DNA from: Candidatus Portnoybacteria bacterium RIFCSPLOWO2_01_FULL_43_11
GTDB lineage: Bacteria; Patescibacteriota; Minisyncoccia; Portnoybacterales; UBA2143
Length of the DNA stretch: 64,000 nt
Assembly (NCBI GenBank): GCA_001819605.1
Contig: MHNE01000017.1
Span: 10-64,009, forward strand
Direction of reading: 5' to 3'
Position 1 is the first letter of the stretch, and the number at the start of each line of letters is the position of its first letter. The notes beneath the pieces are model-generated. The model was given only the letters and a program-made list of their open reading frames with translations, was not told the origin of the DNA and did no database searches. Both the position numbers and the translations under genes were made by a program. Shown here in pieces: positions 1-64,000 of the stretch.

Positions 1-983
1 ATTTTTCTAAAATTCCCGGCTTGGGATTTAAAAAAGAAAATCAGGTTATTCTTACTTCTTTTCGGGATTTAATTCCGGATATTAATATTTTGCCTATCCC
101 CTCCTATGAACTTTTTAACATTAAAAAATACTGGGGGCCTTATACTTCAAGAACGCCGTTTATGATTATGACAAGGTCAAGGGGCTGTCCGTTTCTCTGC
201 ACTTTCTGCGGGGTAACCAAAATGTTCGGCCGAAGATACCGGGTCCAGACGCCTCAAAGAAGCATCAAAGAGGTTGATTATTTGGTCAATCAGCTGGGCA
301 TCAAAGAAATCGGTTTTAAAGACAGCGAGTTTACTCTTGACCCCAGAAATGTTGAAGAGTTCTGCGATCTCCTTATAGAAAGAAATTATGATCTGACTTG
401 GAACTGCAACGGCCGAGTTAATCATGTCACTCCTTCTCTTTTAGCTAAAATGAAGCGAGCCGGCTGTTATTCCATCACCTACGGCATTGAATCGGGCGAC
501 CAAAAAATCTTGGACAATATCAAAAAACAAATTACTCTTCCGCAAATTAGAGAAACAATGAAAATGACCCGCGAAGCCGGCCTTCAGGTTATCGGCAATT
601 TTATGATCGGAAATCCGGGCGATACGAGAAAAACAATTAAAAAAACAATTGATTTTGCCAAAGAATTAAAGCTGGATTACGCTTATTTTGGTTTTACCAC
701 TCCATTTCCGGGCACTGAATTAAGGGACGAGGCCATTAAAAACGGCTGGATTTTAGATAAAAGCATGGAAGCGGTAAAATACGAAGACTGCATAATGAAC
801 GCCACAAGTTTACCGACTCAAGAATTAAAAACTTATCTCAATAAAGCCTACCGCTCTTTTTATTTCAGACCTTCTTATATTTTTAAAAGATTAAAAAAAC
901 TAAGCAGAAACGAAATGTATAATTCCGTGAGGGGCGCCTGGGCCATATTCAAAGACGGCTTAAGGGTAAAATTTAATTCTTAA
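1..983 (+). CDS. B12-binding-domain radical SAM protein, C-terminal part (the 5' end lies outside the window)
   Basis: The frame is open from nt 3 (FSKIPGLGFKKENQ...), and this aligns with the mid-protein ILGLVFKKDGQ segment of the paralog at 990..2408. It has the cluster motif RSRGCPFLCTFCG and the C-terminal tail YRSFYFRPSY shared with the paralogs. Confidence 0.8.
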   Translation, partial: FSKIPGLGFKKENQVILTSFRDLIPDINILPIPSYELFNIKKYWGPYTSRTPFMIMTRSRGCPFLCTFCGVTKMFGRRYRVQTPQRSIKEVDYLVNQLGIKEIGFKDSEFTLDPRNVEEFCDLLIERNYDLTWNCNGRVNHVTPSLLAKMKRAGCYSITYGIESGDQKILDNIKKQITLPQIRETMKMTREAGLQVIGNFMIGNPGDTRKTIKKTIDFAKELKLDYAYFGFTTPFPGTELRDEAIKNGWILDKSMEAVKYEDCIMNATSLPTQELKTYLNKAYRSFYFRPSYIFKRLKKLSRNEMYNSVRGAWAIFKDGLRVKFNS

Positions 984-989
984 ACTTTT

Positions 990-2408
990 ATGAGAATACT
1001 GCTTATCAACCCAAGTCTTCATCAAGCCACCACCGGCCAATACAAAGAAGATGTGGAAAAAGGACGAGGCGTTTATCCCCCCTTGGGATTGGCTTATATC
1101 GCCGCGGTTCTTCTAAAAAACAATCATCAGGTAAAAATGATTGATTACGATATTGAAGGAAGCGAAGCGGAAATTAAAATTGAAAATACCTGCCGCGATT
1201 TTAAGCCGCAAATAGTCGGTTTTTACGCGATGACCTGGTCATACGGACAGGCAAAACGACTGGCGAAAAAAATCAAAGAAATTGACAGAAATATCATAGC
1301 CCTTATCGGCGGGCCAAACGCAACTTGCTTGCCCGAGCCAACTCTTGAATTCGGGGATTTTGATTTTGGCATTTTAGGCGAAGGGGAAGAAACGATAATT
1401 GAATTAATTGAAAAACTGGAAGGAAAAAACAACTTAGAATTTGAAAAAATTTTAGGACTGGTTTTTAAAAAAGACGGACAGATTATCATTAATCCGCCCC
1501 GGCCCTTGATAAAAGATTTAAACGCAATTCCTTTTCCGGCCAGACATCTTTTGCCCATTAAAAAATATTTTGATGTTTTTTCCCGCGAGAAACGCTTTGC
1601 CACGATTATTGCCACCCGCGGCTGTCCTTTCAACTGCGTTTTTTGCGACAGAAAAAATAGAATGGGCCGGACCTGGCGCATGAGGTCGCCCGAAAATATT
1701 GAACAAGAAATTAAAGAAGTGATTGACCAATACGGCATCAGGGAATTTATGTTTTTTGACGATAATTTTATTATTGATAAAGAATGGGCCTACGAGGTCT
1801 GCGAGCGGCTTAAAAAATTAAACATTATCTGGGAATGCCGGGAAAGAGTTGATATGGTGGACGAACCAATTTTAAGGGCTATGAAGAGCGCCGGCTGCTA
1901 CCGGATTAGATTTGGTTTTGAATCCGGTGATAACCGAATTCTTAACGTTTTAAAAAAAGGAATCACCGTTGAACAATCCTTAAAGTGCGCCCAAATTTGT
2001 AAAAAAATCGGTCTGGAAATTTATGGATACTTCATGATTGGCGCGCCCGAAGAAACGCCTCAAACCATAGAAAGAACAATTAATTTAGCTTTAAAAATTG
2101 AGCCGAGCTTTGCTATTTTCAGTAAAACCATCCTGATTCCCGGGAGTGAACTTTTTGAATACGGAGTCTCAACCGGCCAAATTGACAAAGACTATTGGCC
2201 GCGATTCCTTTTGGGTCGGGAAACCAACGGCGCCCCTTCTCTGTCAAGCGAATTATTGCCGGAAAAATTGGTTGACCAATATGTGAAAAAAGCGGACAGA
2301 AAATTCTATTTCCGATTAAAATTTATATTTAAAAAAATCTTGGAAGTTAAAAGCTTCAAGCATCTTATCAGCCAAGCAAGAATCGGGTTTGCTTTATTAT
2401 TTAAATAA
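990..2408 (+). CDS. B12-binding-domain radical SAM protein
   Basis: N-terminal Rossmann-like part (MRILLINPS..., IGGPNATCLP, GEGEETIIELI) followed by ATRGCPFNCVFCD (CxxxCxxC). The gene starts 7 nt after the upstream gene. Confidence 0.85.
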   Translation: MRILLINPSLHQATTGQYKEDVEKGRGVYPPLGLAYIAAVLLKNNHQVKMIDYDIEGSEAEIKIENTCRDFKPQIVGFYAMTWSYGQAKRLAKKIKEIDRNIIALIGGPNATCLPEPTLEFGDFDFGILGEGEETIIELIEKLEGKNNLEFEKILGLVFKKDGQIIINPPRPLIKDLNAIPFPARHLLPIKKYFDVFSREKRFATIIATRGCPFNCVFCDRKNRMGRTWRMRSPENIEQEIKEVIDQYGIREFMFFDDNFIIDKEWAYEVCERLKKLNIIWECRERVDMVDEPILRAMKSAGCYRIRFGFESGDNRILNVLKKGITVEQSLKCAQICKKIGLEIYGYFMIGAPEETPQTIERTINLALKIEPSFAIFSKTILIPGSELFEYGVSTGQIDKDYWPRFLLGRETNGAPSLSSELLPEKLVDQYVKKADRKFYFRLKFIFKKILEVKSFKHLISQARIGFALLFK

Positions 2409-2414
2409 TTTCTT

Positions 2415-3374
2415 ATGAAATTTCTCGGTAAAATATTCAGCCGCTGGTATATCATTATTGGTTTTCTAATTTTCTTTTATATTGTTTTTTATAAAATTGA
2501 CGTTTCAAAAGTTTTAGAAACGCTTTCAAAAACCAATCTGTATTTAGTCGGCTTGGTAATTCTCCTTGTCTTTTCAATGTCTCTGGTTCAACCGGCCAGA
2601 TGGAACTATCTTAAAAAAGTCCAAAATATCAATTATCGGCTTAAAGATTCTTTTTTGATTTATAACGCCGGCTTTTTTTTCTCCGCTATTACGCCAGGCC
2701 ATCTTGGGGACCTGATTAAAATATTCTACTTAAAAAAAGACGGCCATTCAGTGGGCAAATCGCTCGTAAGCGTTCTTTTAGACCGCGCCTCTGACATATT
2801 ATTTCTCCTCTTGGTCGGTTATGTAAGTATGTATTTTTTTGCCCAATTTTTCCTAAAATACATCATAACCATAACCATCGTCGGGCTTTCTGTTTTATTG
2901 TTTATTTTTATCTTTCAAAGGAAGAAATTTTTAAAAATCGCCTTCCAAAAAATTATTCTTTCAATAATCCCGGTTAAATATCAAAAATCATGGCATCTGA
3001 ATTACCATGATTTTGTTATTAGTATCGCAATTTATAAATTTAAAAATTACTTTATTCTTTCGCTGGTTACCATTTTTAACTGGTTTATCTACTATCTAAG
3101 TGTGTTCTTATTGGCGAAAAGCATCGGCTTGGACAATATTCCTTTTATATTTTTAGCTATGTCAATCACTTTAGCCACTTTAGCCACGCTTATCCCGATT
3201 TCAATTTTCGGTCTTGGCACAAGAGACGCCTCTCTTCTTTTCTTTTTCTCTTTTTTTGGCGTCAGCCCGGAACAAACCATAAGTTTTTCAACTCTGTATT
3301 TATTGATGCTTTTAATCACCGCCTCCATCGGATTCATTTGCTGGCTTAAAAAACCGTTGAGGTTTAGATCTTGA
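2415..3374 (+). CDS. Polytopic membrane protein, flippase-like (LPG_synthase_TM / UPF0104-like)
   Basis: About 8 predicted TM helices. It carries the ARWNYL...ITPGHLGDLIKIFYLKK motif typical of PF03706-type proteins. It is a paralog of 22378..23319. Confidence 0.6.
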   Translation: MKFLGKIFSRWYIIIGFLIFFYIVFYKIDVSKVLETLSKTNLYLVGLVILLVFSMSLVQPARWNYLKKVQNINYRLKDSFLIYNAGFFFSAITPGHLGDLIKIFYLKKDGHSVGKSLVSVLLDRASDILFLLLVGYVSMYFFAQFFLKYIITITIVGLSVLLFIFIFQRKKFLKIAFQKIILSIIPVKYQKSWHLNYHDFVISIAIYKFKNYFILSLVTIFNWFIYYLSVFLLAKSIGLDNIPFIFLAMSITLATLATLIPISIFGLGTRDASLLFFFSFFGVSPEQTISFSTLYLLMLLITASIGFICWLKKPLRFRS

Positions 3375-4430
3375 AATTATTTTTTTTGCCAATAGTGGCC
3401 ACATTGAAAAATTATTAACAATACTGTTCTGAATCGCGTTCTCAAAAGTGCAGACGCAATTTTTATCTTTGATAAACTTAAAAATTTCTTTGGTCTTGTC
3501 TTGAGACAAGATTTTTTTAATATCATAATCAAAATCCCTTAGACTTCCGAATTCAAAATTCAGCATCTCGCACGGCTTCACCAAACCGGTTTCGGAAATA
3601 ATAATCATCTTTCTGCCGGCGGAACAGGGATAAAATCGCTTTCTGCCTCTTAAAACCTGATAAATTATATCGCGGGCCGCTAATTTATTGCCCGCGATTA
3701 TTCCTGAAAATGTAAAACCTGAACTGAAATTCCTTTCTTCTTTATCAACCAACTCCCTGACCTCGCGATAATCCGATGCTCTGATGTTTTTACTCTCCTT
3801 CTCACGAGTGTCGCCCCTGGCCCAACAGAAATCAAAAACCGCTTCAGGCATTTCGCTCCTAACAAAATCCATCACTTGTTTGACTTTTTTGTAATTAAAA
3901 GCCGAAACGGTCATATTGATCATTATTTCAAAATCCTTAACTTGTTTTTTCAGCTTAGCCAAATTTTTGTAATTCGCCCTTACTTTTTCAAAAGCGCCCG
4001 GCACCCCCCTGATTTCGTCGTGGTCTTTACCCACTCCGTCAAGAGAAAGACATAATTTTAAATACGGGTTTCTGGTTGTTTTTAAAATTTCCTCAACTGT
4101 TTCCTTTATTTTCTCTGTCATTAAAGAATTTGTCGGAATACTCAAAAATTGAACCTGATTATTTTTATCAAAAATGCGGGCAATAGCCGGCAAGTCGTTT
4201 CTAATACTCGGCTCGCCGCCGGTTAAAGTCGCATACTCTAAAAATCCAAAAGATTTAGAAATTCTTTCTATTTCCCCCAAAGACAATTCATTTGCTCTGT
4301 CGACCTTATCAATATTCTTCCAATAAAAACACATTTTACAGCGGGCGTTACAGCCGGCCGTGACATATAAAATTATGTAAGTCGGAGTTTTAGAAAACAA
4401 ATTTCTAAAACTACGCAGATATTTATTCAT
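3312..4430 (-). CDS. Radical SAM protein with Cys-rich (SPASM/twitch-like) C-terminus
   Basis: N-terminal YVTAGCNARCKMCFYW (CxxxCxxC) and a GGEP motif (LTGGEPSIRND). C-terminal Cys pattern YPCSAG...KPCEM...NCVCTFENA. It is a paralog of 29831..30919. Confidence 0.75.
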   Translation of the reverse strand: MNKYLRSFRNLFSKTPTYIILYVTAGCNARCKMCFYWKNIDKVDRANELSLGEIERISKSFGFLEYATLTGGEPSIRNDLPAIARIFDKNNQVQFLSIPTNSLMTEKIKETVEEILKTTRNPYLKLCLSLDGVGKDHDEIRGVPGAFEKVRANYKNLAKLKKQVKDFEIMINMTVSAFNYKKVKQVMDFVRSEMPEAVFDFCWARGDTREKESKNIRASDYREVRELVDKEERNFSSGFTFSGIIAGNKLAARDIIYQVLRGRKRFYPCSAGRKMIIISETGLVKPCEMLNFEFGSLRDFDYDIKKILSQDKTKEIFKFIKDKNCVCTFENAIQNSIVNNFSMWPLLAKKIISRSKPQRFFKPANESDGGGD

Positions 4431-4438
4431 ATATTAAA

Positions 4439-5950
4439 TCAAGCGCTTTGACGCTTAAGTAAAATCTCAAAGGGCAGAATAAAAAATTTATGCTTTAATC
4501 TGAAAGTCACCCATTGGTTAATTAAAGCATAAATTCCCAAATATTTTAGAATTTTATTTTTAAGCCGGTATTGTCTCATAGCCAGAAATTCTTTACTGGT
4601 GATTCTTTTAAACATAAACAAAATCCTTAAAAGCATTACCAAACGATACTGCTCATCAGTTACCCACGGCGTTACCCGTTCTGATAAATCAATTCTCCCC
4701 CACGATTCTAAATCTTTTGGCTCTTTAAAACCTCGTTGAACGCTCTCTTTATATAATTCAGTGCCGTAATAAGGAGTGTAAAAAAACAAAAATACCCGCG
4801 CCAAAGGATTCGTTTCATAAATTTTACTGGCCAGATCAACAGTCGCGCTTAATTCTTTTCTCCATGATTTTTCATAATCAGCCGCGTTATCGGTTAAAGG
4901 CGGAAAACCGGTCATAAAAGACTCAATCAGCTGAATATCATATTTTTTAGCCAAGGCCTCGCATTTAACCAGATCTTCCACGGTTGAACGTTTATTAATC
5001 AGGTTGAGCATATCCTGATCACCGGATTCTGCTCCAATTAAAAGCTCCCTAAACCCGGCTTTTTTCATTAATCGCCAAGTTTCCGGACTGTATTTGTTTA
5101 CTTGTTCGGCTCTGGCGTTGGCCCAAATAATGCCGATTTTTATGTTTCTTTCTAAAAGCCCTTCACAGATTTTTTTAACCCGTTGTTCGTCCACGCAAAA
5201 ATTAGAATCCCTTAAATCAACAGCGTCAATATTATATTCTTTAACAAGATTTTCAATCTCGTTAATCACCCGCTCGGCCGAATAGCTATCCCAGCGGCTC
5301 TTAAAAGACGAATTACTCACATAACAAAAACGGCAGTTAAAAGGACACCCCTGACTAGTTATGTAAGACAAAGTGCGTTTATCTCCGTAGTCGGTTTTTT
5401 TCAGATATTTTTCTATATTCCAAAGCAGATGATAAGGTAGAGCGGGAAATTTCTCCAATTTCTCAAGCGGCCGCTCGGGGTTATTGATGATTTGGTCATC
5501 TTTTTTATAAGTCAATCCCAAAATATCGCCAAACGGTTCTTTCTTGTCCAGCCGATGAACCAGTTCGGTAAAGGTAATCTCGCCCTGACCTTTAACTATA
5601 ATATCAACCAAGGGATGTTTTATGGTTTGTACCGGTAAGATTGTCGGATGAATGCCGCCCCAGATAATCGGCACAGTTTTATTTTTCCGGCGGACCAAAT
5701 CGGCAAACCGCAATCCGTCGGTTATCTGGTACCCGGTCATTGCCGTGATTCCAACACAAATCGCCTTATCTAAATGATTTAGAGCTTTCAAATAATATTC
5801 TTCGTCATAAGAATGGAATATTTTTATATCATAACCTTCTGAATCTAAGTAGCTGGAGATAGCCAAAAGACCCATCGGCGCGATTCGGCGTCCTTTGGGC
5901 GTCGGTTGGGGAGAAAATAATAAGATAAACTTGTCTTTATATTCAAGCAT
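4439..5950 (-). CDS. B12-binding-domain radical SAM protein
   Basis: WGGIHPTILP, GQGEITFTELV, TSQGCPFNCRFCY. Confidence 0.85.
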   Translation of the reverse strand: MLEYKDKFILLFSPQPTPKGRRIAPMGLLAISSYLDSEGYDIKIFHSYDEEYYLKALNHLDKAICVGITAMTGYQITDGLRFADLVRRKNKTVPIIWGGIHPTILPVQTIKHPLVDIIVKGQGEITFTELVHRLDKKEPFGDILGLTYKKDDQIINNPERPLEKLEKFPALPYHLLWNIEKYLKKTDYGDKRTLSYITSQGCPFNCRFCYVSNSSFKSRWDSYSAERVINEIENLVKEYNIDAVDLRDSNFCVDEQRVKKICEGLLERNIKIGIIWANARAEQVNKYSPETWRLMKKAGFRELLIGAESGDQDMLNLINKRSTVEDLVKCEALAKKYDIQLIESFMTGFPPLTDNAADYEKSWRKELSATVDLASKIYETNPLARVFLFFYTPYYGTELYKESVQRGFKEPKDLESWGRIDLSERVTPWVTDEQYRLVMLLRILFMFKRITSKEFLAMRQYRLKNKILKYLGIYALINQWVTFRLKHKFFILPFEILLKRQSA

Positions 5951-5964
5951 ATTTTTTTTATGAA

Positions 5965-6930
5965 TTATTTTTTAAACATATAACCGAGAACGGAAAGACC
6001 GGCTCCCAAAGCGGTTAAAAAACAAAATAATAAATCCAAAAAAACAAAAGAAGGAATTAAATAAACTTTTTTTTCTTTAAATAGAAAAACATAAAAGCCG
6101 AAACTATAAAAAACATAAATAAAGAAAATCAAAATGAGAAAATAAAAAACTAAAGGAGCGAAAAACGATAAAATAAAAAGAGGTAAAACTAAGGCCCCAA
6201 TTAGAGTTTTAACTCCTCTCTCTTTAGTTGAATAAACCGGATCAAATTTTTTTCTTTTTAAAAACAATCTAATCCACTGCCAGCTTCGTTTTAAAGTCTT
6301 TTTAATTGATTGCTTAAAAGTTTCAAAGTGATGAAGGACTTTAATTTCTCGGGTAATGTAGATCTTAAAGCCGGCTTTATTCAAACGATAGCCGAATTCA
6401 AAATCCTCAACATCGGCTTTTTTATATTTTTCGTCAAAATATCCAACTCTTTCAAAAATATTTTTTTTAACGGCTGATCGCTCGGTGGTAAAAGAGCTCT
6501 GAAATTCGCCCGGCTGATTCCACAAATAATATTTATAATAGGCCCAAAAAAGCGGGGTTAAGCCATCATTTAATGGGGTTTTATCTTTAATCATAATCAC
6601 GCCGTCAATTTCCGGTTTTTTCTTAAAAACCTCCGCTAATCTTTTTAGGGCATAATTACCTTTAAAAGCCACGTCAGAATCAATAAAAATAACGATCTCG
6701 CCTTTAGCTTCTTTAATGCCTCTGTTTCTGGCCGCGGCCGGGCCGGAGTTTCTTTCTAATAATACCTGACGAACTTTATATTGTCCAACTATCTGCTCTG
6801 TCTTATCTATTGAACAATCATTAATCACAATCACCTCAAAATCAGAAAAGTCTTGCTTCATTACGGAATCTAAACATTTTTTAATTGTTTTTTCGGCGTT
6901 GTAAGCCGGAATAATAATGCTGAATAACAT
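5965..6930 (-). CDS. Family 2 glycosyltransferase with C-terminal TM helices
   Basis: FSIIIPAYNAEKTI..., VIVINDCSIDKT, and FIDSDV (DxD). The C-terminal part is hydrophobic. Confidence 0.85.
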   Translation of the reverse strand: MLFSIIIPAYNAEKTIKKCLDSVMKQDFSDFEVIVINDCSIDKTEQIVGQYKVRQVLLERNSGPAAARNRGIKEAKGEIVIFIDSDVAFKGNYALKRLAEVFKKKPEIDGVIMIKDKTPLNDGLTPLFWAYYKYYLWNQPGEFQSSFTTERSAVKKNIFERVGYFDEKYKKADVEDFEFGYRLNKAGFKIYITREIKVLHHFETFKQSIKKTLKRSWQWIRLFLKRKKFDPVYSTKERGVKTLIGALVLPLFILSFFAPLVFYFLILIFFIYVFYSFGFYVFLFKEKKVYLIPSFVFLDLLFCFLTALGAGLSVLGYMFKK

Positions 6931-6937
6931 AAAAAAA

Positions 6938-8650
6938 TCACCTGATTAAATTCATCAGCCAGCTTTTAGTTTTTGAAACCTTTGGCTGACTTAAATCTAT
7001 CTCATCGGTTGTAATATTTTTTACGGAAGAATTCTCTAAAATTTCCCTGGTTAATTCCGGCGAATACCCTAAAATATAAGATACTCTGAATTTATCAAAA
7101 GCAATACTTAACTCGCCTTTTTTTATCAGCTTCTCAATAGTCTCCGGCGCAAAGACCACCATTGATTTATTGGTCAGATAATTCAATTCTGCCCATTCAG
7201 TTCCCGGGACATTAACCGCAATAACTTCTTTGTCGTTGATTTCTAATTTGTTCACTTCCCGGGCATAAACCGAAGCCATTAGAGGCGTCTCGCTGTCGTA
7301 TTCTCTCCCCCATAAAACATGGTCGGATAAAATAAGATTGTATAAAACCAAAAACGGAAGAAAAAACATTATTATCTTTTTCCCTCTTTCTCCCAACTTA
7401 AAATGCGCGGTTAAAATTTGAACCAGAAAAATTGTTCCCAAAGCAACTAAAAGAGGGATGGCCCAGCCGAAATCCATTAAATGGGTACGCCTGCCCATCA
7501 CAATAAAGGATATTGTAAAAATTGCAAAAATAATCCAAAAAACAAAAAACCGGAATAAGTATTTATTTTTCTGGTAAAGATAAATAAAACCAAAAATGAA
7601 CAAAATAAAAATAAACGGCCCGCCTATATCCTCAATAGATAAAAACCGAGAAAGATGCCTCATTAAAAGAGCGACGCCAATTTTAAACCTGGAAAATAAA
7701 TCTGGTTTTTTAAATCCTAAAAAATCAATCTCTTTTGCCATTTCAATCTTTTGGAAAAAATCCGTCTCCGAAAACAAAAGTTCGGCCTCGTATCCTTTTA
7801 AAAATTCCTCCCGGCCAAAATGATAAGTGTAAGGATCCGGAAAAAGATGGCTGTAAAAACCATAATCTAAAAAGTCTTTTCTTAACTCCCCGGTTTTGCC
7901 CCCAAGAAAAAAACTATAAGTATTTTCTCCGAAAAGCATACCCGGCAGCCAAAAAAGAGAAACTAAAACAATGAAAGGGACAAAAACGGCCAAGAGATAA
8001 ACTCTTTGTTTTTGAAAAAATAAGAAGAGGAGGAGAACCGGAGCCAAGAGAAACATCGCTTCTTTGGCCAAGCCGGCCAAAGCCAGAAAAATTCCGGCTA
8101 AAATCAGAAATAAATACTTAAATCTGAATATGTTTTTCTTTCCTAAGGAGAAAAATAAAAAAAACAAAGATAAAAAGAGTAAAGCAAACTCGTAGGTGCC
8201 GAAATTATACAAAGTTGACTGCCAAAAAAAGGGGGACAAAATATAAATAAAAGAAAATAAAAGTGCGGTCCTGAAATTAAAGGATAAATAAACCGTCAAA
8301 GTGAAAAACAAAAGAGATAGACCTAAAATTACGGCCGGGAAAAAAATCAGATTTTCGTATTGAGGCAGGCCAAAAACCTTAAAAAGCTCGCCGTAAATAA
8401 GAGCGGTCAATTTATTGCCGCTGATTGATGGATTGGCGTTTTCTTTCACTAAAGGAGGACTAACGACGATATTTAAATCGTCTTCAATGCCAAAAACTCC
8501 GAATTGAGCGTAATTACGCGCCAAAAGAAGCGCGTCGCGCGAAATTAAGGTAGAATGCTCCTTAAACAAAACGGGCGAATACCAGATAATCACAGCTAAG
8601 GGAACCACTATGAATAAAAGTAAAACGGGTTTTAATTTTTCTTTAAGCAT
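6938..8650 (-). CDS. Large polytopic membrane protein, tandem paralog A (possible GT-C-type transferase; function unknown)
   Basis: More than 10 hydrophobic segments. It shares WYSPVLFK, DPYTYHF, IEDIGGP, YNLILS.HVLWGR and an identical C-terminal KSWLMNLIR with 8655..10493. Confidence 0.5.
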   Translation of the reverse strand: MLKEKLKPVLLLFIVVPLAVIIWYSPVLFKEHSTLISRDALLLARNYAQFGVFGIEDDLNIVVSPPLVKENANPSISGNKLTALIYGELFKVFGLPQYENLIFFPAVILGLSLLFFTLTVYLSFNFRTALLFSFIYILSPFFWQSTLYNFGTYEFALLFLSLFFLFFSLGKKNIFRFKYLFLILAGIFLALAGLAKEAMFLLAPVLLLFLFFQKQRVYLLAVFVPFIVLVSLFWLPGMLFGENTYSFFLGGKTGELRKDFLDYGFYSHLFPDPYTYHFGREEFLKGYEAELLFSETDFFQKIEMAKEIDFLGFKKPDLFSRFKIGVALLMRHLSRFLSIEDIGGPFIFILFIFGFIYLYQKNKYLFRFFVFWIIFAIFTISFIVMGRRTHLMDFGWAIPLLVALGTIFLVQILTAHFKLGERGKKIIMFFLPFLVLYNLILSDHVLWGREYDSETPLMASVYAREVNKLEINDKEVIAVNVPGTEWAELNYLTNKSMVVFAPETIEKLIKKGELSIAFDKFRVSYILGYSPELTREILENSSVKNITTDEIDLSQPKVSKTKSWLMNLIR

Positions 8651-8654
8651 AAAA

Positions 8655-10493
8655 TTACCTGATTAAATTCATTAACCAGCTTTTATTTTTTGAAGTTATT
8701 GGAGGAAAAACCAATAAAGAATCGTCTGAAATATTAATTGCCTCCGTATTTTCTAAAATCTTTTCCGTTAATTCCGGAGAATAGCCCAGGACATAACGTA
8801 TCTCAAATTTATCAAAAGCTTCGGGTAATTTATTTTCCCCAATCAGCTTTTCTGCGGTCTCCGGCGTAAAAACAACCATTGACTTATCAATTAGATAATT
8901 TAATTTATTTATTTTAAACTGATCCAGATTAACCGCAATCACCTCCTTATCGGCAATATCCCGGCTGTCAATTTCTTTAGCGTAAGCCAATATTTTTAAG
9001 TGATGCGGTTCATCGTAAATCCGACCCCATAAAACATGACTGCTTAAAATTAAATTATATAAAACTAAAAAAATCAAAAATAAGCCCGTTATTGCTTTAA
9101 CTTTATTCATCATCTGAAAATACTGAGCTAAAATATCAACGAAAAACAATAAGCCAAGAGCGATAAATAAGGCAATGACCAAGCCAAAATCAATCAAATG
9201 ACTGCGCGCCGCTAAAATCACAAAAGAAAGAACCGAAATAACAAGGATAAGCCAAAAAACAAATAAATTAAACAAGTCTTTGCGTTTTTTTCTTAGAGCC
9301 AAAAAACCTAAAACAAATAATGAAAATATCAAAGGCCCCCCAATATCTTCAATGGCTGAAAATCTAAAAAGATGGCGGGGCAATAAAGAAAATCCCCACT
9401 TGGCTCTTTCTATAAAACCCGGCGCCTCTAAACCAACCTCTAAAGCCCCTTTATTTAAGGCGATTCTCTCTAAAAAAGACAAATCAGCCAACGAACTAAG
9501 ACTGTAATCTCTTAAATATTCTTCTTTCGCGAAATGATAGGTGTAAGGATCGGGATAAAAATGAGAAAGAAAATCCCAGCTTAAAAAATTAGCTTCATTT
9601 GACAAGACCTGCCCTTCTAAAGGAAAAATATATTTTATAATAACCAAATAGGAATTGCCGCCAAAAAATAAATCCGGCAGCCAGAAAAAAAGAATAATGA
9701 TAAAAAAGGGAATAAAAAGACAAAGAAATCTCTTTTTTTCTTTCTTAAACAGTAAATAAATAAAAAAAACCGGCGCGGCTAAAAACATCGCCTCTCTGGC
9801 TAAACCGGTTAAAGCTAAAAAAAATCCTGAAAGAACCGTAAAAATCAACTGGTATCTAAAATTGTTTTTCTCTCCCAAGAAAAAGAAAAGAAAAAATAAG
9901 GAAAAGAAAAAAAGACTGATTTCATAAATGCCGAAATTATAAGGACCGGCCCACCAGTTAAAAGGCAAAAGAATATAGACAAAAGCAAAAAGAGCCGCTG
10001 TTTTAAAATCAAAAAGATAATAAACCGTTAAAGTGAAAATTAAAAGCGTGAGAGCCAAAATTGTTACGGAAACGAAAATAAGTTGTTCAAATTTTACCTG
10101 ACCGGCCAGTCTAAAAATTTGCGCTAAGATAATCGGAGTGAGTTTGTTGCCTTCGGTTGATATTTGAGCGCGCTCTTTTATTAAAGAAGAAGCCAAAACT
10201 ATGTTAAGGTTATCTTCGACGCCGAAAACTCCGGCCCCGGCCAAATTGCGGGCTAAAAGAGAAGTATTCCATAAATTCATCGTTGAATAACCTTTAAATA
10301 GAACCGGCGAATACCAAACTATTGAAGCCGCAAAAAAAATTATTATTAAAAGACTGATTAAATTTAAATAATTTTTAAATTTATCCGGCATTAAAATATG
10401 GTATAGATAAAAGGCCCTAAAGCCGACGATTCGGCTAAAATAATAAAAAAGCTTAAAAGAATCAAAAGGATAATAACGGGAAAAAGCCACCAT
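8655..10493 (-). CDS. Large polytopic membrane protein, tandem paralog B
   Basis: Same conserved blocks as 6938..8650. An SD-like AAGGGTG lies 8 nt upstream of the 10493 ATG. An alternative start at 10391 (MPDKFKNY) would match the paralog's length. Confidence 0.5.
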   Translation of the reverse strand: MVAFSRYYPFDSFKLFYYFSRIVGFRAFYLYHILMPDKFKNYLNLISLLIIIFFAASIVWYSPVLFKGYSTMNLWNTSLLARNLAGAGVFGVEDNLNIVLASSLIKERAQISTEGNKLTPIILAQIFRLAGQVKFEQLIFVSVTILALTLLIFTLTVYYLFDFKTAALFAFVYILLPFNWWAGPYNFGIYEISLFFFSLFFLFFFLGEKNNFRYQLIFTVLSGFFLALTGLAREAMFLAAPVFFIYLLFKKEKKRFLCLFIPFFIIILFFWLPDLFFGGNSYLVIIKYIFPLEGQVLSNEANFLSWDFLSHFYPDPYTYHFAKEEYLRDYSLSSLADLSFLERIALNKGALEVGLEAPGFIERAKWGFSLLPRHLFRFSAIEDIGGPLIFSLFVLGFLALRKKRKDLFNLFVFWLILVISVLSFVILAARSHLIDFGLVIALFIALGLLFFVDILAQYFQMMNKVKAITGLFLIFLVLYNLILSSHVLWGRIYDEPHHLKILAYAKEIDSRDIADKEVIAVNLDQFKINKLNYLIDKSMVVFTPETAEKLIGENKLPEAFDKFEIRYVLGYSPELTEKILENTEAINISDDSLLVFPPITSKNKSWLMNLIR

Positions 10494-10557
10494 TTTTTGC
10501 GCACCCTTAAAAACGCCCAGATTTCTTTTAGAATTGATAATTTACTGATAAAGCCCA

Positions 10558-11682
10558 TTATTTTAATTTAAGGATATGTTCCTCTAAGATTTTACCGACC
10601 AGCTGATGACCGATCTTATTCAAATGACCGTCATATTTATAATACAATCTTTCGTCAAGTTTAGGCAAGGCCTTTTTAAAAAAAGGAGCTAAGTCCAAAT
10701 AAGTAATTTGATTTTCTTCAAAATAATTTTTTAACATTTGATTTGGCTTTTCCAAATCCCAATCCATGTTTTTCATCGCCGGATAAGTCCCTTCAACCTC
10801 CCGCCAAATATCTTCGTAAATCTGTTCCTGGGTCGGAAAAATAACTGCCAAAAATTTTATTTCTTTTTCATTGGTTGCCCCTTTGATTTTATTCAAAAAA
10901 TATTTTGTCTTTTCAAATCCGATTCTTAAAAAATCAGGGTATTCTTTTGAATAAATAAAATAATCAGCCGGAATATCGTCTACTTCTTTAAGATTTTCTT
11001 CTGCCCTTTTTGACCGACTAAAAAACCCAATTTTTATCAAAAAATTTCTTAAAGGGATTGAGCTGTAACTTTTTTCTCTGAAATAAGCAACTAATTTAAA
11101 ATTATCGGTCAAAAATGATTTAATTCTTTTCTTAAACCCAGCCGGCTCATCTATCACAAAAGAAGGATCTTTTTCGTCTTCCGTGTAATTATTAGGAATG
11201 TCGTTACTAATAGTAAATCCCAAAATTACCAAATCCGGCTGATATTTTAAACCATAGTGTTTTAAAGCGAGATATTCGCGGCCGGTGCCAAAACCGCTAA
11301 CTCCCAGATTAATCACTTCGGATTTCATTTGACTTTGATTTAAACCCGATTCCAGCAAACTGGAGAAATTATCAGAAACGGGGACTTGCATTGCTTCAAC
11401 TATTGAGTCGCCCAAAACAACTATTCTAAAAACTCCTTCCTCTTTTTGGGACGCATAGTCTTTGCCGATAAAGCCGTCTGAATTAATCTTTATTTGATGA
11501 GAAAATTCCTTATCGCGAGAAAGACTAACTTTCCCGGGAATGTGAATTCGGCCGATTTTTTCATCGCTTTGATAAAAGTTATCGCTCCGTTGCCAAAATA
11601 TCCTTAGGCCCATTTCCGTTAAAAAAAACATCAAAATAAGAGTTAAAAACAAAACTAATAAATTTTTTAACAGTTCTTTCAT
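10558..11682 (-). CDS. Membrane-anchored SGNH/GDSL-family hydrolase (esterase or acyltransferase)
   Basis: N-terminal TM helix, then the SGNH blocks VVLGDSIVEA (GDS), NLGVSGFG, FTISNDIPNN and DGHLNKIGH (DxxH). Confidence 0.7.
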   Translation of the reverse strand: MKELLKNLLVLFLTLILMFFLTEMGLRIFWQRSDNFYQSDEKIGRIHIPGKVSLSRDKEFSHQIKINSDGFIGKDYASQKEEGVFRIVVLGDSIVEAMQVPVSDNFSSLLESGLNQSQMKSEVINLGVSGFGTGREYLALKHYGLKYQPDLVILGFTISNDIPNNYTEDEKDPSFVIDEPAGFKKRIKSFLTDNFKLVAYFREKSYSSIPLRNFLIKIGFFSRSKRAEENLKEVDDIPADYFIYSKEYPDFLRIGFEKTKYFLNKIKGATNEKEIKFLAVIFPTQEQIYEDIWREVEGTYPAMKNMDWDLEKPNQMLKNYFEENQITYLDLAPFFKKALPKLDERLYYKYDGHLNKIGHQLVGKILEEHILKLK

Positions 11683-11684
11683 CT

Positions 11685-13436
11685 TTAATCTAAGGAAAAT
11701 TCCTTTTCTTTTAAAAATATTTCTTTAGTCGGCATTTCTTTTTTGTCTAAAAGATAATTCCCCATGGCCAGATAGTCTATGTCGGTTTTCATAAAGCATA
11801 AAAAAGCGTCTTTGGGAGTACAAACTATGGGTTCTCCCCGTACATTAAAAGAAGTATTGATGACAACGGGGCAATTGGTTAGGTTTTCGAATTCTTTTAT
11901 TAAATTGTAGTAAAGATAATTTTCTTTTATAGAAATAGTTTGAAGCCGGGCTGAATTGTCAAGGTGGGTGACCGCCGGAATAATCTGTTTTTTTACTTGA
12001 GCCGTTAAAAGCATATAGGGCGTTGGCGTGCCCTCGCCCAAAATTTTCTTAGGCAAATCAAAATACTCCTCGGTTTTTTCCTCTAAAACGGTGGGGGCAA
12101 AAGGGCGAAAACTTTCACGAAATTTGATCTTTAAATTAACTTTCTGCCAATTCTCTTTATTTCTGGCGTCGGCAATAATACTCCTGTTTCCCAATGCCCG
12201 CGGCCCCCACTCCATCCGCCCCTGAAACCAACCAATGATTTTTTGCTCCGCAATCAGCCGGGCAATAATTTTTATCATTTTTTCTTCTTCCAGTTTTTGA
12301 TATTTAACCCCCAACTTCTCTAAATACCCGCCTATTTCCTCATTGGAAAATTCCGGGCCGAGATAAGCATGAGACCATTTTGTCCGCCGGCCGTTGTCTA
12401 AAATAACATTATCAATATACAAAGCCGCGCCCATGGCTCCGCCGGCATCGCCGGCCGCCGGCTGGATAAACATTTTTTCAAAAGGAGTTTCTTTCAAAAT
12501 TTTACTGTTACTGACGCAATTTAAGGCCACGCCTCCGGCTAAACAGATATTTTTAAGTTTTGTTTCCTCGTACAGATGATTCGCCATTTTTACCATTATC
12601 TCGTTAGTTATTGCCTGGATGCTGGCCGCGATATCCCAATGTCTTTGTTCTATCTTTCTTTCCGGCTCTCGTCTCGGTCCGCCAAAAATATTTTCAAATT
12701 TCTTGTTAACCATCTTTAGGCCGTAATGATACTCAAAATAATCCATATTCATTTTAAAACTGCCGTCTTCTTTTATGTCTATCAATTCTTCTTTAATTAA
12801 ATCCGCATAAATCGGCCGACCGTAGGGAGCCGCGCCCATTACTTTATATTCGGCGCTGTTGACCTTAAAACCAAGATAATAAGTAAAAGCGCTGTAAAGC
12901 ATACCCAAAGAATCCGGCCAATTAATTTCTTTTAGAATTTCTATCTTATTATTCCGGCCGACTCCGCAGGTTGCGGCGGCCCGTTCGCCCACTGCGTCAA
13001 CGGTTAAAATGGCCGCTTCCTTGAAAGGAGAAATCAAAAAAGAACCGGCCGCGTGCGACAAATGATGCTCAATAAAATAAATTTTTCCCCGATAATTCAA
13101 TTCTTTTTTAATCAGATCCTTAATCCAAATTTTTTCTTTAAGCCAAATTTTCATCGCGGAAACAAAGGCTCTATAACTTCTGGGAAAAGTATCCACATAG
13201 CCCTCTAAAATTCTTTCAAATTTTAAAAACGGCTTTTCGTAGAAACCAATGTAATCAACATCTTGAATGTTTAAACCGGCAGTTTTTAAACAATATTTTA
13301 CCGCTTCTTTTGGAAAACGACTGTCGTGTTTTTGACGGCTGAACCGCTCTTCTTCCACGGCCGCCGTAATCTCTCCATCTTTTAAAAGACAGGCCGCCGA
13401 GTCGTGATAAAAAAAAGATAGACCCAAAATATTCAT
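11685..13436 (-). CDS. Carbamoyltransferase (NodU/CmcH family)
   Basis: The N-terminus MNILGLSFFYHDSAACLLKDGEITAAVEEERFSRQKHD is characteristic of the family. Length is 583 aa. Confidence 0.9.
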   Translation of the reverse strand: MNILGLSFFYHDSAACLLKDGEITAAVEEERFSRQKHDSRFPKEAVKYCLKTAGLNIQDVDYIGFYEKPFLKFERILEGYVDTFPRSYRAFVSAMKIWLKEKIWIKDLIKKELNYRGKIYFIEHHLSHAAGSFLISPFKEAAILTVDAVGERAAATCGVGRNNKIEILKEINWPDSLGMLYSAFTYYLGFKVNSAEYKVMGAAPYGRPIYADLIKEELIDIKEDGSFKMNMDYFEYHYGLKMVNKKFENIFGGPRREPERKIEQRHWDIAASIQAITNEIMVKMANHLYEETKLKNICLAGGVALNCVSNSKILKETPFEKMFIQPAAGDAGGAMGAALYIDNVILDNGRRTKWSHAYLGPEFSNEEIGGYLEKLGVKYQKLEEEKMIKIIARLIAEQKIIGWFQGRMEWGPRALGNRSIIADARNKENWQKVNLKIKFRESFRPFAPTVLEEKTEEYFDLPKKILGEGTPTPYMLLTAQVKKQIIPAVTHLDNSARLQTISIKENYLYYNLIKEFENLTNCPVVINTSFNVRGEPIVCTPKDAFLCFMKTDIDYLAMGNYLLDKKEMPTKEIFLKEKEFSLD

Positions 13437-13452
13437 AAATCTATATTATTTT

Positions 13453-13683
13453 TTAAAATTGCCGCTCAAAATTAGATTCATCTTTCTTTTTTTCTCTTAA
13501 AACCCAGTAAGAGTCTTGAAACGGCTTTGAAGAAAAAAAACTAATTATTTTTTTTATTGAAAAAACAAATCCGATAATTAAAAAATAAAAAATGCTTAAA
13601 ATAATATGGGTATTAAATCTGCCGATTAGATTGGCGAATTTTTTCCAGCCCCGCCAGATTTTTTTAAGAATTTGTCCAACCAT
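13453..13683 (-). CDS. Small membrane protein (76 aa) upstream of the carbamoyltransferase
   Basis: Basic N-terminus, one or two hydrophobic helices (HIILSIFYFLIIGFVFSI), and a tight operon position. No family assigned. Confidence 0.4.
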   Translation of the reverse strand: MVGQILKKIWRGWKKFANLIGRFNTHIILSIFYFLIIGFVFSIKKIISFFSSKPFQDSYWVLREKKKDESNFERQF

Positions 13684-13719
13684 ATTTTTATCTTGATTTA
13701 TTGAGCAGGTCTCTTAATT

Positions 13720-15045
13720 TTAATCTTTGATTCTTTTTAAATGCCTTACAATGAATAAGCTCCTGATTATTTTTTCTCCGGAACCGAAGTAAATAAAAAG
13801 CATTACGGCTGATTCTAACGGAGAAATAAAATTTAAAAAAATAAAAAAAAGCAAAACACCGCTTAAAATTACGGCCAGATTTAAAAAGAGGAGCACCTTC
13901 ATTTTATCTAAAATTCTGAAAAAAGCGCTGTAGCCGACGGAGAATCCGGACATAAGAAAACCTAAAGATAAAATATAAACTAATTTTATGGCCGGCAAAT
14001 ATTCCTCGCCGTATAATAAGCTGATTAAAAAAGAAGCAAAAATTATAAAGGGAATTAGGAGAAAAATAAAAAGCAAACCGGAGCCCCAAGCGGCTTTTTT
14101 AAAATTCTCCTTAAATATTTTTCCGCCATAAGCCAGCGACTGAGAAAGCTGAACCATTAAAACTCTTGAAATAGCCGTTAAAAAAACAATTGGCAGGGAC
14201 AAATAACCGGTCGCTATTTTAAAATACGCAATTTGAGAAACAGCCGAGGTAAACATACCCAAAAAAATCAGAGGCAGTCCCGCGTATAATTTATCTAAAT
14301 TTTTATTTAAAGAAACTAAAAAACCGAACTGAAGATATTTCTTAAAATTGATTTTTTTAAAATTTTTTATGATTTCAATCATTGAAGGAAGAAGTTCATT
14401 ATTTTTAGTTAGATAATGAAAAAGAAATAAAGAAACAATAGAAAATATTAAAGCGGAAATAAAGTGGCCAAAAACAATCCCGAAAAGACCGTAACCCAAC
14501 AAGACAAGAGATACAGGAAAAAGCAAATAAGTAAATTTGTTTAAATTTTCAATAACCGTCAAACTTTTAATTTTTCTAATTGACTGAAGCGTTAAAGTAA
14601 GAATAAAAAAAAGCGTTCTGACCATCACGGCTAAAATAACATAACGGGCCAAACGGCCGATTCCTTCCTGATGATAAAGCCAATCTGTTAAAAGCGGGGA
14701 AATTAAAAGGATTAGTACGCCAATAGTCAAAGAAATAAATAAACTGATATAGAAAAAATAACTCAAAATATTTTTTATTTCAACTCTATCTTTTCTCGCA
14801 TAAGCGGCCGGCAATAAGGTTAAAGCCGTGTAATCGGCGCCTAAGTCCATAAAAATTTCCGTTAAGCTGACAAAAGAGAAAATTAAGGCGTAAAGGCCGT
14901 AATTGTCCGAACCCAAAAGGCGGGCGAAAATAATTGAAGTCAGAGCGGAAATACCTAAAGAAAAAAACGAACCAAACTGAAGAATAGAAACATCGCGGAT
15001 AAATCTTTTTTGGCTAAGATTTTTAATTGTCTTAAATAAAATCAT
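13720..15045 (-). CDS. Wzx-like oligosaccharide/polysaccharide flippase (MOP superfamily)
   Basis: 441 aa with about 12 or more TM helices. The N-terminal ARLLGSDNYGLYALIF motif is typical of polysaccharide biosynthesis/flippase proteins. Confidence 0.65.
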   Translation of the reverse strand: MILFKTIKNLSQKRFIRDVSILQFGSFFSLGISALTSIIFARLLGSDNYGLYALIFSFVSLTEIFMDLGADYTALTLLPAAYARKDRVEIKNILSYFFYISLFISLTIGVLILLISPLLTDWLYHQEGIGRLARYVILAVMVRTLFFILTLTLQSIRKIKSLTVIENLNKFTYLLFPVSLVLLGYGLFGIVFGHFISALIFSIVSLFLFHYLTKNNELLPSMIEIIKNFKKINFKKYLQFGFLVSLNKNLDKLYAGLPLIFLGMFTSAVSQIAYFKIATGYLSLPIVFLTAISRVLMVQLSQSLAYGGKIFKENFKKAAWGSGLLFIFLLIPFIIFASFLISLLYGEEYLPAIKLVYILSLGFLMSGFSVGYSAFFRILDKMKVLLFLNLAVILSGVLLFFIFLNFISPLESAVMLFIYFGSGEKIIRSLFIVRHLKRIKD

Positions 15046-15047
15046 AT

Positions 15048-16529
15048 TTAATGATAATTAGCGGAAAATAAATTTTTAAGACGTTTTTTGACAATTAAAA
15101 AATTCAGCTCCCCCCTAAAAAACATAGCTGTGCCGGCGTAAACAAGTCTCATAAAACGAGAAACATTGGCCGGTATTGCTAATAACCTTGGCCGGGCTAT
15201 AAAATAATCACAGCTTAAAAAACGGACAAACCTTTTCGGAATAAACCGATTGGAAGTAAGAGAGATCAAACTATTCCAGCTATTATGACTAAATTTTATA
15301 AAATAACTATCTAAGGCTTTGGCCTTAAAATCTTCAATATCATTTCGGCCAATAGCGCCCCTTGACAATAATAATTCCGTCAAGTCGGTCTTTGGAAAAT
15401 GAGTCAGCGAATAAAGATGGAGAGCGAACGGTTTTTTAAGTTCTAATAAAAGATCTAAAGTTTCTTTTTCGCCTCCAAACGGCGTATCCATAATAACATC
15501 ATAATCAACCTTTATTTTATGCTTTAAAAGAATTTTATGAAGACTAAGAATTGATTCCCTAAAAGTATGCCTCTTATAAACATCGCGAAGAATTTCTTTG
15601 GAACCAGATTGAATGCCGGTGACCACCTTTCTTAAGCCAGCTGATTTTAAAAGAACTATCATCTCTTCGGTAACTAAATTGGGGTACAAATCAACTTCAA
15701 AGGGCAGATTGATTTCTTTTTTATATTTTTTCGTAAATTCTTTAAGCCATTTAATGTCTGAAACAAACATTTCATCAACAAAAAAAACGCCGTTTAAATT
15801 TCTAAAGTTTTTTTTAACCTCTAAAAGCTCCTCAATAAGAGAATCAACGCTTCGCCATCTGACAAATTTTTCGTGAGGATACAGCTTCTTTAGCGAGTTA
15901 TTTCCGCAATAACTGCAATTAAAAGGACATCCCCTTGTAGCCATGGCCACATATTTAACTTGCTCTAAAATAGGCGTTCCACGATAGATCGTATTGTTGT
16001 CTATCATGTATTCATTATTTTTGTCATAGATAGGCAAAGGTAATTTATTTAAATCAATAAGCGGCCTTATCTTATTTTGCTGATCTTTTGTCCAAAGATT
16101 CTCTATGCCCGGTTTTGACCAAGAAAAATTATTTTTGATTTGAGTTAATTCAAGCATTGGATACTCGCCTTCGCCCCGGCAAATTATATCAACGTATTTC
16201 AAACATTCTTCCGGACAAATAGTCGGATGTATCCCGCCCCAAACTATTAAAGAGTCGATTTCTTTTTTTACTTCATTGGTTAAATCAACCGCTGTCTTAA
16301 AAAAACCAGAACGCAGACTAAAACCGATAATATCTGGTTTAAGCTTTTTTAAGAGCTCAATTAATTTTCTCTTTTCTATTTTACTGGGTGGTTTATTGTT
16401 ATTATTGACTAATTCTTTAAAAAAAATTAAAGAAACATCAAGGCCTTCTTTTTTAAGAACCGAAAATATAGAACGAACTCCTAGGGCTAATTTGTCGTAT
16501 AAAGCGATTAAAACAATTTTTTTGTTCAT
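15048..16529 (-). CDS. B12-binding-domain radical SAM protein
   Basis: WGGIHPTICP, GEGEYPMLEL, ATRGCPFNCSYCGN. Confidence 0.8.
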   Translation of the reverse strand: MNKKIVLIALYDKLALGVRSIFSVLKKEGLDVSLIFFKELVNNNNKPPSKIEKRKLIELLKKLKPDIIGFSLRSGFFKTAVDLTNEVKKEIDSLIVWGGIHPTICPEECLKYVDIICRGEGEYPMLELTQIKNNFSWSKPGIENLWTKDQQNKIRPLIDLNKLPLPIYDKNNEYMIDNNTIYRGTPILEQVKYVAMATRGCPFNCSYCGNNSLKKLYPHEKFVRWRSVDSLIEELLEVKKNFRNLNGVFFVDEMFVSDIKWLKEFTKKYKKEINLPFEVDLYPNLVTEEMIVLLKSAGLRKVVTGIQSGSKEILRDVYKRHTFRESILSLHKILLKHKIKVDYDVIMDTPFGGEKETLDLLLELKKPFALHLYSLTHFPKTDLTELLLSRGAIGRNDIEDFKAKALDSYFIKFSHNSWNSLISLTSNRFIPKRFVRFLSCDYFIARPRLLAIPANVSRFMRLVYAGTAMFFRGELNFLIVKKRLKNLFSANYH

Positions 16530-18280
16530 ATAAATTTATAAATTTTTATATTCTTAACTTCATAGATCCGTTCAAGAAAATTATATTCGTCTAAGCTCCA
16601 TTCGGGATTTAATTGCCCGTCCCAAAGGATATAATCAACCGGATATTTTTTAAAAGCTGACTCTAAGGATATTTGATAAAATTCTGTATATTCATTTAAT
16701 ATTTTTCTAACCATATCGTCAGACGCTTCCTGGTCTTTATCGGTATAGGATAATCTATATTCATAGCCGAGCAAACGGAAAAAAATCTCATCTCTTAAAT
16801 CTCTAAAAAAGAGCTTTTCGGCCATTTCCGGAGTAATTTTATTTAACCGGTATTCCAAGAATAAAACATATAATCTATTTTCCCCGCTAATGGCTTCGTA
16901 ATGAATCCAATGATATCTGTTTTTTATCAAATATTCATCAAGGTGGGTATAAAGATTTACATAGCCGCGCTGACCGGTGTAGCTGATTCCGGTAAAAATT
17001 GACTGTTCTTTTTCCATATTTTGATTAAGCCAATTAAAGACAGAACCGTATTGTTTGGCATAAGCGTTCACTTCACCTTCATTTTTTAAAAAAACAAAAA
17101 TCTGCTGGCCGGTGATTAAATAAAAACCGATGACTGCAAAAACGCTTGTTGATAACCAAAAATATTTTGGGTGTTTATCCTGAATCAAACCGAAAACAAA
17201 CCAGACCAATAAAATAATAACTGTCGGCTTTATGATATACCAATGATAATGAGCCGGCTGAAGAATCCGGCCGGTGATTATCTGCTGATTTAAAACAGTA
17301 AAAAAAGAGATAATCAGGATAGACCAAAACCAAAGATTTTCTCCTCTGATTCTTTTGGTATAAAGATTTAAAAAATATAAAATCAGGACGATTATTAAAT
17401 ACTTGCCGATAATGGGAGAATTAGAAATAATAAAACCGGTTTGGCTGGCTGAAGAATCAAATATTGGATTATTGAGCAGTTTATAAAGATTAAACCAATA
17501 AGGTAGAGCAATTAAAGCGCTTAAAAATATAATCCAGAAAATTTTTTTAAGATTAAGCCAATCTCTTTTAATTAAAAACCAAAGAGCTGAAACAAAAATA
17601 AAAACAACTAAAAAAGTCCAGGTAAAAAAATAAATATAAAAAGAAAGACCAAAACAAATGCCGGCCGGCCAAAGATATCTTTTTTTAGATTGGGTTATGT
17701 ATAAATAGAGAAAAGACAAAAAAGAAAATAAAAGTATCAGGCCAAAAACCGGAACAATCGGCCGGGAAAAAATAGACGGCTCGGGGATAATAAAATTTTT
17801 AGCCAAAAAACTTTTGAATTCCGAGACGGAACCAAGACTATAGTAAAACATCACGCCGACTGATGACACTAAGGCGATTTTTTTATCCGAATTGAATAAA
17901 AGAACGAAAAAATAAATAACTAAAAATAAGAGAGCCGGCAGAATGAATTTAGCCAGAAGAAAAATCTGACTGACTTTTGAGAAAAAGATGCGGCCGAATT
18001 TATACATTAAAGTTTCAGCCAAAGGCGGCTGGATATATGGTTTATCCTGATTAAAAGTCCAAAAAACATTCAAAAAATCAAAATCGCCTTCGGCGATTTC
18101 TTGAAAACGAGCTAAAAAATTCGCTTCGCTGTCAGTGGCTAAAATATTGATGCCTGCGTAATCCGGCCCGGCCTGAATTATAAAAATCACTTGAGGAAAA
18201 ATCATTAAAAAACCGGCTGAAATTGAAAAAATCAAAGCCCAATAATGACGGATGAAGAATTGTTTAATCTGAAAAAACAT
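16526..18280 (-). CDS. Polytopic membrane protein with a soluble C-terminal domain (function unknown)
   Basis: About 12 hydrophobic segments followed by an ~180-aa hydrophilic C-terminus. It has a 4-bp overlap with the downstream radical SAM gene. Confidence 0.45.
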   Translation of the reverse strand: MFFQIKQFFIRHYWALIFSISAGFLMIFPQVIFIIQAGPDYAGINILATDSEANFLARFQEIAEGDFDFLNVFWTFNQDKPYIQPPLAETLMYKFGRIFFSKVSQIFLLAKFILPALLFLVIYFFVLLFNSDKKIALVSSVGVMFYYSLGSVSEFKSFLAKNFIIPEPSIFSRPIVPVFGLILLFSFLSFLYLYITQSKKRYLWPAGICFGLSFYIYFFTWTFLVVFIFVSALWFLIKRDWLNLKKIFWIIFLSALIALPYWFNLYKLLNNPIFDSSASQTGFIISNSPIIGKYLIIVLILYFLNLYTKRIRGENLWFWSILIISFFTVLNQQIITGRILQPAHYHWYIIKPTVIILLVWFVFGLIQDKHPKYFWLSTSVFAVIGFYLITGQQIFVFLKNEGEVNAYAKQYGSVFNWLNQNMEKEQSIFTGISYTGQRGYVNLYTHLDEYLIKNRYHWIHYEAISGENRLYVLFLEYRLNKITPEMAEKLFFRDLRDEIFFRLLGYEYRLSYTDKDQEASDDMVRKILNEYTEFYQISLESAFKKYPVDYILWDGQLNPEWSLDEYNFLERIYEVKNIKIYKFI

Positions 18281-18291
18281 AAATTTTGCAA

Positions 18292-19734
18292 TTAAAGATA
18301 ACCCAATTTTCCGGCGATTTTTTTAACTAAAATAAGTTCTATCGGGAAATGATAAAACTCGTAATCCCACCTGAATTTTTCCATCAGATGAAAAGTTTTA
18401 GCCAGGGATTTTAAAAAGGGATTTTTAAACAAACCGGAAAAACGGTCGTACTCGGTGGCAAAACGGGTTAAGAGCGGAAAATAAGGAGAAAATTTATGTT
18501 TGGTCCAGGGAGTTTTTACATCTTCCGGACGATAATCTCCCCACTCCATTAAACTTTTTGGCAAAACAAAGCCGGCTTGCTTGGCTTTTTGATAAAGCGG
18601 GGTGCCGGGAAAAGGAGAAAAAACCTTGATGGCCGTATTGGCTAAAGGATTAATTTGTTTGACTTTTTTCATCATTTTAATGGTTAAAGAAATATCTTCT
18701 TCGGTTTCTTCGGGAAAACCGATCATAAAAGCGTACCAAACATTAAAACCAAACTTGGCCGTCAATTCGGCGCTTTTAATAATCTCTTCAACGGTAATGC
18801 CTTTTTGAATTGTTTTTAAAACTTTTGGCGAGCCGGATTCGGCCCCTAAAAAAAGAGCGCTTAAACCGGAAGATTTTAAAAGAGTTAGAAAATCATTATC
18901 CATCCGGGCCAAAAAATCAATGCGGCAATCCGCCTCCCATTTAATATTTAAATTACGGTCAATAAGAAGACGGCAAAATTCTTCTACCCGCTTAAAATCA
19001 ACAAAAAAATTATCGTCCCAGAAGACAACGCCGTTTATTTGATGCTTTTCTTTAAGGGGAATAATCATTTCTAAAATTCTTTTGGCTGACATTTTCCGCC
19101 AGCGATTTTTATTAAATTCAAAATTATAGCAGAATTCACAGCGAAAAGGACAGCCGCGGCTGGTCTGAAGAGCCACATTCTTTGAACTTAAATTTGAAAA
19201 ATAATAATTATTAATGTCAATGAAATGCCAGGCCGGATTCGGCAGATTGTCCATTTCTAAAAACCCGCGCGGCGGATTGTGAACAATCCGGCCGTCTTTT
19301 TTAAAAGAAATGCCCAAAACATCGCTAAGATTTTTTTCACCCATTAATGCTCTCGCTAAATCCAATAAAGTTTCTTCACCTTCTCCCCTGACTACGATAT
19401 CAACGCCGTCTTCTTTTAAAGTTTCTTCAGGCACTAAAGAAGGATGGACTCCGCCCCAAATAACCGGCAAATGAAGGAAATCTTTCTTAATTAACTTGGT
19501 TATCTCAAGTCCGTTTTTTATCTGGTTGCCGGTAATGGCGGAAACGCCCACGCATAAGGCTTCCCCCGCGGCTTTAAGCAATTTCTCCGGCCAGTTTGCT
19601 TCCTGGTTAAGGTCAAAAACGGACACCTCGAGGCCGGCTCTTTCTAAATAAGCGGCCAAACATAATATCGGCAGGGGCGGCCGGCCGGTAAAAGACAAAC
19701 CAAGCTTTGGATAAACTAAAACAATTTTTTTCAT
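18292..19734 (-). CDS. B12-binding-domain radical SAM protein
   Basis: WGGVHPSLVP, GEGEETLLDL, TSRGCPFRCEFCYN. Confidence 0.85.
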   Translation of the reverse strand: MKKIVLVYPKLGLSFTGRPPLPILCLAAYLERAGLEVSVFDLNQEANWPEKLLKAAGEALCVGVSAITGNQIKNGLEITKLIKKDFLHLPVIWGGVHPSLVPEETLKEDGVDIVVRGEGEETLLDLARALMGEKNLSDVLGISFKKDGRIVHNPPRGFLEMDNLPNPAWHFIDINNYYFSNLSSKNVALQTSRGCPFRCEFCYNFEFNKNRWRKMSAKRILEMIIPLKEKHQINGVVFWDDNFFVDFKRVEEFCRLLIDRNLNIKWEADCRIDFLARMDNDFLTLLKSSGLSALFLGAESGSPKVLKTIQKGITVEEIIKSAELTAKFGFNVWYAFMIGFPEETEEDISLTIKMMKKVKQINPLANTAIKVFSPFPGTPLYQKAKQAGFVLPKSLMEWGDYRPEDVKTPWTKHKFSPYFPLLTRFATEYDRFSGLFKNPFLKSLAKTFHLMEKFRWDYEFYHFPIELILVKKIAGKLGYL

Positions 19735-19741
19735 AATACAA

Positions 19742-21265
19742 TCAATTTAATATTCTTTTTAAATAATGGATAACCCTATCGGGTTTTTTAAAAATAAGTT
19801 TTAAAATTTTAAAATATTCTTTCGGATTTGATAATTTTCTTATTAAATCCAGCCTGCTTATTTTAGCTTCCAACTCGCGGGCAAATTTTTTTAAGTCTTC
19901 CGGCGTAAAATCAGAAGTCTCAATAAGACCAAAACCCCTGGCCTGGGTAGCTAAAGCCAAATCTTTGGAAGTTATATTTTTAACTAAAAAATTTTCTTTT
20001 TGAGAAATCTCATACAGTCTTGTGCCGAACAAAGGAGTGGCAATCATTAAATTTGGTCTGACCCGATATTCCTTGTATAAAGCAAAAGCGAAATCAATAG
20101 TCTTTTGAATATCTTTTTTGGTCTCGCCGGGAAAACCGATGACAAAAAAAGAACGGAGTTTTATCTTGATTTTTCTGCATAATTGGGCTATTTTAAAAAC
20201 ATTTTCCAACCGCAAATTCTTGTTAATAATTTTATCTAAAACTTCCTGACTGCCCGATTCTGTCCCGATTATTAGTTCCTGACAGCCGCTTTTTTTCATT
20301 TTCTTTAAAAGTTTCTCGTTTAAAGTATCTACTCGAACGCCGTTAGGCGTATCCCAGCTGAATTTTATCTTTTTAGTCAAAACTTCATCTAAAATCCGTT
20401 CGCAACGTCTCGGATTAAATGTAAAATTATCGTCTTCAAAAGAAATGTGTTTAACTTTATAATCGCTAATAACTCTTTCAATATGGTTTACCACATATTC
20501 AACAGAATGAAAACGCCAGATTCTCCCCATATGAAGATGAATTGAGCAAAAAACGCAGTTATAAGGACAGCCGCGGCTCGTAATCATTGAAATAGAACGA
20601 TTATATTTGGTCGGCCGGGCTGATAAGTCGTAAGACAAAAAAAAATATCGCTCCATATCCATCAGATGATAAGCCGGCAAGGGCAGTTCGTCTATTTTTT
20701 TAATAACTGTCCAAGGATTGGTAAAAATCTTTTCCTCCCTTTCTTGATTATCTGAAAAACGATAAACTACATTACTTATTGCTTTTAAAGACCTTTTGTC
20801 TTTAATCGCTTTAGCCAATTCAAGCATCGCTAATTCTCCTTCGCCTACCACCGCCGCGTCAATGTTTTTATTCTCTTTTAAAAAATCTGCTCCTTTTACC
20901 GAGGCGTGAGGACCGCCAATAACGACAAAAATATTGGGATTAATTTGTTTAACTAAATCAGCCGCCCGAACAGCGTTATGGATTTGAGCGCTGAACGGGC
21001 CGCCGATACCGACAAGAGCCGGCTCCTCCCGGCTGACAACATCTTTAAAATAATCTTCTGAAACGCCATGATAAAGAAAATTATCTTTTTCAATAATTTC
21101 CGTTTTTTCAGAAATTAAACTGTCAAATATCTTAACGGCGCAGCCGTTTTCCTCTAAAACAGCCGCGATATACATTAAACCCAAAGGCAAACCCAGCCGC
21201 ACCCCTTTCGACCCCTGAAAATATGTTCTTGGAGGGTTAATCAATAAGATTTTCATAAATGTCAA
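19742..21265 (-). CDS. B12-binding-domain radical SAM protein
   Basis: IGGPHASVKG, GEGELAMLEL, TSRGCPYNCVFCSI. The likely true start is MKILLINPP at 21256. Confidence 0.85.
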   Translation of the reverse strand: MTFMKILLINPPRTYFQGSKGVRLGLPLGLMYIAAVLEENGCAVKIFDSLISEKTEIIEKDNFLYHGVSEDYFKDVVSREEPALVGIGGPFSAQIHNAVRAADLVKQINPNIFVVIGGPHASVKGADFLKENKNIDAAVVGEGELAMLELAKAIKDKRSLKAISNVVYRFSDNQEREEKIFTNPWTVIKKIDELPLPAYHLMDMERYFFLSYDLSARPTKYNRSISMITSRGCPYNCVFCSIHLHMGRIWRFHSVEYVVNHIERVISDYKVKHISFEDDNFTFNPRRCERILDEVLTKKIKFSWDTPNGVRVDTLNEKLLKKMKKSGCQELIIGTESGSQEVLDKIINKNLRLENVFKIAQLCRKIKIKLRSFFVIGFPGETKKDIQKTIDFAFALYKEYRVRPNLMIATPLFGTRLYEISQKENFLVKNITSKDLALATQARGFGLIETSDFTPEDLKKFARELEAKISRLDLIRKLSNPKEYFKILKLIFKKPDRVIHYLKRILN

Positions 21266-22355
21266 TATATTGCTTAGCCACCTTAACCCAATCCATCTTT
21301 TTTGCCAATTCTTCTCCGTTCCCGCCTAATTTTTCTCTCAGATCTTTATTATCAAGAATCTTTTTCACCGCTTTAGCCGTTTCTTTAATATTGTTCTGCG
21401 GCACCAATAAACCGTTAAAATTTGGTCTTATAATATCCTCGGCCCCGCAGCCAAAAGTGCCGATAACCGGTTTGGCGCAAGCGCCGGCTTCCAAATAAAC
21501 CAAACCGAATCCCTCGAATTTAGTATCTTCAATGCTTATCGGCGTCAGTAAAAAAAGATCTGCCTGACAATAAAGCTTAATTAAATCCTCATCGGAAATA
21601 TTCTCCAAAAATACGACATTATCATCAAGCCGATATTTTTTCACTAATTCTTTCAGGTATTTGAAATAATCCTTATTCTTTTGGTTGCCGACTATGTAAT
21701 ATTTTAAATCGGGATATTGTTTTTTAACTTTAGCCGCGGCCGGAATAGATATGTGATAACCCTTGCGAAACATAAGTGCCCCGACACTAATAATAGTTTT
21801 AGTATTATCTCCGGCTTTACGAAACATTCCAAATGTCTGAAATTTCTTGTAATCAATGCCGTTATTAATAACTAAAGTATTATTGACCTGAATTTGTTTT
21901 AAAAATTGATTTTGAGTAAATTTACTAACGCAGATTATTTTTCTGGCTCTTCTGTAAACCCTAGAATACACTTTCCTTAGAAGTCGTTTTTTAAAAGGAA
22001 AAACAGCGTAAGTGCCGTGAAGAGTAATGATTAACGGCTTACGGCGATTGATCAGATAAACAATCGGCCCATAGGGCTCAATCAAACTATGCACAATGTC
22101 CGATTCTTTTATTAATTTACGAATTTTTCCATAATTCCTGATTAAAGAAAGAATTTTTATCGCTCGCGAACCGAATAAGGGAGGCAATACCTTATAAACG
22201 TCTATTTGAGGCAGAGCGTTTTCTTCGGTTTTTTCAGAAACTAAAACACGGCAATTAATTTCCCTTTTTCTCATAAGCTGATTAAGAAGCCCCGTTGAAT
22301 AATTCCCCCAGCCGTGCTTGGAGGATAATTCATTGGTTAAAAAACAAATTCTCAT
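21237..22355 (-). CDS. Family 4 (GT-B) glycosyltransferase
   Basis: C-terminal EGFGLVYLEAGACAKPVIGT (EX7E-type motif). N-terminal MRICFLTNE...GWGNY. Confidence 0.85.
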   Translation of the reverse strand: MRICFLTNELSSKHGWGNYSTGLLNQLMRKREINCRVLVSEKTEENALPQIDVYKVLPPLFGSRAIKILSLIRNYGKIRKLIKESDIVHSLIEPYGPIVYLINRRKPLIITLHGTYAVFPFKKRLLRKVYSRVYRRARKIICVSKFTQNQFLKQIQVNNTLVINNGIDYKKFQTFGMFRKAGDNTKTIISVGALMFRKGYHISIPAAAKVKKQYPDLKYYIVGNQKNKDYFKYLKELVKKYRLDDNVVFLENISDEDLIKLYCQADLFLLTPISIEDTKFEGFGLVYLEAGACAKPVIGTFGCGAEDIIRPNFNGLLVPQNNIKETAKAVKKILDNKDLREKLGGNGEELAKKMDWVKVAKQYIDIYENLID

Positions 22356-22377
22356 ATAAATGAGTTTAAAAAATAAA

Positions 22378-23319
22378 TTAAACTTTTTTAAAAAAATTCC
22401 AAACAGCTCCCATTAGGCCGGGTACAACGGAAAGCAGGAAAAAATTCAAAACGGAAAAAGCCAGAATTTCTTCAAGAGAAACGCTAAACGGGCTTAATAA
22501 AACAATTAAAACCGCTTCTCTTGTGCCCCAGCCGCTTATACTAATAGGCAAAACAGAGACAACGCTGGCTATAATCAAAGCGGCCGCAAAATAAAACCAA
22601 TTAATATTAACATTGATTGATTGAATAATAAAGTAGCTCGTGGTAATTAAAATAATCCAAGTCAATAAACTTAATAAAGACGCTAAAAAAATAATTGGAT
22701 GGCTTGGAAAATCTCTATAAAAAGAATAATAAATTGATTTTAGGAATTCTTTGTATTTATGAGGAACCAATTTATAATAAACGAATCTCAGCCATTTTTT
22801 ATTTAATTTCTGATTAATAACGAAAAAAACAACGACTAATAAAAGAAACAAATACCCAATGTCTAAGTAAACGAATTTTAACGGGAGATATTGAATAAAA
22901 AATAAAATACCTAAAAACGATAAAATTAAAAGAATTAAAAAATCAATTAATTTGTCCAGAAAAACGCTGGCGCTGCATTGACCGTAAGATTTCTGAGTAT
23001 ATTTTTTCAAATAATTAATGCGGATTAAATTACCCAGGCGGCCGGGCGTAATCATGCCGTAAAACTGGCCGATTAAATTAAATTTGATTAATTTAATGAA
23101 AGGCGCTTCTATTTTCTGTTTTTTTAAAAGAACCGACCATTTAAAAGCGCTCAAAACAATACCGGCGGGAATAAAAATCAAAAGAGGCAAAAGAAATCGA
23201 TAACGGACTGATTCTAAATTCAAAATAATTTTTGAAATATCCGCCTTTTTAAGCAAAAATAAAAGAATTATAAAGCCAACGAGAACCGGACTTTTTTTAA
23301 AAAAAATTTTAAAACTCAT
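22378..23319 (-). CDS. Polytopic membrane protein, flippase-like (LPG_synthase_TM / UPF0104-like), paralog of 2415..3374
   Basis: FKWSVLL...ITPGRLGNLIRINYLKK motif and about 8 TM helices. Confidence 0.6.
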   Translation of the reverse strand: MSFKIFFKKSPVLVGFIILLFLLKKADISKIILNLESVRYRFLLPLLIFIPAGIVLSAFKWSVLLKKQKIEAPFIKLIKFNLIGQFYGMITPGRLGNLIRINYLKKYTQKSYGQCSASVFLDKLIDFLILLILSFLGILFFIQYLPLKFVYLDIGYLFLLLVVVFFVINQKLNKKWLRFVYYKLVPHKYKEFLKSIYYSFYRDFPSHPIIFLASLLSLLTWIILITTSYFIIQSINVNINWFYFAAALIIASVVSVLPISISGWGTREAVLIVLLSPFSVSLEEILAFSVLNFFLLSVVPGLMGAVWNFFKKV

Positions 23320-23328
23320 AAATTAGGA

Positions 23329-24729
23329 TCATCTAAGCCTTAAAAGCGCTTTAAAGGCAAGAAGATAAGATTTTATTTTATAAAAAGAGAGACCGGAAAC
23401 GGCTAATTCCCAAATTTTTTCCGGTCTTAAATAAAATTTTCGATAGGCCTGAATGGGAAATTTTTTTAATTCGTCGGTGGTCATTTCTCCTAAATCAACG
23501 GTTGGGATATGCATGCCTAATTTTTGCGCGTATTTCTTCCACTCGTTTTCAGAAATCTGGTTTTCTTTTAAAAGCCGGTTATAGAGCTCTGTGCCGGGCC
23601 AAGGAGTAATCATATTAAAATGAGCGAAAGTGGTATTTAATTTTTTGGCAAAAGCAATGGTCTGACTTATTGATTCTTTTGTCTCGCCGGGAATGCCCAA
23701 AACATAGGAAGCGCTTGTTTTTATGCCGGTCTTTTTTGTCATAGTAATTGCTTTTTCAATTTGTTCCAAAGTAATGCCTTTTTTCATAATATTAAGCATT
23801 CTTTGAGAGCCGGATTCTACCCCATAAGAAATAAGCTCACAGCCGGCGCTTTTCATTTTTTCTAACAAACTTGGACTAACGGCGTTCACCCGACTATAAC
23901 AAGTCCATTTCAGATCAAAATTATTTTTAATGATTAAATCGCATATTTTTATCAGTCGCTCCTTATCAAAAGTCAGAGTATCATCGTAGAATAAAATGCT
24001 TTTAACTTTATATTTTCTAACTAATTCTTTAATTTCTCCGATTACATTCTCCGGGCTTCTTAAACGGCAAACCCCCTTAGCATAAGCGCAAAATGTACAA
24101 TAAAAAGGGCAGCCGCGCGAAGTAATCATTGCAGCAAACGGCTTTGAATAATAGGCCTTGGTCGGCGGCCGGTAGCGAGAAAAATTAATAAGTTCCCGAC
24201 TTGGAAACGGAATTGAATCCAATTCTTTTATTAAATCTCTTTTGGGATTAATAGTTATTTTATCCGACTCTCTATAAGCTATGCCTTTAATTTTTTTAAG
24301 ATCCGGTGTTCCTTTTTCCAGCTCTTTTACTAATTCCAGCAAAGTTTCTTCGCCTTCGCCGATAACCATAATGTCAAAACAGGAAAAAGTTTCCAATGTT
24401 TCTTTCGGCAAAGAAGTAGCTTGATGTCCGCCTAAAATTATTTTAATTTCTTCGTTGATTTCTTTGGCAATTTTTGCCACTTGAGCCGCTTTAAGCGCGA
24501 GTGGCACATTGGCATGAATACCAATTATTCGAGGATTTTTCTCTTTGATAATTTGAGCTAATTTATCCAAAGAAATGTTATCGGCCGTTAAATCAAGAAT
24601 AGAAACTGGGACCTCGTGCTTTTTTAAATAACCGGCCAAGTAGGTCAGACATAAGGGCTCTAAGATGCCCTCGGCAGGAGTGACTAAATCTCCATAAGAG
24701 GGATAAATTAAAATCACTTCTTTAGTCAT
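23329..24729 (-). CDS. B12-binding-domain radical SAM protein
   Basis: LGGHQATSLP, GEGEETLLELV, TSRGCPFYCTFCAY, and the C-terminal YRKFYLRPEKI tail. Confidence 0.85.
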   Translation of the reverse strand: MTKEVILIYPSYGDLVTPAEGILEPLCLTYLAGYLKKHEVPVSILDLTADNISLDKLAQIIKEKNPRIIGIHANVPLALKAAQVAKIAKEINEEIKIILGGHQATSLPKETLETFSCFDIMVIGEGEETLLELVKELEKGTPDLKKIKGIAYRESDKITINPKRDLIKELDSIPFPSRELINFSRYRPPTKAYYSKPFAAMITSRGCPFYCTFCAYAKGVCRLRSPENVIGEIKELVRKYKVKSILFYDDTLTFDKERLIKICDLIIKNNFDLKWTCYSRVNAVSPSLLEKMKSAGCELISYGVESGSQRMLNIMKKGITLEQIEKAITMTKKTGIKTSASYVLGIPGETKESISQTIAFAKKLNTTFAHFNMITPWPGTELYNRLLKENQISENEWKKYAQKLGMHIPTVDLGEMTTDELKKFPIQAYRKFYLRPEKIWELAVSGLSFYKIKSYLLAFKALLRLR

Positions 24730-25252
24730 TTTTTTTAACTTTTATTTCAAAATATAACGTTTGGCAGGGAAACAAGTATCTTAAACAGGTATTTTCGTAA
24801 AACTTCGGCCAGAGATTAGCCGCCGAGATAATTAAAAAATTCCAAAACAATAATTTAATAAAAATATGCCTTCTTTTTACGACTTCCAAATCTTTGTATA
24901 TTTCCTTTTCCGGAGTGCTTAAATTATAATGAAAACTCCGCCAATGAAACATAGTCCGATGAAATTCGCCGTAAAAAGAAGGATTAGTGTCGTGAGGTAC
25001 GGTAATGAACCACTGGCCGCTATTTTTGGTAATTCTTATAAGCTCTTTTATGACATTTTTAAATTCCTCCCTTGTTTCTCCTAAATGCTCCAAAACGCCG
25101 TAAGCGTGTATTTCGTCAAATTCATTGTCGCTAAAAGGATAAGGGAATTTGGAAAAATCAACTTTTAAAACATCGGGGTGAGTTTTCATAAAATCCGCGT
25201 TAATAAAACCCGGCCTAATGTCATAGCCGCAGCCCAAATTTAATTTTTTCAT
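24722..25252 (-). CDS. Small class I SAM-dependent methyltransferase
   Basis: N-terminal MKKLNLGCGYDIRPGFINAD (motif I GxGxG-like), then VLEHL. Confidence 0.65.
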   Translation of the reverse strand: MKKLNLGCGYDIRPGFINADFMKTHPDVLKVDFSKFPYPFSDNEFDEIHAYGVLEHLGETREEFKNVIKELIRITKNSGQWFITVPHDTNPSFYGEFHRTMFHWRSFHYNLSTPEKEIYKDLEVVKRRHIFIKLLFWNFLIISAANLWPKFYENTCLRYLFPCQTLYFEIKVKKND

Positions 25253-25254
25253 AA

Positions 25255-26451
25255 TTAATCCAACAAATTCCGGCCTTGGCCGATTTTTCCCAAACCGAAA
25301 AAATCAGCGATAGTCGGAATAATGTCAATAAAATTAATTGTCTCTACTTGTTTATTAATTTTTAAATTAGTCAAAAATATCCCTTTATAGGCATTAGGCG
25401 AATAACCATGCATTGCTTTAGCCGTATTTTTAGCCCGATAATAATCGGGTTTAATTATCTTGCCGGGTTCTAAAAGAAAATGTAAATCGCCGAATTGTCT
25501 GTCCTTAAAATCAATGCCGAATTCTCTTTTTTCGTTTTTTTCTAAAATATGACCGCCTTTGATTTCTTTGAGGGCGCTGATTATTTTTTCCTCCGCTTTT
25601 TGATTAAAAAACCAGAAGACGGCGATAACCGACTCAAGAAAAACCAAATAATCTCTGCCCAAAACAAATCCCAAAGAATCTATCTCCGAAATAATATCTA
25701 TTGTTTCTTTTACTTCAACCACGCCGTGGTCGGAAATAATTACAAAAGGACGATTGCTCTTTTTAAAATATCCCTCCAAAAGCCGGTCTATTTCTTTAAG
25801 TTTATTTTTTGTTTCCAAAGAATCAACGCCGGATCCGTGAGTCAGGCCGTCAAGTTCCATAAGATAAATAAACTTAAAATCAGAGTTATCTTTTAGGGCG
25901 TTCTTGATCGTCCGTTTGTCGGACCTTGAGATTAAGTGAATCAAGTTAGCTAAAAATTTTTTATTGCTGTCTTTGTTGGCGTATTTAAGACCACCCTTGA
26001 AATAGGAAAAACTAATTTGATGCTCTCTTAACAAATTAAAAAAATTAGGCTTAACCGAGCTATTTAAAGCGGTGATTGGTTCGCGTAAAACAATATCAAA
26101 TTTATTCATTATCTTTATGGGAATTTGAACCGGCATCATATCACTTACTCCGGCCGCCAAATACGAAATCAAATCAATAAAATATTTAATAAACTTATAA
26201 TCAAAAATTTTAAAAAAAGAAAAAGGCAAAGTCCACTTAAAAATAGAAGTTTGAGGAGAAAACCTAAAGGTATTCCAAACATTTATATCTTTTGGCCAGG
26301 AACCGGAAAACAAACTGGCCAGATGCCTTTGATAGCCGATAATCGGCGTTAAATCAAAAGAAAAATTATCTTTTTTAAGCCGCGATAAAAAAGGGCAGTA
26401 CTCGTAATATTTCTCATCAAAAGCGTCAATTAAAATTAAATCTAATTTCAT
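25255..26451 (-). CDS. Alkaline-phosphatase-superfamily protein (type I phosphodiesterase/NPP-like fold)
   Basis: Metal-site-like motifs LILIDAFD, ELDGLTHGSG, ISDHGVV and MHGYSPN. By eye, the usual Thr/Ser nucleophile position seems to be substituted (PIIGYQRH). Confidence 0.6.
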   Translation of the reverse strand: MKLDLILIDAFDEKYYEYCPFLSRLKKDNFSFDLTPIIGYQRHLASLFSGSWPKDINVWNTFRFSPQTSIFKWTLPFSFFKIFDYKFIKYFIDLISYLAAGVSDMMPVQIPIKIMNKFDIVLREPITALNSSVKPNFFNLLREHQISFSYFKGGLKYANKDSNKKFLANLIHLISRSDKRTIKNALKDNSDFKFIYLMELDGLTHGSGVDSLETKNKLKEIDRLLEGYFKKSNRPFVIISDHGVVEVKETIDIISEIDSLGFVLGRDYLVFLESVIAVFWFFNQKAEEKIISALKEIKGGHILEKNEKREFGIDFKDRQFGDLHFLLEPGKIIKPDYYRAKNTAKAMHGYSPNAYKGIFLTNLKINKQVETINFIDIIPTIADFFGLGKIGQGRNLLD

Positions 26452-27737
26452 AATAATTTCTGGAAATAATATAAACGCCAGATATCAGAAAATATCTTCC
26501 GTAAATTCTCGTAGCCGTCTAAATCATAAGGGGGAGTTTTAAACGGATAAATTGATTTTAAAATTTTTATACCCTGAACCATCATTTCTTTGTTTAAACC
26601 GCCGTCATTTCTTACGGCCTGACACAGAAACAACGAAGCGTAAAAAATTAAAATTCCCGGGTCAATAAAGCCGAAAAGGAGCGGCCAGTGGATATTTTTT
26701 TTAAATTTTATCAGCCGAAAAAACCAAAGTAAATTTAAATATTTGTGAAGCAAAAGATTGGCCAAAAGTGATAAAAACTCTAAGGTCCCGAAACGATTAA
26801 AAAGAAATACGCTCAGATATGGTTTAAAATAATTTTTAGCGGCGATTCTTTTAAAGTCGCGCCAGTTCCCGGCTCCGTATTTTTCTTTTAAAACGAATTC
26901 CAAAACTCCAATAGCGCAATCTCTAGTTTCAAACCAAATTTTTTTAATGTCTTTGATTTCTTTAAAATTCGGCTGTAATTTTTGGCCGGTAAAATATTTT
27001 ATTTTATTTAAAAGATCTGGAAATCTCTGCCAAAGCTCCTTAAATTCGCCCTCATGAACCACCAACTGCTCTAATCTTTTTTGGTAAGTCGGCTCATAAT
27101 AGCCCCTTAAAAGAGTTAAAATAGTGGCGCATTCCAAATAAGTTTTAGACATATCATAAATCAATGTTTCTTTTTCCCAGTCTTTAACCGATTCGTTTTT
27201 AAGATAGTTTACGGAAAACCACTCAGTAATATGACAAATCCTATTCAAAAGAAACCTCAAACCGTCAGAAAACGGCAAATCGTTTTTATTAAATTCCGGC
27301 ATTAAATTCCTTAGATCTTCGCCAAAAATAAGCATGGAAGAATGCCTAAACTCGTAATATTTTATAAGCGGCGGCAGTTTTTTTAATTGAGCCAAAGTAA
27401 CCAATCTTAAATCAAAATAAAATTCTTTTTCCGAATAACCGTAGAGCGAGTAGCCGCGGCTGCCCGCTTCTTTCTCTATTTCTTTAGCCGTCTTATTTAA
27501 TCTATCTTCTTCTATCGGCTTTTCGGCAATAAGATATAAATCATAATCGTTAATCGGAATAATTTTCTTTTGTTCTTTTTCTAATCTTACACTCCCTTCG
27601 CCGCGGCCAAAACCGCCGACTAAAAATATTGACAAAACCTGCGGCAAATGAGCTTTTATTTTGTCTGCCGCAATTTTGATGTGCCTTTCAATCTCTTCAT
27701 CAACCCACGGCTCATTATAGGTCGTATATTTACCCAT
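26448..27737 (-). CDS. Pol-beta-like nucleotidyltransferase-fold protein with a long helical C-terminal region
   Basis: VGGFGRGEGSV ... INDYDLYLI (G[GS]x(R)GE ... DxD pattern). The C-terminal part is hydrophobic and helical. Confidence 0.45.
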   Translation of the reverse strand: MGKYTTYNEPWVDEEIERHIKIAADKIKAHLPQVLSIFLVGGFGRGEGSVRLEKEQKKIIPINDYDLYLIAEKPIEEDRLNKTAKEIEKEAGSRGYSLYGYSEKEFYFDLRLVTLAQLKKLPPLIKYYEFRHSSMLIFGEDLRNLMPEFNKNDLPFSDGLRFLLNRICHITEWFSVNYLKNESVKDWEKETLIYDMSKTYLECATILTLLRGYYEPTYQKRLEQLVVHEGEFKELWQRFPDLLNKIKYFTGQKLQPNFKEIKDIKKIWFETRDCAIGVLEFVLKEKYGAGNWRDFKRIAAKNYFKPYLSVFLFNRFGTLEFLSLLANLLLHKYLNLLWFFRLIKFKKNIHWPLLFGFIDPGILIFYASLFLCQAVRNDGGLNKEMMVQGIKILKSIYPFKTPPYDLDGYENLRKIFSDIWRLYYFQKLL

Positions 27738-28845
27738 TATTTTGGCCGGGCCTTGAAATACCCTTAATTATTATTGCCTCGTAGGGACAAACCTCAAAAC
27801 ATTTTAAACAGCGGATATAAGCGCATTTTTTAAAATCAAGGCCGGTCTCTTTCTTAATGGCCCCAACCGGACATATGTCCAAACAATCTCGGCAGGCGGG
27901 AAAAGAATGACATTTTTTAATGTCTAATTTCGGTCTCATGCCAAAACGTCTGTGCCACCAAGCGATTGATGTTTTTTTTGTAATTTTTTCCTGAAGATAA
28001 TCAAAAAAATAAACCAGCCAATAAAGTAAATTATAAAATCTGTTTTTAGGCAGAACAACTGAAAGATCTTCGGTTTTTGTCTGTCTTTTTTGGTCTTCCG
28101 GAATAAGACCTCGCTTTTTGGCTATTTTTAAATGACCGATTTCTAAGGGATTGATATTTAAAAATTGAGCGGCAGAAAAATCAACGGCAAAAACATTAAG
28201 GCCGGCTAATAAATAGCCCAGTTTAATTCTGTCGCCAAAGGCCGGACCCTTGCCGTGCATGATCACCGAAGCGTCCACAATGGTCAAGTGAGTCGGGATG
28301 ATTAAATTTAATTCAACAATGCTTCTGGCTAATCCGAAAAGATGCATTTTCCTTCTTTCCTTTAAAGGTAGAAGACCTATTAAATTCTTGAGCCCGCAGG
28401 AAAAGCCGGTCAGCATATGGGTTTTTAATTTGGGAACATTGATGATTTTATGAACCTCTTTTAAAATCTCTGGCAATTCTATTTTTTTAAAAATCGGGCT
28501 TGGCGTTTTTTTGAAAAAAGTTTTTGAGCGACGCAAGTCTATAAACTGAATATCGTGTTTTCTAACGAGTTTATCAATGCCTAAAATGGAGAAAACCCGC
28601 GAGTCAAATTCATAACCGACTCCCTCGGCCAAAATCGGAATAGCTTTGTTTTCTTTAATGATTTCAATTAAAGCGGATATTAAATCCAAATCGGTTGTGG
28701 CGCCGGTCGCGGCTTCGCGCGGCAACACTAAATTGGGTTTAATCAAAATCTTCTCGCCGGAAACGATTTTAAAATTTAGAGCTGAAAAAATTTCGCGGAC
28801 ATTTTCTTTATAGTCTTTTATTTTAACAATTTTAACTCCGCTCAT
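27730..28845 (-). CDS. DUF362-domain protein fused to a 2x[4Fe-4S] ferredoxin-like C-terminus
   Basis: DUF362-like ILIKPNLVLP and GLKNLIGLLP. C-terminal Cys clusters CRDCLDICPVGAI and CLKCFEVCPYEAI. Confidence 0.7.
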   Translation of the reverse strand: MSGVKIVKIKDYKENVREIFSALNFKIVSGEKILIKPNLVLPREAATGATTDLDLISALIEIIKENKAIPILAEGVGYEFDSRVFSILGIDKLVRKHDIQFIDLRRSKTFFKKTPSPIFKKIELPEILKEVHKIINVPKLKTHMLTGFSCGLKNLIGLLPLKERRKMHLFGLARSIVELNLIIPTHLTIVDASVIMHGKGPAFGDRIKLGYLLAGLNVFAVDFSAAQFLNINPLEIGHLKIAKKRGLIPEDQKRQTKTEDLSVVLPKNRFYNLLYWLVYFFDYLQEKITKKTSIAWWHRRFGMRPKLDIKKCHSFPACRDCLDICPVGAIKKETGLDFKKCAYIRCLKCFEVCPYEAIIIKGISRPGQNNG

Positions 28846-29834
28846 TTTAAAAACCCTTTTCTTCTTTGCGCCTCAATCGTCAACCTAACGCCCTCGTTAA
28901 AAGCAAACTTCGGCTGATAAGCAAGTTCTTTTTGGGCTTTGACGATAGAAGAAGCGCGGCTGTCAATAAAAAATCTTAAACGGCTTTTGGTAAGAATCGG
29001 GTCAAAGCGAAAAATTTTAGACAAAAAAACAAGCGGGTATAAAACTAAAAAAGCGAACCAAACCGGAATTTTTAATTTTGGCAATTTTACATTGAGACCT
29101 TTGGCGATAATTTCTAAAAAATCTTTCAACTTTATCGTTTCTTTCCCACAAATATTATAACTCTGGCCAATAGCGCGAGAATTGTTTAAAACTGATAAAA
29201 AACCAGAAATTAAATCGTCAATGTAAACCGGATGAATAATATTTTCGCCCCGGCCGATTAAAAAGAATTTTTTATTCTGAACTGCCTTAAAAATATCCAA
29301 GACATGGAGATCACCGGGCCCATAGACAAGCCCCGGCCTTATAATGGTGGCCGGAAAGCCATTTTTAATAAATTCAAGCACTAATTTTTCGGCCTCGGAT
29401 TTGGTTTTTTCGTAAATGTTAGTCGGACTATGAGTATAGCTTTCGGTAAAAAATTCTCCCCTAAAAGGGCCGAAAACGCCAATGGTGCTTGTAAAAATAA
29501 ATTGCTTGAAATCGGGAATGCCCAAAGAGACTTCCAAAAGATTTTTTGTGCTTAAAACATGAGTCCTGTAATAAACCTCGTTTGACAAGCCGAATTTGCC
29601 CAATTGGCCGGCCAAATGAAAAATTACTTTAATCCCGGAAACAGCTTTGATTAAGGAATCTTTATCTTCCAAACTTCCTTCTGTTATTTCTAAACTGCTG
29701 TCCTTTAAATCTTTTAATCTGTCCAATCGGCTGAACTCCCTGACTAAAACTCTAACCTCGTGACCGGCCGCGATTAAAACCCTGACTAAATGAGAGCCGA
29801 TAAAACCGCTGGCGCCGGTGACTAATATTTTCAT
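28842..29834 (-). CDS. NAD-dependent nucleotide-sugar epimerase/dehydratase (extended SDR)
   Basis: MKILVTGASGFIGSHLV (GxxGxxG) and YEKTK (YxxxK). Confidence 0.85.
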   Translation of the reverse strand: MKILVTGASGFIGSHLVRVLIAAGHEVRVLVREFSRLDRLKDLKDSSLEITEGSLEDKDSLIKAVSGIKVIFHLAGQLGKFGLSNEVYYRTHVLSTKNLLEVSLGIPDFKQFIFTSTIGVFGPFRGEFFTESYTHSPTNIYEKTKSEAEKLVLEFIKNGFPATIIRPGLVYGPGDLHVLDIFKAVQNKKFFLIGRGENIIHPVYIDDLISGFLSVLNNSRAIGQSYNICGKETIKLKDFLEIIAKGLNVKLPKLKIPVWFAFLVLYPLVFLSKIFRFDPILTKSRLRFFIDSRASSIVKAQKELAYQPKFAFNEGVRLTIEAQRRKGFLK

Positions 29835-30919
29835 AGATTAGTTAACAACCTTAAACCCACTTTTAATAAAGTTGGCAGATGGCAAAGCATGTTGGTATAA
29901 GAAGCGTTAGCTAAAGGACAAAAACATTTTCTCTCCTTAATCGCCTTTCTTATACTTTTTGCTCTTTGACTTTGCCAAATCTTATTAAAATCGTAATTGG
30001 CCCGCCTTAGATCCCCCATTGATTCGCCTTTAATACAGCAGGCCCAAACATAGCCGTCCGGCGTAATCTGGACTGAAGTTATCGCCGCAAAACAAGGCAG
30101 GGCTCTTTTTTTATTTAACAGAATTTTTTTAACTAAATTATAATATTCTATTCTAAAGGCCTGAATAACTCTGTCCAAGCCGGAAAATTTTTCTTTTTTG
30201 ATTTCCGAAATCAGAAAATCTACGACTCTGATGTAATCGGCTGTTAAGGGACTTATCATGGAACCGAGAGTGTTAAGCTCCACTCTTTCTTCGGCGATTT
30301 CGGTGATAAACGGCGGCGAACCCAACTCATCTCTTATGTAGCGATAAATTTGAGGGATTTCTTTAACATTAAATTTAGAAATTACCGTATGGATTTTAAA
30401 ATCCAAATTTTTATTCCCGGCTTTTAAAGACCTTAGAGCGTTATAAGTCTTTAGGGCTTTATCAAAATTACCCGGAATCCCCCTGATTTTGTCGTGCAAA
30501 GGCCCAAAGCCGTCCAAGGACAAATTAACAACAATATCTGTTTTTGGGAGAGATTTTAAAATTTCTTCCACTCTTTTGGGGATAATTTCTGACAATAAAC
30601 CGTTGGTCGGAATAATAATCGCTTTTGGCTTGAGGTATTTGTCTATAAGTCCGCAGATTGAAACGATTTCTTTTTTTAAAAACGGTTCGCCGCCGGTTAA
30701 AATTATTTCATAAGGGAAGCGGCCGATGCTTTTAAAAATTTTTTTGTGTTCGTCCAAGTTGAGCTCCCTAACCGGTGTTTTTCTCCAAATGTTACAGGTT
30801 TGACAGCGGGAGTTGCAGTTATAAGTTAAACCTAAAGTGATATTAAAAGGCCCTATTTTTGGCCAGCCGAAATAATAAAAAAGATTGTAAAAAAAAATCT
30901 TGGGTATTAAATTAATCAT
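29831..30919 (-). CDS. Radical SAM protein with Cys-rich (SPASM/twitch-like) C-terminus, paralog of 3312..4430
   Basis: LTYNCNSRCQTCNIW, LTGGEPFLKKE, and C-terminal LPCFAA...WACCIKG...KCFCPLANA. Confidence 0.75.
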   Translation of the reverse strand: MINLIPKIFFYNLFYYFGWPKIGPFNITLGLTYNCNSRCQTCNIWRKTPVRELNLDEHKKIFKSIGRFPYEIILTGGEPFLKKEIVSICGLIDKYLKPKAIIIPTNGLLSEIIPKRVEEILKSLPKTDIVVNLSLDGFGPLHDKIRGIPGNFDKALKTYNALRSLKAGNKNLDFKIHTVISKFNVKEIPQIYRYIRDELGSPPFITEIAEERVELNTLGSMISPLTADYIRVVDFLISEIKKEKFSGLDRVIQAFRIEYYNLVKKILLNKKRALPCFAAITSVQITPDGYVWACCIKGESMGDLRRANYDFNKIWQSQRAKSIRKAIKERKCFCPLANASYTNMLCHLPTLLKVGLRLLTNL

Positions 30920-31811
30920 TTTTTAATTTTTTGCTTCCTTCTATGTAATCCCAGTCTAATTTTATTTTTCCTCTTTTTAAATCTCTTTTGGCCAAAAAAA
31001 CGGCGTACTGCTCGCAAAAAGCGACAATTAAAGTATAAATTATTTTAAGCGGCGTATAATCCATATGTCTTAGAACGGCCGGAATGACAAGTAAAGGATT
31101 CGTGGTTGAGACATGGTGGCCGGTTAATTTCTGAAGCTCCAAATGCCCCAAACGGATGCGCCGGCGCTGTCTAATCAAGTATTTGAAACTGGTCGGGTGC
31201 ATAATATTAACAACAGCGTGCGGCTCATAATAAATTTTATAACCCTGACTAAAAATTGTGTGCCCAATATATAAATCATCTTGAATAATGGCCGGTATCT
31301 TGTCAACCAATCCTTTTTTAATAGCGTAAAGATAGCCGGATAAGTGGCAAAAATTTTCTTTTTTCGTGCCTTCCCAAGCCGCGTGGTCAAAAAGCCGGAA
31401 GCGAAAATCCGCAATATAGCCCCAGAAAGTGTCTTTTTGATTTAAAGGAATGGTTTTTCCGCAGACCGCGCCCACCTTCGGTTTATCAAAATCAGGCAGA
31501 AGATAATCTATGGCCTTATCCCTTAACAAGCAGTCTGCGTCGGTCATCACTAAAATTTCCGACTGATTATTGGCTAAAATTAAATTTACGGCCGAGTATT
31601 TTCCTTTCCTTTCCGGCTCAATAATTAATCTAATTCTTTTATTTTTTTGAACCCAGTTATTGACAATCTCGTTCGTTTTGTCAATAGAGCCGGAGGAAAC
31701 AATAATAACCTCGTCTAAATAATGCTTTGTCTTATGGGTTAAAATATTTTCCAATAAATAGCCGATATTTCGCTCCTCATTATAGGCGCAAATACCCACT
31801 GAAAAATTCAT
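30912..31811 (-). CDS. Family 2 glycosyltransferase
   Basis: FSVGICAYNEERNI, IIVSSGSIDKT, MTDADC (DxD). Confidence 0.8.
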   Translation of the reverse strand: MNFSVGICAYNEERNIGYLLENILTHKTKHYLDEVIIVSSGSIDKTNEIVNNWVQKNKRIRLIIEPERKGKYSAVNLILANNQSEILVMTDADCLLRDKAIDYLLPDFDKPKVGAVCGKTIPLNQKDTFWGYIADFRFRLFDHAAWEGTKKENFCHLSGYLYAIKKGLVDKIPAIIQDDLYIGHTIFSQGYKIYYEPHAVVNIMHPTSFKYLIRQRRRIRLGHLELQKLTGHHVSTTNPLLVIPAVLRHMDYTPLKIIYTLIVAFCEQYAVFLAKRDLKRGKIKLDWDYIEGSKKLKND

Positions 31812-31846
31812 AAAAATATTATTTTATCCAGAAAGTTAATTCTCTA

Positions 31847-31875
31847 ATCTTAGCAGAAAAACCCTTGATTGGCAA
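31847..31875 (-). promoter_or_regulatory. Candidate sigma70-type promoter of the 23-gene array (TTGCCA-N17-TAAGAT)
   Basis: On the minus strand, TTGCCA (31875..31870) is followed by a 17-nt spacer and TAAGAT (31852..31847). It lies ~36 nt upstream of the ATG at 31811, immediately downstream of a terminator-like hairpin. Confidence 0.35.
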
Positions 31876-31878
31876 GAA

Positions 31879-31905
31879 TTTTAAAAGACAAGACCGACCG
31901 TCTTG
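31879..31905 (-). terminator. Candidate intrinsic terminator after the GT-C gene
   Basis: On the minus strand, a CAAGAC/GTCTTG 6-bp stem (31905..31900 and 31894..31889) with a 5-nt loop is followed by TCTTTTAAAA. It starts ~25 nt after the stop at 31931. Confidence 0.45.
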
Positions 31906-31930
31906 CCCTGTTTTAATACGGAACAAAACC

Positions 31931-33328
31931 CTAAAGAATACTTTGTTTCTCCTTTATGAGATATTTATTATAGAGCCAGTAAAGCCCATAAAAGAAAAAA
32001 AGAAAAAGAAACGGCTGAAATGGCAGGCGCAAACGGGCCAAAGCGGCCCAACTGGAAGCAAAAACAAAATAGCCGATAATTAAAAGCATTACTAAGGAAA
32101 TTTTTAAAAGCTCCTTTCTTAAAAACATAAAAATTATTCCTAAAAAAGCGATAAAGTCAATAAAAAGCCAGAAGCCCACGCCGATTATTCTTATCAGAAA
32201 AATCCGGTTATCTTTCATAGCTGAAGCCAAAGCCGAAAAATCCCGCTGAATAATTAAATTAGAAATATTAACTTTCTGGGCTTTATCTGCTTTAATATGC
32301 CAAAAAACCAAGATTTCCATCCAGCCGGAATCGGTTAAAACCGGGATTGATTTAATCAAATGCCATTTAAAATAACCCGAAAGATCGGCTTTTATGAGCG
32401 ATTGGGTTATTTCCTTTAAAACCGGTATGTATTTATCCTTCATTAAAATCTGGTTAAAATTTTCTACGCCGGCTTTTTCAATCGCCAAATTTTGAAGATA
32501 ATTGTCAGCTTCTATTTCTGACATTCCTTGGCTTAAAATCAAAAAATCGCGCGCCGCGGTTAAAAAATACAAATAATTAGGAAGAGTGGAAATCGCATAA
32601 TCGTTAAACTGAATTTTGTTTCTAACGCTCCAGGACGAAATAACGGCTAAAAAAACGATTAAATAAACGAGTAAAAATTTAACCAATTTTGGCTGGGTAA
32701 TTTTTGGCCAACTCATAATGACCGAACTTATAAAAATAACCGGATAAAAATATGTAACAATGGGTCTTATTAAAGCGGCTAAACCCAATAAAACCGCGGA
32801 GTAGATAATGAATTTCCATTTTTCTTCTTTCCAGAATAAAGCTAAAAAATATAAAGAGAGCATAAAAAACAGCAAAAACGGCGTCTCTGACATTACTACA
32901 TTGGGCCAAAGAATACTAAATGGTTCAAGCGCCGTAAAAATAGCGGCGGCAAAAGAAATAAAATCATTAAAAAATAATCGGCTGAATTTATAAATATAAA
33001 CAATAAATATGGAAAACATTATATTCTGCCAAAAAACAACAAAGACATACTTAGGAATAATCAGCCAGGAAACAGCCAATAAAACCGGGTAGCCCGGCGC
33101 CGGAAAAGAATGAGGCGTCAGGGGAAAATTAGACTCGCCGGTAAAAACGCCGTGGAGCAGTAAATTCAGACCCGCGTCTAAATAGCCGTCCTGGCCTTCC
33201 CTAAAACTATAATCGCCCTGAATAAAATACGAAGCCAGCATAAAAATTAAGCGCGGAATAAAAGCGATAAGAAAAATAATTATAATTTTTCTGTTGTTTT
33301 TTAACCAAGTTTTAATTTTTTCCATCAT
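31931..33328 (-). CDS. GT-C-fold membrane glycosyltransferase (PMT_2/ArnT-like)
   Basis: 465 aa, about 12 TM helices, and an N-terminal pattern typical of GT39/GT83-like proteins. It has a 4-bp overlap with the upstream radical SAM gene. Confidence 0.55.
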   Translation of the reverse strand: MMEKIKTWLKNNRKIIIIFLIAFIPRLIFMLASYFIQGDYSFREGQDGYLDAGLNLLLHGVFTGESNFPLTPHSFPAPGYPVLLAVSWLIIPKYVFVVFWQNIMFSIFIVYIYKFSRLFFNDFISFAAAIFTALEPFSILWPNVVMSETPFLLFFMLSLYFLALFWKEEKWKFIIYSAVLLGLAALIRPIVTYFYPVIFISSVIMSWPKITQPKLVKFLLVYLIVFLAVISSWSVRNKIQFNDYAISTLPNYLYFLTAARDFLILSQGMSEIEADNYLQNLAIEKAGVENFNQILMKDKYIPVLKEITQSLIKADLSGYFKWHLIKSIPVLTDSGWMEILVFWHIKADKAQKVNISNLIIQRDFSALASAMKDNRIFLIRIIGVGFWLFIDFIAFLGIIFMFLRKELLKISLVMLLIIGYFVFASSWAALARLRLPFQPFLFLFFFYGLYWLYNKYLIKEKQSIL

Positions 33329-34758
33329 TTTTTATATAAATCAAAAATAAATTTTGTCCCGATTTTTATCAGATTTAAAAATTGTCTCGGGGTTTTGGCC
33401 AGTTTTAAAATCCGCCAGAAAATTATCGGTCTTTTATAAAATTTTCCATAGGCCGAAGCGACCATCTTTGAAACTAATTCTTCGCTCAACTCCCCGGTCT
33501 TCAAACTATATTCATTCTGGCTGACTCGGGAAAAATCTTCTTCTCTTAGCCAATACCTCTCTCTGGCTTCTATAAAAAGCAAAGAGCCGGGAAACGGGGT
33601 AGCCATATAAAAATGAGCGAAAGTTAAGGGAAGTTTAAGAGCCAAATCAATGGTTTCTTTCATTGTTTCTTTATTTTCACCCGGAAAACCAAGGATAAAA
33701 TGCCCGTCAACTGCCAAACCGGCCTCGGAAGCAAGATTGGCCGCTGTTTGGGCTTGAGCAACCGTGGCCTCTCCACCTTTATTGGCTAATTTTAAAATCT
33801 GGTCGCTTCCAAATTCAATTCCAAAAATAATCTGCCAACAGCCGCTCTTTCTCATTTTTTGAAAAATTTCCAAATCAACAAAATCAACCCGGCTGTTTGA
33901 AACCCACCTGATTTTTTTATTTAAACCCTCTTCAATGATTTTATCAAGCACGGAAAATAAATATTTTCTGTCAACCGTGGCTGATTCGGTCCAGAATAAA
34001 AAATCGTAAATACCCCTATCCATATTCTCTTCTATCTCGTCAATGATTTTTTCCGGACTTCTCTGACGAATCTTTTTGCCGTAATAAGCCGCGGCGCTGC
34101 AAAACCGGCAGTTATACGGACAGCCCCGAGAGAAAACAATCAAATTAAAAGGCCGGCCGATAATCGGCATTAAGTAATCTTTAAAATCAACCCCGGACCA
34201 GTCCGGCTTTTCTAAATCATCCAAGTTTTCTATAAAGGGACGCTGGTTATTGATAATAATTTTATCTCTCTCGCGAAAGCCCAACCCTAAAATATCTGAA
34301 AGTTTCGGCTCGTTGGTTTTTAAATGATTAACCAGCTCCCGGCCAATGATTTCCGGCTCGCCTGAAATAACAAAATCTAGAGAGGGAAATCGCTCTAAAG
34401 TTTCCTTTGGCAAGGCGGTTATGTGAATGCCCAGAGCGGCAATTTTTATTTGAGGCATCTCATTTTTTACGGCCCGGGCAAACCAACCCAAGTCAGAATC
34501 AATAGTCGGCGTGGCCACGGTTAAAAAAATAATATCCGGATTAAAACTCCTTATTTTTTCCAATACTTTTTCTAATTTAAGTTTTTTCGGCGCGCAATCT
34601 AAAGTTTCTATTTGGGCCATATCCTTAATCTGACCGGCTGTCATAGCCAAACTCAAAGGCGGAAAAGGCGCTCCCCAAATATCAAACTGCTGGCACCGGC
34701 CTTCTCTAATCCATGTCTCATTTTTAGGAGTTGGCGGATTAATAAATAAAACTTTCAT
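33325..34758 (-). CDS. B12-binding-domain radical SAM protein
   Basis: MKVLFINPP, LGIHITALP, SGEPEIIGRELV, FSRGCPYNCRFCSA, and a YGKFYKRP tail. Confidence 0.85.
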   Translation of the reverse strand: MKVLFINPPTPKNETWIREGRCQQFDIWGAPFPPLSLAMTAGQIKDMAQIETLDCAPKKLKLEKVLEKIRSFNPDIIFLTVATPTIDSDLGWFARAVKNEMPQIKIAALGIHITALPKETLERFPSLDFVISGEPEIIGRELVNHLKTNEPKLSDILGLGFRERDKIIINNQRPFIENLDDLEKPDWSGVDFKDYLMPIIGRPFNLIVFSRGCPYNCRFCSAAAYYGKKIRQRSPEKIIDEIEENMDRGIYDFLFWTESATVDRKYLFSVLDKIIEEGLNKKIRWVSNSRVDFVDLEIFQKMRKSGCWQIIFGIEFGSDQILKLANKGGEATVAQAQTAANLASEAGLAVDGHFILGFPGENKETMKETIDLALKLPLTFAHFYMATPFPGSLLFIEARERYWLREEDFSRVSQNEYSLKTGELSEELVSKMVASAYGKFYKRPIIFWRILKLAKTPRQFLNLIKIGTKFIFDLYKK

Positions 34759-34792
34759 TTTTTAAAAATATGTAGCCCCGTTTAATATCAAT

Positions 34793-35473
34793 TTATTTTG
34801 TCCAAGGCCAGTATAAAGAAACAATAAAATGCCAGATAAATTTAAAACCCTGGCTGGTCTTGAGTTTTGACCGCCCGCCTTTTCGGCTAAATTCATGGCT
34901 GACCGCTTCTTTTACTCTATAACCTTTTTTTAAAGCGTTAAAAACCATTTCCTGCTCAATAACAAAATCATTTCTTTTTAAATTTAAATCTAAAAAAACA
35001 GATTTTTTTATAGCCCGAAAACCATTCTCAATATCGGTTAGATTGGTTTTCCATTTTTTATTGACAAAAACCACCAAAAGATTACTGCCGGTATTTCTGA
35101 TAAAATTATCCCAAGTGCCGTGGAGCTCCTCGCTTCCGCCAAGCATCCTTGAAGCCACGACCAAATCCGCCTGTTCCTCAATAATCGGCTGAACCAATTT
35201 GGGAATATCAGCCGGCTCATGAGAGCCGTCCGCGTCAATAAAAACAATTATGTCTCCCTTTGCCTCTTTAACGCCGCATTTATAGCCGTCTCCCTTACTT
35301 ATCTTATTATCAAGAATTACTTTAGCGCCAAGTTCTTGGGCTATTTCGCGAGTTCTGTCAGTTGAATGCCCGTCAACCACCAAAACTTCGTCGCCGTAAT
35401 TTTTAGCTTTAGCAATAACTTCCCCGATAGTTTCCTCCTCATTTTTCGCCGGTATAATAATTGAAATTTTCAT
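34793..35473 (-). CDS. Family 2 glycosyltransferase (soluble, DPM/GPG-synthase-like size)
   Basis: MKISIIIPAKNEEETI, VVDGHSTDRT, FIDADGSHEP. Confidence 0.85.
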   Translation of the reverse strand: MKISIIIPAKNEEETIGEVIAKAKNYGDEVLVVDGHSTDRTREIAQELGAKVILDNKISKGDGYKCGVKEAKGDIIVFIDADGSHEPADIPKLVQPIIEEQADLVVASRMLGGSEELHGTWDNFIRNTGSNLLVVFVNKKWKTNLTDIENGFRAIKKSVFLDLNLKRNDFVIEQEMVFNALKKGYRVKEAVSHEFSRKGGRSKLKTSQGFKFIWHFIVSLYWPWTK

Positions 35474-35569
35474 GAGTTTATATAAGTTGATTTATCTTTA
35501 AGAATAAACATCGTCAAATCTAATCTTATCTTTTAAAATAGCGTAAAAAGTTATTCACATCTAAAACTA

Positions 35570-35599
35570 TTGACAGGTATTTATATTTAATGTTAAGAT
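35570..35599 (+). promoter_or_regulatory. Candidate promoter TTGACA-N18-TAAGAT
   Basis: A perfect -35 TTGACA at 35570..35575 and TAAGAT at 35594..35599. No plus-strand CDS follows, only the structured element at 35612..35680. Confidence 0.35.
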
Positions 35600-35606
35600 A
35601 TTATCG

Positions 35607-35690
35607 GAATTACTCCTGCCTTGAACTGTCGCTTTCATAGCGCGCATTTCTTACCACAGCGTAAGAATAGAGGCAGGAGTTTTAATTTCT
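35607..35690 (+). ncRNA. Candidate small structured RNA (three-way junction plus U-tract); family unknown
   Basis: A 10-bp closing stem ACTCCTGCCT (35612..35621) / AGGCAGGAGT (35671..35680) encloses the hairpins CGCT-TTCAT-AGCG and TTCTTAC-CACAGC-GTAAGAA. It is followed by TTTTAATTTCTTC. Confidence 0.3.
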
Positions 35691-35691
35691 T

Positions 35692-36318
35692 CTAACGAGG
35701 CCAAATTTGAACATAAATCTCTTTATGGACAATAAATTTCTTATATTCATCAGCCCGTTTTTTCTTTAAAATATTTCTATTAACCACCCCAGCGATATAA
35801 TCAACTAATTGTAATAAATTATTTCCTTTTGAGCGCTGGGTTTTTATTTTCCTAATTATGGCCTTGTTGATATTTGCTTTTTCTTTTAAGTACTTTCTTA
35901 ATTCAACCTGAAAATGTTTATGACCGCTTTTATCAATTACAACCGTAGCGTTTCTTAAATACGGTTTTGCGTTTTCAAAAACTAAACTACAAGCATACTT
36001 ATATAAGGACTCTTTAACTTTAAATCCCTCGCCCCATAACTTCTCCGGATCTTTATTTAGCGCAATCCCAAAATAAAAGAAATTATAAGGAGCAATCGCC
36101 TCTAAAAACTTCAATCTTATTCTATGCGAATTTTCCTTAAAATGGAATTCAAAATTATCCGGTAATTTAATTTCTCGCCGAAGTAAATTTATCCGTTGGT
36201 CACAAGCCACGGCTTCGCCATTATCCTCAAATACAACTAATGCGACCACAAAGAATCGGCTTGAACCTCTATTTAATTTGAATCCCGGATCCCCGGACTC
36301 ATCGATAAAAACTAACAT
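35692..36318 (-). CDS. DUF3800-domain protein
   Basis: The N-terminal MLVFIDESGDPGF and C-terminal LLQLVDYIAG are characteristic of DUF3800. Confidence 0.7.
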   Translation of the reverse strand: MLVFIDESGDPGFKLNRGSSRFFVVALVVFEDNGEAVACDQRINLLRREIKLPDNFEFHFKENSHRIRLKFLEAIAPYNFFYFGIALNKDPEKLWGEGFKVKESLYKYACSLVFENAKPYLRNATVVIDKSGHKHFQVELRKYLKEKANINKAIIRKIKTQRSKGNNLLQLVDYIAGVVNRNILKKKRADEYKKFIVHKEIYVQIWPR

Positions 36319-36485
36319 ACTGTTATATTATTTACCTATCAAATTTTTCTCAACCTCTGGATAAATTTTATCTATTTCTTTTTGCGATTTTTTCGCGCAA
36401 TGATTCATGGTGTATATATTTAACACAAATTTTTAATTTGTTTAATCTGAATGAATTAAATAATCTAAATGAAGCAAAAATTATT

Positions 36486-36941
36486 TTAGATCTTACCCCA
36501 CTTAATTAGCTGTGGTGTGTTGAAGTAAATTAGAGAGAGATTCTGGGCTCGTTCAACTTTTATTTTAGAATAAAATCTATTTCCATTTGTATTTTCGTAT
36601 TCAAAATGAATTATTACGGATCTTGAAGGTTGTAGCATCTTATCATCTTTAAAGCTGATTATTTTCGAGATACCAGGACTTTTTACTCGGAGATAATCAA
36701 TAGGGCCTACAAAATTCCACAGTTCGCTTGGCACATCTTTCAATAACCCATCTTTCTCCTGTATATTCTTGGCGATATCCGTACCTATATTACGAATTCC
36801 AAGTGAATTATTGAATGGTGTCTCAATAACAACCTTTGGGCTCTTTAATACCCAATATGTTCTATAGGCAAAAATCGCGGCGAAAAAAGCGGAAAGGGCA
36901 GAAATGGATGCAATAATGATTGTGATAATATTTATTGTCAT
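36486..36941 (-). CDS. Small N-terminally membrane-anchored protein, unknown function
   Basis: N-terminal TM helix (INIITIIIASISALSAFFAAIFAY) followed by a beta-rich ~120-aa domain. It starts 12 nt downstream of the type IIG gene's stop. Confidence 0.4.
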   Translation of the reverse strand: MTINIITIIIASISALSAFFAAIFAYRTYWVLKSPKVVIETPFNNSLGIRNIGTDIAKNIQEKDGLLKDVPSELWNFVGPIDYLRVKSPGISKIISFKDDKMLQPSRSVIIHFEYENTNGNRFYSKIKVERAQNLSLIYFNTPQLIKWGKI

Positions 36942-36953
36942 ACGAATATATTT

Positions 36954-39764
36954 TTAATTTTGGGTATTTTCAATAATTTTTATTTCTTTCTTTGTTAATC
37001 CGTATAATTCATAAACTCTTTGGTCAATGAGTTTATCGATTTCTTTTATTTCCGACTTTATTTCATTGTATTCTTTATCGTCCATAATTGGATGTAATTT
37101 TTGTAGTTCTCTGTTTAATTTGATGATTCTATCTACTATTCTAGAAATTATCTTAATTTCTCTCTCGGGCGGTATTATAATGGGTAGTTCTTTTATTTGT
37201 GGTGCACCAACACGTAAATAACCGCCCTGTAAAGAGAGGGATTTAAAAATATTTTTATAAATAAAGGTCAATAATTTACTATTTAATAATGCTAAAATAA
37301 ACTTTAAGTTTATTTTTTTGTTTTCTATAATTACTGTAGATTTTCCCGCTAAATATTCTCCCCCTTCATCCAAAATACACTCAAGTTGTTTTACCATCCC
37401 GGCAATAATTATTTTGCTCCTTATCGACTCTTTGTATCTTCTTGGTAGTATCTTTTTTAATCGCTTCGTCTTGATTATCGGCTTTAAATAAGCAGATTTA
37501 ATGTATTGTGTCTTTTGATAATCCCATAATGATTTGTATCTATCAATAGTGCCTGTATTGATAAATTTAAGATATCTTTTTTCTTTATTGTCCGTTAAAT
37601 TTTCTATTATCTCTTTTATTCTATAAGCTTCATCAACCGTAGCCGCTCCATGAATATCACAAAATTCACCTAATTTCTTTGAATTTCGCATAATTCTATT
37701 AATAAAACCTGTATTTTTTGTATACTCAAAAATAAATGACCAGCTCTTTTTATATTTTTCTAAAATAGCTTGTTTTATCTTTTTAGTGTTTGTTAATTTT
37801 ATTTGCTCTTCATAATTACTATAGGAATTAACGGTAATATTGTGATTTTGGCTGGGCTTTATCTTTTGAATAACAATTACAATAGGATAAACATTAGCAC
37901 CAAAAACCTTTATATTTGAATAATCATTTATTGAAATTATTGAGTATCTCTTCATAACTGTTCTTATTGATTCCGCATAGTCTGCAGATAATAATTTATT
38001 AGGCACAATCATGCCAAAGTATCCTCCGTCTTTCAACAAATAAAGGCCTTTTTCTATAAAAATACAAAATATATCCCAATTACCTTTAGCGCTCTCGTAA
38101 AAATCAGAACAGTATAACCTAAAATCTTTATCTTTTTTAACCATCTCTTCAGAATCAATATATGGCGGATTACCAACGATTATTCCAAAACCACCTTGTT
38201 TGAAAACTTCGGAAAATTTTTCTTGCCAATTAAAGGGCTTTTTATTTTTCCAATCCTTGCCAAAATATTTTTTAAGCTCTTTTTCATCGCCGGATATTAG
38301 AGAATTACCGCAAGTAAGACTATGGGATAAATTTGGAAGCAACTGGCGGCGCTCCATTATCTTTAAAAGTAAATTCAGTTGAGCAATCTCTATTGCTTCT
38401 TCGTCTAAATCTACTCCGTAAATATTATTTCTTAATAGCTCCATTTTAAAGGGTGAAGCTAATCCTTTTTGTCCTTTGAGCATTTTGAAGCTTTTTTCCA
38501 AATTTCCCAAGTGAGTCCCTTTTCCGTATTTCATATTTTTACCAATCCGCGCTTGCCAGTAAGTAATCAATTCCTCAAGGGCTTTAATTAAAAATGACCC
38601 GCTTCCACAAGCAGGATCTAAAATTCTAATATCTCTGATTTCTTCCGGTGATTTTTCTTTTAGTACCTCGCCTAAGGTATTTTTAACAATATAATCAACT
38701 ATATATCGCGGAGTATAATAAATCCCCTGAGATTTTCTTTTGCTTTTCTTATCTTTTTCTTCTCCATTCCCTCGTTGAATATAACCTAAATATTGCTCGT
38801 AAATACTACCGAATACATCAGTATTAATAGCGGCAAAATTATAACGAATGCCTCTTTGATTTTTATAAAGCTCATTTATAATAACGGCATATATATTATC
38901 ATCAGCAGTCAAATTTTCACAAGAATGAAAGCTGAATAATTTACTGTTATAACTTTTATCATACTGCCTAAAAAGCTGATTTAATTCTTTTATTAATTCA
39001 CCCACTTTTATTCTTTTTAAATCTTCCCAAGTCCTAACCATTCCTTGTAAAATTCTTTCTTCAATGTTTCTGTCTTCAGTCGTTCTGATAAAAATCAGAC
39101 GGTCTAAAATAATTTGCACTGATTCAGATATTTTTTGAGGACTAACTGATGAATTATCCGCCTCTAATTCTTTGTATAATAAATCACGCCAGCGAATTAA
39201 GTCAGCGGCTAATTGTTTATCAACTGGAACTCTTTTTGGTTTATGCCCCCATTTTAGCGCTTCTTTGTCTAAAACTCCTTTTTGAAAACCCTCCTTGCTC
39301 AACCACCATAACCGCTCAAAATCTTTTACGTAATCCTGATATTTTATCTCAAAAAACAAACTATTTTCTGCTCTTGGCTCGTCCCATTCAGCGTTATAGA
39401 CTTTAATTGATTCAAAATCAGTTAAAATTGCCCAAGGGACGCTTTTATGCCAGGCATACCAGATAGCTTGGTCTGCCCATTTTTCTTCGTCTAAATTTAT
39501 ATTAAATGCTTTAGCTTCTAAATAAAATTTAGTTATGCCATCAATCTTAAAAGCGTAGTCTACGCTTTTACCCGAAACAGACTCTTCCTCTATTACCTCG
39601 TCTGCTTTTGTATTATAAACATCCCATCCTAAGGCTTGAAAAAGGGGTAAAATAAAATCTTTACGAGTATTAGCTTCCTTATATTTTCTAATCCTTTCTT
39701 GATCTAAACGCTCGTATTTTTCTATCAATTTTTTTATTCTGTTTTTTGTTTGCTCTTGAGACAT
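36954..39764 (-). CDS. Type IIG restriction-modification enzyme (N-terminal PD-(D/E)xK nuclease + gamma-class N6-adenine methyltransferase + TaqI-like C-terminal specificity domain)
   Basis: Nuclease-like VDYAFKIDG...YLEAK. Motif I LDPACGSGSFL. Motif IV IVGNPPYIDSEE. 936 aa in a single polypeptide. Confidence 0.85.
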   Translation of the reverse strand: MSQEQTKNRIKKLIEKYERLDQERIRKYKEANTRKDFILPLFQALGWDVYNTKADEVIEEESVSGKSVDYAFKIDGITKFYLEAKAFNINLDEEKWADQAIWYAWHKSVPWAILTDFESIKVYNAEWDEPRAENSLFFEIKYQDYVKDFERLWWLSKEGFQKGVLDKEALKWGHKPKRVPVDKQLAADLIRWRDLLYKELEADNSSVSPQKISESVQIILDRLIFIRTTEDRNIEERILQGMVRTWEDLKRIKVGELIKELNQLFRQYDKSYNSKLFSFHSCENLTADDNIYAVIINELYKNQRGIRYNFAAINTDVFGSIYEQYLGYIQRGNGEEKDKKSKRKSQGIYYTPRYIVDYIVKNTLGEVLKEKSPEEIRDIRILDPACGSGSFLIKALEELITYWQARIGKNMKYGKGTHLGNLEKSFKMLKGQKGLASPFKMELLRNNIYGVDLDEEAIEIAQLNLLLKIMERRQLLPNLSHSLTCGNSLISGDEKELKKYFGKDWKNKKPFNWQEKFSEVFKQGGFGIIVGNPPYIDSEEMVKKDKDFRLYCSDFYESAKGNWDIFCIFIEKGLYLLKDGGYFGMIVPNKLLSADYAESIRTVMKRYSIISINDYSNIKVFGANVYPIVIVIQKIKPSQNHNITVNSYSNYEEQIKLTNTKKIKQAILEKYKKSWSFIFEYTKNTGFINRIMRNSKKLGEFCDIHGAATVDEAYRIKEIIENLTDNKEKRYLKFINTGTIDRYKSLWDYQKTQYIKSAYLKPIIKTKRLKKILPRRYKESIRSKIIIAGMVKQLECILDEGGEYLAGKSTVIIENKKINLKFILALLNSKLLTFIYKNIFKSLSLQGGYLRVGAPQIKELPIIIPPEREIKIISRIVDRIIKLNRELQKLHPIMDDKEYNEIKSEIKEIDKLIDQRVYELYGLTKKEIKIIENTQN

Positions 39765-39774
39765 AAGTTAATTT

Positions 39775-40908
39775 TTAACCTATTTTTATAAACCCCAAAA
39801 TATTCTCCGCCCGCTGGCGCCAGCTGTACTGCTGGACATCAATAAAGGCCCGCTGGGCTTTTTCTTTGTCATTTATGGCCATTTCTATTTTTTGAGCTAA
39901 ATCTTTGGCGTTGTCCGGTTTAAATAAAAAACAATTTTTCTCGTTTAAAACCTCTCTGATTGAGGGCAAATCAGAGGCGACAATCGGTCTTTTTGAAGCC
40001 ATATATTCAAACATTTTAATTGGTGAAGTGTAAAGCCGCGAAATTTTTTCTTGGGAGGAGTTCGGTAAAACTAAAACATCGGCTGATTTTAAATACAAAG
40101 GAATTAAATAGGGCGGCTGATGCTTAATTATCGTTATTTTCTCTAAATTATTTTTTTTGATAAACTCTTCTAATCTTATTCTATCATTTTCCATGCCGCC
40201 GACAAAAACTATCTGATAATCATCGCTTAAAAACCGGCTGGCTTTGGCTAAAACGTAAACTCCTTTCCATCTGAATAAATGACCGGTATAAATTACTAAT
40301 TTTTTATCAAGAGGAAGACTTAATTCTTGACGACACTCTTCTCTAGATTTTTTAATGTCAAACTGCTCCAAATCAACGCCGTCAGGAGCAACTAAAATTT
40401 TACCTGGCTCCACCCCTAAATCAATTAAGAGTTTTTTTAGCTGATGGGTGATGACAATAATTTTTCTGACTCTTTTGAAGAGCCGCTTATATAAAAAAAA
40501 CTTGGAGCGGGGGAAAATATGAAGCTCTAAAACCAAATTTCTTTTTAAAAAACTCAAAAAAAATAAACTGAATTCGTCGCGGGAATAAATAATATCCGCT
40601 TTTTTAAAAAGGAGATAAAAAAATAATGCTAAAGCGAAACTCGCGCCGGAAAGCAAAGCAGAAAAACCTTTGAAAGGACGTTCAAAATCAACTAAATCCA
40701 AATGCCAAAGCCGCCTAATCGGAAACTTCTCCTTAATTTTATAATAATCAAAAGTGTCAATGTTTTTAAATTGAGGATTGCCCTTTTTGGCCGCCGCTAA
40801 TTCAACCTCAAAATTATGTTTTCTAAAGGCCTGACACATTTTCATAATCTGAAGGCCGTGCGCCTTTTCAGTGGGAATTCTGGCTAAAGCCAGATAAATA
40901 ATTTTCAT
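39775..40908 (-). CDS. Family 4 glycosyltransferase
   Basis: C-terminal SPIKMFEYMASKRPIVASDLPSIREV. N-terminal MKIIYLALARIPTEKAHGLQ. Confidence 0.8.
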   Translation of the reverse strand: MKIIYLALARIPTEKAHGLQIMKMCQAFRKHNFEVELAAAKKGNPQFKNIDTFDYYKIKEKFPIRRLWHLDLVDFERPFKGFSALLSGASFALALFFYLLFKKADIIYSRDEFSLFFLSFLKRNLVLELHIFPRSKFFLYKRLFKRVRKIIVITHQLKKLLIDLGVEPGKILVAPDGVDLEQFDIKKSREECRQELSLPLDKKLVIYTGHLFRWKGVYVLAKASRFLSDDYQIVFVGGMENDRIRLEEFIKKNNLEKITIIKHQPPYLIPLYLKSADVLVLPNSSQEKISRLYTSPIKMFEYMASKRPIVASDLPSIREVLNEKNCFLFKPDNAKDLAQKIEMAINDKEKAQRAFIDVQQYSWRQRAENILGFIKIG

Positions 40909-40910
40909 TT

Positions 40911-42794
40911 TTATTTGGGAATTAAAGCCCTCTGTTTATACCACCTTCTATACCACTCTTGAAACATAAGCAATGTCCAAATCTTTTTTCGATGGTCGGC
41001 TTTTTTGTTTACATGTTCGTCCAATAATTTTTTAATTTCAGAATAATTAAAAATACCCTGCTCTTTTATCTTTTTTTCGCTTAATAAATCAAAAGCGAAG
41101 TCTTTTAATTCATTGGTCAGCCACTTGGCAATCGGCAGGCCAAAGCCCTTTTTCGGCCTGTTGATTATATTTTCCGGCAACTTATTTTTCATCAACCTCT
41201 TTAAAATATATTTGGTTTTGAATCCTTTAAGCTTTAAATGATAGGGCAAAGAATTTATAAACTCAACCAACCGGTAATCCAAAAACGGCGCTCTTACCTC
41301 CAAAGACGCGAACATTGAAGCCCTGTCCGCTTTAACCAAAATGTCATCAGCCAAATATTGTTTCAGATACAGATAAATCAGCCGGTTTTCCAATGGCTCT
41401 TTTTTTACCTCTTCTATAAGTTTTTGGGTTATTAAAAAACTTTCATTAAAATCAATCTGACTGACTGTTTCTTTTGAAAATAATTTTTGATTTTCTTTTG
41501 GCAAAAAAGAGCCCAGCCAAATCTGATTTTGAATTTCCGGCGAAAAATCGTAGCCGGAAAGTATTCTTTTAACTCTGAAATCAAAACTAAAATTATTAAA
41601 TGAAACCGGCAAATAATCAACCATTCCTTGAATGATTTTTCTTAGTAATTGAGGAAATTTACGGAATAATTTGGCGAATTTAAGGGCCTGAAAAGTAGGA
41701 TAGCCGGCTAAAAGCTCGTCTCCGCCGTCGCCGGCCAAAGCCACTTTAACTCTCTCACGAGTGAATTTTGACAAGAGATAAGTGGGAATAACTGAAGCGT
41801 CGGCAAACGGTTCGTCATTAATTTCTGAAACATCGTCAATTAAAGACAATAAATCATTCGGAGTAAAAGTTTGGTGATAATGCTCGGTTTTTAAAAACTT
41901 GGCGACCTCTTTTGCGTGAATTGACTCGTCAAAAGATTTGTCGGTAAAACCAATGGAAAATGTTTTAATTTTAGCTGAAGAATTTTTCTGGGCAAAATAG
42001 GCAATGGTTGAGGAATCAAGGCCGCCGGATAAAAATACGCCCAAAGGCACATCAGCAATAAGTCTTTTTTTAACCGAATCTTCCAACAAATTTTCAAATT
42101 CAATTAAATAATTTTTAGTATTTTCTAATTGACTAAACTTTATCTCCCAATATTTAGAAAGCTTTATTTGATTATTCTCAAAAATTAAAAACTGGCCCGG
42201 CTCTAATTTTTTTACCCCTTTAATAATAGTCTTTGGCGCCGGCGCATATTCGTAAATCAGATACTTATTCAGCTCGTCCAAGTCAATTTCTCTTTTAATT
42301 AAAGGGTGTTCTAATAACACCTTTAATTCCGAACCAAAAACTAAAGTATTATTAACTAAACTATAGTAAAGCGGCTTTTGGCCCAATCTGTCGCGGGCTA
42401 AAATTATTTTTTTTTCTTTTTGGTCCCAAAGAGCCAAAGCGAACATGCCGTTTAATTTATTTAAAAAACTTTCTCCTTCCTCTTCGTAGAGATGAACAAT
42501 TACTTCCGTATCAGTTTGGGTCTTAAATTTATGGCCTTTTTTTTCCAAGCCCTTTCTTAATTCTAAAAAATTATAAATTTCGCCGTTAAAAATAATCCAG
42601 ACGGTTTTATCTTCGTTAGACAAGGGCTGATGACCAAGAGAAAGATCAATAATGCTTAAACGGCGATGACCCAAATACAGATTTTCAAAGTTATAAAAAC
42701 CTTCATCGTCGGGCCCGCGATGTTTAACCGCGCTTGTCATTTTTCCAAGAATTTCCCGATTGCCCTGACCTAAAAAACCGGCTAAACCGCACAT
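40911..42794 (-). CDS. asnB: Asparagine synthase (glutamine-hydrolysing) family amidotransferase
   Basis: N-terminal nucleophile MCGLAGFLG, the PP-loop FLSGGLDSS, and a length of 627 aa. Confidence 0.9.
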   Translation of the reverse strand: MCGLAGFLGQGNREILGKMTSAVKHRGPDDEGFYNFENLYLGHRRLSIIDLSLGHQPLSNEDKTVWIIFNGEIYNFLELRKGLEKKGHKFKTQTDTEVIVHLYEEEGESFLNKLNGMFALALWDQKEKKIILARDRLGQKPLYYSLVNNTLVFGSELKVLLEHPLIKREIDLDELNKYLIYEYAPAPKTIIKGVKKLEPGQFLIFENNQIKLSKYWEIKFSQLENTKNYLIEFENLLEDSVKKRLIADVPLGVFLSGGLDSSTIAYFAQKNSSAKIKTFSIGFTDKSFDESIHAKEVAKFLKTEHYHQTFTPNDLLSLIDDVSEINDEPFADASVIPTYLLSKFTRERVKVALAGDGGDELLAGYPTFQALKFAKLFRKFPQLLRKIIQGMVDYLPVSFNNFSFDFRVKRILSGYDFSPEIQNQIWLGSFLPKENQKLFSKETVSQIDFNESFLITQKLIEEVKKEPLENRLIYLYLKQYLADDILVKADRASMFASLEVRAPFLDYRLVEFINSLPYHLKLKGFKTKYILKRLMKNKLPENIINRPKKGFGLPIAKWLTNELKDFAFDLLSEKKIKEQGIFNYSEIKKLLDEHVNKKADHRKKIWTLLMFQEWYRRWYKQRALIPK

Positions 42795-42797
42795 AAA

Positions 42798-43751
42798 CTA
42801 ATTATATTTTTCCTTTATTACATAAATCTTTCTGTCGCGCGATTCGTGATAAACCCTCATCACCATTTCAGCCAAAAGACCGATTAAAATCAGAATTATG
42901 CCAACGATAAAAAATAAAGCGGTCAAGACCGGCAGAGGCGTCTCAATAAATGTTTTTCCTCCCCAAAATTTATAGTAAACGGATAAAAGAAAAGTTAAAA
43001 AAGAAAGAATAATGGAAAAAATGCCGACCCGGCCGAAAAAATAAATCGGTTTGGTAAAGTAGCCGCTTAAAAATTTAATGACGATTAAATCCAAAATCAC
43101 TTTTATTATTCTTTCCAGGCCGTATTTAGAATGACCGAATTGGCGAGGCGTAAAATTAACGACTACTTCAGCTATTTTTGCTCCCTGCCACGAAGCTAAA
43201 ATGGCTAAAAACCTGTGCATCTCGCCGTATAATTTAACATCTTTTAAAACTTCTTGACGATAAGCTTTAAGACTGCATCCAAAATCGTGAAGCTTCACTC
43301 CGCTGATTTTCGCTATCAGCCAATTAGCCAGCCGGGAAGTCAATCTCCGACTTAAGGGGTTATTGGCCCAGCGGTTTTTCCGCCAGCCGGAAACTATATC
43401 ATAGCCCTCGTCAATTTTAGACAAAAGCAAAAGAATGTCAGAAGGATCGTTTTCCAAGTCCGAATCCATAATAACGATAATTTCTCCCTTAGTCTCGTCA
43501 AGACCGGCGGCCCAAGCCGCGGTTTGGCCAAAGTTTTTTCTTAATCTGATAATCCGCCAATTATTTTTATTAGTTAATAATGATTTCAAAATATCAAAAC
43601 CATTATCGTCTGAACCGTCATCAATAAAAATTACTTCAAAAGTTTTGCCCAAAGAAGGCAAGACTTGATTTAGTTTCTCAACCAAAAAAGGAAGGTTTTC
43701 TTCTTCATTATAAAAAGGAATGATTAAAGACAAATAAGATGTTTTATCCAT
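42798..43751 (-). CDS. Polyprenyl-phosphate glycosyltransferase (GT2, GtrB/ArnC/DPM1-like, two C-terminal TM helices)
   Basis: LSLIIPFYNEEENL, FIDDGSDDNG, MDSDLENDP, and a C-terminal TM pair. Confidence 0.8.
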   Translation of the reverse strand: MDKTSYLSLIIPFYNEEENLPFLVEKLNQVLPSLGKTFEVIFIDDGSDDNGFDILKSLLTNKNNWRIIRLRKNFGQTAAWAAGLDETKGEIIVIMDSDLENDPSDILLLLSKIDEGYDIVSGWRKNRWANNPLSRRLTSRLANWLIAKISGVKLHDFGCSLKAYRQEVLKDVKLYGEMHRFLAILASWQGAKIAEVVVNFTPRQFGHSKYGLERIIKVILDLIVIKFLSGYFTKPIYFFGRVGIFSIILSFLTFLLSVYYKFWGGKTFIETPLPVLTALFFIVGIILILIGLLAEMVMRVYHESRDRKIYVIKEKYN

Positions 43752-43753
43752 TA

Positions 43754-45379
43754 TTATTTTAGTTTATAAATTTCCACAATTGGCCCGAGCCGTTTGTCTT
43801 TGAACCGCTCGTGAGGAAAAATAACCGGACCTTCGTCAGAGGGATTATAGAGCGAGCCTTCAAATTTTTTAATCAATTGGGCGTTCTCTGTTAATTTTTC
43901 GCCCAAATGACCAAAGCGCCGAGTAGTATATTCGTCAATTAAATAATATTCGTATTCAGAAACATTGGGCGGCAGAACCCCGATTAAATCAAGCGGCCAG
44001 ACGCAATAACTATCAGGAAACGGCCGCGACATCATCACATAATCCCTGCTTCTTAAGCTCATATTCCTGATGAGCTGCTGCTGATTAAGACATTCCTGAT
44101 TTCTAATCAGATTAAATTCCCATGAATTAGTAATTATTTTTGACCCGGCCGGCAAATTCTCCTCTATCCAATTTTTAGCCAGATTTCTGGTATCTGTTTG
44201 GCTGATTATTTTATCAAACATAACAGCGTTTTTAAGAGGCAAAAATATCACTATCAGAGAGATTAAACCCGCTATTATATTTGACTTAATTCTTAAGAAA
44301 TTAATAATCCGGTCAAGGCCAAAGCCGGCCGCGATCGCCAAAACCGGCAGAAAAAGCAAAATATATCTCGGTTCAAAATGGAATAAAAAATAATATAAAA
44401 AAGGGGAAATTAAAGGAATAAAGATTAAAAGCGAAAAAATTCTCTTGTTTTGAAAAAAAAGAAACAAATAACCAAATAAAGATAAAATAAAAATAAAAGG
44501 AGCTAAATAGAATAAAACATTAAAAACCTGAAAAACTACGTCAAAAAAAGGCACAAATTCTTTGGACGGATTTTGACCCGAATCTTCGCCAAAAGCCATA
44601 CGATAAAACTCCTGCGGATAAACCAAAATTGCCGAAACGGAAATAATCAAAGAAATTACAATAAAAAGCCATAATTTTTTGCTAAAAAATTTTCTTCCAA
44701 ATGACTGGCCCGGCAGTAAAAAATGGATTAAAACCGCAAGAGAACCGTAAACGGCCATCACGTAATCGCTGAAAAAAGCCAAGCCGACCGCTAAAGACCC
44801 GAGAAGATAATTTTTAGTTTTCGGATTTTTAAAAAAAGAAAAAGAAAAAGAGACGATAAGCAAGGCGAAAAATATACCGAAATTCCAATGTTTTGAAAAA
44901 TGTCCCTGATGAAAAGGCAAAAAACTTACGCCGTAGAGCAAAGCGGCCATTAACCCGGCTCTTTTTGAAAATATCTTTTTAGCAATTAAATAAATCAGAA
45001 AAACAGCGGCGGTGGAAAAAAGAACATTAATTATTCTGGCTATCAGAAAAAAAACAGCCGGTTCCATAACAAAGAAATCCCTCAATTCGGCCAAAGAACC
45101 AAAGTCGCCCGTCAAATAAACAAAAATCACATAAGGAGCAAAAAAAATCAGGTAGACCCAAGGGATAAAAGTCGGGTAATATAAAAGCCGAAAAACATCC
45201 TGCTCCAAAACTGGGAAAATATTTTTCTCAAAAATCATCTTAAGAGCGCCGCCGACAAGCGACTTCTCATCGCCGATAAAAAGGCCGGGCAAGCCGTATG
45301 AGATTCCCCACAACCGCAAAAATAAAGCCAATAATAAAATTAAAAAAATCAGATAATTTTTTTTAAGAAGAGATAACAT
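43754..45379 (-). CDS. GT-C-fold membrane glycosyltransferase (ArnT/PMT-like)
   Basis: 541 aa. N-terminal FLRLWGISYGLPGLFIGDEKS, about 11 TM helices, then a soluble C-terminal domain. It sits directly between the GT2 and the aminotransferase. Confidence 0.65.
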   Translation of the reverse strand: MLSLLKKNYLIFLILLLALFLRLWGISYGLPGLFIGDEKSLVGGALKMIFEKNIFPVLEQDVFRLLYYPTFIPWVYLIFFAPYVIFVYLTGDFGSLAELRDFFVMEPAVFFLIARIINVLFSTAAVFLIYLIAKKIFSKRAGLMAALLYGVSFLPFHQGHFSKHWNFGIFFALLIVSFSFSFFKNPKTKNYLLGSLAVGLAFFSDYVMAVYGSLAVLIHFLLPGQSFGRKFFSKKLWLFIVISLIISVSAILVYPQEFYRMAFGEDSGQNPSKEFVPFFDVVFQVFNVLFYLAPFIFILSLFGYLFLFFQNKRIFSLLIFIPLISPFLYYFLFHFEPRYILLFLPVLAIAAGFGLDRIINFLRIKSNIIAGLISLIVIFLPLKNAVMFDKIISQTDTRNLAKNWIEENLPAGSKIITNSWEFNLIRNQECLNQQQLIRNMSLRSRDYVMMSRPFPDSYCVWPLDLIGVLPPNVSEYEYYLIDEYTTRRFGHLGEKLTENAQLIKKFEGSLYNPSDEGPVIFPHERFKDKRLGPIVEIYKLK

Positions 45380-46481
45380 TTTTAATTGTCTGACAAATAA
45401 ATTTTATATCCGATTTCTTTAGGGCCTGATAAGACGGCAAACTCATTCCTCTTTTTGAAAGATACTCGGCTGTTTTAAAAGTCTGATTTGCTTTTAGATA
45501 CTTTTTATAGGGAGGCATTTTATGAATCGGGTAAAAAAATGGACGAGCGTCTATATTATTTTCCCTTAGCCCCTCTATTAATCTGTCTCGGATTTTGGGT
45601 TCTTTTCTATTAATTATAATTGAATAAAGCCAGCAAACCGGCTTGGCCCAATCTTTACTGGGAGGCAGAATCAAGCCGTCAATATCTTTTAAATGCCTGT
45701 TATAAGCGGCGCTGATTTGTTCCCTTTCTTCCAAAAACTTATGAATCTGCTCCAACTGGGCCAAACCAATGGCGGCCTGAATATTAGTCAGACGATAATT
45801 AAAGCCAATCTGATCGTGCCAATATCTCTTTTTGGGACTCATGCCGTGATTCAATAGTATCCTCATTTTATCCGCCAATTTTTTGTCGTTTGTCAGACAC
45901 ATGCCGCCGCCGCCGGTCGTAATAATCTTATTGCCGTAAAAACTAAAACAGCTGACATGGCCAAAGCCGCCTATTTTTCCGCCCAGGTATTCAGCGCCGT
46001 GGGCTTCGGCGCAATCCTCTATGACAAACAAATTATATTTTTTGGCGATTTCTAAAATTTTATCAAGCCGGGAGGGGTGACCGTAAAGATGAACGACGAT
46101 AATCGCTTTGGTCTTTTGAGTAATTTCTTTCTCAATTTTATCAATGTCAATATTCCAAGTTTCTTTATCCGCGTCAACTAAAACCGGCTCAGCCCCGGTA
46201 TAAATTATTGCGTTAACCGGAGAAATAAAAGTCAAATCCGGCGCAATAACTTCGTCGCCCGGCCCGATTCCTAAAGCGGCTAAAGCCAAATGAAGGGCCG
46301 TGGTCCCGTTAGCGTTGGCTACGCCGTATTTTACTCCGCAATATTTGGCAAATGCCTGTTCAAATTTGTCAATAAATTCCCCCTGCGAAGAAATCCAGCC
46401 GGTTTTAACGCACTGTTCAATATATTCTTTTTCTTTACCGATTAAAATTGGCTTAGCAATAGGTATAAACTTCATAGCCAT
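45363..46481 (-). CDS. DegT/DnrJ/EryC1/StrS-family PLP aminotransferase (perosamine-synthetase-like)
   Basis: PIAKPILIGKEKEYIEQCVKTGWISSQGEFIDKFE, NGTTALHLAL, and FYGNKIITTGGGGM, which contains the expected PLP-binding Lys. Confidence 0.9.
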   Translation of the reverse strand: MAMKFIPIAKPILIGKEKEYIEQCVKTGWISSQGEFIDKFEQAFAKYCGVKYGVANANGTTALHLALAALGIGPGDEVIAPDLTFISPVNAIIYTGAEPVLVDADKETWNIDIDKIEKEITQKTKAIIVVHLYGHPSRLDKILEIAKKYNLFVIEDCAEAHGAEYLGGKIGGFGHVSCFSFYGNKIITTGGGGMCLTNDKKLADKMRILLNHGMSPKKRYWHDQIGFNYRLTNIQAAIGLAQLEQIHKFLEEREQISAAYNRHLKDIDGLILPPSKDWAKPVCWLYSIIINRKEPKIRDRLIEGLRENNIDARPFFYPIHKMPPYKKYLKANQTFKTAEYLSKRGMSLPSYQALKKSDIKFICQTIKNVISS

Positions 46482-46546
46482 AAGATAGCACGATTTTTGA
46501 AATTAGACAAGGTAAACTTTTGATTTAAAACAGTATTTAAAATTTT

Positions 46547-46577
46547 AAAAAGGCGCTCTTTGGAAGCGCCTTTTTTT
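46547..46577 (-). terminator. Rho-independent (bidirectional-looking) terminator
   Basis: AAAAA-GGCGCT (46552..46557), a 7-nt loop, then AGCGCC (46565..46570)-TTTTTTT. It begins ~40 nt downstream of the stop at 46615. Confidence 0.7.
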
Positions 46578-46614
46578 GTTAACAAAAAACTAAAGCCCTG
46601 AAGGACGATTTACT

Positions 46615-47508
46615 TTAACAACTAAGCCAGGAAAGAATCCTCCTTATACTCTCCCTTGACTCTTTTGGGTTTTTAAAATCAGAATCATTTACCTCTAAAT
46701 TTATGGTATAGTTCATTGTATTCCATGAGTCATTCTTAAAGAATGAGAATAATTCTCTAAACTGTTCTTCGCCCAAAAACCCATCGCCTGGGACAAGGCC
46801 CTCTTTAAAAACACTTGTACCCGGGATCCAATGCCCCCAGCAATCGCTTATATGAAAGTGTGAAATTTTCTCTTTAAACTTGTTTACAATTGTTTTTAAA
46901 GAGACGGGAAAACCCAATGTCCCCCAATGACAAGTGTCAAAAGTCATAAAAATCCCAATTTCGCTGACAAATTCATAAAGTTCAAACGGGTCGGCAAAAA
47001 ATGGATCCCATACCATATCCTCATAACTATACATTACATCTCCCATCAAGGGATATGGCATATTTTCAAGGGACAATTTGACCGCCGGTCTGATAACCAA
47101 TCTTTTTAAATTTTCTTTCAGGTTTTCTTTCTTTTTTTGCCTTTCGGATATCAAAGGAGTAAAACTTAATACTTCAGCATGAACAATAACTTGCTCGGCC
47201 CCAATCATACGAGCAAGTCCGTAAACCGATTTTAGGGTCTCCATACCTTTCTCGGTAGAAAGATTAGTATTCCCTGAAAAATAGTTTTCGCGTTCAACCG
47301 GAGAATGGATTATTAAGAAATCTAATTCTCGTTTGATTTCTTTTATATTACTTATAATAAGCTCTCTCTCATAGAAAAAATCGTCTATCGGCCCCACTAT
47401 TTCAAAACCAATGGGATATTTCCCTTTAATCTCTTGAAGTAAATTTAACCTAACTCGTACATCTTCCCTTTTTACTGCCCTGCATGGCGTACAAATTCCT
47501 CTTATCAT
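46615..47508 (-). CDS. Xylose-isomerase-like TIM-barrel protein (sugar-phosphate isomerase/epimerase family)
   Basis: VIVHAEV, LENMPYP, TFDTCHW, HFHISDC. The start was moved to ATG 47508 (MIRGICT) because AGGAGG lies 9 nt upstream. The ORF-track start at 47580 has no RBS. Confidence 0.6.
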   Translation of the reverse strand: MIRGICTPCRAVKREDVRVRLNLLQEIKGKYPIGFEIVGPIDDFFYERELIISNIKEIKRELDFLIIHSPVERENYFSGNTNLSTEKGMETLKSVYGLARMIGAEQVIVHAEVLSFTPLISERQKKKENLKENLKRLVIRPAVKLSLENMPYPLMGDVMYSYEDMVWDPFFADPFELYEFVSEIGIFMTFDTCHWGTLGFPVSLKTIVNKFKEKISHFHISDCWGHWIPGTSVFKEGLVPGDGFLGEEQFRELFSFFKNDSWNTMNYTINLEVNDSDFKNPKESRESIRRILSWLSC

Positions 47509-47609
47509 CACTTCTCTCCTCCTGTTTGAGTTTATTGAATTTAAAAGGACAACGATAAGTACTTCAATATACTCTATCAAAATATCAAAAATGTCAAGGG
47601 TAAAAAATT

Positions 47610-48608
47610 TTAAAATATTATTCCCGGGCCTTTTTGCTGGTATCTTTCCAAATCCGCCTCTACCATTATTTTGATAAGCTGGTCAAAAGATGTTTTTCTT
47701 GGGTTCCAATTAAGTTCTTTCTGGGCTTTTTTTGAATCGCCCAAAAGCGAGGGCACATCAGAGGGCCGGAAAAAACTTTTGTCTATCTTTACGTAATCGC
47801 GGTAATCCAAACCAAGACAGGCAAACGCTTTTTGGACGAATTCGCGAACCGTGTGATTTTCACCGCTCGCAATAACAAAATCCTCCGGAGACTTTTTTTG
47901 AAGCATTAAATACATACACTCGCAGTAATCTGGCGCGTAACCCCAATCCCTTTTCGCGTCTAAATTACCCAGTCTTAATTCTTTAGCCAGGCCTAATTTT
48001 ATTTTAGCCGCGGCCGAAGTTATTTTTCTAGTAACGAATTCCTGACCCCTTAAAGGCGATTCGTGATTAAACAAAATCCCGGAGCAGGCAAAAAGATTAT
48101 AAGATTCCCTGTAATTTAGAGTAATCCAATGAGCGAATAATTTAGCTACGCCATAAGGACTTTTAGGATAAAAGGGCGTATTTTCATTCAACGACCCCTT
48201 TTTAACGCCGCCGAACATTTCAGAAGTAGAGGCCTGATAAAATCTTATTTTGGGCTTTAGTAATCTGATAACTTCCAAGAGCCGTAAAACACTCAAACCG
48301 GTGATTTGGGCGGTGGCAATCGGTTCGGAAAAAGAAGCGTCAACGAATGATTGAGCGGCTAAATTGTAAATTTCATCCGGGTCAGAAATTTTTAAAGCCG
48401 TGGCCAAAGAGCCCTCGTCCAATAAATCGCAGGGTATTAATTTTATCTTGTCTTTAATGCCTAAATGTTCTAAACGCCAAAAATTAGGCGAGCTGATTCG
48501 CCGATAAGTGCCAAAAACTTTATAGCCCTTTTCTAATAAAAATTTTGATAAATAAGTGCCGTCTTGGCCGGTAATCCCGGTAATTAAAGCGCTTTTTATT
48601 TTTCTCAT
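47610..48608 (-). CDS. gmd: GDP-mannose 4,6-dehydratase
   Basis: ALITGITGQDGTYLSKFLLEKGYKVFG, ASTSEMFG, SPYGVAKL, LFNHESPLRG. Confidence 0.9.
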   Translation of the reverse strand: MRKIKSALITGITGQDGTYLSKFLLEKGYKVFGTYRRISSPNFWRLEHLGIKDKIKLIPCDLLDEGSLATALKISDPDEIYNLAAQSFVDASFSEPIATAQITGLSVLRLLEVIRLLKPKIRFYQASTSEMFGGVKKGSLNENTPFYPKSPYGVAKLFAHWITLNYRESYNLFACSGILFNHESPLRGQEFVTRKITSAAAKIKLGLAKELRLGNLDAKRDWGYAPDYCECMYLMLQKKSPEDFVIASGENHTVREFVQKAFACLGLDYRDYVKIDKSFFRPSDVPSLLGDSKKAQKELNWNPRKTSFDQLIKIMVEADLERYQQKGPGIIF

Positions 48609-48650
48609 TGATTGCCTGAATTTTATTTGGATAGAATAACAGAATCTTTA

Positions 48651-49814
48651 TTATTTTTCAAGCAGGTCGTAAATTCTCTGAAAATAATTATTCCAAGTGG
48701 AATTGGTCAGATCTATTTTTGCCGATACTTCGGTTTCAAGGGCCTTTTCAAGACCTTGGGTAAAATCATCAATATTGGGATTTGCCAAAAAAACCAAAGG
48801 GTGATTTAGAACCGGCTCTTCCGCTTCAGTGGTCCAGACAACTTTTTTCCCAAAAGCCAGCGCTTCATAAGGAGTAATCCCTGAAGTTGTCCAACTGGGA
48901 AAAGCAAAAATATCACAGCCGGCGTAATAATCATATAAATCTTTATCGTCAATAAAGCCGGCAAAAATGACTTTATCTGTTAAATTGAGCTGTTTGACTA
49001 AATTTTTTAAATTTTCCTCTTCCGGCCCCCGGCCGCCGATAACAAGAACCGCGTCCTTGTGTTTTTCGGCTAATTGATGAAAACATTTTATCAATAAATC
49101 AATCCTCTTTCTTTTGTCTAAACGGCCAACGCTTAAGATAATTTTTTTGTCCCGCAACTGATATTTTTGCCTTATATCTTCCTTTGACTCATGTTTAAAT
49201 ATCTCCGGATTCAGACAACCTCTTGAAATAACCGCCTCTACTCCGTATAGTTTTTCAACCTCCCATTTAATCTGCTTGGTTAAAACAATAACCTTGGCGC
49301 TTTTTCTGATGGCCAAATAATCCAAAAAAGATTTCAGCTCTAAAACCATTCTTTTGTACGGATTTATTTTCGGCGCTTGGGCCGGGATAAATTCCCGATG
49401 GCCGATTAAGCTGTTTCTGATTTGATGAAAAACTCTTTTATGAATCAGAGAGTATTTATAAGGATTGTCAAGAAACCAAAACATAGTGCCGTGCAAATGC
49501 GTGAGATAAGGAATATTAAGACGGGTTAAATACAAAAGATGGCTGTCGCCGGCTGATTGAGCGATAATATAATCCGGCTTAATTTCTTTTAATCTTTTTC
49601 TTAATTGATATAATCTTTTTAAAAACCCTCCGTCTTTAATTGTTTCTAAATCTATTAGATTTGAATAGTTAAAAAGAGCGGCTGGATTAAATCTAAAAGT
49701 TAAAATTTTAACCCGATACCCTTTTTGGGTTAGAAATTTAGCCTCTTCAAACATCAGCCGTTCGGCTCCGCCCGGGTTAAGGATCGCGTTATAAAATAAG
49801 ACAACGGTTTTCAT
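48651..49814 (-). CDS. Family 4 glycosyltransferase
   Basis: GT-B architecture. C-terminal FPSWTTSGITPYEALAFGKKVVWT. Confidence 0.75.
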   Translation of the reverse strand: MKTVVLFYNAILNPGGAERLMFEEAKFLTQKGYRVKILTFRFNPAALFNYSNLIDLETIKDGGFLKRLYQLRKRLKEIKPDYIIAQSAGDSHLLYLTRLNIPYLTHLHGTMFWFLDNPYKYSLIHKRVFHQIRNSLIGHREFIPAQAPKINPYKRMVLELKSFLDYLAIRKSAKVIVLTKQIKWEVEKLYGVEAVISRGCLNPEIFKHESKEDIRQKYQLRDKKIILSVGRLDKRKRIDLLIKCFHQLAEKHKDAVLVIGGRGPEEENLKNLVKQLNLTDKVIFAGFIDDKDLYDYYAGCDIFAFPSWTTSGITPYEALAFGKKVVWTTEAEEPVLNHPLVFLANPNIDDFTQGLEKALETEVSAKIDLTNSTWNNYFQRIYDLLEK

Positions 49815-50863
49815 TTAAACTGCTCAATAATTTTAACGACTAAATTGTCTAAATTGTGATTTTTGACCACTTCGGCTCTTAATTTTTCCTGTATTTGTTT
49901 TTTTGCTTCTTTGTCTAAATTCATCACCCATTTGATTTTTTCAGTTAAAAATTTCGGATTATTTTCTTCAACCATTAAATTATTATTAAGAATATTAACA
50001 AAGGCCTCATTAGAAGTTAAAACTATTTTTTCACAGGCCATTGCCTCTAAAACACTTTTATCAACGCTTCCTGTCTGGCTAAGGTTAATAAATAAATCGC
50101 AGTTCTCATAATAAAATTGAATCTCGCGGTGCGGGACCGGCCCGATAAACTTAATATAATTTCCCAAATTATTTCCGCTGACCATTTTTTTTAAATTTTT
50201 AAAATATGTTTTATGCTCTTTTAGTCCCGGGCCGCCGATAATCTGAACTTCTAATCCGCCGGCTGGCGGACTATCTTTAACCAAAATATCTACGGCCTTT
50301 ATCAAAGTCTCGTAATCTTTTATTGGTGAAATTCTCCCTATTGAAAGTATTTTAAATTTTGAATTTTTAACTTTTAACTTTGAACTTTGAACTTTGAACT
50401 TATCTACGTTTATCCCGTGCCCCGCCACCTCAATCTTTTTCCTGTTTTTTAAGCGGCAGCTTTCTTCTGAAGCGGTTAAAATTTTGTCGGTCAATAAATT
50501 AACTAAATATAATTTCCAATTTACCGCTTTGTGAGCGTACCAAGAAACAACTTTTCTGCTGAATAACTTAGCGATTGGCGCGGCTAAAATTGTGTATTCC
50601 GGATTCATGTGACAAAACAAGCCGTCTATTTTCCTGATATTTTTAAAAACTAATTTCTTAAATTCCATAATCCTGCCTATTTTTGATTTTTTAGTCAAAT
50701 TAAAAACTTTTATATTTTCCGGCAAATCTGAAATATCGCCTTTCTGCCAGGCAATCACCCGCAATTCATCAACGGCTTGGCCGATTTTAAAAACCCAGTC
50801 ATAAGCAAAACCGGCCAAAGGGTCGTTTTTATCAACTTTTCTCGTAATCATCAATAAACGCAT
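49811..50863 (-). CDS. Family 4 glycosyltransferase (contains a 7-bp tandem repeat in the interdomain linker)
   Basis: SQTGSVDKSVLEAMACEKIVLTSN. The start was set to MRLLMITRK (50863), which avoids a 28-bp overlap. The ORF-track start is 50896. Confidence 0.75.
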   Translation of the reverse strand: MRLLMITRKVDKNDPLAGFAYDWVFKIGQAVDELRVIAWQKGDISDLPENIKVFNLTKKSKIGRIMEFKKLVFKNIRKIDGLFCHMNPEYTILAAPIAKLFSRKVVSWYAHKAVNWKLYLVNLLTDKILTASEESCRLKNRKKIEVAGHGINVDKFKVQSSKLKVKNSKFKILSIGRISPIKDYETLIKAVDILVKDSPPAGGLEVQIIGGPGLKEHKTYFKNLKKMVSGNNLGNYIKFIGPVPHREIQFYYENCDLFINLSQTGSVDKSVLEAMACEKIVLTSNEAFVNILNNNLMVEENNPKFLTEKIKWVMNLDKEAKKQIQEKLRAEVVKNHNLDNLVVKIIEQFK

Positions 50864-50868
50864 AAATT

Positions 50869-51978
50869 CTAAATGTTGATTATCTCCATCAGCCATGGTC
50901 GGGTTAAATAATTTATCAAAACATAAATAATTAAAATAATTGCGATAAGATATTTCTTTTTTAATCTTGATAATCCGTAACCGCTAATCATCGCCAACCA
51001 GGGAACAAGAATAAAAGCGATTCTTTGAGTGAGGCCGGGCCAAGCCAAAAAAGAAACAGAGGCGGGAAGAATGGCCAATAAAATTTTAGCTCTTTCTTTA
51101 TTAAAGTTTCTATATTCCTGATACAAACCGAAAATAAAAATAGGCCAACCCGCCAAAAAAAGCCAGCCCAAAATCTTAATCAATAATAAAAAGCTCCAGT
51201 CAATGCCCGGCGCGGCCGGGTTATTAATAACTTCTTTAAAAGAAAAACCATACCAATTAAGATAAGAAAAACCAAGCCGCCAATAAATAAACAAATGATA
51301 AAAGCCGGGAATGATTAAAAATAAAACAGCGGCTTTTAAAATCTTCTTCATTCTATTTAAGAAATTTTCCGGCAGAAAAAGAATAAGAATACCCAAGGGA
51401 ATCATACCTAAAGCGCCGTATTCTTTGAATAAAACTCCGATTGAAGCCGAAAGAATCGCCAAATAATAATTTTTTTTGTTGTTTGGGTTATTAAAAAATT
51501 TAACAGCCAGTAGGGTGGTCAGTAAAAAGAAAAACCAGCCGCCGATGTCAGTCCGATAAGTAACTCCGTAATTAATCATAGCGTAATTGGTAAAAAATAA
51601 AACTGCGCCACAAAAAGCTGTCCGGTGACTCTGATAAATCAAGTAAACTAATTTATAAAAAATAAAAATTATCAAAAAATAAAAAACAATATTAACCAAA
51701 AGCATGCCGTTGTATTCGCCGCCGGCCAGCTTGCCCAAGGCAATGGAGCTGTAAAGCATTAAAGGAGTGGTTAAAATTCTGGTTTTTAGAAAAACTTCCA
51801 TGTTTTCGTCGTAATCCGCTTTGTCGTATTCCCGGCCTTGTAAAAATTTCATAGCCGCCAAATAAGTGGGAGCGTCTCCGTTTAATTTTAACGGATAGGG
51901 CAAAAGAGAAAAAGCAATAACTAAATTTAAAATCACTAAAACAGATATAAAAAAATAAGGAGATTCAATGATTTTCAT
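50869..51978 (-). CDS. Polytopic membrane protein (GT-C- or polymerase-like; function unknown)
   Basis: 369 aa with about 10 TM helices, embedded among GT4 genes. Confidence 0.4.
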   Translation of the reverse strand: MKIIESPYFFISVLVILNLVIAFSLLPYPLKLNGDAPTYLAAMKFLQGREYDKADYDENMEVFLKTRILTTPLMLYSSIALGKLAGGEYNGMLLVNIVFYFLIIFIFYKLVYLIYQSHRTAFCGAVLFFTNYAMINYGVTYRTDIGGWFFFLLTTLLAVKFFNNPNNKKNYYLAILSASIGVLFKEYGALGMIPLGILILFLPENFLNRMKKILKAAVLFLIIPGFYHLFIYWRLGFSYLNWYGFSFKEVINNPAAPGIDWSFLLLIKILGWLFLAGWPIFIFGLYQEYRNFNKERAKILLAILPASVSFLAWPGLTQRIAFILVPWLAMISGYGLSRLKKKYLIAIILIIYVLINYLTRPWLMEIINI

Positions 51979-52031
51979 ATATTTGTTCTTTTGTTGATAT
52001 TCTGATTGAAATTATCGCTTTCATTATTTTT

Positions 52032-52805
52032 TTATTTTTTAGTTTCCTTTTTAGAAACATAATCAATTATTTTATTCCAATTCAAGTTATTATTTGCATA
52101 AAAGAGCTCTATTAAATCTTTAGTCATTTCGTTTAATTTCTTAACATATAGGTCCTGAAATATTTCATCTCTTTTTTTAACTTCCTTATCTAATGGTTTG
52201 ATTATTTTTTTATAAAGTTTGTTGTCAACGGATATTAACTCCCAAAATTGTTGGCCACATAATTTATAATAGTTTTTCTTATAATCTTTTCTATCTTTCT
52301 TGAATGGCTTGTTATCTTTGCCATACATACAACCATTTACGCTGATAATTCTTAATTTTTCGCCTTCTTTTTTTAGGATTTCTTTCGCCTTTTTAAAGTT
52401 TCTTTTCATAGTGTTTATTTGGTCGCTATTGCCCCAGTTGGGCCCAGATTTAATACTAACAATATAAAATTTATTATCTCTTTTGAAAATTAGGTCAACG
52501 CTACGAAATTTTATTTGTTCTGCTTTTTCACCATCAAATACTTGTTTGCAAATATGAACAGCAAGACTTTCAAGGAGATCGCCAAAAATTGTTTCTTCTT
52601 GCGATGATAGAAATGCATCTAATAAATATCTCGCAAAATCTCCTGCCGTTTGGATGTTTTTTGCTTTAAATAAATATGGATTCTTTCTTTTTATCAAGTA
52701 ATTTAATTTTATCTTTTTAAGTTTTAATAATCTTTTTTGATAAAAAGGACGAATAACATCGCTTACGATAAATTTATTTAGTTGGTTGTGGTTTAATTTT
52801 CTCAT
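52032..52805 (-). CDS. Candidate type II restriction endonuclease
   Basis: Starts 6 nt downstream of the methyltransferase stop. It has a possible PD-(D/E)xK-like core, SVDLIF...YIVSIKSG. No family assigned. Confidence 0.5.
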   Translation of the reverse strand: MRKLNHNQLNKFIVSDVIRPFYQKRLLKLKKIKLNYLIKRKNPYLFKAKNIQTAGDFARYLLDAFLSSQEETIFGDLLESLAVHICKQVFDGEKAEQIKFRSVDLIFKRDNKFYIVSIKSGPNWGNSDQINTMKRNFKKAKEILKKEGEKLRIISVNGCMYGKDNKPFKKDRKDYKKNYYKLCGQQFWELISVDNKLYKKIIKPLDKEVKKRDEIFQDLYVKKLNEMTKDLIELFYANNNLNWNKIIDYVSKKETKK

Positions 52806-52811
52806 AGTTTT

Positions 52812-53675
52812 TTAGATGTTTTTATTTATGTTTTCTATAGCTAAATTATAATACTCTTTAAGTATTTCTATGCCGACTGAATTTCTATCTAATTCTAAGG
52901 AGGCAATTAAGGTTGTCCCCGAACCCAAAAATGGGTCTAATACGGTATCGCCTCGCTTTGTAAATAATTTAATGAACCAAACAGGAAGACTTTTTGGAAA
53001 AACAGCACTATGATTTTTATTACCTGTCTCGGTTGCTAATGCTAATACATTTGTTGGATAGGCCATTTCCCTTCCAACCCATTTAGAGACATTCTTCCCA
53101 AAGCCACTACCAACTTTTGAATTATCTCTTCGCATATCGATTTCGCTTAGATTTTTTAACCTTACTTTAGCCCATTCACCCATAGGAATCATAACTTCTT
53201 CTTGATACATATTAAATTTTTTAGTTTTATTGAATTGTAGTAATCTTTCCCAAGAGTCTCTGAATCTATTTGTCCATTTTCCTGGATAGCAATTTTTTTT
53301 GTGCCAAATATACTCTTCTGTCCATAGCCATCCCTGTTCTCTCATTTTTAAAATTAACTCTATAACATAAGTATGCCTTTCGCTATTCACTACTTTTTCT
53401 TTTATATTCAGTATAAATGTCCCCGTTGGTTTTAAGACTCTTAATAATTCTTTTGTGATTGGTAAAAACCATTCAACATAGTGATCAGGTTTAATTCCTC
53501 CGTATGTGCTATTCCTTTGGTCGGCATAAGGAGGTGAGGTTATGACCAAATCAATGCCATCTGATTTGAAACCTTTTAATACTTCCAAGGAATTACCTAA
53601 ATAAATTTCAGCCCTCGTCGCTTTTTGAGAAAAAAGATTATGTTTTTTAAATACTTTTTTATTCTTACTAATCAT
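52812..53675 (-). CDS. Beta-class DNA methyltransferase (N4-cytosine or N6-adenine; the SPPY motif favours m4C)
   Basis: Motif IV DLVITSPPYADQ lies near the N-terminus and motif I VLDPFLGSGTT near the C-terminus, which is the beta-class order. Confidence 0.85.
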   Translation of the reverse strand: MISKNKKVFKKHNLFSQKATRAEIYLGNSLEVLKGFKSDGIDLVITSPPYADQRNSTYGGIKPDHYVEWFLPITKELLRVLKPTGTFILNIKEKVVNSERHTYVIELILKMREQGWLWTEEYIWHKKNCYPGKWTNRFRDSWERLLQFNKTKKFNMYQEEVMIPMGEWAKVRLKNLSEIDMRRDNSKVGSGFGKNVSKWVGREMAYPTNVLALATETGNKNHSAVFPKSLPVWFIKLFTKRGDTVLDPFLGSGTTLIASLELDRNSVGIEILKEYYNLAIENINKNI

Positions 53676-53687
53676 GTTTATTTTTAA

Positions 53688-54182
53688 TTATAGATTTAAA
53701 GCCCGTTGTACTTTTATTACCATTTCTTTTATCATTTTTCCTGTTGTTTGATGAAATTCTTTGTGTCTCGATGCAACACGCATTGCCTCCACCGCTTTAT
53801 TAGGTATAAGCTCCTTACTTATGTGGTGATAAAAAGTCAAATATCCAATAATTGTTTGATCCCAAGTTGGCTTTTCAATGCTTCCGATTAAAGCAAAATA
53901 GGGTGGCTGACTTATAAAAAGCTTGCCATAATCTTCCATAAACATACTACAAGCAGTAAATCCATTACAAGACGACATACATAATATTAAAGAATCGCCC
54001 AAAGATGAATTTATTTTAGCAAGTTCTTTTTTCATCCAGTCCCAAGTCATTAATTCGCCGTTTGTCAGACCTAACCCATCTTCACTTCCATGAGAGCTTA
54101 TATGTAATATTGGGACTATAGCTATATTTTCTTTAGCGTATTTCTCTTTTTTTGTTAATACTTTTTCTAAAAAATCTTCCAT
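53688..54182 (-). CDS. His/Cys-dyad (clan CD, caspase/CHAT-like) protein, downstream reading-frame segment
   Basis: PILHISSHGSEDGLGL (hydrophobic strand then HG) and LILCMSSCNGF (hydrophobic strand then C). The frame stays open upstream of the annotated ATG as far as the T7 tract. Confidence 0.45.
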   Translation of the reverse strand: MEDFLEKVLTKKEKYAKENIAIVPILHISSHGSEDGLGLTNGELMTWDWMKKELAKINSSLGDSLILCMSSCNGFTACSMFMEDYGKLFISQPPYFALIGSIEKPTWDQTIIGYLTFYHHISKELIPNKAVEAMRVASRHKEFHQTTGKMIKEMVIKVQRALNL

Positions 54183-54229
54183 TGCCTTAATAAAAAAGCA
54201 TCTACTTGTTATTAATTTATAATTAGTCT

Positions 54230-54373
54230 CTATAACAGGAAAAAAACTGAAAGTACTTCTATTAAGGCGGCACCTTCTTTTTTATTTTCATAGAAATCTC
54301 TTTCGGAAGGCGATTCAATAATGTATATAAATAATTTGTATTTTAATGGAGATTGTTTAGTTTGTTCTAACAT
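54230..54373 (-). CDS. N-terminal segment (47 codons) of the same His/Cys-dyad gene, in the 0 frame
   Basis: ATG at 54373 with AAGGGA 7 nt upstream. It encodes MLEQTKQSPLKYKLFIYIIESPSERDFYENKKEGAALIEVLSVFF. It joins the downstream frame by a -1 shift at 54239..54245. Confidence 0.45.
   Translation of the reverse strand: MLEQTKQSPLKYKLFIYIIESPSERDFYENKKEGAALIEVLSVFFLL
54239..54245 (-). promoter_or_regulatory. U_UUU_UUC slippery heptamer / T7 homopolymer at the frame junction
   Basis: Minus-strand GTT TTT TTC CTG. A -1 slip gives ...V F F P V I E..., which is continuous with the 164-aa ORF. Confidence 0.5.
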
Positions 54374-54416
54374 ATCTTTATCCCTTACTACGCCTTACAA
54401 TAATATTTTTAAATTT

Positions 54417-55115
54417 TCATTTAAATAAGTTAAATTTAACGATGTGATAAACAGCGGCCAGACCGTCCCGCCAGGTGATTTTCTTGCCATCGCTGTAAGT
54501 CCGGCCGTAATAAGAAATTCCTATTTCATAAATTTTTAATTTATTTTTAGCCACTAAAGCGGTTATTTCCGGCTCAATGCCAAATCTTTTAGAAGTGATT
54601 TTATCCTTGATTTTATCAAGGGCTTGACGGTTAAAAGCTTTGTAGCAGGTTTCTATATCGGTCAAAGAAAGATTGGAAAGCATATTTGATAAATGAGTCA
54701 AAAGTCTGTTGCCCTGGTAATGCCAGAAAAATAAAACGCGATGAGGTTCTGAACCAATAAAACGGGAGCCGTAAACCACATCGGCTTGGCCGTCTAAAAT
54801 AGGCCCGATAAGCCGACTGTATTCATTGGGATTATATTCTAAATCAGCGTCTTGAATAAGAATGATGTCGCCGCTCGCCCTTAAAAATCCCTGCTTAATC
54901 GCGGCTCCTTTACCTTCGTTTTTTTCTTTGAAAATAATAGCATATTTATCTCTTAATCGCTCCAGAGTTTCTCGCGTGCCGTCGGTTGATTTATCGTCAA
55001 CAATAATAATTTCTTTCTGAATATCTTTTAATTCAACTTGTTCTATTAATTTTAATATCCGTTTAATGGTATTTTTTTCGTTGTAGACCGGAATAATAAT
55101 TGAAAGAGTTGTCAT
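54417..55115 (-). CDS. Family 2 glycosyltransferase
   Basis: LSIIIPVYNEKNTI, IIVDDKSTDGT, IQDADLEYNPNEY. Confidence 0.85.
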   Translation of the reverse strand: MTTLSIIIPVYNEKNTIKRILKLIEQVELKDIQKEIIIVDDKSTDGTRETLERLRDKYAIIFKEKNEGKGAAIKQGFLRASGDIILIQDADLEYNPNEYSRLIGPILDGQADVVYGSRFIGSEPHRVLFFWHYQGNRLLTHLSNMLSNLSLTDIETCYKAFNRQALDKIKDKITSKRFGIEPEITALVAKNKLKIYEIGISYYGRTYSDGKKITWRDGLAAVYHIVKFNLFK

Positions 55116-55126
55116 TTTTTTAAAAA

Positions 55127-57379
55127 TTATTCAACCAAATCGCGCCAAAAGTTAACTATCTTTCCGATATTTTTTTGGCGGTTGAATCTAACTTTGACCA
55201 TTTTTCTACCCGCCTCCCCCATTTGTCTGGCTTTTTCCGGATGATTGAGGAGGTACAAAGCTTTTTCAGTCAAGCCGCGGCTATCGCCAATCGGCGTTAA
55301 AAATCCGTTTTTACCGTCAATTACAATCTCTTTTGAACCGGTGGTGGCTGTGGCCACGACCGGCAAACCAGCGGCCATGGCTTCAATCAAGACTTTGCCA
55401 AAGCTTTCGTGTTTTGAGGAAGAGACATAAACATCGGAAGCGTGGTAATAATTAGTCAATTCGCTTTGCTTGATTTTGGGGGTAGAAGTTAAAATTAAAC
55501 TTTCGTCAGCTTTTATTTTCTCCGGCAGATAAAAATCAGCCCCGATTTGTAAAAAAGCCAGATTTTTATATTTTTCATAAACTAAGCTAATGGTTTTAAA
55601 AAGATTTTCGTAGTCTTTAGTTATTTCAGCCCGACGGCCCACATTGATAATAGTTTTTTTATTTTGGTGCTTCTCTCTTAAATCCCTTACTTTTTCGCGG
55701 TCGTAATTTTCAAAAATTTCCAAATCAACCGGCGTGGGAATAACTCTGATTTTATTTTTGTCAATTCCGGCCGCGATCAGTTTTTGCCTAATGCCCGAAC
55801 TGACCGCCCTAATGCCGTCAGCTCTTTTTGTTAAAAATTTACTCAAAAAAAGCAATAAAAAATTAAACCATCTTTCTTCCAACCAATATTTATTTTCCCA
55901 AAAATCTCCGTGAAAATGAATAAGCAAAGGAATTTTCAACTTCTTTTTTAAAAACCAGCCGGCCAAACCAGTAATAAAAGGGTCTTGAACGATGATTAAA
56001 CCGCTGTCTAAATGTTTCCGGCCGATTCTATACGCGTCAAAAACATAAAAAATCTTTAGCAACGAATTAGTCGGATAAGCCGTTAAGTTATTTTTAAATT
56101 TTTTTTTCTTAAAACCCTTTTTTGAAAAAACAATAATCTTAAGCCCTTTTAGCCACGGCTTAAGCCGCCTGGCGTATTCCTCGTGTCTTTCTATAACATC
56201 TCCGCTGTAATCAACTCCGAACCACGTCCTATCCGTCCCAATCATTAAAACTTTCTTTTTTATCAAGTTATTAAAAATATTTATATGGCTTTCAACCACC
56301 TCTGGCCAGGAATAATCCGCAGAAATCAGAGAAATCCGCTCTTGGTATTTTTTGTAATTCTCCTCATCTAAAAGATAATTTATTTTATCCGTTAAATCTT
56401 TTTGATTAAAGGGGTCAATAAAAATCAGATTATTTTTAAATCGCTCGTAGAATCCTGTTTCTTTGGTTAAAAGAATGGGTTTTTTAAGTTTAATGCATTC
56501 CAAAGCCAAATTTGGGCTAACCTCTGATAAAGAAGGGAGGATAACTAAAAAACATTTAGAAATTTCTTGAGTCAGCTTTTGAAAAGACAATTTATCTCTA
56601 AAAATAACATTCTTTTCCAAGTTATTTTCTCTCGTTATTTTTTCTAAATATTTTTTTTGGGGACCTTGGCCGATAATTTCCAGCCGCAAATCAGGATTTT
56701 TAACTAAAATCAGTTTAAAGGATTTGATTAAATAATCTATGTTTTTTAATTTGATTAGCCGGCCGGCAAAAATAATTTTTTGATTATTGGCGGCTTTAGA
56801 GAATGGTTTATCTTGAGGAAAAGGATTCTCAATAATTTTTGCTTTTTCTTTTTTAATTTTATAATTTTTAAAATATATTTCTTTTTGCCAACTTGTAGAA
56901 AATATAACTAAATCCGCTGTCTTTAACACCTGCCTTCCAAGCCAAAAAAATAATCTTTCTTTAAAATTTTTCGTCTTCTCGTAATATCGGCTCAAAGGCT
57001 TTTCTGACCACCCTTTTTCAACGGCTTTTTCCCATAAAAAATCGCCGCCTAAACGAATGATTAATTTCTTTTTAAGGAACTTTTTAACCAGAGCAGACGG
57101 CAGGCCGGAGCTGAATAAATCTTGAGCGTAAATTATATGAGCGTCTTTGGCTATTTTAAATAAATTCCGAAAATAAAAAAAATAACGGATAAGCAGGGAA
57201 CGGCCTCTTATGATTCTTACAAGCGGGAAATTATCTGAATAATCTTTTTGGCTGTCGGAGTAAGTGATAACGCTGATTTCTATGTTTTTCTTTTTAAGCT
57301 CGTCAGCCAGTTTTTTTACATAAACGGCTGGCCCGCCAATGTCCGGAGGAAAAATACCGCTGGCGATTAAAATTTTCAT
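55127..57379 (-). CDS. Fused double family 4 glycosyltransferase (two GT-B modules in one 750-aa protein)
   Basis: Module 1: MKILIASGIFPPDIGGPAVY ... SEVSPNLALECIKLKKPILLT. Module 2: KVLMIGTD ... HESFGKVLIEAMAAGLPVVAT. Confidence 0.75.
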   Translation of the reverse strand: MKILIASGIFPPDIGGPAVYVKKLADELKKKNIEISVITYSDSQKDYSDNFPLVRIIRGRSLLIRYFFYFRNLFKIAKDAHIIYAQDLFSSGLPSALVKKFLKKKLIIRLGGDFLWEKAVEKGWSEKPLSRYYEKTKNFKERLFFWLGRQVLKTADLVIFSTSWQKEIYFKNYKIKKEKAKIIENPFPQDKPFSKAANNQKIIFAGRLIKLKNIDYLIKSFKLILVKNPDLRLEIIGQGPQKKYLEKITRENNLEKNVIFRDKLSFQKLTQEISKCFLVILPSLSEVSPNLALECIKLKKPILLTKETGFYERFKNNLIFIDPFNQKDLTDKINYLLDEENYKKYQERISLISADYSWPEVVESHINIFNNLIKKKVLMIGTDRTWFGVDYSGDVIERHEEYARRLKPWLKGLKIIVFSKKGFKKKKFKNNLTAYPTNSLLKIFYVFDAYRIGRKHLDSGLIIVQDPFITGLAGWFLKKKLKIPLLIHFHGDFWENKYWLEERWFNFLLLFLSKFLTKRADGIRAVSSGIRQKLIAAGIDKNKIRVIPTPVDLEIFENYDREKVRDLREKHQNKKTIINVGRRAEITKDYENLFKTISLVYEKYKNLAFLQIGADFYLPEKIKADESLILTSTPKIKQSELTNYYHASDVYVSSSKHESFGKVLIEAMAAGLPVVATATTGSKEIVIDGKNGFLTPIGDSRGLTEKALYLLNHPEKARQMGEAGRKMVKVRFNRQKNIGKIVNFWRDLVE

Positions 57380-58560
57380 AATTTTTTAAATATTTCCTCC
57401 ATTTTTAAAGCGATACTTTCCCAGTCGTATTTTTCAAAAATCAGCTTTTTCCCGTTTTTTATAATTCTTTCTTTTAGCTCGTTATCGGACAATATTTCTT
57501 TAATTTTTAAAGCGATGCTTTTGGGATTTCCCGGTTCGCAAAAAAGACCTGTTTCTCTTTCTTTTAAAAAATCAGGAATGCCGCCCACCGGCGTGCCGAT
57601 AACGGGCAGGCCAACGGCCATCGCTTCTAAAAACGCGTTGCCCAACCCCTCGGACAAAGAAGGTCTCACAAAAACATCGCTTATGGACAAATATTGAGGC
57701 AAATCCAGATGTTTAATATAGCCCAAGAATATTACTTTATTTTTAAATTTCAATTTTTCAACTAAAGATTTCAATTTTTGTTCGTCTTTGCCTTGACCAA
57801 TAATTAAAATTTTAAACGGCAAATCCAGATATTGTCCCGCTTTAATTAAATCGTCAACGGCGTTTTTTTTCACTAATCTTGAAACAGTAATAATAACTTT
57901 TTCATTCGTTTTTACGCCTAATTTTAATTTTAATTCGGACTCTTGCCTCTCGTCTGTCTCTCTTAAATTATTTATTTTAAAATTTTTAAGACTAACGCCG
58001 TTGGGAACTGTCTCAATCGGACATTTGGCCCCGCTTCTTATGACCCGCTCCTTTAAATCAGCGCTGATAACGGTAATATAATCAGCCCGCCTAAAAGGCA
58101 AAAGATGCCACGGTCTGATAAATATTTTATATAAAAATTCAATATTTAAAACATATCTTTTTAAATATTCTTCCGGGTCTCCTTCCTGAATCGTCAAAAG
58201 AATTTTTTTAGCCGGATAAAATAATTTAAAATAAACGGCGGCTATACCGGCCTGACTGGCCATTATTGACCAAATAAACCGGTAATTTCTTTTTTTATTT
58301 AACCTGACTGCTTTTAAAAAACCCGAAATCGGAAGAAGAAACTTGTCTAAAAATCCCAACCCAAGGCCAAGCCGATAAATATTAACATTCCCTTGTTTTT
58401 CAAATTTGCTTAATCGTCTGTCCTGCCGAGCGGTAATTAAATCAAAGCTCCAATTTTTAACTCTATCAGTAATTTCTTTAATTGCCAGCTCGGCGCCGCC
58501 GATAAAAGGCAGATAGGCGGTAGAAAAAATCAAAACTCTTGGCTCTTGATTATTGGCCAT
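57376..58560 (-). CDS. Family 4 glycosyltransferase
   Basis: SEGLGNAFLEAMAVGLPVIGTPVGGIPDF. The start was set to MANNQEPRVLIFST (58560). The ORF-track extension to 58659 is antisense to the divergent gene. Confidence 0.8.
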   Translation of the reverse strand: MANNQEPRVLIFSTAYLPFIGGAELAIKEITDRVKNWSFDLITARQDRRLSKFEKQGNVNIYRLGLGLGFLDKFLLPISGFLKAVRLNKKRNYRFIWSIMASQAGIAAVYFKLFYPAKKILLTIQEGDPEEYLKRYVLNIEFLYKIFIRPWHLLPFRRADYITVISADLKERVIRSGAKCPIETVPNGVSLKNFKINNLRETDERQESELKLKLGVKTNEKVIITVSRLVKKNAVDDLIKAGQYLDLPFKILIIGQGKDEQKLKSLVEKLKFKNKVIFLGYIKHLDLPQYLSISDVFVRPSLSEGLGNAFLEAMAVGLPVIGTPVGGIPDFLKERETGLFCEPGNPKSIALKIKEILSDNELKERIIKNGKKLIFEKYDWESIALKMEEIFKKL

Positions 58561-58582
58561 ATATCGTCTACTATAGTATAAA

Positions 58583-59776
58583 ATGGCTGAAAAATCAACT
58601 TGTTCGCAAAAGAGAGTCTTATATGTCATTACCAAATCAGTCTGGGGCGGAGCCGCCAAGTATGTTTATGATTTATCCACTTGCCTTTCAAAAGAAAATT
58701 TTGAGGTATTTATAGCGGCTGGCCCAGCGCCTAAAAAAGCCCGTTATGGAAAAGGAAATCAGGGAAAATTCGCCCAAAAAATCAAGGAAGCCGGCCTTCC
58801 TTATCTTAATATTTCCAGTTTTCAAAGAAGCGTCAATCCTCTAAAAGACATTTTTGCCTTCTTTGAAATATTGATTCTGCTTTTAAAAATAAAACCGGAT
58901 GTCATCCATGTCAACAGCCCTAAAGCCGGCGGGATCACCGGAGTGGCCGCTTTTATTTATAAAATTCTATATAAAACTCATATTGTCTACACTCCCCACG
59001 GCTGGGCCGTAAATGAAGACAGACCTAAATGGCAGATTTTTTTAATTAAATTTTTCAGTAAATTAACCTGCTTATTCTATGACCGGATAATCTGCGTTTC
59101 TGAATACGATAAAAAAATAGCTTTTGAAAATAATATTGCGCCGTCTTATAAAATAACTTTGATTCATGTGAGTATCACTCCTAAAAATATATTATTTCTT
59201 CCCCGTCAGGAGGCCCAAAAAAAATTACTCAACGGTAAAATATCTCCTCTGGTTATCGGAACAATCGCTGAATGGAATAAAAATAAAGGATTATTTTTTC
59301 TCCTTGAAGCGATAATAAAAATTAAGCCATTGATTAAAGAGTTTGATGTAGTTTTAATCGGCAGCGGAGAAAACGCGGATAAAGTTAAAATGTATGATTT
59401 TGTCAAAAAGAATAATTTAGAAAATGTTCATTTAATAGAATGGATTGACCAGGCCGCGGCTTATTTAAAAGCCCTTGATATTTTTGTCCTTCCTTCAATT
59501 AAGGAAGGTTTTCCTTATTCCATTCTTGAAGCCATGGCCGCAGAACTACCGATCATTACAACGCCGGCCGGCGGTATTCCAGAAGTTATTGAAAATAATA
59601 TTAACGGAATTTTAGTCCATTCAAAAAACAGCCAAGAAATAGCTGAAAAAATCCTTTATTTAATAAATAATCCGGAAATCGGCCGCGAATTGGCAAAAAA
59701 AGCGAAAGAAAAAGTTGAAAAAGAATTCAGCTTGGAAAAAATGGTCAAAGAAACAGAAAAGATTTATTCTATTTGA
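58583..59776 (+). CDS. Family 4 glycosyltransferase
   Basis: RVLYVITKSVWGGAAKYV and KEGFPYSILEAMAAELPIITTPAGGIPEV. Confidence 0.8.
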   Translation: MAEKSTCSQKRVLYVITKSVWGGAAKYVYDLSTCLSKENFEVFIAAGPAPKKARYGKGNQGKFAQKIKEAGLPYLNISSFQRSVNPLKDIFAFFEILILLLKIKPDVIHVNSPKAGGITGVAAFIYKILYKTHIVYTPHGWAVNEDRPKWQIFLIKFFSKLTCLFYDRIICVSEYDKKIAFENNIAPSYKITLIHVSITPKNILFLPRQEAQKKLLNGKISPLVIGTIAEWNKNKGLFFLLEAIIKIKPLIKEFDVVLIGSGENADKVKMYDFVKKNNLENVHLIEWIDQAAAYLKALDIFVLPSIKEGFPYSILEAMAAELPIITTPAGGIPEVIENNINGILVHSKNSQEIAEKILYLINNPEIGRELAKKAKEKVEKEFSLEKMVKETEKIYSI

Positions 59777-61583
59777 CCTCTTTTTCTATATCCTTTAATT
59801 CCTTGCCCACGAATCTCTCGGCGTCGTCTAAATCTTTCTTAAGCTGTTTGAGAATCTTTTGCTCCTCTTTTGTCAGGCCTCTTTTATTCCTGGTTTTTTC
59901 AAGCAGTTTAATCTGCTCCTGAATTTCCTCCCTTAACAAATTAAAGGCCTTATGAAGCGCCTGCTCCGCTTCTCCCACTTCTTTTCTTAATCTTTTTTTG
60001 AAAAGATTGAATTTATGCCAGCCGTACCAAACCACAAATAACATTAAAACAATAAGCGCTATAATAGGAACCGCTACTGAAAGCAAATTTATCGTCTTGG
60101 ATCCGATTCGCAAAAAAGCTGAAGGTTTTACTGCGATAGTTATCTTTTCCGTGGGCAAGCTCTTGGCGCCTCTTTCATCCATTACTTCAGCCCAAAATCC
60201 ATAGACTCCATCTTTTGGTTTTTCATCAGCCGCGAAAATAAAATTACCATCTTTATCGCTTCTGGTTGTCCGGCTTTTAGCGGCCTCATCCTGACGCTCT
60301 AACCCCGTTATAATTTGAGCACTTGGATATTCATCCTGACGCTCTAGCCACGCTATAATTTGAGCGTTTGGATACTTAGTCGTTCCTTTGATAATTAGCT
60401 GCTCTCCGCTCTCTAATTCTTTTGGCCATTCAGTGATAAAAGGCGATTCTAATGGTTCAATAATAAATTCCACTGAATTAGCCAAGCTGTTGCCGGCTCT
60501 GTCTGTGGCTTTCGCAATTAAAATATGCTTGCCCGGCCATAAAACGGCTGTCTCGTAAATATGACGGCCGTCATCTTGCCAGATCTCCGGGCTTTTAGCG
60601 TCAATCTGAATCTCATAAAAATCAATACCGGAAGTTTTATCCTCCGCGTTAAAAACAAATTTTGCTTTTGGTTCGGTTAAATCCTCGCGGATAATTTCTT
60701 TAATTTCAAAATAGTCCGGTTTTTGGCTGTCAATCTGAAACCGGAAATGAGAAACCTCTCCCCAACCAGCCTGATTTTTAAAACGAGCGTGAAAATACCA
60801 GACTCCGTCATTTAAGCCCGAGATTTCTTTAGATGAAACAGGAGGAATATAAGATGTTATTGGAACAGCGCTGGGAAGTTCGCCGACCAAAAGCCGAACG
60901 CCCGTTACATTTTCCGGCAGGTCCCAGGTAAATTTGGGATTATTTTCTCTATACCACTTATTGGGATCAGGGTGCGTTGACGAAGAAATGCGCGGCGCCA
61001 AAGGAACGCCGGCCGCTTCAGAAGGCGTTGTCGCTTCCGGCGCCGAAGGACCGGCCGCGCCAAAAGAGAAACCAGCTCCTCCCAAACTGGCTAAAATATT
61101 TGTTCCCTTGCCGTCATTGGCCAGAACCGAACCGGAAGAAAAAGTCAAAGCCGCTGAACCGGCCGCTTTTATCTTAAAATTAACCGTAATGATTTTTCCC
61201 AACGAACCGATAAAACCCGGATTTAAAATAATTCCCTCAAAATTGACCGTGCCAACTGAATTAGAAAATGACGGCTCCTGAACCCAAAGAGTTATTATTG
61301 AACCGGCTTTGGAAATTCCAGTAACTTCCAGCTTATCCGGCGGATATGAAATAATGCCGGAAGCCGCGTTCATTGCCTGATCCGGACTTGAAGTATAGAT
61401 ACTGACGGAGAATGCGCCGCCGACTCCGTAAGAACCGGAAGAAGGAGAAAAATAAAGGCTCGCGGCATTCGCCGCTTTGCCTAAAACACTAAACAACACG
61501 AATAGGAACACAAAAAGACACAAACACAAAATAATTTTCGTGTAGTTTCGTGTTAGTATTTGTGTCTTTTCGTGTTTTATCAT
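59769..61583 (-). CDS. Secreted, C-terminally membrane-anchored cohesin-like domain protein with a cytoplasmic coiled-coil tail
   Basis: Signal peptide ...FSVLGKAANA. A cohesin-like module LYFSPSSGSYGVGGAFSVSIY...VNFEGIILNPGF...FKIKAAG, then an STHPDPNKWY segment, a TM helix (LLSVAVPIIALIVLMLFVVWYGW) and a K/E-rich tail. The start at 61583 forms an ATGA overlap with the upstream stop. Confidence 0.6.
   Translation of the reverse strand: MIKHEKTQILTRNYTKIILCLCLFVFLFVLFSVLGKAANAASLYFSPSSGSYGVGGAFSVSIYTSSPDQAMNAASGIISYPPDKLEVTGISKAGSIITLWVQEPSFSNSVGTVNFEGIILNPGFIGSLGKIITVNFKIKAAGSAALTFSSGSVLANDGKGTNILASLGGAGFSFGAAGPSAPEATTPSEAAGVPLAPRISSSTHPDPNKWYRENNPKFTWDLPENVTGVRLLVGELPSAVPITSYIPPVSSKEISGLNDGVWYFHARFKNQAGWGEVSHFRFQIDSQKPDYFEIKEIIREDLTEPKAKFVFNAEDKTSGIDFYEIQIDAKSPEIWQDDGRHIYETAVLWPGKHILIAKATDRAGNSLANSVEFIIEPLESPFITEWPKELESGEQLIIKGTTKYPNAQIIAWLERQDEYPSAQIITGLERQDEAAKSRTTRSDKDGNFIFAADEKPKDGVYGFWAEVMDERGAKSLPTEKITIAVKPSAFLRIGSKTINLLSVAVPIIALIVLMLFVVWYGWHKFNLFKKRLRKEVGEAEQALHKAFNLLREEIQEQIKLLEKTRNKRGLTKEEQKILKQLKKDLDDAERFVGKELKDIEKEVK
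60286..60375 (-). repeat. 45-bp in-frame tandem duplication (2 copies)
   Basis: 60286..60330 and 60331..60375 are near-identical. They encode YPSAQIITGLERQDE and YPNAQIIAWLERQDE. Confidence 0.8.
61496..61575. repeat. Imperfect palindrome built from ACAC(G/A)AA / TT(C/T)GTGT heptamers at the gene junction
   Basis: Plus-strand ACACRAA at 61496, 61508, 61518 and 61524. TTYGTGT at 61537, 61547, 61559 and 61569. The 17-nt arms 61508..61524 and 61559..61575 are complementary at 16 of 17 positions, and the mismatch gives a G-U pair in RNA. Confidence 0.65.
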
Positions 61584-62527
61584 GTTTTTGTCTGCGAATG
61601 TCTCTTTCGTAAAACTTTTTTCATAATGTAAAAAATAAATGCAACGCCTAATATAATTATAACCCAAATTTCATACCTTTCATACCATCTAAGCGGATAT
61701 TTCGGAAGCAGTATTTCTATTCTTTCATTGCCCGCTTTGTCAATTGCTTTAATGTAGATCCAGCTTTTAAGCCCTTGGTCTTTTAAAATATACGGACTCT
61801 CTACCTTAATCCATTTATTCGTGTCTATTCGTGTTTCATCTATTTTTCGTGTTGTTTCGTGGACAAAATATCCGGCCATACCGGATATTTTGTCTTGAGT
61901 GGTAAAAACCAAAGACCATTTATTTTCAAAAAGCATGGGGTCGCGGGTAATTTCCGGTTTAAAGGTTTCCGGCGGCTCATTATCTTGGGATTCAATAATA
62001 ATATTTTCCTTGCCCTTGATAATCGGGAGTCTCATTTCTTCAAGCTCAAGCTCGTCTTCTATGCCGTAAGGAGTATTAAGATAGATTTTAGTTTTCTCTT
62101 TGTTAAAACTCAAAACTCCAATACCTATTTCTTTTTCAGCTTTTAATTTTACAATCAGAAGCGGCGCCCCCTCCCCCTTAAAGCCGCCCGGAATAATTCC
62201 CGAAAAGGTTAAGAGCCGGCTGGCTTCGTCAAAATGGGGTTTTTCAAGCCAGAGATTTATAATGGAACTGCCGTCGTTCGTGTCAATAGGAGTTAATTCC
62301 TCTGAAACAAAAATCGCCAAAGAAATAGCGTTAACCGGTTCTTCCGCGTCAATATTCAGCACGGCTGAAAATTCGTCTTTTTCGCCTATTACCTGCTCCT
62401 GCGGCTCGAAATACAGTCTGGCCGCCTCCGCTACTCTGACCGTAAAAATGAGGAACGAAAAAATAAAAATGTAAAATGACAATGAAAAATTCAAAATTAT
62501 TCTTTTAGGTTTTGAAAATTCGGTCAT
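61580..62527 (-). CDS. Secreted cohesin-like domain protein with a C-terminal TM anchor
   Basis: Signal peptide ...FTVRVAEA. LYFEPQEQVIG...INLWLEKPHF...LTFSGIIPGGF...VKLKAEKEIG parallels the module in 59769..61583. C-terminal TM helix IWVIIILGVAFIFYIM. Confidence 0.5.
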   Translation of the reverse strand: MTEFSKPKRIILNFSLSFYIFIFSFLIFTVRVAEAARLYFEPQEQVIGEKDEFSAVLNIDAEEPVNAISLAIFVSEELTPIDTNDGSSIINLWLEKPHFDEASRLLTFSGIIPGGFKGEGAPLLIVKLKAEKEIGIGVLSFNKEKTKIYLNTPYGIEDELELEEMRLPIIKGKENIIIESQDNEPPETFKPEITRDPMLFENKWSLVFTTQDKISGMAGYFVHETTRKIDETRIDTNKWIKVESPYILKDQGLKSWIYIKAIDKAGNERIEILLPKYPLRWYERYEIWVIIILGVAFIFYIMKKVLRKRHSQTKT

Positions 62528-62588
62528 TGGAATTTGTTTAGAAATTAGGATTTAGAAATTAGAAATTCTGGACCGGCTAAAATAAATT

Positions 62589-63557
62589 TTAGCCGGTCCA
62601 GTAGTACGCCATTATTGAAAAATCAATCAAATCAATTCTGTTATCGCCGTTTAAGTCAACTGTCTTCGGGGGATTCGGTCTTTTGTACCAATAAGCGGCA
62701 ATAGAAAAATCAACCAAATTTACCTTTTTATCATTATTTAAATCACCCTCTTTTTCCCGGCTCGGGCTTGGCTCTGCCGCTGTAGTTTTTGTTCCGACTT
62801 TAAAGCCGAGCACCTTACTGAACGAGCTGATTAAATTTTCAAGCGAAGATTTTGATTTTGTAAAATGCTGGCCAAATTCAAGAGGCGAGGTGTCAAAATT
62901 ATACAAATACACCCCATCCTTGTCAGCGGGCGTTTTTGCGAAAAACTCCTCGTCTGAATTTACCGATATGGTAATTTCAGAACTTGGCGCGCTTTGCCCA
63001 AAAATCGCGATGTTGTCGCCGCGTTTAACTTCACTCTTATCAACCGCAATAGTGGGCGCAATGAAAACGCCACCAATGTTCGTGGTGGCGCCGGAAGTTA
63101 CGCTTACCGGAAAAGTTAAAAGAGATGAGCGAACACCCTTGTTGTCTTCGCTATAGACGGAAAAAATATAATTTCCGCCCGAAAGCCCGGAAAGAGTTAC
63201 CGTAAAATTCGCGTCCGCGCCGGCAATAGTGGTTGCGGCAATTTGAGCGTCTTTAAGAAGTGTGACCGCGCTTTTAGGATACGCGCGGCCGGAGAAAATC
63301 GCGCTGGTCACGGGGGCTATTATTCCTCCGCCCCCGCCGCCTCCACCGCCACCCCCGCCGCATTGTCCACAATCAGCCGAACAAGACGAGCAGGTTTCAG
63401 AACCGTTGCAGGAACCGTCCCCGCAAGAGGACGACTGAATAACCGTTACCGTTAAGGTAGGATTTTCCGCGCTGACTTTAGAAGTTAGAAAATAAAGGGT
63501 AGAAAATAGAAGAATTATTAAGAAAATAGAAAGTAGAAAGTAGAAATTTTGAGACAT
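62589..63557 (-). CDS. Secreted protein with a Cys-rich module, a Gly12 linker, Ig-like region(s) and a C-terminal dockerin
   Basis: Signal peptide ...LTSKVSA. Cys-rich module CGDGSCNGSETCSSCSADCGQC, then 12 consecutive Gly. Two F-hand repeats, DLNNDKKVNLVD and DLNGDNRIDLID, each followed by FSI(A/M)AY(W/Y). Confidence 0.7.
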   Translation of the reverse strand: MSQNFYFLLSIFLIILLFSTLYFLTSKVSAENPTLTVTVIQSSSCGDGSCNGSETCSSCSADCGQCGGGGGGGGGGGGIIAPVTSAIFSGRAYPKSAVTLLKDAQIAATTIAGADANFTVTLSGLSGGNYIFSVYSEDNKGVRSSLLTFPVSVTSGATTNIGGVFIAPTIAVDKSEVKRGDNIAIFGQSAPSSEITISVNSDEEFFAKTPADKDGVYLYNFDTSPLEFGQHFTKSKSSLENLISSFSKVLGFKVGTKTTAAEPSPSREKEGDLNNDKKVNLVDFSIAAYWYKRPNPPKTVDLNGDNRIDLIDFSIMAYYWTG

Positions 63558-63560
63558 TCA

Positions 63561-64000
63561 TTATTTATTGATTGAAACTGAAATTTTAATCCTCTTTTTT
63601 AAAAATTTAATGATAAAGAAAATTATTGCGGCCGCCGCGGCAAAAGCGAGAACAAACCAAAGGGGAAAAGTAAAAAAAGATATTTCTTCGGTCGTCAGTT
63701 CATTCCCTTCGCCGTCAATTATCTTGGCTTTCGCTTTATATTGGCCAAAAAGCAGGCCTTTTGGAACCCAATCGCTGTTTATCTCGCGAACCCAGCCTGG
63801 AAGAGCAATCTGACCGGCTATGGCCGTTTCCCCAGCTTCCCTGCCGAACATATTCGTAATTTTTATGCTTCCTTTGGGCTCAAAGTGAACCGTGCCGGTG
63901 TTTTCAAATTTAAGAGAAAAATTAACAGCCGGCGTTTTTCTTTTTAAAATATCTCTGATATTTTTCGGCCCTAAAATAAATTTAGGACCTGAAAAATCTG
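63561..64000 (-). CDS. Surface protein with a C-terminal TM anchor, C-terminal part (the 5' end lies outside the window)
   Basis: The frame stays open from the ORF-track ATG (63851) up to the window edge (...KFENTGTVHFEPKGSIKITNMFGREAGE...). C-terminal TM helix FVLAFAAAAAIIFFII followed by KKR. Confidence 0.5.
   Translation of the reverse strand, partial: DFSGPKFILGPKNIRDILKRKTPAVNFSLKFENTGTVHFEPKGSIKITNMFGREAGETAIAGQIALPGWVREINSDWVPKGLLFGQYKAKAKIIDGEGNELTTEEISFFTFPLWFVLAFAAAAAIIFFIIKFLKKRIKISVSINK

Follow-up and report, generated by a model that had tools for sequence, protein, structure and literature searches.

Why should the same seven nucleotides recur, in all three reading frames, inside two overlapping protein-coding genes? 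The 64-kb stretch of DNA analysed here (the window) raises this question because ACACGAA, or TTCGTGT on the opposite strand, forms two clusters in it, A and B (Table 1). Eight of its nine exact copies fall within 788 bp, where 0.048 would be expected (Poisson P ~7e-16), and allowing one mismatch gives 13 copies in kilobase 61 and three or fewer in every other kilobase. Outside the array locus, the remaining 63 kb hold one other heptamer. The over-representation on which the original prediction depended thus holds locally but not across the window, where the nine exact copies compare with 3.9 expected from shuffles and there is no general excess. Every heptamer coordinate that it listed was borne out on re-checking; one further 6/7 copy, ACACTAA at 61486, had been missed. 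The copy at 62277, counted at the time as a member of the array, is probably unrelated, lying as it does inside a conserved peptide region. A true tandem of another heptamer, (AAGTTCA)n, is found elsewhere in the window, at 50358-50401.

Table 1. Positions of the heptamers, the repeat clusters and their host genes in the window.
Feature	Coordinates	Strand	Remarks
Gene 1 (315 aa)	61580..62527	-	hosts cluster B
Gene 2 (604 aa)	59769..61583	-	hosts cluster A; array-encoded signal peptide, weak cohesin match, Big_13 domain
ATGA overlap	61580..61583	-	gene 1 stop TGA 61582-61580, gene 2 start ATG 61583-61581
Cluster A, 5' (sense) arm	61537..61575	-	four heptamers, spacing 10-12-10
Cluster A, 3' (inverted) arm	61486..61530	-	spacing 10-12-10
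Predicted mRNA hairpin	61495..61586	-	21-bp stem and outer 7-bp helix
Cluster B, direct-only arm	61818..61862	-	four heptamers, spacing 10-18-10; without inverted partner
Perfect 14-bp palindrome	61862..61894	-	GACAAAATATCCGG / CCGGATATTTTGTC, 5-nt loop; in frame (DKISGMAGYFV); abuts cluster B
Isolated heptamer	62277..62283	-	GAC ACG AAC = D T N, inside conserved peptide region (IDTNDG)
Exact TTCGTGT	61537, 61547, 61569, 61818, 61828, 61846, 62277	+	
Exact ACACGAA	61496	+	inverted copy
6/7 copies	61856; 61559; 61508, 61518, 61524; 61486	+	TTCGTGG; TTTGTGT; ACACAAA (three); ACACTAA

The repetition is one of nucleotides and not of peptides, as had been proposed. On the sense (minus) strand, the heptamer is read as CAC-GAA, ACA-CGA and xAC-ACG-AAx. 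The codons that it imposes include the rarest Arg codon of the window (CGA, 7%), and ACA and CAC make up 20% of Thr and 30% of His codons, respectively. With three frames and rare codons in play, a repeated peptide is no explanation for the heptamers. Given the peptides, the codon choices of the arrays have a probability of ~3e-9; this value and the local Poisson probability rule out codon bias and chance as their source. Among five orthologous arrays, identity is 91% at heptamer positions and 37% in the spacers. The 10-bp phasing is equally real, and stereotyped: a spacing of 10 bp is found five times at the window locus, and start-to-start spacings of 10 and 12 occur 77 and 24 times, respectively, in the window region and 12 loci of the candidate-phyla-radiation (CPR) type.

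Cluster A sits at the junction of the two genes, where the ATGA-coupled start codon of gene 2 was confirmed. In sense order, its 5' arm reads ACACGAA(61575-61569)-AAG-ACACAAA-TACTA-ACACGAA-ACT-ACACGAA and codes for KHEKTQILTRNYTK, the charged n-region of the gene 2 signal peptide. The inverted arm, TTTGTGT-TTGTGT-CTT-TTTGTGT-TCCTA-TTCGTGT-TGT-TTAGTGT on the sense strand, codes for LCLCLFVFLFVLFSV, the hydrophobic h-region, after which comes the predicted cleavage motif ANA|AS. Together they form an inverted repeat with 43-nt arms that are 77% complementary and 12 nt apart. The 17-bp pairing reported earlier exists and grows to a 21-bp stem (61556-61576 with 61507-61527), with an outer 7-bp helix in which the gene 2 AUG region (61580-61586) pairs with 61495-61501. 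Folding of the sense RNA predicts a stable hairpin just 3' of the coupled start codon (-38.3 kcal/mol, z = -4.1), with none of 200 shuffles folding as well; the antisense strand folds more weakly (-31.5 kcal/mol, z -2.69).

Cluster B (CACGAA-ACA-ACACGAA-(11 nt)-ACACGAA-TAG-ACACGAA on the sense strand) codes for HETTRKIDETRIDTN in gene 1, at the end of one predicted beta-strand and in the loop to the next (strand 217-225, coil 226-235 and strand 240-242 in the AF2 model). The same model places an N-terminal helix (7-29) and a C-terminal helix (279-314) on either side of a mostly beta-strand region, and the latter helix would fit a membrane anchor. In the L051 ortholog, cluster B is likewise spaced 10-18-10. 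Its loop is a hotspot for indels, and L024 has an in-frame palindromic TAGAA array there. An imperfect palindrome resembling GACAAAATATCCGG/CCGGATATTTTGTC was seen by eye at this site in L013 only, among the loci compared. As for the genes themselves, the description of the pair as cohesin-like survives only as a sub-threshold Pfam match of gene 2 (E = 0.0016), gene 1 having no Pfam match. Homologs of gene 1 often begin with a fused GxxExxY or four-helix-bundle domain.

How widely are the arrays shared? L172 has equivalents of both clusters at the same positions as the window, that of cluster A being 4+4 with 10-12-10 spacing, and the array N-terminus is common to L273, L290, L049 and P0333. 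In P0254, a gene 2 ortholog (64% identical), the cluster A site holds a GxxExxY domain, followed by TINTNKKLNNTKK. A regex screen of the 120 closest gene 2 homologs found 117 without an ACACGAA-type N-terminus, most having ordinary short signal peptides. Orthologs that do have arrays at these sites may carry other motifs (TAGAA, CACTAA, ACGAAT), and in L170 and L171 the heptamers have changed in concert to ACGCGAA. The arrays are thus present or absent in frame among orthologs, a distribution that could reflect either one ancestral gain followed by losses or repeated gains.

The architecture of cluster A is also that of a class of small gene cassettes. All six CPR loci with GxxExxY genes that were examined are flanked by CAC[G/T/A]AA arrays, in sense orientation 5' and inverted 3'. 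Three of these loci (L051, L037, L172) are syntenic and have their GxxExxY insertion in front of the homolog of gene 1, and three (L367, L368, L369) are unrelated. Their ORFs were confirmed as TIGR04256, and the motifs in their flanks (ACACGAA, ACACTAA, ACACAAA) are the core motif of the window. The sense arms lie 5' of the ORF and overlap its start, and the inverted arms lie 3' of it; cluster A has the same order, with the same 10-12-10 spacing in both arms. The canonical arm can be written H-N3-H-N5-H-N3-H, that is, two 10-bp-spaced heptamer pairs 12 bp apart with a 22-bp super-period. Such arms occur only eight times in 622 kb of related loci and never in shuffles. (In L368, the sense arm is also present as a direct duplication of ~38 nt, with one copy on each side of the ORF.) Outside the CPR, four GxxExxY genes were examined. 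Those of Bacteroides and Bernardetia (CACAGAG) and of Treponema (a single CACGGA/TCCGTG pair) have inverted motifs on both sides, and that of Gemmatirosa has a CGCGGAT hairpin array on the 3' side only. Four-helix-bundle ORFs have the same flanking architecture with other motifs, a point against the motif being read by the ORF product. Neither the 64-kb window nor the L001 flank yielded an ORF of the GxxExxY or four-helix-bundle type in searches with phmmer and hmmsearch, so that the window arrays are linked to cassettes by comparison only.

On these comparisons, the clusters are most likely cis-acting repeat arms of the kind found on both sides of GxxExxY (TIGR04256 / PF13366, PD-(D/E)XK-like) gene cassettes, in copies that lack the ORF, a reading to which we assign a probability of roughly 0.6. 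Its direct support comes from the arm architecture, the association with GxxExxY, the presence or absence of arrays among orthologs and the greater conservation of heptamers than of spacers. The cassettes are small elements that resemble rRNA intervening sequences (IVS) in design and often lie between genes in Patescibacteria (CPR). Cluster A would be a complete 4+4 hairpin with an empty loop, absorbed into the gene 2 reading frame, its A/C-rich arm providing the K/R/H/T-rich n-region and the complement of that arm the F/V/L/C-rich h-region of the signal peptide. Cluster B would be one direct arm, translated in frame at a beta-strand end and the adjoining surface loop of gene 1. Presumably, the heptamers persist because a protein, which might be the GxxExxY product or a factor of the host, recognises them from a single face of the helix, and pairing of the inverted arms may give a stem of the RNase III type, like that of 23S rRNA IVS elements; the role of the arms would then be protein binding, an RNase III stem, or both. 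With the stem just 3' of the coupled AUG, initiation of gene 2 probably depends on ribosomes arriving from gene 1.

Could the arms instead be independent of any cassette? An autonomous MITE- or REP-like palindromic repeat, mobilised in trans and inserted in frame, in which GxxExxY genes sometimes lodge, seems unlikely, but several observations point towards it. A metagenome scan for four-copy CACGAA arms returned at least 120 loci in metagenomes with GC contents of 0.29-0.68; the matches listed were mostly ORF-less intergenic hairpins, with a detectable GxxExxY ORF at only one, so that the arms may be autonomous and the cassettes only occasional occupants. Several arrays can occur on one contig (e.g., L205), presence and absence at orthologous sites fits insertion, and in-frame palindromic insertions are also seen in L051 and L172. 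On the other hand, only one locus in the 64-kb window has such arms, the arms within one genome (L172) differ in their spacers and so are not copy-paste copies, and inspection of the cluster A flanks revealed no evident target-site duplication. A scan of viral contigs for three copies of ACACGAA gave 79 matches, heterogeneous 10-nt tandem repeats with none adjoining a GxxExxY or four-helix-bundle ORF. Permuted heptamers gave 36 and 54 matches; 10-nt tandem arrays are thus generally common, and the breadth of the scan says little about a single ACACGAA family. The Rickettsia palindromic elements and other intragenic MITEs (reviewed in PMC10969869) are similar in being in-frame palindromes, translated as an extra peptide at tolerated positions and present or absent among orthologs. 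However, the Rickettsia elements are multi-copy families of ~150 bp conserved over their full length, whereas here only heptamers and spacing are conserved, a single locus in the 64 kb examined takes the place of many near-identical copies, and one element gives a signal peptide instead of an internal insertion.

That the hairpin evolved in place for translational coupling or attenuation, with a stem from +7 of gene 2, a helix over the AUG and merely incidental heptamers, is distinctly doubtful. With the early coding region sequestered in this way, only ribosomes terminating on gene 1 could initiate gene 2, in keeping with the stability of the hairpin, the ATGA overlap, the lack of an obvious Shine-Dalgarno sequence upstream and comparable predicted hairpins at the same junction in L172, L273 and L290. 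Such an origin leaves cluster B, the stereotyped arm and the GxxExxY link unexplained, however, and the hairpin is absent from most orthologs. In the CPR hairpins, the helices form heptamer on heptamer and the spacers are mostly non-complementary, offering no compensatory evidence beyond the repeats themselves. The sense strand was the more stable in five of seven hairpins, by small margins; with so weak an asymmetry and mostly unpaired spacers, there may or may not be selection for an RNA stem. Moreover, the same arms surround GxxExxY genes in unrelated CPR loci, which argues against any locus-specific device, whether for coupling or as an operator. Of the control point for translational coupling originally suggested, the hairpin next to the coupled start is real and the locus-specific function is not upheld. 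If the hairpin does couple the genes, as it may well do, this would follow from the arrays and would not be their origin.

The operators of OmpR/PhoB-family regulators are tandem direct repeats with a conserved 7-bp core, a short spacer and a super-period of ~22 bp, and the 10-bp pairs with their 22-bp super-period resemble tandem pho-box-like sites. The ACACGAA arms share the core length, the short spacer, the direct orientation and the super-period, and conserved heptamers with free spacers are the signature of protein-binding sites. The only reasonable sigma-70-like site (ATGAAA-16-TATAAT, 61683..61656 on the minus strand) lies between clusters A and B. Nevertheless, a locus-specific operator, at which a dimeric winged-helix regulator of this type would act on an internal gene 2 promoter, is improbable. 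Both clusters are intragenic and neither overlaps or adjoins a promoter -35; the nearest consensus promoter is the one between them, and from its putative start site one cluster is ~170-210 nt away on the upstream side and the other 66-165 nt on the downstream side. The promoter scan itself was barely above shuffles (7 vs 3.5 +/- 1.9). Nor do the orthologs fit, since nearly all of the closest gene 2 homologs are without the array and those with arrays may have unrelated motifs at the same sites. Unlike OmpR/PhoB operators, the arrays stand in inverted 4+4 sets around an ORF at many unrelated loci, and no cognate regulator was identified. Winged-helix sites, as first proposed, are thus not indicated, the same motif and arms being found at all six CPR GxxExxY loci, although a protein of some kind could still bind them.

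Phase variation, by which 10-nt units (not a multiple of three) in the signal-peptide region of surface proteins would slip in replication and switch both genes on and off, in parallel with the CTCTT repeats of Neisseria opa, was rejected as highly improbable. The spacers differ, so that the units are non-identical and slippage is unlikely. Over 61400-62600, ten population contigs drawn from different samples show 100% identity, and the sole frameshift variant (L007) has its change in another part of gene 2.

To return to the cassette arms, their closest known relative is, by analogy, the 23S rRNA intervening sequence. In Coxiella burnetii, this element has tandem heptamers (GACAGAT) directly upstream of the S23p ORF start and a 28-bp terminal stem that is cut by RNase III (PMC4990558); in CPR there are also rRNA insertions without an ORF (J Bacteriol 2024, PMC11270868). 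GxxExxY cassettes likewise have a small ORF between terminal inverted repeats that would form a long stem (predicted at 21 bp for cluster A, where an IVS would have 20 bp or more), and four-helix-bundle ORFs with flanking short-repeat arrays occur in the same CPR loci. They differ in that the host is an mRNA or operon and its coding sequence instead of an rRNA helix (there was no rRNA match), that the associated ORF family is GxxExxY instead of S23p, with no ORF in the window, and that the arm follows a stereotyped 4 x 7-mer pattern with 10-12-10 spacing. The cyanobacterial STRR and Beggiatoaceae TAACTGA repeats are also short heptamer direct repeats near gene starts, found in sets of 2-6 across unrelated phyla and with no known function (PMC4679880). 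These are contiguous, with a 7-nt period, mostly intergenic and without a reported inverted partner or cassette ORF, whereas in the ACACGAA arms the heptamers are set apart by 3 or 5 nt and there is an inverted partner. Rfam covariance models matched no family beyond generic miRNA-hairpin noise, a PDB sequence search with GxxExxY gave nothing useful, and a literature search on GxxExxY, PF13366 and TIGR04256 found no description of these repeats or of the function of the family.

What does this mean for the elements and their hosts? GxxExxY and four-helix-bundle proteins are two very abundant, uncharacterised families of small proteins. For the former, a cis-element is now defined (4 x ACACGAA, 10-12-10, inverted around the ORF), and the family is tied mechanistically to the four-helix-bundle/IVS elements. 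More speculatively, both kinds of gene might be site-specific cassettes, the periodic arms serving as their attachment and processing sites in operons, an mRNA counterpart of the rRNA IVS. Empty hairpins like cluster A might then be landing pads and, with one arm giving a K/R/T/H-rich peptide and its complement an F/V/L/C-rich one, the palindromes might be a recurrent source of new CPR signal peptides. In the cell-surface proteins of this ultra-small bacterium, selfish palindromic repeats would be translated into a signal peptide and a surface loop, and an array-encoded N-terminus would offer a simple route to new secretion signals. In annotation, such arrays would also account for gene calls with odd N-terminal extensions and for "GxxExxY-cohesin" fusions.

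The heptamer ACACGAA (TTCGTGT on the plus strand) occurs nine times in the 64-kb window, where 3.9 copies would be expected, and eight of the nine lie in 61496-62283, for which the expectation is 0.048 (Poisson P ~7e-16). The original prediction had proposed a genome-wide count; within the window, a local excess was found. With one mismatch or fewer allowed, kilobase 61 holds 13 copies and every other kilobase at most three. On the sense strand, the heptamer is read in three frames, as H-E, T-R and x-T-K/N, and it imposes the codons CGA, ACA and CAC, used for only 7% of Arg, 20% of Thr and 30% of His residues, respectively. Given the peptides, the probability of the array codon choices is ~3e-9. 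The repetition therefore resides at the nucleotide level, as had been claimed, and not in a repeated peptide.

Repeat features and their host genes in the window (spacings are start to start)
Feature	Coordinates	Strand	Remarks
Gene 1	61580..62527	-	315 aa, no Pfam match; hosts cluster B
Gene 2	59769..61583	-	604 aa, Big_13 domain and sub-threshold cohesin match; hosts cluster A
Dockerin/Big_6 gene	62589..63557	-	upstream of gene 1; Pfam domains dockerin and Big_6
Cluster A, sense arm	61575..61537	-	ACACGAA-AAG-ACACAAA-TACTA-ACACGAA-ACT-ACACGAA, 10-12-10
Cluster A, inverted arm	61530..61486	-	10-12-10
Cluster B	61862..61818	-	direct-only arm, 10-18-10
Perfect 14-bp palindrome, 5-nt loop	61862-61894		within gene 1 (DKISGMAGYFV), directly abuts cluster B
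Tandem TTTAGAAATTAGGA/TTTAGAAATTAGAA	62537-62564		between dockerin gene and gene 1; sense strand a TTCTAA-type arm, no ORF
Perfect 15-bp hairpin	62568-62601		5' arm forms last codons (W-T-G-stop) of dockerin gene
Five TAGAA/TAGAAA copies	63480-63546	+	antisense of signal-peptide codons (FYFLLSIFLIILLFSTLYFL) of dockerin/Big_6 gene
Contiguous heptamer tandem (AAGTTCA)3(AAGTTAA)2...	50358-50401		in 361-aa ORF 49811..50896(-), in frame, KFKVQSSKLKVKNSKFK

The copies make up three arms of four heptamers each. Across this region and 12 loci of candidate phyla radiation (CPR) type, start-to-start spacings were 10 in 77 cases and 12 in 24; related loci totalling 622 kb contained only eight four-copy arms, and shuffled sequence contained none. 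The cluster A arms, 43 nt each with a gap of 12 nt, lie just past the ATGA in which the gene 1 stop overlaps the gene 2 start. Folding of the sense RNA recovers the hairpin postulated after this coupled start codon, as a 21-bp stem beginning 7 nt past the A of the gene 2 AUG (dG -38.3 kcal/mol, z = -4.1), with an outer helix that covers the AUG itself; the antisense strand folds worse (z = -2.7). In the CPR hairpins, spacers are mostly unpaired and the sense/antisense asymmetry is weak. A stem in this position would be expected to tie initiation of gene 2 to ribosomes coming from gene 1. The cluster is translated as MIK-HEKTQILTRNYTK-IILCLCLFVFLFVLFSVLGKAANA|AS, where HEKTQILTRNYTK probably constitutes the charged n-region and IILCLCLFVFLFVLFSVLGKAANA the hydrophobic h-region of the gene 2 signal peptide; an AxA-type cleavage motif comes next.

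Cluster B encodes HETTRKIDETRIDTN, which an AlphaFold model (mean pLDDT 80) places at the end of one strand and in the loop to the next. Among homologs, this loop ranges from ~10 residues to long insertions; in one related locus (L024) it carries a palindromic TAGAA/TCCTA array in frame, and in two others (L170 and L171) cluster B is present as an ACGCGAA variant, with several copies changed together. For the abutting palindrome, of a kind expected ~0.002 times by chance in 64 kb by a rough estimate, only L013 has a similar counterpart among the gene 1 homologs compared, as judged by eye. The gene 1 family also has a third array site, absent from the window: an inverted four-heptamer arm, in frame (e.g. 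...VSIRADISVPSWV...), at the same position and with common spacers in L051 (1651-1688) and L053 (4442-4479).

Where do the arms come from? Sixteen of the best 120 gene 1 homologs are 433-470 aa long, of which 12 match PF13366 (GxxExxY) and four PF05635/PF22296, the four-helix-bundle protein of 23S rRNA intervening sequences (IVSs); the extra domain was N-terminal in all seven long homologs aligned. On L051, a syntenic Portnoybacteria contig, the dockerin gene is followed by a GxxExxY ORF and then by the gene 1 homolog. An ACACGAA array lies upstream of and over the GxxExxY start, and the gene 1 homolog takes its N-terminus from a sense-plus-inverted hairpin 3' of the ORF; the homolog also has an in-frame ACACGAA palindromic insertion and an array at the cluster B site. 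The pattern recurs in L172 (homolog 44% identical), where a 4+4, 10-12-10 hairpin at the gene 1/gene 2 junction encodes MENIHETTLNRTRIHAKLLCIFVFIFVWFSVLPSIARA, and L037 resembles both. Three GxxExxY genes have unrelated surroundings, one beside a tRNA-synthetase gene, one within a pilus operon and one preceding an uncharacterised gene; their CAC[G/T/A]AA arrays are sense on the 5' side and inverted on the 3' side. Arrays flanked GxxExxY in 6/6 CPR cases examined. The comparison extended to four plasmid-borne GxxExxY genes from other phyla: CACAGAG arrays flank those of Bacteroides and Bernardetia on either side, in inverted form 3', that of Treponema has a single inverted pair (CACGGA/TCCGTG), and that of Gemmatirosa has a CGCGGAT hairpin array on the 3' side only. 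The cassette ORFs belong to TIGR04256; the neighbouring four-helix-bundle ORFs (TIGR02436) are flanked in the CPR loci by other repeats (TAGAA/TAGGA, GGGACTA, TTTGTAA). In L369 and L172, ORFs of both kinds are interspersed among pilus operon genes (T2SSF, prepilin peptidase, pilins) and the dockerin/cohesin-like cluster.

The window and its flank contain no GxxExxY gene, and the evidence best supports reading clusters A and B as copies of GxxExxY cassette cis-arms that have no ORF and have become part of reading frames. The original interpretation holds for the nucleotide-level constraint and the hairpin; its reading of the arrays as a locus-specific operator is probably wrong. Alternatively, the arms may be autonomous elements in which cassettes lodge only now and then: four-copy CACGAA arms turned up at no fewer than 120 metagenome loci (contig GC 0.29-0.68), and of the 120 arrays listed, only 16 are within long ORFs, many are accompanied by an inverted arm nearby and only one adjoins a GxxExxY ORF. 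In viral contigs, ACACGAA gave 79 matches vs 36 and 54 for permuted heptamers; 10-nt tandem arrays are thus common in general, and these scans show no single universal family. The arrays matched no Rfam family, and no paper on these repeats turned up in the literature that was searched.

The array N-terminus is present in the gene 2 orthologs L172, L273, L290, L049 and P0333. Five orthologous sense arms are 91% identical at heptamer positions vs 37% in spacers, several spacer changes being amino-acid-changing. Once inserted, the heptamers of an array are retained. A regex screen detected no ACACGAA-type N-terminus in 117 of the 120 gene 2 homologs closest in sequence (55-67% identical); the majority start with a short signal peptide of the ordinary kind (MEKTQKIKF..., MAKIYKIAL...), and several have N-termini that seem to stem from arrays with other motifs. 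In the homolog P0254, a GxxExxY domain followed by TINTNKKLNNTKK stands exactly at the cluster A position, a "filled" site. This presence and absence, together with the variable host loop, indicates that the arrays were inserted where the genes tolerate it and are not a conserved trait of the gene pair. The window derives from Rifle-aquifer Patescibacteria MAGs (GCA_001819655.1 and GCA_001821675.1), and its segment 61400-62600 is the same in ten contigs of different samples, so there is no sign of repeat-length variation. In one population contig (L007), 35 nt are deleted from the Ala/Pro-rich linker of gene 2 (window ~60977-61011), which yields two ORFs and leaves the heptamer arrays unaltered; in L005 this region contains an N-gap.

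Other repeats surround the pair. The TAGAA class found in the dockerin/Big_6 signal-peptide codons also flanks TIGR02436 ORFs in L024, L049, L046 and L369, and this signal peptide therefore looks array-derived, the second such surface protein in the cluster. L053 has a near-identical counterpart of the TTTAGAAATTAGGA/TTTAGAAATTAGAA tandem upstream of its gene 1 homolog and keeps the 15-bp hairpin with a compensatory change (ACTGGC/GCCAGT); shorter versions of the hairpin, which scores as terminator-like with a weak T tail, stand just before the ACACGAA arrays of L051 and L037. The AAGTTCA tandem resembles an STRR-type repeat, here in coding sequence, and its ORF adjoins glycosyltransferase genes. 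Beside the glycosyltransferase cluster, at ~52-54 kb (via L001 14976-16619), lie genes for an N6_N4 methyltransferase and an EcoO109I-like restriction endonuclease; the EcoO109I site, RGGNCCY, has no relation to the heptamer.

The 10-12-10 phasing would place the heptamers on one helix face, the free spacers would fit recognition of the heptamers by a protein, and the inverted arms could form a stem of RNase III size. The closest described relative is the 23S rRNA IVS, and the arms in the window are IVS-like. In Coxiella, RNase III cuts the 28-bp terminal stem of the IVS, and the S23p ORF is directly preceded by tandem GACAGAT heptamers, whose copy number is strain-dependent (PMC4990558). 23S_rRNA_IVP genes occur between cas genes (PMC3936711), and CPR rRNA genes have insertions both with and without an ORF (PMC11270868). 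The in-frame position recalls Rickettsia, where palindromic repeats lie in frame within genes (PMC10969869). The cassettes apparently prefer operons that encode surface or secreted proteins. The arms supply a testable cis-element for GxxExxY, a large uncharacterised protein family, and cluster A is a case of palindromic repeats that encode a probable signal peptide.
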